Positions 1 through 14,368 of a DNA stretch of 14,368 bases are shown in pieces. How positions within the stretch are numbered: the stretch's first letter is position 1; each line of letters begins with the position of its first letter. Origin of the DNA: a virus (lineage: Duplodnaviria > Heunggongvirae > Uroviricota > Caudoviricetes); IMG/VR virus record IMGVR_UViG_3300023174_009216; one strand, 5' to 3'. Both the position numbers and the translations under genes were made by a program. A model generated the notes under the pieces. The model had not been told where the DNA came from. It saw only the letters and a program-made list of their open reading frames with translations, and made no database searches.

Positions 1-300
1 TCATTTTTTCTGTATTATTCTTCTTTCTATTAATTCTATACTATCCCCTATCTCAAAATTTCTATACTGGGTCACATTAAAATCTGTCCCTTCCACGTGA
101 ACCTTCCAGTAAGGTGTTGTTTGTAAAGTGTTATCACTCCCTATAGGATGATACTCCACATTGTCTATTCTATACATAACTTTCTTATCTATGATAGTGT
201 ATTTTTTACTATAGTAGCTACAGAAAAATAAAGATCCGCCCATTGTAAGAATAAATAAAATCAAAGGAAATTTTAAAGATGGGATTTTAGTCTCTTTCAT
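1..300 (-). CDS. Hypothetical protein, 99 aa, N-terminal transmembrane anchor/signal segment
   Basis: ATG at 300, TGA at 1-3; hydrophobic stretch FPLILFILTMGGSLFFCSYY followed by a beta-rich soluble part; no recognised family. Confidence 0.7.
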   Translation of the reverse strand: MKETKIPSLKFPLILFILTMGGSLFFCSYYSKKYTIIDKKVMYRIDNVEYHPIGSDNTLQTTPYWKVHVEGTDFNVTQYRNFEIGDSIELIERRIIQKK

Positions 301-319
301 TTTTTTTAGATTTTTTGTT

Positions 320-327
320 GATATATA
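320..327 (+). promoter_or_regulatory. Candidate phage late promoter GATATATA
   Basis: Recurrent (A/G)ATATATA motif, 14 nt upstream of GTG 342. Confidence 0.65.
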
Positions 328-341
328 ATATAAAATTTAAG

Positions 342-764
342 GTGCTAAACTACAAAGAATTTTTAATCATTAACGAGCAAGCAAACATAGAGGATGGTGA
401 TTCCACCTCTGTTGTTATGGATGCTTATGAAAACGACACGCAAGCTAGATCTAATATCAATGGAGCTATACAAGCTAATGCTAGCTACAATTCCTTATTC
501 ACTGCTATAAAGAACTATTGGACCAAACAAATACCATTGCTAAAGAATAAGTCAGCTGAAGAAATGACAGGAGAAGAATCAAATATGAAAGATACTATCG
601 AGTCAAAGTTCAAAACTGGCGATCCCAAAGAGATAGAAAACTACGCTATGAAAAAGGTATTTAGCGGACACTCCAAAGAACTAATTTACGATAAAGATAA
701 AAGATCTTTAACAATAAAGGGATACACAGAAACAAATTACGACAAGAGCATTAAGAGCAAATAG
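342..764 (+). CDS. Hypothetical protein (140 aa) with T4 capsid-targeting-like N-terminus; possible internal head protein
   Basis: Track start 315 (TTG) overlaps the promoter motif; in-frame GTG 342 gives MLNYKEFLIINE, similar to the T4 CTS MKTYQEFIAE; TAG at 762-764. Confidence 0.7.
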   Translation: MLNYKEFLIINEQANIEDGDSTSVVMDAYENDTQARSNINGAIQANASYNSLFTAIKNYWTKQIPLLKNKSAEEMTGEESNMKDTIESKFKTGDPKEIENYAMKKVFSGHSKELIYDKDKRSLTIKGYTETNYDKSIKSK

Positions 765-766
765 CT

Positions 767-1333
767 TTAAATGATCTCATCTATAATACCATGCTTTAAA
801 GCTTGTTTAGCTGTGAAGAACCAATCCTTTTTTTGCTCATAACACTTATCAAGCTCTGCCTCAGTTAATTTGGTATTTGCTAGTGTATGTGATTCTATAA
901 TCTTTTGTAGTCTCTTAGCTTCAATAACCTCTTCCTCCATATCTTTTAATTTTCCAATAGCTCCAGAGCTAACCTGATGGTACATAAAAGTTGCTTGATC
1001 GTATGCAAATCTTTTGTGTCCAGCTATTGAGATAAGAAATCCGCAGCTCATTGCACATCCGGTAACTATTGTATGAACGGGGGCATTAGACTTGCTAATT
1101 ACACCTAGAAGACCGAGACACTGATAGACATAACCTCCGTAGGAATCTACAAAAATTTCTATAGGACGGGGAGTATACGAAAACCCACTTATCTCTGAAA
1201 GTTTCTTAATATATGAATCATCCTCATTAATCTCCAAAATAGATTTGGTTAATGCGTTCATACTAGTTTGATCTACTTGCTGTGCCAGATATAAAATTCT
1301 TTCTTTTGGAACAGGGATCGGTAAATTAGGCAT
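767..1333 (-). CDS. clpP: ATP-dependent Clp protease proteolytic subunit (ClpP-like, peptidase S14)
   Basis: KERILYL, IFVDSYGG (NSPGG equivalent), AMSCG (Ser107), FMYHQ (His130), KDWFFTAKQALKHGIIDEI (Asp181), numbering on the 199-aa track ORF. Start is either ATG 1333 (MPNLP..., AT-rich leader) or GTG 1366. Confidence 0.93.
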   Translation of the reverse strand: MPNLPIPVPKERILYLAQQVDQTSMNALTKSILEINEDDSYIKKLSEISGFSYTPRPIEIFVDSYGGYVYQCLGLLGVISKSNAPVHTIVTGCAMSCGFLISIAGHKRFAYDQATFMYHQVSSGAIGKLKDMEEEVIEAKRLQKIIESHTLANTKLTEAELDKCYEQKKDWFFTAKQALKHGIIDEII

Positions 1334-1375
1334 ATAAATATTTTGGTTTTTATAGACTATTTCCACATAAGTGTT

Positions 1376-2998
1376 TCAGAGTGTAAACGTTATAACCCTG
1401 TCATAAGCAGTAGCAGTGTACGTTCCTGGAGTTAATGTGGATACACTTATAGCTCTTAATGCTCCACCAGCAAAAGCCTTTGCTGTTATTAAAACTCCTA
1501 ATGAATTTCTGATATAAAGAGTACCTGAAGCATTACTGTTTATATAAATACTTTTATTTGATGTATTATAATAGAAAGATGATATACGAATTGAATCATA
1601 AAGTGCTACATTTATAGGTTTAGTACATCCGTTAAAATCCTTTATCAGTATAGTATAATTGCCAGGAGATAAATTTTTGAATGTGTCTATTGGCTGAAAT
1701 GGCCCATTATTTAAACTACATGTGTATGGTGGTGTTCCTCCTGAAACATTAGGATATATGTAATTCCCCACTGATACCAGATTTGGAGCGGAGCAATCAC
1801 CAAGTGTTACTGCTTGTGATTTTGAACTACCTAATTGTCCGCATGGGGTTTCTCCTCTTACTGTTACTGCTCCTCCTGTATATCCCACGCCAAAGAGCAC
1901 TGTAATAAATGAGCTATCATAATATGCACTAACTATAGATGTGTTTCTAGGAATTGTCCAATGATACATCGAAGTCCTATGTTGTGACGAAGTAGGCTCA
2001 GGTGAAGCTGCAACGAATGTTATATAGTAACCCACACATGGATTATAATATCCAGGACCAGACACAATTGCAATTGGCGTCGGTGGTAATCTTTGTGTGG
2101 TTAAAGCTAAAGTACGGGGTAAACTCACAGAACAGGCATTTACGCTTCTTACAGAAAGAGTATCTTTTACAAAATCTGCGCTAAAATAAAGTCTGATCGC
2201 CGTGTCGTTTGAACCTAAGATTTTTCTTATTGTTCCTGTGGTTGTTGTTATGGACCAAATATAAGATGTTGCATAAGGAACATTTCTTATCATAAATGTG
2301 TCGTATATGACATCACAAACATCGGATGTTGCTACAACGCTAGGAGAGAATGACTTCTGAATTACACCCGGCGTGGAAGCAATCCTTTTGTATATTGTAA
2401 GGGATCTAGCTGACCCTATTGAATTATTATAGCATGCATTGATTGCAGAAACTTTTATAGGCAATGTTCCTGTAAATGAGGAGCTATATTTAACTCTAAT
2501 AAATGTATCAGAATTATTTCCTATTATAGAAGCTCCGCTTGGAACTGTCCATAGATATGATGTTGTATTAGTTGATCTTGTCGTTTTATAAATAAGTGTA
2601 TCGGAAGGAATATAAAGACAAGCATCTGTTGCTCCTGAAATTGTTCCTGGTATTCCTGGTAATGTGGTACTTGATACGACACTCACCACAGAGCTTCCGT
2701 TCATCAATGAGGATTCATTCAATGTGTTTGTTGCCTTAATTGTATAAGTGCCTGCTACAGTCTGATTAGGAAATACTATCTGGCTACCCGTTCCCACTAT
2801 AGGTGTTCCCATAATGATTGTGCCACTTCTAAGCAATTGATATGAAACTCCCGATTGAGATCCTGATAATCCTATTTGAATTCCAGATCCTGTTGCTGAG
2901 CAGTAATATCCACCTCCTGTTATATTATATAGGGTTGGAGGGATTGAAAATGATTTAATAGAAATGGACAATAAGATGAACAATAGAATTTTATACAT
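1376..2998 (-). CDS. Secreted Bacteroidota-type adhesin-like protein: signal peptide, Ig-like domain, 3 PKD-like domains, SprB-like repeat, putative T9SS type-A sorting domain
   Basis: Signal MYKILLFILLSISIKSFS; Ig-like GLSGSQSGVSYQL...GTGSQIVF...AGTYTIKA; three repeats P-x-x-I..C..Y-x-W..N/T-A/P-C; SprB-like VSGGTPPYTCSLNNGPFQ..FKNLSPGNYTILIKDFNGC; C-terminal IRNSLGVLI..ISVSTLTPGTYTA. Confidence 0.8.
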   Translation of the reverse strand: MYKILLFILLSISIKSFSIPPTLYNITGGGYYCSATGSGIQIGLSGSQSGVSYQLLRSGTIIMGTPIVGTGSQIVFPNQTVAGTYTIKATNTLNESSLMNGSSVVSVVSSTTLPGIPGTISGATDACLYIPSDTLIYKTTRSTNTTSYLWTVPSGASIIGNNSDTFIRVKYSSSFTGTLPIKVSAINACYNNSIGSARSLTIYKRIASTPGVIQKSFSPSVVATSDVCDVIYDTFMIRNVPYATSYIWSITTTTGTIRKILGSNDTAIRLYFSADFVKDTLSVRSVNACSVSLPRTLALTTQRLPPTPIAIVSGPGYYNPCVGYYITFVAASPEPTSSQHRTSMYHWTIPRNTSIVSAYYDSSFITVLFGVGYTGGAVTVRGETPCGQLGSSKSQAVTLGDCSAPNLVSVGNYIYPNVSGGTPPYTCSLNNGPFQPIDTFKNLSPGNYTILIKDFNGCTKPINVALYDSIRISSFYYNTSNKSIYINSNASGTLYIRNSLGVLITAKAFAGGALRAISVSTLTPGTYTATAYDRVITFTL

Positions 2999-3017
2999 AT
3001 TTATTTTTATATAAATC

Positions 3018-3025
3018 TATATATT
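3018..3025 (-). promoter_or_regulatory. Candidate phage late promoter AATATATA
   Basis: Motif on the minus strand 19 nt upstream of ATG 2998; would drive adhesin-like gene then clpP. Confidence 0.6.
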
Positions 3026-3068
3026 AATTCTTTCTGTAACTTTTTAGTATTGAAAAAGTATAATATGA

Positions 3069-4103
3069 ATGAACTCAGAGATTGCAAAAGCACTCATTCT
3101 CACCAAGTTATCGAGGATGAAAAGAATGGACGTAGAAAAGAAGGTGTTTGAAATACTACAGGAAAATCCAGATACAGGTAAAGAATTTATTGATGAGTGT
3201 CTTGATCAATATGAAATTCAAAATCCATCTTTATTAGTAAAGGATCTTAATGATATTATTTCTAGAGACACATCTATGGGAATACTATTTCAGGATCTTC
3301 TTGCTGTTACATCAGATAAGATCGGAATGGGGGAAGTACTTCTTTCCCTTTGTATAAAAGATGCTGTCTCTGGCGGAACGGAAGACACCGATATTATACT
3401 CCCAGAGCAAAAGGCCTATGAAGTTAAGAAAATTTCTAAGGGCGGTATTTTTAATTTTTCAGAAAGGTTTACTGAATACAATGATCTAGGATTGATCATG
3501 AATATTGCCATTATGAACTTTGGACCTTTTGAGATATTCCACGGAAAAAATCTTTATACAGTTAGCACCAAAGAGATTAGAACATTTAAAATGCTGATTG
3601 AAAAATTTCTTCTTCCCAACGAAGATGACATTATACCTTTCTATAAGGATCAGTTTGTAGTTAAGATAGATGGCAAGATAAAGATGATTAATGAGGACAG
3701 ATTGGAAAAACCAAATAAGAGAGATAAGGATCTAGAAGCTTATTGTTCAATGTTTAATTTCAAAGAACAAATTTTTAATTCTAAGATTAAGGAAGACACA
3801 ATGAATCTTTTTAGAAAAGGATGTAAAGGAAAGGATTGTACACATAAGATGATTAACAATCTTTTTTCTGTGACTGCACTAAAGCAGATACTTAAAAATA
3901 TAGAAGGTGTGTTTCTAGTTATGCCTGATCTTACCTTTTCATATCTTACTCCACACGGAACACATGATTCACTTTATAACCCGGAGGATGTTTTTTTGTA
4001 TAGCATATCTAGAAATAAAATGAATTTTAAAGGGCCATTTCTTAAATCTTCAAGGGAGGAAAAAACACCAGGAGAATTACCTGATGAATTTAAAAGATTA
4101 TGA
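3069..4103 (+). CDS. Putative PD-(D/E)xK (restriction-endonuclease-fold) nuclease
   Basis: GMGE89..SGGTEDTD108..YE118VK120 has the E..D..ExK spacing of the PD-(D/E)xK core; 344 aa. Confidence 0.6.
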   Translation: MNSEIAKALILTKLSRMKRMDVEKKVFEILQENPDTGKEFIDECLDQYEIQNPSLLVKDLNDIISRDTSMGILFQDLLAVTSDKIGMGEVLLSLCIKDAVSGGTEDTDIILPEQKAYEVKKISKGGIFNFSERFTEYNDLGLIMNIAIMNFGPFEIFHGKNLYTVSTKEIRTFKMLIEKFLLPNEDDIIPFYKDQFVVKIDGKIKMINEDRLEKPNKRDKDLEAYCSMFNFKEQIFNSKIKEDTMNLFRKGCKGKDCTHKMINNLFSVTALKQILKNIEGVFLVMPDLTFSYLTPHGTHDSLYNPEDVFLYSISRNKMNFKGPFLKSSREEKTPGELPDEFKRL

Positions 4104-4262
4104 TTTGATTTTACATTCTGGCCTACCCTCTATCCATTTATAATTTATCATGTAATTAGCTATATAGCTACCAAATTTGTTCATAACTAATTTACGCTGA
4201 ATACCGCAATGCACACAGAAGTTATTAGTGTCCCACTTGTGCTTCTTTTTTACCTTATCCAT
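4098..4262 (-). CDS. Small putative zinc-finger protein, 54 aa (not in ORF track)
   Basis: Manual translation MDKVKKKHKWDTNNFCVHCGIQRKLVMNKFGSYIANYMINYKWIEGRPECKIKS*; starts 3 nt after the stop of 4266..4451 and fills the gap; H8, C16, C19, C50. Confidence 0.75.
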   Translation of the reverse strand: MDKVKKKHKWDTNNFCVHCGIQRKLVMNKFGSYIANYMINYKWIEGRPECKIKS

Positions 4263-4265
4263 ATT

Positions 4266-4451
4266 TTATTTTTTTGAAAGATGAATTATTGTTTCATTAA
4301 TTTCACTAGTCTTTGCATAGAACACAGTCTCTTCTCTCTCGGATAATTCTAGACCTTTCATTATCTTTATAGAGATAGAATATATTATTCTGTCTGGTAT
4401 CTTACCTGTGTCTATAAATTTTTTGTATGCCTTATCTCCTATTAGGCTCAT
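4266..4451 (-). CDS. Hypothetical protein, 61 aa
   Basis: Start overlaps the upstream stop (ATGA coupling at 4448-4451); part of a tightly packed minus-strand cluster. Confidence 0.75.
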   Translation of the reverse strand: MSLIGDKAYKKFIDTGKIPDRIIYSISIKIMKGLELSEREETVFYAKTSEINETIIHLSKK

Positions 4452-4657
4452 TTTTTACAATGTTTGCAATTACCTTTGTGAACTAATACTGTAGCTCTTT
4501 CCCAATCTCCATATAAATATTGACAACTGTCAATGATTATTATTTCTAATGGATCAAGATGACCTTTTATAATATATGTATTGTCTTTTGTCTTTACATT
4601 AGATGGTTCTGAACATCCAACTATGGTTAATAAACCAATGAATAATACTTTTTTCAT
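4448..4657 (-). CDS. Small putative lipoprotein, 69 aa
   Basis: MKK + hydrophobic core + lipobox-like IVG-C15; C-terminal DSCQY...HKGNCKHC motif. Confidence 0.75.
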   Translation of the reverse strand: MKKVLFIGLLTIVGCSEPSNVKTKDNTYIIKGHLDPLEIIIIDSCQYLYGDWERATVLVHKGNCKHCKK

Positions 4658-4659
4658 AA

Positions 4660-4848
4660 TTAATCTTTTTTATCTTTTTCTTCTTGTTCTTCTATTCCTT
4701 TCCCTATATCATATAATGTGATGAGCACAAAAATTATATAGGACACAACAATTATTATATTCCAGGTGGTATCGTGATTGATTGAATTATTATAAATACA
4801 ACAATATGTTAAAAATGTCATTACCCAGAAGAAAATTTTTTTATTCAT
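4660..4848 (-). CDS. Small membrane protein, 62 aa, two predicted TM helices
   Basis: Hydrophobic IFFWVMTFLTYCCIY and WNIIIVVSYIIFVLITLY; charged C-terminal tail. Confidence 0.7.
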   Translation of the reverse strand: MNKKIFFWVMTFLTYCCIYNNSINHDTTWNIIIVVSYIIFVLITLYDIGKGIEEQEEKDKKD

Positions 4849-4851
4849 GCT

Positions 4852-5250
4852 TTATATGTTTTTAAAAAACCCTCTGTACTCTAAAATATTTTCTACTGCT
4901 TCCCAATCAACAAAGGGTCTATCCGAAAGCTGCTCGTCAAAAACTAAGGGACATCCTAATGCTGCATCGTCTATGATGATCTGTCCATAGGCTTTAGGTG
5001 AATCTGTCCACATATGTTGTTCTGGGTTTTTCTGCACACCGTATAACACTATCTTTCTTTCATAAAACCATTCGAGTGCATAATCCAAGAATGGCGGTTC
5101 ATTCTCTCTGTTGCTTCTCATTGTGAAAAGTATAATTCTATGTCCGTTCTCTATTAATCTCTGTAAAACAGGTTCAGCTCCTATATCCTTTCCTGTTAGA
5201 GGGTAGTCATGCGTGACACAGGTTCCGTCAAAATCTAATACTATATCCAT
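4852..5250 (-). CDS. HAD-superfamily hydrolase (BT0820-like phosphatase)
   Basis: Motif I DFDGT, motif II LFTMRS, motif III K (SPKAY), motif IV IIDD; cap-less size of 132 aa. Confidence 0.85.
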   Translation of the reverse strand: MDIVLDFDGTCVTHDYPLTGKDIGAEPVLQRLIENGHRIILFTMRSNRENEPPFLDYALEWFYERKIVLYGVQKNPEQHMWTDSPKAYGQIIIDDAALGCPLVFDEQLSDRPFVDWEAVENILEYRGFFKNI

Positions 5251-5258
5251 GGGGTTAG

Positions 5259-5420
5259 TTATTTCTTTTTTAAGTCTATAAATCCTTTTAATGCTTTGAT
5301 TATCATCTCTACTGTTAAAGGATCTTCATCCGGCCTAGTGTGGAATTGATCTATAGTGTCATTCAGAAACCACTCCAATTCTTCTATGGTAAAATCTTTA
5401 TTATCTTTATTTATATCCAC
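5259..5420 (-). CDS. Hypothetical acidic protein, 53 aa (true start likely GTG 5420)
   Basis: The 239-aa track ORF runs antisense through two real plus-strand genes; only the 3' part MDINKDNKDFTIEELEWFLNDTIDQF...KKK looks protein-like; TAnnTTTG element lies 16 nt upstream. Confidence 0.65.
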   Translation of the reverse strand: MDINKDNKDFTIEELEWFLNDTIDQFHTRPDEDPLTVEMIIKALKGFIDLKKK

Positions 5421-5436
5421 TTCTATTATTTTATTA

Positions 5437-5444
5437 CAAATATA
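5437..5444 (-). promoter_or_regulatory. Bacteroidota housekeeping-sigma -7 element (TATATTTG = TAnnTTTG)
   Basis: Exact match to TAnnTTTG at the head of the 5420->4098 small-gene cluster; -33 TTTG not matched (T-rich only). Confidence 0.5.
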
Positions 5445-5472
5445 AAGAGTAGTAGTGAAAAATAAAAATGTA

Positions 5473-5480
5473 AATATATA
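5473..5480 (+). promoter_or_regulatory. Candidate phage late promoter AATATATA
   Basis: 5 nt upstream of ATG 5486. Confidence 0.6.
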
Positions 5481-5485
5481 GTCTA

Positions 5486-5671
5486 ATGAATCACCTAGAA
5501 AAATACGAAGACTTTTCATATCACTCCGAATTAACAGAGGAAGGAATGGATCTAAAGAAGAAGAGGGAAGACGAGGAAAGATTATTGGGAATGAATAAAT
5601 GTTATAAATGCAAATCTCAAAAAAAGCCAATGTATATGCCATCTCTGAGAAGAATTGAGCGATTAATCTGA
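5486..5671 (+). CDS. Small protein, 61 aa, CTS-like N-terminus and a CxxC
   Basis: MNHLEKYEDF N-terminus; promoter motif directly upstream; CYKC at the start of the C-terminal part. Confidence 0.7.
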   Translation: MNHLEKYEDFSYHSELTEEGMDLKKKREDEERLLGMNKCYKCKSQKKPMYMPSLRRIERLI

Positions 5672-5690
5672 TTTTTTTAAATCTATGATT

Positions 5691-5698
5691 GATATATA
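5691..5698 (+). promoter_or_regulatory. Candidate phage late promoter GATATATA
   Basis: 20 nt upstream of the endolysin ATG 5719. Confidence 0.65.
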
Positions 5699-5718
5699 AA
5701 AAAATAAATATTAATCGT

Positions 5719-6546
5719 ATGTTATTAAAAAATGGGTCAAAAGGCGATGACGTTAAAAAACTACAAGAAAAATTAGGGCTAACCGCTGATGGCGTATTTG
5801 GTCCAGGCACAGAGGCTAAGGTAAAAGCTTGGCAAGCTGCCAATGGCCTAACTGCTGATGGTATAGTTGGCGATGGTACTTGGGGAAAAATGTTTGCAAG
5901 CACCCCTGTAAATCCACAGATCACAGATTCTGTTACATCAGGATCGCCTTTCAAATTAGAAAAGCTTAAAGGACACATTCCAGATTCAGTTATTGCACAG
6001 ATTCCTGATACTGCTTCTAAGTTTGGTATTACAACTCCTTTGAGATTAACCCACCTATTAGCTCAGGCATCTCATGAATCCGGTCATTTTAAGACAACTA
6101 GTGAAAATTTAAATTATTCAGCAGATGGTCTTAAAAAGATATTTCCTAAGTATTTCCCCGGAAATCTAAACGAGTCTTATGCAAGAAATCCACAGAAAAT
6201 TGCAAATAAGGTTTATTCTTCTAGAATGGGAAACGGCGATGAGACTTCGGGAGATGGATGGAAATACAAAGGACGTGGGTATTTACAAACTACGGGAAAG
6301 TCGAATTATTCAGATTTTGATAAAATAGTAGAAGAAAATATTTTAGAAAATCCTGAACTGTTAGAAACTAAATATGCTTTAGCATCCGCAGCTTTCTTTT
6401 TTCAGAAAAACGGGCTTTGGGCAATATGCGATAAAGGTGCAACAGATTCGGTTGTTACCGAAGTTAGTAAAAGAGTTAACGGGGGTACAATAGGATTAAG
6501 TGAAAGATTAAAAGAATTTGCTCATTTTTACGATTTGCTTAAGTAG
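5719..6546 (+). CDS. Modular endolysin: peptidoglycan-binding domain + glycoside hydrolase family 19
   Basis: LKNGSKGDDVKKLQEKLGLTADGVFGPGT..ADGIVGDGTW (PG_binding_1); HLLAQASHESG, ENLNYSA, YKGRGYLQTTGKSNY, VSKRVNGGTIGLSER (GH19). Start corrected from TTG 5689 to ATG 5719. Confidence 0.93.
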   Translation: MLLKNGSKGDDVKKLQEKLGLTADGVFGPGTEAKVKAWQAANGLTADGIVGDGTWGKMFASTPVNPQITDSVTSGSPFKLEKLKGHIPDSVIAQIPDTASKFGITTPLRLTHLLAQASHESGHFKTTSENLNYSADGLKKIFPKYFPGNLNESYARNPQKIANKVYSSRMGNGDETSGDGWKYKGRGYLQTTGKSNYSDFDKIVEENILENPELLETKYALASAAFFFQKNGLWAICDKGATDSVVTEVSKRVNGGTIGLSERLKEFAHFYDLLK

Positions 6547-6560
6547 TATTGGGAAGGAGC

Positions 6561-6592
6561 GAGGTAAATTTATTTAATTTGCCTCACTTTTT
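6561..6592 (+). terminator. Probable intrinsic terminator of the endolysin gene
   Basis: Stem GAGGTAAATT/AATTTGCCTC (10 bp with one G-U), loop TATTT, followed by ACTTTTT. Confidence 0.55.
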
Positions 6593-7389
6593 CTTATGAG
6601 TATTCTATTTTTTACTCTTCTGTTATTTTTTATTCCATTTCCAATTGCTGAGCTAGTAACTCCCAAACAAGAAGCAGCATCTGATATACATTCCCATTCA
6701 TTTATAACATTACCTTCAATATCTAATTCAATAATAGGTTTAAGCTGATTCTTTGATATTCCTCTTCTAACACTTTTTATTCTTTGCCCCTTATATTCAT
6801 AAAACCAAACGTATCCGCCTCCTGTTTGGTTCTCTCCTCTTAAACATTTTCCTATTATCTTCTCTGAACTAAATTTTAATTTTTCTGTTGCATATCTTAT
6901 TGATTTATACTCATCTATAAAATCACCGCTTTCTGCATTATATTGATATATTTTCTTCTTATTAAACCCATCGTGTGTTCTTCCTTTCCATGGGTTAAAG
7001 TTTAGCATTCTTTGACGTGCTATTTCAGCACATTTATTGTATGTTCCATTCTCCGTTCTTTTTTTAACCCCCGAAAAAATGGATTCTTGTGACATTTCAA
7101 ATGTTTTTTCTCCGCCTGTAGTCATATTAGCCAATGGACCTGTACCTAAATCCATCCTTCCATACTTTGAAATAAGTTCTATTTCTTTATTACAGACATC
7201 CCCCCTAGAATCAGATTCAAACACTATTTTAAAATCGAATCCATACTTATTGTTAATATTTTTCCAGTGTGGATTTCTTTTGATTTTACTCTTTGCTCTA
7301 GAATATTGTTGCTTACCAATATTATTTCCTATGCCTACATAAAATACTTCTTCAGTTCCTTTCTTATAATGCTCATATACGTAATACAT
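6574..7389 (-). CDS. Free-standing homing endonuclease: GIY-YIG-like catalytic domain + two NUMOD1 helix-turn-helix repeats
   Basis: YYVYEH..FYVGIG..R..E..LISKYG..LANMTTGGE (GIY-YIG-like); KIYQYNAESGDFIDEYKSIRYA..GYVWFY and PIIELDIEGNVINEWECISDAA (NUMOD1); antisense to both neighbours. Confidence 0.85.
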   Translation of the reverse strand: MYYVYEHYKKGTEEVFYVGIGNNIGKQQYSRAKSKIKRNPHWKNINNKYGFDFKIVFESDSRGDVCNKEIELISKYGRMDLGTGPLANMTTGGEKTFEMSQESIFSGVKKRTENGTYNKCAEIARQRMLNFNPWKGRTHDGFNKKKIYQYNAESGDFIDEYKSIRYATEKLKFSSEKIIGKCLRGENQTGGGYVWFYEYKGQRIKSVRRGISKNQLKPIIELDIEGNVINEWECISDAASCLGVTSSAIGNGIKNNRRVKNRILIRKSEAN

Positions 7390-7393
7390 ACTG

Positions 7394-7401
7394 TATATAT
7401 C
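7394..7401 (-). promoter_or_regulatory. Candidate phage late promoter GATATATA
   Basis: 4 nt upstream of the endonuclease ATG 7389. Confidence 0.55.
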
Positions 7402-7448
7402 CGCATCCTCTAAACTTTTTCATACATAATTTTTTTAGACAATCACAA

Positions 7449-7456
7449 GATATATA
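7449..7456 (+). promoter_or_regulatory. Candidate phage late promoter GATATATA
   Basis: 10 nt upstream of ATG 7467. Confidence 0.65.
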
Positions 7457-7466
7457 ATAAAAAATC

Positions 7467-7592
7467 ATGGCAAAAGCAAAAAGTAAACCAGTAGCAATGA
7501 AAAGCAGAAGATCAGGTATAAAAACATCTAAGCTTATCAAGAAAAATAATGAGATTCTAAAAAGACTTAAGGAAGCTCTTAAAACAAGTTAA
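7467..7592 (+). CDS. Small highly basic protein, 41 aa (not in ORF track)
   Basis: MAKAKSKPVAMKSRRSGIKTSKLIKKNNEILKRLKEALKTS*; 11 K + 3 R vs 2 E; promoter motif upstream, next gene starts 8 nt after the stop. Confidence 0.75.
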   Translation: MAKAKSKPVAMKSRRSGIKTSKLIKKNNEILKRLKEALKTS

Positions 7593-7600
7593 TAAAGGTT

Positions 7601-7873
7601 ATGGAAGAAAAAGCACCAGCTGGATATCTAGAGACCTTCATGGGTAAGCTAAAAGAACAATCGTTCTTAATCATACTAATGATAGGAGTTATTTATGTGC
7701 AAAATCGTCAATTCTCGGAGAGAATAGAGGATCATAAAAAAATAGAGGAAAAACAGCAGCAATATATTAATGACATGATAAAAAATGAAAGAGATATGCT
7801 TATAGAAAGAACTAAATATCTGGTGGAACAGCGGGATAAGTACATAGAAAAATTGCTGAATGAAAGTAGATAA
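7601..7873 (+). CDS. Single-TM, coiled-coil protein, 90 aa (possible lysis accessory protein)
   Basis: TM-like SFLIILMIGVIYV followed by a charged heptad-like C-terminus. Confidence 0.75.
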   Translation: MEEKAPAGYLETFMGKLKEQSFLIILMIGVIYVQNRQFSERIEDHKKIEEKQQQYINDMIKNERDMLIERTKYLVEQRDKYIEKLLNESR

Positions 7874-7878
7874 AAAAT

Positions 7879-7908
7879 AAAAGCCTAACTAAAAATTAGG
7901 CTTTTTTT
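7879..7908 (+). terminator. Rho-independent terminator
   Basis: AAAAGCCTAA-CTAAAAA-TTAGGCTTTT stem-loop with T7 run, right after the stop at 7873. Confidence 0.85.
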
Positions 7909-7948
7909 AATTGTACCATGGATTTAAAAGAATATGGTATAGGGAATG

Positions 7949-7956
7949 AATATATA
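7949..7956 (+). promoter_or_regulatory. Candidate phage late promoter AATATATA
   Basis: Downstream of the terminator, 24 nt upstream of ATG 7981. Confidence 0.6.
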
Positions 7957-7980
7957 AAGGGAATCTAAAAAATAGCAAAA

Positions 7981-10275
7981 ATGAAAAGAGTCCAAAAAAC
8001 TAAAAAAATACTGGAAAATCAGGAGGAAGGACAAGAAATGCCACAAGGTGGAAGTGGCTATGTATATCAGGCAATGGGATTAGACCTAACCCAAATGGCA
8101 AGAGACGGAAAAATTGATCCAGTTGTTGGAAGAGATAATGAACTTGAACAAGTTATCTGGGTATTGAGTAGAAAGATGAAAAATAATCCAGTACTAATAG
8201 GTGAGCCTGGCGTTGGTAAAACAGCAGCTGTAGAAAAGCTAGCCCTTGTTATGATTGGCGATAATTGTCCAGGTTTTTTGGATGGTAAAAAACTTATATC
8301 GGTTGACCTTAATGCAGTATTAGCAGCAGGAGCTTTGGGACAGCTTATACAAGAAGTTGAGGAGCAGGGATTGGTCCTATTCATGGATGAAATACACACT
8401 CTAAAAAAACCAGCTGCCTATGATGCTCTTAAGCCTGCTTTGGCTAGAGGAAAACTAAGCCTGATAGGTGCAACAACTCTAAATGAATTTAGAGAGAGCA
8501 TAGAGAAGGACGGAGCAATGGAAAGAAGATTTCAAAAAATCTATGTGGATGAGCCTAGCTTTGCAGAGTGCTTGGAAATATTACAAGGTATCAAAAGTAA
8601 ATATGAGCAATTTCATAATGTAAGCTATACAGATGATTCAATAGTGTCTTTTATAAAACTCTCTCAGAGATACATTACAGATAGATTCTTACCTGATAAA
8701 GCTATAGATTTAATGGACGAGACTGGTGCTAAGATCCGTATGGCTAGAACTAAGAATCCTAGGGTAATGGAATTAGAAACTGAATTACTAGCTGCCAATA
8801 AAGCTGTTCATGATTTAGCAAAGGCACAAAAATTCGCAGAATCTTACGAGGCTCATGATAGAGTTAAGGAAATACAAGGCGAATTAAAGGCATTAAAAAC
8901 TGATGGTCCAAGAGAGGAACCTATAACAATAACAAAAGAACTATCTGAAGAGGTAGTTGCTAAAAAAACTAGAATACCTGTAGAGAGTATATCCAGAGAT
9001 CAAAAGCAATCTTTAAAAGGATTAGGATCAAGATTAAAAATGGCTGTTATAGGTCAGGATGAAGCGGTAGAAGCAGTTACTCGTATAATAAAAAGAACTA
9101 AGGCAGGTTTAAAAGATCCAAATAGACCAGAAGGTGTGTTTCTTTTCTTAGGACCAACTGGTGTTGGTAAAACACATTTGGTTAAAGAATTAGCTAGAGA
9201 GGTGTTTGGAGATCCTAGTAAAATGTTTAGATTAGATATGAGTGAATTCAGTGAGCCTCATACAGTTTCAAGACTATTTGGTTCGCCTCCAGGATATGTT
9301 GGATATGGTGAGGGAACACAGTTCACAGAGAAGATCAGAAGAAATCCACATTGCATTGTTCTTTTGGATGAACTTGAAAAAGCTCACCCTAAAGTTCTAC
9401 AATCTTGGCTTCAGGTTTTTGAAGATGGACATATGACAGACGGTGAAGGAAGAAAGGTTGATTTCAAAAACACCATTATTATTATGACTTCCAATATTGG
9501 TGCAAGAGCTGAAGAGGAAAAAAGAGCAACAATAGGATTCTCAACAGATGCCTCAAAAGAGGTTCAGAGAATAGATGCAGTAAAAGCAGATCTTAAGAAA
9601 AAATTACCACCCGAATTTATTAACAGAATAGATGAGATTATTATCTTTAAGGCATTAGAGAAAGACAATCTTTTCAAAATTATCGATGGTGAACTAAATA
9701 AGGTTGCAAACAAATTAAAAGAGAGAGAAATTGAATTGACTTGGGGTAGATCCATCAAGGAACTTATCCTAAATCAAGGATATGATAAAGAAATGGGAGC
9801 TAGACCTTTAAGACGTGCAATACAACAGTATATAGAAGATCCTATTGCAAATGCAATTATAGAGGATGAGGTTGGTGATAAAATTCACTTGGAATATGAT
9901 CTATCAAGCAACAAACTAGTAATTAACGGAAATCCCGTTAGTGAAAGCAAAAAACAAAAACTACAAAGGATTTTCAATCTATTTGAATCCGATGATAATA
10001 AAGATAAACCAAAAACTGGAAATCTTATGACCTTTGAAGCATTTGCAGCAGACCCTGCTACTAGACCAATGCCTAGTCCAAATGAGGACCCTGATGTGGA
10101 TCCTGATGTGGAACCATTACCTCCGGTAAAACCAGAAAGACCAGGAGAACCTATAAAAAGACCATCTGTGAATCCAGATCCTCTAGCAAAGAAAAAATCT
10201 TCAGAAGATGACGTGGTTGATAGACTTCTTAAAATACTTAGAGATGAAGACGATTCAATTGAAAATTACATTTAA
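7981..10275 (+). CDS. clpC: Class-1 Clp/Hsp100 AAA+ ATPase, ClpC/ClpE-type (no N-domain, D1 pore loops deleted, IGF loop present, C-terminal extension)
   Basis: Walker A GEPGVGKT and GPTGVGKT; Walker B FMDE and LLDE; ERRF; GYVG D2 pore loop; GARPLRR; short UVR-type M-domain ([14 protein letters not shown]); IGF at 9532-9540. Automated tools may label it ClpA/ClpB. Confidence 0.9.
10087..10113 (+). repeat. 12-bp tandem duplication in the ClpC tail (DPDV-DPDV-E)
   Basis: GACCCTGATGTG GATCCTGATGTG GAA. Confidence 0.8.
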
Positions 10276-10280
10276 CATTT

Positions 10281-11309
10281 ATGAGCGACAAAATAAAAAA
10301 ATTCGATTCTTTTTTTGAGGCAATAAGAGCAAGTGACATGTCTTCCATCCCAAGTGGATATCTTTCAAGTGTCACAGATAGAGCTAAAGAAAGAATGGGA
10401 ATAGCTGGACAGAGAGAAGGAGATCAGAGAGCAATAATGGCAGCAGCTGGTCCTTTAATGTCGGAGCTTGCCAGATCACAGGGATTATCAAGAGGACATG
10501 AAGAACCATTGGAGAAATTAGCTACCAAGGTAATTTATGATTTATATAAGCCCCTTATAGATTTCTATAACATCAAGCTTGATATAAAATTTGCTAGTGG
10601 CTCTGATATGAGAAGAATGATAGATCAGGGATACCAAAAAAATAAAAGAGACGAACCTGTAAATCCAAGTCAAACTCCTATTGTGAAAGCTAGAGGAGCA
10701 GATTTTTCCATGCTGATACACGAAGCAGTTAAAGGGATCTGGCTAGTGCTATCCCTGAAGGGAATTCCTAAGGATAAAGCTATGGCTAAAGATCTAGCTT
10801 CTAAGTTTGGACTAAGAGATGAACCAGATGATTGGAAATATGGGCCAGAGATTGCAGCTGATCTTAGAGATTTTGTGAACGAGAATCCAAAGGTAGATTC
10901 ATATGCTAATGTTAGAGAGGAGCTTTGGATGTTTATGGTTGATTCTAGAAAAGTTCCTGATGAAGAGTTTTTAGAACTTATGAAAGGTATATTGGCTAAG
11001 ACCCCAGAGGCTAGAAAAAAATTAGATGGCTATATAGATATTGTGATTAGGGGAATAAAAGAGAGGGACGAGTATCTAAGAAAGATGGAGGAGTATAAAA
11101 TACAGATGGCGGAATACGAGAAAAGAAAAGCAGAGTATCTAGAGCGTAAAAAAACAAAGGGACCAGCGATTACTCCTAGGGAGGTTAAACCTGAAAAGAC
11201 CATTGAATATTCTCAAATGACACAAAGAGAATTAAATGACGAACTTAATAAAGCTTTAGATAGAAGAGATTCCGAAAAGATTGCGGAGATTTCAAAGTAT
11301 TTACAATAA
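10281..11309 (+). CDS. Uncharacterised 342-aa protein: CTS-like N-terminus, LIHEAVKG motif, coiled coil, C-terminal UVR-like hairpin
   Basis: Starts 5 nt after the clpC stop; MSDKIKKFDSFFEA; ERDEYLRKMEEYK..ERKK coil; ELNDELNKALDRRDSEKIAEISKYLQ. Confidence 0.85.
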   Translation: MSDKIKKFDSFFEAIRASDMSSIPSGYLSSVTDRAKERMGIAGQREGDQRAIMAAAGPLMSELARSQGLSRGHEEPLEKLATKVIYDLYKPLIDFYNIKLDIKFASGSDMRRMIDQGYQKNKRDEPVNPSQTPIVKARGADFSMLIHEAVKGIWLVLSLKGIPKDKAMAKDLASKFGLRDEPDDWKYGPEIAADLRDFVNENPKVDSYANVREELWMFMVDSRKVPDEEFLELMKGILAKTPEARKKLDGYIDIVIRGIKERDEYLRKMEEYKIQMAEYEKRKAEYLERKKTKGPAITPREVKPEKTIEYSQMTQRELNDELNKALDRRDSEKIAEISKYLQ

Positions 11310-11319
11310 AAATTAAGAA

Positions 11320-11586
11320 ATGACACAGGAAGAAAAAAGAAAATTCATCTATTTAATAGTTCAGGGTGAAGCTAAAAATACCAAGCACATACTCCAAATG
11401 CAAGAAGTAAGAGAAGGCCTTATTGAAATTATGGGTCAGGAAAAAGGACAGCAACTTTTTAGATCTCTAGACACCCTTGCTAAATCTGCAGATAAACTAG
11501 ACTGGTTAGAAAATCCAGAATCAAGAGGAATGCAAATGCAACATGGGAATGCTTTTGGCGGAGCAGTAGATATAGAATGGGAGTAA
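11320..11586 (+). CDS. Hypothetical protein, 88 aa, third gene of the clpC operon
   Basis: ATG 10 nt after the upstream stop; helical, KRKFIYLIVQGEAKNTKH motif. Confidence 0.8.
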   Translation: MTQEEKRKFIYLIVQGEAKNTKHILQMQEVREGLIEIMGQEKGQQLFRSLDTLAKSADKLDWLENPESRGMQMQHGNAFGGAVDIEWE

Positions 11587-11612
11587 TTTGCCAAATTTTA
11601 AAAATTTACTTG

Positions 11613-11620
11613 GATATATA
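11613..11620 (+). promoter_or_regulatory. Candidate phage late promoter GATATATA
   Basis: 16 nt upstream of ATG 11637. Confidence 0.65.
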
Positions 11621-11636
11621 AAAATAAAAGAAATTT

Positions 11637-11951
11637 ATGATTAAAAAATTATTAAACCTACTATTTGGTAAAAAAGTAATGGCTCCTGTAAAACCGTGTA
11701 CTGTTCCAGTTATCTCTATTCATGAAGATATTAAAAAAACTTTGGAAGAAATGAAAGAGAGAAAAATTGAAATAGTTGAGGCAGTAAAACCCGCTAAGAA
11801 AGAAAAAGCTAAAGAGACTAAAGTATCTAAAGTTACTAAGCCAGCTAAGAAAAAAGTGGAGGAACCTAAAAAGACATCCTCTAAGAAAAAAGTAGAAAAA
11901 GTAGCACCTCAAAAAGAAAAGGCTAAGAAGCCAGCCAAAAAATCCAAGTAG
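11637..11951 (+). CDS. Lysine-rich histone-H1-like protein with N-terminal amphipathic helix, 104 aa
   Basis: 33 Lys in 104 aa, three KPAKK copies; N-terminus MIKKLLNLLFGKK. Confidence 0.8.
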   Translation: MIKKLLNLLFGKKVMAPVKPCTVPVISIHEDIKKTLEEMKERKIEIVEAVKPAKKEKAKETKVSKVTKPAKKKVEEPKKTSSKKKVEKVAPQKEKAKKPAKKSK

Positions 11952-11968
11952 GATTATCTAATTCATAT

Positions 11969-12014
11969 AATAGCACAGTAATGACATAAATGTTTGTTTA
12001 CTGTGCTATTTTTT
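11969..12014 (+). terminator. Long stem-loop, probable terminator
   Basis: Perfect 13-bp inverted repeat AATAGCACAGTAA (11969-11981)/TTACTGTGCTATT (11998-12010), 16-nt loop region, T6 run. Confidence 0.75.
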
Positions 12015-12052
12015 ATGCGTATTGGTTTTTACGATTAGATTCATAGGAAAAT

Positions 12053-12076
12053 AAAAAAAGCCCGTAAAGGGCTTTT
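12053..12076 (-). terminator. Rho-independent terminator (possibly bidirectional)
   Basis: AAAAGCCC-GTAAA-GGGCTTTT; T7 tail on the minus strand, 24 nt after the stop at 12101. Confidence 0.85.
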
Positions 12077-12100
12077 AAATCGATAATAAATACATTCAAG

Positions 12101-12697
12101 TTATTCAGCTATATAACCTGCTATTCTTTGAACAGATTCTATTACATCATGTCCTATCTCCTCTATATTTTCTATGGGGTGTTTAATCGTAGAGAACTGA
12201 AGGAATCCTAATAGATTCCCATTAAGTGATCTCATAGGAACTGTTGCCAGTTGTAATATTCCTTGCTCCTCTATTTTTTCTCTCATATAATCTAAAACTG
12301 GATTGTCTCCATTAACAAAGAAGTAATCCTTCTCGCTCATATGCTTCATTAGTGCAGGATGCTCTGTAACAAATATATTTTGGTTTAACTCCTTAACTCT
12401 TTCAATACCAGGTGAGATTGCCTCGTAGGTGAGAGAAAACTTTTTCATTGCTATTCCATTGAAAAACTTACCTCCATTATGAAATTGATAGATCGCTGCC
12501 CTGTCAAAATCATATTGTTTAATTAGGGCGTCAAGAAACTCCTGGATTTCCATCATTATGTTAACGTCGTCTGGAGTTATCTGCTCTTCCTTAGCTCTGT
12601 CTTTCTCTTTCTTCATTGTGTCTAATCTATGCTTAGACCAAACAGTAATCAGCGTAACCACTACTGTAGTGATAGATGTTATTAGGGTATTATCCAT
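12101..12697 (-). CDS. TM + GAF-like domain protein; T4 gpT-like holin candidate, 198 aa
   Basis: Start corrected to ATG 12697 (promoter motif 22 nt upstream); TM LITSITTVVVTLITVW; GAF-like FDRAAIYQFHNGG ... LATVPMRSLNGNLLGFLQFS; no kinase or cyclase output domain. Confidence 0.65.
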   Translation of the reverse strand: MDNTLITSITTVVVTLITVWSKHRLDTMKKEKDRAKEEQITPDDVNIMMEIQEFLDALIKQYDFDRAAIYQFHNGGKFFNGIAMKKFSLTYEAISPGIERVKELNQNIFVTEHPALMKHMSEKDYFFVNGDNPVLDYMREKIEEQGILQLATVPMRSLNGNLLGFLQFSTIKHPIENIEEIGHDVIESVQRIAGYIAE

Positions 12698-12717
12698 TAC
12701 TTTCTTTTCATTTTTTG

Positions 12718-12727
12718 TATATATATC
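12718..12727. promoter_or_regulatory. Bidirectional late-promoter candidate (TATATATATC)
   Basis: Minus strand GATATATA (12727-12720) faces ATG 12697; plus strand ATATATA (12719-12725) faces ATG 12744. Confidence 0.55.
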
Positions 12728-12743
12728 CATATCAAAATCAAAG

Positions 12744-13514
12744 ATGCACTCATATAATACATTCACAAATAAAAAGTTATCTCCCCTATTTGAAAATGAG
12801 AATGATTCACGTTCACAGATCCAAGAGGTAAATGATTTTATACGAAAAAGATTTATCGAGGCCGGTGGATTTGTGAGAAATAATGATGAAGGTGGTATTG
12901 ATTTTGGAAGATTAACCATACGAAAAGATTTTACAGGAAAATCATTAGAAGAGCTTCCATTTGATATACAATACGTGGAAAACTTTAGAGTGGTCTCAGG
13001 AAAGATTAGAAATCTAATAGGAGGACCAAAAAATTGTGAGGATCTAGATGTTTCTTATGGACAATTAACCTCACTAGAGGGATCACCACAAACAGTGAAA
13101 AATTTTAATGGGGAATTTAATATGATAAGATCTTTAAAGGGATGTCCAAAATATATCTCAGGAAACATTAGTCTCTCCCATAATATTTTATCCGATCTAA
13201 ATTATGGACCCTATATAATACTAGGAAGATCTAGTCTTAACTGGAACCCAAGATTAGAAAATACAGAGAATTCGGGAGTTAATATAGTTACATTATTTAA
13301 CAAAATGCATGAGGATATAAATAAAATCTATGCTAAGGGCGAGAGCAAAATTTCTGACATATTTAGAAAAATACAGGATGCAATAGAAAATAAAGAATAT
13401 GCACAATCCTTAATATTCAAGGATCCTTATTATTCTGTTTTTCTTAAAGAGTTTGAAGATGAGATATCAGAATTTGAATATCTTAAAACAATTAAAAATA
13501 TGGGCTTAATATAA
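12744..13514 (+). CDS. LRR-like repeat protein, 256 aa, CTS-like N-terminus
   Basis: Start corrected to ATG 12744 (MHSYNTF..LFENE); 20-22-aa repeats LEELPFD / IRNLIGGP / LTSLEGSP / IRSLKGCP / LSDLNYGP. Confidence 0.8.
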   Translation: MHSYNTFTNKKLSPLFENENDSRSQIQEVNDFIRKRFIEAGGFVRNNDEGGIDFGRLTIRKDFTGKSLEELPFDIQYVENFRVVSGKIRNLIGGPKNCEDLDVSYGQLTSLEGSPQTVKNFNGEFNMIRSLKGCPKYISGNISLSHNILSDLNYGPYIILGRSSLNWNPRLENTENSGVNIVTLFNKMHEDINKIYAKGESKISDIFRKIQDAIENKEYAQSLIFKDPYYSVFLKEFEDEISEFEYLKTIKNMGLI

Positions 13515-14331
13515 TCTCTATCGAGGGACTTCCCTCTTTATATCCAGCTCCCTCAGCTATAAATTTAATAGGCATTCCCACTGTTATTTCAGAAAGATAT
13601 TTTACAATAGACAAAGATCTTTTATCCGTCAATTCCTGTATTGTTATTTTCTGTTCGGTTATAATGGGCTTATTCTGCGGAAATAAAATAGACGAACAAT
13701 TAGGATTTGGATATTTCATTTCAGATATAAATTGAAGATCCTGGTCTTCTTTAATGTTTTCGTCTAAATGAATTCTTCTAGAACTTGTCCATGGCTTAGA
13801 AGCTCTTATTTTCATTTCAAAAGATTCATTAGCTAATATTTGTTGTACAAGAATTCCCTTTAGTGATGTTTTATATTTTTCTATAACATGATAATCATTA
13901 GGGTTAAAATAGAAAGGCAATTCTATCTTTGTATCTATAGACTTAGAATCAAAATGGCATTCCACTAATTCTATCCTTTGCTTATATAGAGATGGCGGAA
14001 GAACCTTTAAATGCGATTCATTAATTTTTTCAATAGATCCCATTCCTCTTATTTCAATATCAGATAGGAAATCAAATGCCTCCCTAAATGCTTTAACGGA
14101 TTTTAGTGAATTTTTAAAGCACTTCTTAACATCGGACGATGTAAAGTCATACGATAAAAGATACAAATGATTATTTCTCGACTTGCATTCCTTTATTATC
14201 TTACTTAAAGATTTTATATCATCTTCTGAATATTTACTATGATCATTATTTAAATAGAATCTATCTATAGAATTTTTTGAATTTTTTGAATTCACATTCT
14301 CTGTTACAATATCCATTTCTATATAAAGCAT
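13492..14331 (-). CDS. Hypothetical protein (279 aa; alternative start ATG 14316)
   Basis: Long ORF with no competing frame; 23-bp tail-to-tail overlap with 12744..13514; no motif recognised. Confidence 0.75.
   Translation of the reverse strand: MLYIEMDIVTENVNSKNSKNSIDRFYLNNDHSKYSEDDIKSLSKIIKECKSRNNHLYLLSYDFTSSDVKKCFKNSLKSVKAFREAFDFLSDIEIRGMGSIEKINESHLKVLPPSLYKQRIELVECHFDSKSIDTKIELPFYFNPNDYHVIEKYKTSLKGILVQQILANESFEMKIRASKPWTSSRRIHLDENIKEDQDLQFISEMKYPNPNCSSILFPQNKPIITEQKITIQELTDKRSLSIVKYLSEITVGMPIKFIAEGAGYKEGSPSIEIILSPYF
14270..14292. repeat. 9-bp tandem repeat encoding NSK-NSK-NS
   Basis: GAATTTTTT GAATTTTTT GAATT. Confidence 0.7.
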
Positions 14332-14368
14332 CTTTCTAGGTGCCTTAAATATATTATCTCCTACCTTT

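Follow-up and report, generated by a model that had tools for sequence, protein, structure and literature searches.

Phage Clp components and the locus under study

To our knowledge, phage Clp components have been listed in surveys of jumbo phages but never dissected. Iyer et al. 2021 (PMC7824862) recorded ClpP, ClpA, and ClpX in jumbo phages, and a "Clp protease" and a "chaperone ATPase" are listed for the bS21 phages (PMC9723584). In phage G, gp257 and gp258 constitute a Clp pair, and both proteins were detected in virions (PMC12484599). In addition, SPO1 gp53 is an adaptor-like phage modulator of the host ClpCP (PMC6873191).

The window (the whole stretch of DNA analysed, 14,368 nucleotides) is a genome fragment of a large uncultured phage with a GC content of ~33%; when the entire window was used as a megablast query, no phage record matched. 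It carries a clpP gene and, 6.6 kb away, the gene of a ClpC-type ATPase with a C-terminal module X (ClpC::X), followed by genes for two further proteins, Y (P0003) and Z. The first-pass annotation had proposed a self-contained Clp machine; all of the sequence features behind this proposal were present, but the pairing of the window ClpP with ClpC was unsupported by relatives. The reading that we put forward, at a probability of about 0.5, is that ClpC::X may be an unfoldase of the phage to which Y/Z is tethered as a cofactor and which docks on the ClpP of the host or on another ClpP, the window ClpP being independent of it.

Architecture of the ClpC::X unfoldase

ClpC::X (7981-10275, plus strand) is a 764-aa ClpC-type double-ring AAA+ unfoldase without an N-domain and with the X module at its C-terminus, and it matched the Pfam families AAA_2, AAA_lid_9, and ClpB_D2-small. 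Its best match among solved structures was B. subtilis ClpC (E 1e-167), with residues 29-649 aligned to ClpC 163-804 in one stretch at ~46% identity over 620 residues. The Clp_N domain gave no Pfam match in ClpC::X, and only 28 residues lie ahead of D1, the alignment starting from ClpC residue 163. ClpC::X retains both pairs of Walker A/B motifs together with the GYVG loop of D2. A short ClpC-type M-domain coiled coil was assigned at ~residues 255-310 (8743-8910, plus strand); in this region the ClpC alignment was one continuous stretch, whereas the ClpB alignments were split in two.

In the D1 region (8305-8448, plus strand), alignment with the ClpCs of B. subtilis, LR756502, and G013 showed that pore loop 1 (KYRGxFEER) and pore loop 2 (GAGxxxGxxDA) were deleted in frame, with Walker B (DEIH) retained. 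Both loops are retained in the ClpCs of LR756502 and G013, which are unfused to X, whereas no KYRG was found in P0002, P0236, P0237, P0238, or the G019 protein. The loss of both D1 pore loops is common to all ClpC::X orthologues and was not seen in unfused phage ClpCs. Orthologues of the same architecture were found in four other lineages at 50-73% identity. The predicted ClpP-docking tripeptide of D2, I518-G519-F520 (9532-9540, plus strand), coincides exactly with the position of the VGF loop in B. subtilis ClpC, and an [ILV]GF docking loop is present in 8/9 related phage ClpCs, the ninth having IGGF. These comparisons support the conclusion that the window ATPase is probably of the ClpP-coupling type and heavily remodelled. 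The earlier picture of a two-ring ATPase with an IGF loop, of the ClpP-partnering class and remodelled, is borne out on each of these points.

The C-terminal extension of ClpC::X spans ~115 residues. It begins with a ~35-residue linker containing a second L-F-E motif (9929-10035, plus strand) and continues into the X module (~residues 686-764; 10036-10275, plus strand), which was recognized by homology to stand-alone X and consists of an F-E-A-F motif, a Pro-rich linker, and a terminal amphipathic helix. A word-indexed search with the ClpC tail alone gave one relative. Elsewhere, X is a stand-alone protein of ~80-190 aa whose gene lies directly upstream of Y, as in L008/L009, L010, L012, LR756502, LR745206, and G041. 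The sequence comparison shows the ClpC tail to be a fused copy of stand-alone X, and the gene fusion supports a functional link between Y and ClpC.

Y and Z, the neighbors of ClpC::X

Y (10281-11309, plus strand) starts 5 nt past the ClpC::X stop. Its product of 342 aa belongs to a family of huge phages, as judged from the alignment, and is mostly helical in a structure model (pLDDT 80). The alignment showed H147-E148-x-x-K151 and E181 to be invariant in the family. All of the 113 Y homologues are metagenomic or hypothetical. A scan of IMG/VR with the single P0003 sequence returned nothing and a profile scan was required, which gave at least 104 Y loci. P0003 matched no family of Pfam, PHROG, or NCBIfam at E up to 0.01, and in a member-wise scan of 41 Y homologues, MecA, McsA-McsB, and ClpS were not among the 25 most-matched Pfam families. 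No significant fold match was found in PDB Foldseek, VIA wide, or atlas searches for the full-length Y model, and none for the Y core model; an ESM Atlas feature search with Y gave only matches below 0.9 (unnamed and LPD-domain clusters). M32/M3 zincin peptidases matched the full Y model at Z 4.2-4.9 over ~170-190 residues, but these matches were not reproduced with the core-domain model, except for 2ejq at Z 3.7. The Y motif is HExxK and not the zincin HExxH; the H-E-x-x-K...E pattern fits the zincin idea, which we keep only as a lead.

The C-terminal hairpin of Y (11208-11306, plus strand; model helices 315-328 and 331-341) was weakly similar to YfhH (Z 5.0, 28% identity over 46 residues). 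Among the 41 Y homologues, weak Pfam matches were obtained to IDEAL in 9/41 (best E 0.004) and to UVR in 2/41 (best E 0.009), and the UVR domain (PF02151) gave no match in P0003 itself. The first-pass wording, an operon partner with a "UVR-like" terminal hairpin, is a fair description of the modelled hairpin and its weak IDEAL/UVR matches, short of established family membership. Because Y has no recognizable fold or family, the term "adaptor" for Y derives from gene context. That term holds insofar as the X fusion links Y to ClpC, but not in the sense of a MecA, McsA, or ClpS relationship, and Y is often far from ClpC.

Z (11320-11586, plus strand) is an 88-aa protein with a QGEAKNTK motif, which in the alignment corresponds to a domain inserted midway in long-form Y proteins (~510-540 aa). 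On this alignment, Y and Z are the split form of one longer huge-phage protein. A gene of ~90 aa also follows Y in L006, L001, L012, L056, and G019. The complex prediction for the X tail, Y, and Z scored 0.26 against a mark of 0.32.

The ClpC::X-Y-Z gene order is conserved in five lineages (the window, L006, L001/L003, L056/L057, and G017-G019) at 46-73% identity. The D1 pore loops are lost in all five, and the docking tripeptide is kept in all, with an extra Gly in one. A canonical-type ClpP lies ~1 kb or less from X-Y in L008/L009 and G041, providing a second, independent genomic link between X-Y and Clp. ClpC and/or canonical ClpP was present in 27/31 Y-bearing records compared with 2/11 Y-less records (Fisher p 7e-5, ignoring relatedness); the records are phylogenetically related and unevenly complete, so that these statistics are soft. 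In many phages, ClpC is either missing or separated from Y and X by tens to hundreds of kb, and Y therefore has a function for which a phage ClpC is dispensable.

A gene-start motif shared by both transcription units

The motif RATATATAV occurs 8 times in the window versus 2.9 expected, a count reached in 1/200 shuffles, and all 8 copies lie on the same strand as, and 4-24 nt upstream of, a start codon. One copy, AATATATAA (7949-7957, plus strand), precedes ClpC, with a terminator-like hairpin (7879-7905) located 5' of it. Another, AATATATAG (3017-3025, minus strand), precedes the PKD_6 gene (1376-2998), which is followed 9 nt on by clpP in the same transcription unit. A functional link between clpP and PKD_6 was considered and rejected, as the neighborhood is not conserved. 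The claim of a shared promoter motif at both Clp loci is correct as to its presence, but the motif is not specific to them and precedes 8 genes in total, among them the endolysin and an HNH gene. In a sigma-70 consensus scan of the window, promoter-like sites were no commoner than in shuffled sequence. RATATATAV is a real but generic motif and a putative promoter. The endolysin, a typical late gene, bears it as ClpC does.

A truncated ClpP paralogue of large phages

The clpP gene (767-1366, minus strand) encodes a serine peptidase of the ClpP family, here called the P0001 type, which is divergent and truncated at its N-terminus, as shown by Pfam and by alignment to solved ClpPs. Its probable start is M12 (position 1333), which gives 188 aa, matching the homologues. 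The protein scored 89.5 bits against Pfam CLP_protease (PF00574; MEROPS S14; cut-off 20.2) and 46-78 bits against all NCBIfam ClpP equivalogs, far under their cut-offs of 228-361. Ser107 (AMSCG; 1046-1048), His130 (MYHQ; 977-979), and Asp181 (KKDWF; 824-826; all minus strand) aligned with the catalytic residues of solved ClpPs, in agreement with the intact triad reported at first pass, and the handle region is intact. The axial loops and helix A (pore gate and ATPase coupling) are absent from the N-terminus in the alignment: the window ClpP begins 9 residues ahead of the KERILYL segment, this type leaves positions 1 to ~40 of the PF00574 model unmatched, and the aligned canonical phage ClpPs are ~45-70 residues longer at the N-terminus. 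In the hydrophobic IGF-accepting pocket (E. coli ClpP numbering), F112 and I90 have retained counterparts, whereas Phe replaces Y62 and Ser replaces F82. More than 1,300 homologues were found, the best 120 of which show 59-85% identity and lengths of 156-199 aa, mostly 187-188.

The first-pass annotation had also stated that clpP lacks a capsid-gene context, and no portal or capsid neighbors and no scaffold or capsid fusion were found in the window, L016, or L017. This bears on whether the ClpP-like gene could be the head-maturation (prohead) protease of this phage. Its best PHROG match is phrog_94, "head maturation protease" (2e-28), and its truncated N-terminus resembles that of ClpP-related prohead proteases (NF045542), but the NF045542 score of 65 bits is below the cut-off of 120. 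Moreover, a Peptidase_S77 (T4 gp21-like prohead protease) domain is found in a separate protein in four related complete huge phages, and in bS21-type freshwater huge phages the prohead protease adjoins the major capsid protein (PMC9723584). A head-maturation role is very improbable given this evidence, and the possibility raised beforehand that this ClpP is of the capsid-maturation type was not borne out by the NF045542 score or by the neighborhood. Peptidase_S78 (HK97-type protease) was not found in the relatives.

A role as the partner of ClpC::X has more in its favor. The ClpP, ClpC, and P0003 genes are intact and lie inside 10.5 kb, the same gene-start motif stands ahead of both units, the IGF loop is conserved, the ClpP triad and handle region are intact, and a canonical ClpP is so far not known in this phage, the genome of which is incomplete. 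On this basis, the three proteins could constitute one self-contained protease, with IGF docking and P0003 as a MecA/McsA-like adaptor. However, this ClpP type has neither axial loops nor helix A and carries Ser at the F82 pocket position. The first-pass annotation had suggested examining whether ClpP and ClpC co-occur, and the outcome went against the pairing. A P0001-type ClpP occurs without a phage ClpC in 12/17 large-phage records; of these 12, two are at least 91% complete and one, LR756500, is a chromosome-level record of 462 kb. ClpC is present in the other 5/17, where it co-occurs with a different, canonical ClpP; in 2/5 of these (G013 and G014) the two genes adjoin, the P0001 type lying 17-20 kb from this pair. 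Phage-encoded ClpC-ClpP operons thus exist in this phage group, with a canonical ClpP next to ClpC. The P0001 type was found in 0/27 Y-bearing records, and clpP was not close to ClpC::X in L006, L056, or L001. No ClpP gene of any type was found in the ClpC::X lineage G017-G019, although the G019 record is estimated to be 85% complete and retains the IGF loop; none was found in the fragments G001-G003, which are 4-37% complete and of which G001 likewise represents a ClpC::X lineage. Taken together, a single machine of the three proteins is unlikely. By sequence comparison, the P0001 type is a widely conserved large-phage ClpP paralogue with an intact triad, independent of ClpC.

Proposed mechanism and significance

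In the mechanism that we propose, the X tail would tether the Y/Z complex to the ClpC hexamer by binding Y. Once there, Y/Z would be a dedicated client or else serve the unfoldase as an integral cofactor, either a specificity adaptor or a regulator. The D1 ring keeps its ATPase motifs but not the two substrate-gripping pore loops, and D2, with its GYVG motor loop, would thread substrates into a ClpP ring reached via the IGF loops. That ring would most likely be formed by host ClpP or by a canonical phage ClpP whose gene lies elsewhere; it need not be the window ClpP, which would be separate from the ClpC::X-Y-Z unit and is probably not a head-maturation protease.

ClpC::X might also act without ClpP, either as a chaperone that is virion-associated or works in assembly, or as packaged cargo: a late-expressed unit that would load or unfold head-internal proteins or itself be packaged and injected. 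Several nearly complete ClpC-bearing records contain no phage ClpP, the gene-start motif of ClpC is shared with a typical late gene, and a gp21-like protease is present in related phages. Leader-like N-termini followed by (L/I/F)xE sites occur on Y, stand-alone X, and ClpC::X orthologues (KILE, KVLE, LLE, ILE, and LFE), and the related ClpCs begin MKTFK.F. However, the retention of [ILV]GF across ~50% sequence divergence argues for ClpP docking, the leader-like motif of the ClpC tail is internal and not N-terminal, and a leader role is putative in these phages. We regard a ClpP-free function as doubtful.

Canonical phage ClpPs, as well as X, Y, and ClpC at its N-terminus, bear short N-terminal motifs resembling T4 capsid-targeting sequences. 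It is conceivable, albeit as a long shot, that ClpC::X, X, and Y (and, in relatives, canonical phage ClpPs) are capsid cargo that is loaded into the head and enters the host along with the DNA. A ready-made unfoldase, lacking the N-domain and the D1 grip, would then capture host ClpP via IGF as infection begins and, through Y/Z, turn it on host defense or regulatory proteins. The link between X and Y could likewise reflect shared packaging and not ClpC regulation.

The locus presents a natural ClpC that has shed the two D1 pore loops as well as the N-domain to which adaptors bind, retains the docking loop, and is fused to a separate phage protein as the putative tether of a conserved two-part partner. 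It offers a defined system for asking how an Hsp100 functions when its first ring does not grip, how a C-terminal tether may take over substrate choice from the N-domain, and whether large phages commandeer host ClpP rather than supplying a complete protease. The results also give a first functional context to Y, a widespread huge-phage family, and set a very common truncated phage ClpP paralogue apart from the canonical phage ClpPs.

Comparison with known systems

ClpC::X resembles the ClpC of the B. subtilis and S. aureus ClpC-ClpP systems with MecA (PDB 3j3s, 3pxi, and 6em8) in its two AAA+ rings, short M-domain, D2 GYVG, and [V/I]GF at the same position. Unlike these proteins, it has no Clp_N, the docking site of MecA and phospho-arginine, and no D1 pore loops, and it carries the fused C-terminal extension. 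The phage neighbor gene is also unrelated to MecA, McsA, and McsB.

In p97/Cdc48 and NSF, one ring has nucleotide motifs but no substrate grip, and the other ring translocates. ClpC::X shows a similar division of labor, with one ring predicted to be non-gripping and the other translocating; however, p97/Cdc48 and NSF belong to a different AAA+ clade, whereas the state of ClpC::X arose by clean deletion of the pore loops in a ClpC D1.

In T4, internal proteins have capsid-targeting sequences (PMC3012670). X, Y, and the ClpC N-terminus bear comparable short, K/F-rich leaders that end in an (L/I/F)xE-type site, and relatives have a gp21-like protease; in contrast to T4, one motif copy here is internal (in the ClpC tail), and packaging and cleavage are putative. 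SPO1 gp53 is similar to the proposed Y/Z in being a phage non-protease that redirects a Clp unfoldase/protease, but gp53 acts on host ClpC, whereas here the unfoldase is phage supplied and Y/Z, as candidate cofactor, has no sequence relationship to gp53.

The phage ClpC-ClpP and ClpX-ClpP pairs (G013, G014, phage G, jumbo, and bS21 phages) differ from the window in that their ClpP is canonical and full-length and adjoins the ATPase in G013, G014, and phage G, and in that their ClpC lacks an X tail but still has its pore loops in D1. They share with the window the absence of the ClpC N-domain and the fact that large phages encode their own Clp parts, for which a role in host takeover or in the virion has been proposed.

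Remodelling of the phage ClpC

The ORF at 7981-10275(+) aligned with B. subtilis ClpC in one continuous alignment (E 1e-167) but with ClpB in two pieces only and, judged by its sequence, encodes a double-ring ATPase of the ClpC type. I518-G519-F520 aligned on the ClpP-docking VGF loop of ClpC, confirming the first-pass annotation of a two-ring ATPase with an IGF loop. This ClpC has undergone strong remodelling, which it shares with a small clade. Only 28 residues lie ahead of D1, indicating that the Clp_N domain is absent. In-frame deletions have removed the two pore loops of D1 (KYRGxFEER and GAGxxxGxxDA), and ~115 extra residues lie C-terminal to the D2-small domain. The Walker A/B motifs, the ERRF arginine finger, the M-domain, the D2 GYVG loop, and sensor 2 are kept.

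The three features (no N-domain, D1 loop deletions, and a C-terminal tail) were common to the orthologues on contigs L006 and L001/L003 (73% and 52% identity, respectively, in a four-sequence alignment), on L056/L057 (protein P0236), and in the IMG/VR records G017-G019 (50% identity, 821 aa). Unfused ClpCs of the phages LR756502 and G013 also lack the N-domain, yet they keep both D1 loops and carry no tail. The protein was also searched against a library of 1.8 billion cluster representatives, where only the two best matches (70% and 52% identity) were near full length including the tail. Four further phage-like relatives without an N-domain came next, and the other 143 matches all scored lower. 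Most of these 143 started well inside the protein and a few close to its N-terminus; internal starts are what proteins with an N-domain would be expected to give.

Other architectures were also observed. Three ClpC relatives of 1,022-1,088 aa (P0239, P0241, and P0243) carry intein-like insertions exactly in the Walker A P-loop, that of D2 in P0239 and P0241 and that of D1 in P0243, each with THN at its end and T or S as the next residue. In the 465-kb record IMGVR_UViG_3300023174_000033 (G021), a ClpC-like gene is in two pieces ~49 kb apart on opposite strands: 169925-171091 matches D1 (query 30-398), and 120909-121709, with one in-frame TGA, matches D2 (query 397-659).

Fusion of ClpC to a huge-phage gene module

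In the search with ClpC, residues 708-764 matched a small ORF of the 635-kb phage LR745206, located directly upstream of a homologue of P0003, here termed Y. Alignment confirmed homology between the ~80 C-terminal residues of ClpC and separately encoded proteins of ~80-190 aa, termed X, with an F-E-x-F motif, a Pro-rich linker, and a terminal amphipathic helix in common. The X gene lies directly ahead of the Y gene in L008/L009, L010, L012, LR756502, LR745206, and G041, indicating that X-Y is the ancestral arrangement. On this homology, ClpC is fused to X in the clade of the window (ClpC::X), and the fusion provides Rosetta-stone-type evidence for a functional link of ClpC with the X-Y pair. 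In the tail of the G019 orthologue (L138), the linker consists of an expanded stretch of PLPK/PTPK repeats and then a poly-acidic run, and the terminal helix is conserved, indicating that the linker is free to vary while both ends are kept.

Y (P0003, 10281-11309(+)) starts 5 nt past the ClpC stop, and its C-terminus was modelled as a helical hairpin weakly similar to YfhH, IDEAL, and UVR. The operonic hairpin protein proposed at first therefore stands, and 'UVR-like' describes its hairpin fairly at this weak level of similarity. A large protein collection held 113 homologues of Y, none of them annotated, in a short form of ~340 aa and a long form of ~510-540 aa. In the long form, an insert of ~170 residues falls in a loop of P0003 that was modelled poorly (119-129), and the first ~90 residues of the insert are homologous to Z, the 88-aa protein at 11320-11586(+), with an invariant QGEAKNTK motif in the Z-homologous part. 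A ~90-aa gene followed short-form Y in every case examined. These results indicate that short Y plus Z correspond to one long-form protein (as in P0052, P0063, and P0091) in two pieces, the Z domain, which sits in the middle of long-form Y, having either left Y to form a separate gene downstream or entered Y from such a gene.

Y was modelled well (pLDDT 80-82), and a search of known folds with the full and core models gave no significant match. M32/M3 peptidases matched the full model weakly (Z 4.2-4.9 in the fold comparison), and the model of the core domain did not give this match again. Residues H147-E148-x-x-K151...E181 of Y are invariant and, with the weak peptidase matches, are a lead towards a possible zincin-like core.

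The window ClpP is a distinct paralogue

The ORF at 767-1366(-) belongs to the ClpP family (PF00574, 89.5 bits), and alignment with solved ClpPs places Ser107, His130, and Asp181 at their triad positions, in agreement with the intact triad first read from the sequence. More than 1,300 homologues were found, the best 120 showing 59-85% identity at 156-199 aa, mostly 187-188 aa. Aligned with canonical ClpPs of related huge phages, the protein lacks their first ~45 residues (axial loops and helix A) and has a 14-residue insert, and a Ser occupies the site of pocket residue F82 (E. coli numbering). On other contigs, such clpP genes lie among genes for replication and miscellaneous functions and not beside capsid genes, as the first-pass annotation had noted for the window; a separate Peptidase_S77 (T4 gp21-like) domain protein is encoded in four related complete huge phages. 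A head-maturation role for this ClpP is therefore unlikely.

Four records (G004, G005, G006, and G015) each gave two separate ClpP matches of ~75-108 bits, versus 180-260 bits for canonical ClpPs. One member of each pair matches from model position ~30-45, like the window gene, and the other often extends N-terminally to positions 8-16. A hetero-oligomeric ring of the two is possible.

Co-occurrence of the Clp components

ClpP, ClpC, and Y of the window had been read as one self-contained phage protease, with the co-occurrence of ClpP and ClpC as the decisive check. ClpC was found in 5 of the 17 records with the truncated ClpP, all five of which also encode a canonical ClpP (180-260 bits). The canonical gene of G013 and G014 lies ~200 nt or less from ClpC and the truncated one 17-20 kb off. 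The truncated type occurs without ClpC in G005 and G008 (estimated 91-93% complete) and in the chromosome-level 462-kb LR756500. It is absent from all 27 Y-bearing IMG/VR records. ClpP genes of any kind are missing from the ClpC::X lineage G017-G019 (up to 85% complete), in which the IGF is nevertheless kept. Thus, co-occurrence does not hold for the particular ClpP-ClpC pair of the window, and its ClpP is a distinct paralogue not tied to ClpC.

In the Y-selected set, both ClpC and canonical ClpP were present in nine records, ClpC only in seven, ClpP only in eight, and neither in three, and the two were uncorrelated (p 0.45). Apparently, phage ClpC and phage ClpP can each work with host partners. 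A canonical Clp component was present in 27 of 31 Y records versus 2 of 11 others (p 7e-5, by a statistic that ignores relatedness and completeness), and X-Y has a canonical-type ClpP ~1 kb or less away in two lineages. Together with the ClpC::X fusion, this co-presence and proximity support a functional connection of X-Y(-Z) with the Clp system, with which an adaptor, regulator, or client role would be alike compatible.

Leader-like N-termini

Short K/F-rich N-terminal peptides with an (L/I/F)xE site behind them were found in Y, in stand-alone X, in ClpC::X (KILE, KVLE, LLE, ILE, and LFE), in some related ClpCs (MKTFK.F), and in the long N-terminal extensions of canonical phage ClpPs. Such extensions, of 40-60 residues in L021-L024, L008 (8530-9213), L053 (708-1556), and L139 (1592-2317), open with [DE]F[RKQ][KN][FY], resembling the X/Y leaders. 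By sequence, the K/F-rich leaders resemble T4 capsid-targeting sequences, a concept described for that phage (PMC3012670). Virion mass spectrometry of the cultivated megaphage G detected both ClpP and ClpX, which are adjacent there (PMC12484599). It is therefore a live possibility, though unproven, that a Clp unfoldase is packaged or injected.

Genomic context and gene-start motif

The 14.4-kb window has a GC content of ~33%. Near-identical DNA was not found in a phage collection searched with the window; metagenomic contigs of up to 117.7 kb contain the same DNA, and relatives lie on 100-640 kb contigs. The gene set is typical of large phages and includes, by family match, an endolysin with PG_binding_1 (5719-6546(+)), an HNH/NUMOD homing endonuclease (6574-7389), and a PKD_6 repeat protein (1376-2998), the gene of which forms a unit with clpP. 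Family searches with many of the small ORFs gave no match.

The motif RATATATAV occurs eight times against 2.9 expected (320-328, 3017-3025(-), 5473-5481, 5691-5699, 7393-7401(-), 7449-7457, 7949-7957, and 11613-11621), in all eight cases 4-24 nt upstream of a start codon on the strand of the gene. Copies precede ClpC and the PKD-clpP unit, among others. The same motif was thus rightly seen before both Clp loci, but it is a general gene-start motif of the phage and no signature tying them together. Since some copies are very near the ATG, they could just as plausibly serve translation initiation as act as promoters.

Other features were observed in the window. A 239-aa ORF at 5259-5978(-) overlaps the endolysin frame 5689-6546(+) by ~290 nt. 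This ORF is probably not a gene, being absent from the gene calls for the identical contig, in which the endolysin begins at 5719. The 132-aa protein at 4852-5250(-) matches phrog_1238 'phosphoheptose isomerase' (6e-29) and has an N-terminal DxD motif as in HAD phosphatases. The 209-aa protein at 12101-12730(-) gave a weak GAF-like match (22.3 bits, slightly below the cut-off) and is hydrophobic in an N-terminal segment; a strong terminator-like hairpin (12056-12076) precedes it.

Comparison with known phage Clp systems

Taken together, what the first-pass annotation observed was confirmed, and its interpretation as one machine is partly supported. The literature searched contains no description of the D1 pore-loop deletion, the ClpC::X fusion, the X-Y-Z module, or the split and long forms of Y, and does not set the truncated ClpP paralogue apart from canonical phage ClpPs. 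Phage Clp genes as such are already on record: ClpP, ClpA, and ClpX in jumbo-phage surveys (PMC7824862), a 'Clp protease' and a 'chaperone ATPase' in huge phages of freshwater Bacteroidota (PMC9723584), and a near-core ClpA-like gene in 'Moraphages' (PMC12619734).

Follow-up and report, generated by a model that had tools for sequence, protein, structure and literature searches.

Type IX secretion (T9SS) builds the Bacteroidota surface, with its adhesins, gliding machinery and polymer-degrading enzymes, and phages have to recognise this same surface and get away from it. The locus studied here raises the question of whether a phage directs a protein of its own through this host system. Reports of T9SS-tagged phage genes are, to our knowledge, all in silico, and we know of no experiment on their action. 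The window, a stretch of 14,368 nucleotides, contains an open reading frame that a preliminary description, made from the sequence alone, had read as candidate phage-borne T9SS cargo.

Domain organisation and conservation of P0001

The open reading frame had been placed exactly: it lies at 1376..2998 on the minus strand and, from the ORF list and its translation, encodes a predicted exported multi-domain protein of 540 aa, here called P0001. It is intact, has orthologs of equal length at 87% and 70% identity, and is under purifying selection (dN/dS of 0.14 compared to the 87% ortholog). The fastest-diverging part of the gene is the region encoding the tail, which retains 54% identity, compared to 93-95% elsewhere.

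The first 18 residues (2945..2998, minus strand) follow the n-h-c pattern of a Sec-type signal peptide, with K3, aa 4-14 as the hydrophobic core (highest 10-residue Kyte-Doolittle mean 2.99), and S-F-S preceding I19. The assignment, and the predicted cleavage after S-F-S, are heuristic, and they agree with the signal peptide proposed at the outset; AF2 models aa 2-15 as a helix, and 18/18 residues are the same in the 87% ortholog despite a dS of 0.32. The Ig-like domain that had been described next was recovered as an Ig_7/PF19081-type domain at about aa 19-112 (2663..2944, minus strand), of which aa 21-107 share 57-62% identity with four tandem repeats of P0010. P0010 is a bacterial protein with PF19081, encoded on a 483-kb contig. 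At about aa 113-204, 205-302 and 303-399 (1802..2662, minus strand; boundaries approximate), Pfam identified three stretches of PKD_6 (PF19408) at 82.3 bits against a gathering cut-off of 25 (E 3.3e-23), the best of them at aa 116-193. Each repeat contains a Cys pair (C127/C189, C228/C289 and C321/C386), as the preliminary reading of three Cys-paired PKD-like repeats had it.

The SprB-like repeat, assigned to aa 400-469 (1592..1801, minus strand), held up in part. In BLAST and HMMER comparisons many SprB-repeat proteins matched P0001, with 44-58% identity over about 45-50 aa, but the SprB repeat model PF13573 matched only when the sub-fragment aa 395-470 was scanned, and there its 21.4 bits fell short of the cut-off of 28; Y_Y_Y was also sub-threshold on this module, at 20.6 bits. 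A whole-protein AF2 model, made from a 4-sequence alignment, had a pLDDT of 43 and was confident in the tail only. The domains of P0001 are of the kinds that make up Bacteroidota surface proteins, which supports the architecture first proposed. The passenger, in which there is no catalytic domain, has the look of a stalk for binding or adhesion.

The P0001 tail compared with type-A CTDs

The remaining 71 residues (aa 470-540; 1379..1591, minus strand) form a predicted 7-strand beta-sandwich, here termed the FYYN type, which appears to be a divergent relative of the T9SS type-A CTD. It stands at the extreme C-terminus of P0001, as it does in every copy of the locus. The tail holds IRNSLGVL and, further on, ISVSTLTPGTY, with the GxY motif of strand 6 present as G525-T-Y527; the PNP motif is missing, and FYYN stands where canonical tags have YPNP. 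The near-C-terminal Lys position of canonical tags is aligned with Thr in the FYYN family, 19/20 members of which end in K or R; P0001 alone ends in Leu, and the tails of its orthologs P0002 and P0003 end in Lys.

The preliminary description had named the lack of a T9SS-CTD HMM hit as evidence against its own reading and, taken strictly, this is what the searches returned: PF18962 gave no match in a Pfam scan of the full protein and its sub-fragments, and TIGR04183 scored 17.8-18.1 bits against a cut-off of 23 (E 0.002), in register but with the isolated tail only. Within the FYYN family, PF18962 scored 15-23 bits on four members, 21.4 bits on a copy in IMG/VR, and on P0096 it passed its cut-off of 27 with 31.9 bits. 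Alignment by hhalign of a 20-member family profile with 20 canonical CTDs was in register with a probability of 83.8% (E 7.9e-6); an earlier alignment with four close orthologs only had been in register but weak (probability 5.7%). The lipase 7pzj_A has a canonical YPNP tail, with which the family profile aligned from end to end. A WD40 (SMU1) match topped this profile search of the PDB sequences, but it was partial and was judged to be spurious.

AF2 modelled the tail as a 7-strand sandwich with a pLDDT of 91.6. In the ESM Atlas, 8/10 of the cluster types nearest to it carry PF18962, and the nearest PF18962 tails superimposed with a TM of 0.69-0.78 and an rmsd of 1.5-2.3 A. The translocon-bound CTDs 8glj_D and 8gl6_D matched with Z of 7.4 and 7.1 (rmsd 2.4 A), a range that does not separate CTDs from FN3-like folds; the modelled fold is a generic Ig/FN3-like sandwich. 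The best PDB match, ranking above the CTDs, was DUF3244 of Bacteroides (BT_1867, 4G5A; BVU_0276, 3D33), with Z of 9.5 over 79 aligned residues at 18% identity; these are stand-alone small proteins whose function is not known, and they are not C-terminal tags and have no sequence-level link to P0001. Since the family profile is in register with canonical CTDs and the fold agrees, the likeness is more than chance, and the comparison supports remote homology of the P0001 tail to the T9SS type-A CTD by sequence profile and modelled fold. Thus, of the type-A tail originally proposed, the pattern with its YYN variation is present and agrees with profile and fold, but the cut-offs of the curated HMMs were missed. 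The conserved type-A motifs have been reported to specify the fold without contacting the translocon, only the Lys among them contacting PorV (Lauber et al. 2024, PMC10994853), which implies that loss of PNP need not abolish recognition.

The FYYN family and a canonical paralog in the same phage

An exhaustive hmmsearch with the family HMM retrieved 28 protein clusters, in about 20 of which the domain is at the extreme C-terminus (about 20 of 24 informative members). In the distant relatives P0080, P0086 and P0096 an SprB-like module of some 80 aa comes after it, indicating that the domain is not always terminal. Signal peptides begin all six full-length members that were read (P0073, P0074, P0078, P0081, P0088 and P0090). 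A Cys in the second strand, which canonical CTDs do not have, is kept by most members, and most of the proteins carry Cys-rich CxFTYGxW repeats that are absent from P0001. The passengers vary, from beta-helix lyase-like to RCC1-like with PKD, and in some cases they occupy an equivalent locus adjoining clpP. A terminal domain behind varied passengers is characteristic of sorting tags rather than of binding modules, and the sharing of this tag by different passengers in related phages suggests a portable export module.

All of the family contexts that could be read are phage-like, and a scan of 185,579 species genomes, with two peptide patterns only, found no true FYYN copy. Desulfobacterota/Deltaproteobacteria MAGs yielded two matches, but these were partial (37 aa) and missed by the family HMM, and they were treated as spurious. 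By sequence comparison, the FYYN tail is a small, distinct family that has so far been found only in phage-like DNA, which suggests that the phage probably places a protein of its own on or outside the infected cell.

The same phage encodes a second such protein, P0070 (663 aa; L004:18147-20138), 6.5 kb from P0001 and preceded by small outer-membrane barrels of Bacteroidota type. Like P0001, P0070 has a signal peptide, three PKD_6 repeats and a C-terminal sandwich, and the two PKD_6 arrays are 28% identical over 309 aa (E 3e-22). However, the CTD of P0070 is canonical (PF18962, 42.5 bits), with the YPNP and the near-terminal Lys that are both missing from P0001, and P0070 carries the CxFTYGxW repeats. 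The canonical CTD of P0070 indicates that this phage carries T9SS-tagged genes.

Genomic context

As had been supposed at first, the surroundings of P0001 are phage-like rather than those of a bacterial chromosome, and the gene content supports the view that the contig belongs to a large phage. A clpP-like protease gene (767..1333, minus strand; phrog_94, E 2e-28; PF00574) lies 42 nt downstream of P0001 on the same strand and is possibly co-transcribed with it; at the related locus L023, a 59%-identical clpP is found 2.4 kb from another FYYN-tagged gene. The contig also carries an endolysin (phrog_181, E 6e-65), a T4-type RNA ligase (phrog_968, E 6e-84), 22 tRNA genes in one array, a homing endonuclease and NAMPT/NADAR genes, and most of its genes are ORFans. 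No housekeeping genes were noted in the approximately 70 kb that were read. Independent assemblies, from several samples and by several assemblers, gave one and the same gene order on contigs of 117.7, 50.7, 80.8, 37.2 and 24.5 kb, and a relative lies on a 154-kb IMG/VR viral contig with an RNA ligase that is 64% identical.

Neither PHROGs nor precomputed Pfam identified capsid, portal or terminase genes in the roughly 70 kb that were read of the 117.7-kb contig, and PHROGs gave no structural-gene match but one on 40 further neighbouring ORFs. A neighbouring Laminin_G_3 protein has a weak PHROG match to a 'virion structural protein'. The related IMG/VR fragment (154 kb, 55% complete) had no hit to Portal_T4 or Terminase_6C; a Gp23 search of this fragment gave no match even in the controls and was uninformative. 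Among INPHARED phages there was no match to the window by megablast or to P0001 by tblastn, and a scan of IMG/VR with P0001 as the query returned no relative. Promoter and terminator scans of the window did not rise above shuffled sequences, and TATAAAAATA, present upstream of the ATG, occurred twice in the window compared to 0.7 expected, which was not significant. The named homologs of the domains and the neighbouring outer-membrane barrels point to a Bacteroidota host.

Discussion

Taken as a whole, we consider it somewhat probable that the phage exports P0001, and that the FYYN tail most likely presents it to the host T9SS, by which the passenger would reach the surface or the medium. P0001 would then belong to a large freshwater phage that is uncultured and infects a Bacteroidota host, and its signal peptide would lead the protein by Sec to the periplasm. 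There, the 71-aa C-terminal sandwich, as a divergent, phage-associated type-A sorting domain, would be presented to the SprA/PorV translocon, and the Ig/PKD/SprB-like passenger would be delivered to the cell surface or the medium. The tag would be a transferable export module, shared among a variable repertoire of phage proteins that remodel the surface. From the features described above, we infer the Sec cleavage, the T9SS dependence, the final location and the biological role of P0001. Receptor masking, aggregation and jamming, the roles suggested at the outset, are hypothetical.

The established type-A CTDs include those of RemA, FspA and RemZ of F. johnsoniae (8GL6, 8GLJ, 8GL8) and of RgpB and PorZ of P. 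gingivalis. The P0001 tail resembles them as a C-terminal 7-strand sandwich of about 70 aa, on a protein with a signal peptide and a Bacteroidota-type passenger, and it shares their strand pattern in register, including the G-x-Y of strand 6 and the N/D-x-x-G of strand 3. It differs from them in having FYYN for YPNP, in the replacement of the near-terminal Lys by a terminal R/K in most members, in the extra Cys conserved in most FYYN members, and in its phage-like contexts, the only ones found so far. Some of these differences can be read in another way, in that P0001 could be exported by Sec with a tail that was repurposed from a CTD and is no longer a T9SS signal. Such a tail might be a binding or anchoring module, attaching the protein to a carrier barrel or some component of the envelope, for example, or a decoy taking up PorV/SprA, so that P0001 would have its site of action in the periplasm or outer membrane, or would block the host T9SS. 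We regard this as unlikely but by no means negligible: the HMM scores are sub-threshold and PNP is lost, the canonical Lys position is not kept and P0001 has no terminal basic residue, most members have the second-strand Cys that no canonical CTD shares, and the domain is internal in the three distant relatives with an SprB-like module after it. Furthermore, the CTD of P0070, encoded in this genome too, has remained fully canonical, which suggests that the divergence of the P0001 tail may reflect a different job. On the other hand, the domain is C-terminal behind varied passengers in most of the informative members, and translocon recognition has been reported to depend on fold rather than motifs (PMC10994853).

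It is improbable that P0001 is instead a decoration or fibre protein of the virion, in which Ig/PKD-like domains would sit on the capsid or tail and the N-terminus would not be a signal peptide. Tandem Ig/PKD-like modules of a large phage are found in T4 Hoc-type decorations as in P0001, phage particles commonly bear Ig-like domains (Fraser et al. 2006, as cited in PMC6949934), and among family members there are beta-helix passengers similar to tailspike depolymerases. P0001 is also matched by phrog_26672, a 'virion structural protein' (aa 415-480, E 2e-5), but this match is limited to the SprB-like repeat. Virion decorations lack both Sec signal peptides and CTD-like tails, whereas both are predicted in P0001, and its n-h-c signal peptide is fully conserved under synonymous change and recurs on full-length family members. 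Moreover, the putative packaged proteins of this phage have a leader, MKxIKxF..., that P0001 does not, and P0001 lies among clpP, the endolysin and small ORFs with no recognisable structural genes around it. Least probable of all, and to our minds highly so, is that the contig is a bacterial chromosome, a plasmid or a chimera and that P0001 is an ordinary host surface protein. The failure to find capsid, portal and terminase genes in the region read and in the related IMG/VR fragment, and the failure of the INPHARED and IMG/VR searches to match the window or P0001, would fit such an origin. However, the recurrence of the gene order in independent assemblies from several samples and assemblers, the tRNA array, RNA ligase, endolysin, homing endonuclease and NAMPT/NADAR genes, the predominance of ORFans without noted housekeeping genes, and the relative with a similar RNA ligase on an IMG/VR viral contig all argue for a phage.

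Phage-encoded T9SS cargo has been published from in silico work, in the 'Cryophage' (Bellas et al. 2020, PMC7468147), where the genes with T9SS domains are among the flexible, variable genes, and in crAss-BACON ORFs (de Jonge et al. 2019, PMC6949934), and the idea is less new than the preliminary description assumed. As in those phages, T9SS sorting domains are found here on variable passengers and use of the host system is proposed. Those domains, however, are canonical type-A and are recognised by database models, whereas the FYYN tag is missed by the curated models, and their passengers are a glycoside hydrolase or a BACON array, compared to the adhesin-like Ig/PKD/SprB array of P0001. What is new here is a phage-associated variant of the tag with swappable passengers.

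A broader proposal, which we put forward tentatively, is that FYYN is a secretion or anchoring tag that evolved in phages from a type-A CTD and is recombined at conserved loci, maybe engaging T9SS in a non-standard manner. This engagement may involve another shuttle, possibly one of the small outer-membrane barrels, of 163 aa and 170 aa, that the phage itself encodes, or the tag may be a competitor for PorV. If this were true, a clade of large freshwater Bacteroidota phages would keep the tag as a portable module and would both use and rewire the export of host surface proteins, with adhesin-like PKD arrays, beta-helix lyase-like enzymes and RCC1-like propellers as the passengers. The FYYN sub-family provides a handle for finding such phage genes systematically, and it supports a Bacteroidota host for this group of phages. 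The tag is also a natural test of whether the translocon needs the fold or the motifs of its substrates, and it offers an entry point for work on envelope remodelling by large phages during infection.

Domain architecture of P0001

The reading frame that the preliminary description had placed at 1376-2998 was found exactly there on the minus strand, in both the ORF list and the translation, and encodes a protein of 540 aa (P0001). Hydropathy and charge at its N-terminus follow the n-h-c pattern of a Sec-type signal peptide: K3 precedes a hydrophobic core that spans aa 4-14, and S-F-S lies directly ahead of I19. The top 10-residue hydropathy (2.99) falls in a range common to P0001, two nearby outer-membrane-barrel-like proteins and a nearby protein with a canonical C-terminal sorting domain (CTD) for type IX secretion (T9SS), and the AF2 model, although poor for the whole protein, has a helix at aa 2-15. 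For the Ig-like domain (aa 21-107), identities of 57-62% were found with four tandem repeats in P0010; this bacterial protein carries PF19081 and is encoded on a 483-kb contig. The PKD-like repeats described from the sequence were matched by Pfam as three PKD_6 repeats (E 3e-23) with one Cys pair each, the boundaries of repeats 2 and 3 being approximate. The SprB-like repeat was upheld as a similarity at aa 400-469, but one that remained below threshold (21.4 bits vs a cut-off of 28). No catalytic domain is present in the passenger.

The ortholog in L001, an 87%-related phage, revealed purifying selection on the gene. Overall dN/dS was 0.14, and all 18 of the 18 signal peptide residues were identical despite synonymous changes (dS 0.32). 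In contrast to the 93-95% identity of the Ig and PKD parts, the tail was only 54% identical. dS was 0.3-0.4 across the N-terminal domains but reached 1.1 in the tail and saturation in the SprB-like module. The dS jump and the low tail identity indicate a separate history for the 3′ end of the gene (1379-1801, compared with L001:10001-11623), which looks like a recombination mosaic rather than simply relaxed constraint, and suggest that the tag region was replaced by recombination.

The P0001 tail is a divergent relative of type-A CTDs

The tail pattern quoted in the preliminary description is indeed present in the last 71 aa, with FYYN at the canonical YPNP site. The expected match to CTD models did not reach the curated cut-offs: TIGR04183 aligned in register at 17.8-18.1 bits where 23 are required, and did so only with the tail scanned in isolation; PF18962 gave no match on P0001. 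An alignment of 20 tails of the FYYN family, compared by hhalign with one of 20 canonical YPNP tails, was in register with it (probability 83.8%, E 7.9e-6); with only four close orthologs, this comparison was weak. PF18962 scored 15-23 bits on four FYYN family members, 21.4 bits on the IMG/VR copy and 31.9 bits, above the cut-off of 27, on the more distant P0096, so that Pfam's own model backs the link to CTDs. Among PDB sequences, the lipase 7pzj_A has a canonical tail to which the family profile aligned along its entire length.

The AF2 model of the tail has seven strands (pLDDT 91.6). Of the ten ESM Atlas cluster types closest to it, eight are of Bacteroidota origin and carry PF18962 (TM 0.69-0.78, rmsd 1.5-2.3 Å). 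The PDB fold search did not separate CTDs from FN3-like sandwiches; its best match was DUF3244 (Z 9.5), with the translocon-bound CTDs of FspA and RemA at Z 7.4 and 7.1. Judged from profiles and predicted fold, the tail is genuinely related to type-A CTDs but divergent, and belongs to a sub-family of its own, without threshold-passing membership.

The FYYN tag occurs on varied passengers in phage-like contexts

With the four orthologous tails as query, hmmsearch was run exhaustively over 1.84 billion representatives and returned 28 clusters; in about 20 of these the match ran as far as the final one to three residues of the protein. The clear consensus of these ~20 has FYYN in strand 1 and Cys-Asn in strand 2, together with T-N-x-x-G and L-P-x-G-T-Y, and closes with TYGRSxxFxR. 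Signal peptides open the full-length members examined, and the passengers range from right-handed beta-helix/lyase-like to RCC1-like plus PKD to very short.

All contexts that were read were phage-like. These include a 154-kb IMG/VR viral contig (L016; CheckV completeness 55%) and L025, whose RNA ligases are 64% and 65% identical, respectively, to that of the P0001 phage; L014, with a Tad6-family gene amid small ORFs; and L030, a 114-kb contig with small ORFs and a DnaB gene. In L023, a clpP 59% identical to that of the window phage lies 2.4 kb from the FYYN-tagged gene, indicating a locus equivalent to that of P0001 with a different passenger. No true copy of the tag was found in 185,579 species genomes scanned by only two peptide patterns, and its absence from bacteria is for this reason provisional.

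A Cys-rich repeat of ~45 aa (CxFTYGxWxxC...QxRxY...PxxCxGxPPxDSxxRxC), with no match in Pfam, occurs in one to three copies just before the tail in P0073, P0074, P0077, P0083, P0092 and others, and at aa ~204-290 of P0070, a paralog of P0001. It ties this canonical-CTD paralog to most FYYN-tagged proteins, and is lacking in P0001.

Phage context and a paralog with a canonical CTD

The gene order recurs in independent assemblies of 117.7, 50.7, 80.8, 37.2 and 24.5 kb. The reading of context covered ~70 kb of the 117.7-kb contig. Within the ~70 kb we found an endolysin near P0001 (phrog_181, E 6e-65), a T4-type RNA ligase (phrog_968, E 6e-84), a clpP-like protease, a two-ring Clp ATPase, a NUMOD homing endonuclease, NAMPT, NADAR and PRTase genes, and mostly ORFans; neither housekeeping genes nor capsid, portal or terminase genes were seen in this span. 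ARAGORN detected 22 tRNA genes arrayed along a single strand (L009:12793-18452), ~11-17 kb beyond the window end. The contig is very probably of phage origin.

Several local features accompany this gene set. The free-standing NUMOD/HNH-type endonuclease (6574-7389, minus strand) lies between the endolysin and a 41-aa gene, which are adjacent in L001, where the endonuclease is missing. At the position of the two-ring Clp ATPase and the 342-aa protein that partners it (7981-11309), L001 (4213-6226) instead encodes a response regulator and a PAS histidine kinase, an entire module having been exchanged between flanks that are otherwise syntenic. A 99-aa ORF (1-300, minus strand), downstream of both clpP and a 140-aa gene in the opposite orientation, has an N-terminal hydrophobic segment ending ...LFFC and is possibly a small membrane protein or lipoprotein. 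At least 11 unrelated ORFan proteins (L005:11203-20385; L004:16892-17443 and 20673-21302) share a leader, MKxIKxFxxF..., which P0001 lacks, and several of them end in ...MGLI or ...LGLI. An M28-family peptidase that lacks a signal peptide is encoded in the stretch from P0001 to P0070 (L004:13335-14342, minus strand; PF04389, 31 bits).

P0070 (663 aa) is encoded by the same phage ~6.5 kb from P0001 and window position 1. It comprises a signal peptide, two of the CxFTYGxW repeats, three PKD_6 repeats and a canonical CTD (PF18962, 42.5 bits), and is paralogous to P0001 across the PKD array (E 3e-22). A gene for a 163-aa signal-peptide protein precedes it by 11 nt in an apparent two-gene operon (L004:17644-20138), and further upstream lies a second barrel-like gene of 170 aa, its product likewise with a signal peptide (L004:16262-16774; weak OMP_b-brl match). 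Both small proteins resemble small Bacteroidota outer-membrane barrels and might serve the P0070 cargo as a carrier or anchor supplied by the phage. The canonical CTD with its barrel-like neighbours lends credibility to phage use of the host's envelope machinery, and suggests that this host belongs to Bacteroidota.

Proposed export by T9SS and alternative explanations

Several features speak against a working T9SS signal in P0001. PNP is lost. The profile of the FYYN family aligns Thr with the near-terminal Lys, which, alone among the conserved CTD residues, is reported to contact PorV (PMC10994853). A terminal K or R is present in 19 of 20 family members; the last residue is Lys in the P0001 orthologs and Leu in P0001. 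Moreover, in three more distant clusters (P0080, P0086 and P0096) an ~80-aa SprB-like module follows the homologous domain, which is thus not always terminal; this module order is the reverse of that in P0001, and the pair seems to move together whichever module comes first. The same arrangement, an FYYN-like sandwich and then a terminal SprB-like module, was observed in P0099 (L030:10001-12556). These features bear on the main alternative, which we regard as rather unlikely, that the tail domain has taken on another function, whether as anchor, shuttle-specific tag or decoy. Conserved CTD motifs, however, are reported to set the fold without contacting the translocon (PMC10994853), so that motif loss alone is not disqualifying. 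That P0001 decorates the virion is improbable, since this fits poorly with the conserved signal peptide, and a non-phage origin of the contig, at odds with the phage gene set, the tRNA array and the recurrent gene order, deserves hardly any credence.

Phage-encoded T9SS cargo as such has been reported before, for the three variable genes of 'Cryophage' (PMC7468147) and the crAss-BACON ORFs (PMC6949934). A search of a limited literature collection found no publication on a phage-specific CTD variant, and the distinct FYYN sub-family with swapped passengers appears to be new. For P0001 we lean, with modest confidence, towards export by T9SS: Sec would carry the protein into the periplasm, its tail would be offered to the T9SS translocon, and the stalk of Ig/PKD/SprB-like modules would reach the cell surface or the medium, where a role in superinfection exclusion, receptor masking or adhesion is speculation. 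The FYYN tag would then be a portable module on variable phage-encoded surface proteins.

Follow-up and report, generated by a model that had tools for sequence, protein, structure and literature searches.

Mutant work indicates that pore loops in the first AAA+ ring (D1) let the Hsp100 proteins ClpA, ClpB, and ClpC take hold of substrate. In ClpA, degron capture falls to the D1 loops and unfolding to those of the second ring (D2), and ClpA with D2 loops only still degrades unfolded substrate delivered by ClpS; in B. subtilis MecA-ClpCP, exchange of the D1 tyrosine for alanine leaves no tested substrate degraded, making this residue essential for degradation (PMC8666677). Hsp104 requires both D1 loops (PMC5741831). 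A natural non-aromatic residue occurs at the D1 loop position of E. faecalis ClpE (Ile194), which has an N-domain of its own and ClpP as a partner; loop function is nevertheless retained, and the residue is needed for full activity (PMC13125188). In another AAA+ clade, the double-ring unfoldases Cdc48/p97 and Pex1/Pex6, neither of which has a ClpP-docking loop, translocate with D2 and not with D1 (PMC8666677; PMC10518020), although the D1 loops of Cdc48 still touch substrate and the D1 ring of Pex1/Pex6 is catalytically dead. In bacteriophage T4, the protease gp21 cleaves after L/I-X-E, residues 4 and 7 of the N-terminal capsid targeting sequence direct packaging, the head protein Alt is trimmed at both ends, and leaders pack and deliver proteins up to the size of beta-galactosidase (PMC9026906). 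In the literature searched, the coverage of which is incomplete, neither a natural Hsp100 with deleted D1 loops nor a virion Clp ATPase was found.

ClpC ancestry and the missing D1 pore loops

The window analyzed here, a 14,368-nt stretch of a Caudoviricetes virus (IMG/VR record IMGVR_UViG_3300023174_009216), contains an ORF at 7981-10275 (+), whose 764-aa product, P0001, derives from ClpC, as its sequence, its fold, and its place in trees show (Pfam, HMMER, structural model); all coordinates given below within this gene are on the plus strand. Pfam finds both AAA+ modules and no Clp_N domain, and the D1 Walker A motif lies already at residue 74, in agreement with an earlier sequence-only reading of this DNA that had called the N-domain absent. 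The best solved relatives are ClpC proteins (HMMER E 1e-167 to B. subtilis ClpC, PDB 3j3s/3j3t), the AlphaFold2 model matches S. aureus and B. subtilis ClpC with a TM score of ~0.8, and all top matches in sequence and fold are ClpC or ClpB, which sets the protein apart from the classic-clade double rings with N-domains (Cdc48/p97, Pex1/Pex6). The middle coiled coil (8746-8940; helices 241-289 of the model) is of the short ClpC type, with an aromatic tip at F285 that is Phe or Tyr in 25/25 clade members (alignment, model); it is shorter than that of ClpB, ClpA having none, and aligns as one ungapped stretch with ClpC, compared with two stretches against ClpB and against ClpA. A ClpB/Hsp104 identity was rejected on the grounds that the middle domain is not long, that a ClpP-docking loop is present, and that the protein falls outside the ClpB group in trees. 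Like ClpC of B. subtilis and S. aureus (PDB 3j3s, 7abr, 9rai), P0001 combines two AAA+ rings with a short middle coiled coil, a D2 GYVG loop, and a ClpP-docking loop, but it lacks the N-domain and the D1 pore loops and carries terminal phage motifs and a fused Pro-rich tail. It thus misses two features that define ClpC, has the rest of those testable from sequence, and is a ClpC variant and not a standard member of the family.

The region in question, 8305-8448, encodes residues D109-R156. When P0001 is aligned to B. subtilis ClpC with HMMER, nine residues, the tyrosine among them, are gone at D1 pore loop 1 and seven are gone at D1 pore loop 2, after Walker B, so that neither an aromatic pore loop 1 nor a pore loop 2 is left in D1; the lengths first counted from the letters (as far as Walker B, 31 residues versus 40; beyond it, 18 versus 25) are reproduced exactly. 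The first gap spans the end of strand 2 to Walker B, and eight of its nine missing residues fall inside the loop and one at the turn preceding the Walker B strand. The Walker A-Walker B and Walker B-LKP spacings are 50 and 10 in P0001 versus 58-60 and 17 in 77/77 scorable ClpB/ClpC-type genes from a metagenome scan, in which only ordinary ClpB/ClpC came back. In the AlphaFold2 model (pLDDT ~88-92 in the region), a helix at 110-115, a three-residue turn without an aromatic residue at 116-118 (8326-8334), and a helix at 119-129 stand in place of pore loop 1, and a four-residue link at 141-144 (8401-8412) follows Walker B in place of pore loop 2, both in accord with the alignment. Because this helix-turn-helix is tight and the link is short, the D1 loops are absent and not displaced, which disposes of the possibility, raised in the earlier reading, that they had merely shifted. 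The near invariance of the D1 tyrosine stated there for ClpA/B/C does not extend to the whole family, E. faecalis ClpE having Ile at this place (PMC13125188); in the control genes, loop 1 has Tyr or Phe in 75/77. Like ClpE, P0001 is non-aromatic, but its loop is physically missing.

The catalytic machinery of both rings is preserved. In the clade alignment, D1 Walker A (8200-8223), Walker B (8380-8391), sensor 1 (T166) together with the arginine fingers R182 and R183 (8467-8532), and the sensor 2 region (R235; 8680-8703) are invariant, and all D2 catalytic residues are invariant across 25 deleted-loop proteins. The D2 pore loop GYVG (9292-9303) has Tyr in 23/25 and Phe in 2/25, and with an aromatic residue in 25/25, D2 is the only ring of this clade that keeps an aromatic pore loop. 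P0001 accordingly retains the two AAA+ modules with Walker A/B, sensors, and arginine fingers and the (I/L/V)GF docking loop in D2 that are expected of ClpC. The latter, an IGF motif at 9532-9540, is kept in 24/25 proteins; P0021, which has the deleted loops, has lost it, and its close relative P0023 retains it. The intactness of Walker A/B, the arginine finger, and D2 GYVG claimed at the outset is borne out and extends to sensors 1 and 2. The D2-only translocation proposed with it stands in its structural part, in that only D2 keeps the aromatic loop and that catalytic and docking residues are kept; the threading itself is what these features make likely.

Loop loss among large phages

The same double in-frame deletion is shared by 25 distinct large-phage proteins; when the loop region served as query, 23 close proteins carrying it were retrieved, and deeper members came from viral contigs, the relatives as a whole being found on viral contigs and contigs of ~400 kb. 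In trees built without the loop, middle-domain, and terminal columns and with SH-aLRT as the only support, these 25 proteins form one fully supported branch (SH-aLRT 100), and the double deletion therefore defines a clade. The dN/dS between P0001 and its closest relative, P0002, is 0.054 in D1 and 0.055 in D2, and between P0001 and the next, P0003, it is 0.036 and 0.053, with dS near saturation; judged from these codon comparisons, purifying selection acts on D1 of the deleted clade as it does on D2 (dN/dS ~0.05). A deletion unique to this assembly and relaxed selection on D1, both considered in the earlier reading, were thus not found. An assembly error or decaying pseudogene, to which virtually no probability is given, is refuted by the identical P0001 protein on four contigs, the 25 diverged relatives, and the purifying selection. 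A single Clp ATPase is present in each of three records of clade members, which are incomplete (one of them 85% complete).

Within D1 of the deleted clade, conservation is lowest in the stubs left by the deletions (identity 0.48 versus 0.71-0.76), and the two spacings vary in this clade from 50 to 52 and from 8 to 12; where the loops are intact, their regions match the rest of D1 in conservation, approximately, or exceed it. Querying with a region outside the loops and termini yielded ~100 sister proteins; contigs of 440-640 kb carry some of these. No aromatic residue is present in loop 1 of 92 among the 99 scorable sisters, and seven keep Tyr or Phe; in the aromatic-less sisters, loop 1 is mostly near full length, with some one or three residues shorter, and loop 2 is one to three residues shorter in all sisters. 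Deleted, aromatic-less, and Tyr-keeping proteins together form one lineage (support 99), in which the free tree needs three changes of aromatic state and the AU test does not reject one loss only (p 0.16). Since in so many sisters the aromatic residue is gone from a loop that is hardly shortened or not at all, loss of the D1 grip looks primary in this lineage, with the P0001 clade as the extreme case. A linear series from tyrosine loss through a three-residue deletion to the full deletion had been considered from a first tree in which L005 was sister to the deletion clade (84), and was not upheld with more sequences, L005 then nesting in a separate branch.

Inteins also occur in phage ClpC genes. 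A tyrosine-less sister ClpC (L010:7902-10988) carries an intein with a homing endonuclease at the D2 Walker A site, and several sister matches of 1015-1080 aa likewise carry intein or endonuclease families. In G008 (464 kb, 98% complete), the phage ClpC is encoded in two genes ~48 kb apart on opposite strands (L117:1261 onward, +; L119, -), each half holding a piece of an intein at the D2 Walker A; this is apparently a split-intein ClpC, and its tyrosine loop is intact.

Terminal motifs, promoter element, and operon partners

Throughout the lineage, the N-domain is exchanged for a short basic leader, and a C-terminal extension directly after the last D2 strand is found in 24/24 deleted proteins and 93/99 sisters, compared with 1/32 other N-domain-less ClpCs. 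In P0001, the leader (7981-8016) ends in I-L-E, a possible prohead-protease site, and the extension (9937-9987) contains a possible cut site, V-S-E, followed by a leader-like copy of the motif; possible protease sites lie directly at both edges of the AAA core throughout the lineage. The leader motif, two aromatic residues three apart and then Glu, is found at 10% of the gene starts of these phages versus 1.7% internally (p 6e-10). In shape it recalls the capsid targeting sequence of T4. With a leader profile built from 51 phage genes other than Clp, at least one end scores in 20/24 deleted proteins, 84/89 aromatic-less sisters, and 7/7 Tyr-keeping sisters, compared with 0/32 other N-domain-less ClpCs. 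In P0001, only the C-terminal copy passes, and narrowly (score 6.4 versus a control 95th percentile of 5.2), the N-terminal leader being below threshold. This profile replaced strict terminal patterns that had been written after viewing the sequences and that recovered only some of the newly added sisters.

The terminal motifs are common to many other proteins of these T4-like phages. Motif and loop decay are linked only as one event, both lying on a single lineage in which seven motif-bearing sisters keep Tyr or Phe. Other N-domain-less phage ClpCs (~660 aa, e.g., L011 and L066) share with P0001 the large-phage origin and the docking loop, but they keep the full tyrosine loop and have no terminal motifs. 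The arrangement in the P0001 lineage recalls that of T4 internal proteins and Alt in its short basic/aromatic terminal motifs beside L/I-X-E-like sites, and the phage group has the corresponding head genes, the relative G002 encoding homologues of T4-type gp21 (prohead protease) and gp23 (major capsid protein); the likeness is one of arrangement, the best copy in P0001 is C-terminal, and packaging of P0001 is putative.

An ATATATA element at 7950-7956 (+), 25 nt before the start and common to the genes of relatives, is a putative late promoter. It lies 10-30 nt upstream of 9/10 lineage genes and in G002 also stands ahead of the genes for protease, tail tube, and portal, with the limit that the control is weak, other phages using another element; a sigma-70 scan gave nothing above chance. 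The terminal motifs and the ATATATA element, the latter shared with structural genes, suggest that P0001 is expressed late and packed into the head. A bidirectional terminator-like hairpin (7879-7905; two found, 0.2 expected) separates the small gene upstream from this putative promoter. Among the structural genes of G002, the prohead protease carries a fused scaffold-like region whose numerous tandem repeats contain L-A-E sites (L110:11464-13494), as expected for a self-digesting core protein, and in L112 two portal-like genes (15508-18743; 534 and 541 aa), alike at their N-termini, lie side by side, besides two tandem tail-tube-like genes (1837-2988), both pairs recognized by eye only.

The ATPase gene stands in a large-phage neighborhood with a ClpP-family protease, a GH19 endolysin, a NUMOD endonuclease, and many genes without assigned function. 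Its Pro-rich tail (10018-10272, +) is homologous to a stand-alone ~85-aa gene of other large phages (blastp E 1e-8 to 6e-4, eight ORFs). Two operon partners follow, namely orf342 (10281-11309, +), with a strong N-terminal leader motif and a C-terminal helical hairpin that by eye only is UVR-like and resembles the ClpC middle-domain motif, and orf88 (11320-11586, +), the excised middle segment of an ancestral ~490-aa protein (E 4e-21 to 2e-7, ten full-length homologues). Pfam gives no UVR match in orf342, and PHROGs and the ESM Atlas returned nothing useful for either partner. In other large phages, the ~85-aa Pro-rich gene is followed by a single ~490-aa gene; at the P0001 locus, the small gene has been fused as the ATPase tail and the ~490-aa gene has been split, its two ends joined as orf342 and its middle segment placed downstream as orf88. 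This unit of ATPase, ~345-aa gene, and ~90-aa gene, in that order, is kept in all tailed members examined while neighboring genes shuffle. The ~490-aa partner family is widespread (538 representatives) and occurs also in phages with intact ClpC. In the basal tail-less members, the loop deletion is present and the partner unit is not adjacent, and the deletion is therefore independent of the tail fusion.

The ClpP-family protease (767-1366, -), with Ser, His, and Asp motifs visible, lies 6.6 kb from the ATPase and is a possible partner. Such a gene is near the ATPase in 2/6 close contexts (the P0001 phage and L089); ClpP was not found in four records of deeper clade members and was not detected in G002 (85% complete). 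Elsewhere in the window, a putative NUMOD homing endonuclease (6574-7389, -) follows the endolysin gene and is absent there in the close relative L090. Two antiparallel ORFs (12101-12919, -; 12558-13514, +) overlap by ~360 nt; the gene calls of L081 start both later, and the overlap is probably spurious, a product of extending the ORFs upstream.

A probable D2-only unfoldase and its alternatives

The preferred reading, taken with its inferred steps and given slightly better than even chances, is that of a ClpC variant of a large T4-like phage in which polypeptide would be threaded by the D2 ring only. Quite probably, to judge from the retained residues, the protein forms an active hexamer in which D1 would bind and hydrolyze ATP for assembly and ring coupling and otherwise serve as a passive sleeve, and in which D2 would pull the chain and could hand it to ClpP of the host or phage. 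ATP turnover by D1 probably persists, given catalytic residues no less conserved than in D2; a passive sleeve does not fully account for conservation of this strictness. Having neither N-domain nor D1 loops, the enzyme would likely not capture ordinary degrons alone, by analogy with ClpA and ClpC mutants, and its substrates would be long unfolded or partner-presented chains that reach D2. P0001 would probably work like Cdc48/p97 or Pex1/Pex6, a functional likeness only; unlike them it has a ClpP-docking loop, and unlike that of Pex1/Pex6 its D1 keeps all catalytic residues. Chances are about even that, as the terminal motifs and promoter element suggest, the protein is made late, packed into the head through these motifs, trimmed by a gp21-type protease, and ejected, after which it may process co-ejected or host proteins early in infection. 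The D1 loops may have decayed where capture by D1 was unneeded, or harmful in an enzyme freed of N-domain control, the full deletion being the end state of this decay. The fullest version, an injected D2-only Hsp100 from a T4-like phage head that would act only on unfolded or partner-presented chains, for instance to refold or degrade proteins via host ClpP within the first minutes after infection, is tentative and rather less probable than the core.

The alternative first put forward for this locus was that the deletions were selected, widening D1 to an antechamber for a bulky folded domain or an adaptor-substrate complex; orf342 would be the obvious candidate adaptor. Both loops were indeed removed together and never regained in 25 proteins, the three-gene unit persists in the tailed members amid shuffled neighbors, and orf342 ends in its hairpin like the ClpC middle-domain motif (by eye). 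This selected antechamber is nevertheless unlikely and finds no support in the loop data, where the stubs drift in length and sequence, with the lowest conservation in D1, and most sisters lost only the aromatic residue, with the length of loop 1 mostly kept; variable stubs and the sister pattern fit grip loss better than selection for a defined wide chamber. Nor do the basal tail-less members, deleted without an adjacent partner, or the spread of the partner family to phages with intact ClpC speak for it.

Two further readings leave the loop loss as it is and change the place or the purpose of the enzyme. One, which is just as improbable as the antechamber, has P0001 unpackaged, as a late cytoplasmic chaperone or ClpP partner that would recognize or clear leader-bearing phage proteins in head assembly, its own motifs localizing it to the prohead core; it would accord with the putative late promoter, with a motif common to many phage proteins, and with the ATP at hand during assembly, and is opposed by possible protease sites at both AAA-core edges, as in processed T4 head proteins like Alt. 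The other, given a shade less credence still, has it as a decoy that, by binding host ClpP or joining ClpC rings of the host, would block or divert proteolysis there with little need to unfold anything itself, for which the docking loop kept in 24/25, the inactivity of ClpC D1 loop mutants in degradation, and the ClpP not found in the records of deeper members could be cited; a decoy would need neither invariant catalytic residues in both rings with an aromatic D2 loop nor a dN/dS of ~0.05 throughout.

If the injected-motor reading is true, P0001 would be without precedent among natural Hsp100 proteins in having no D1 pore loops, and would be an AAA+ unfoldase that virions deliver. Loops in the lineage range from intact through tyrosine-less and shortened to fully deleted, while the motor is otherwise conserved. 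Two questions thereby become testable, namely what ATP hydrolysis in D1 does when that ring cannot grip, and whether an Hsp100 can take up substrate with D2 alone. If the protein is packaged and injected, protein remodeling or the hijacking of ClpP would join what phage particles deliver.
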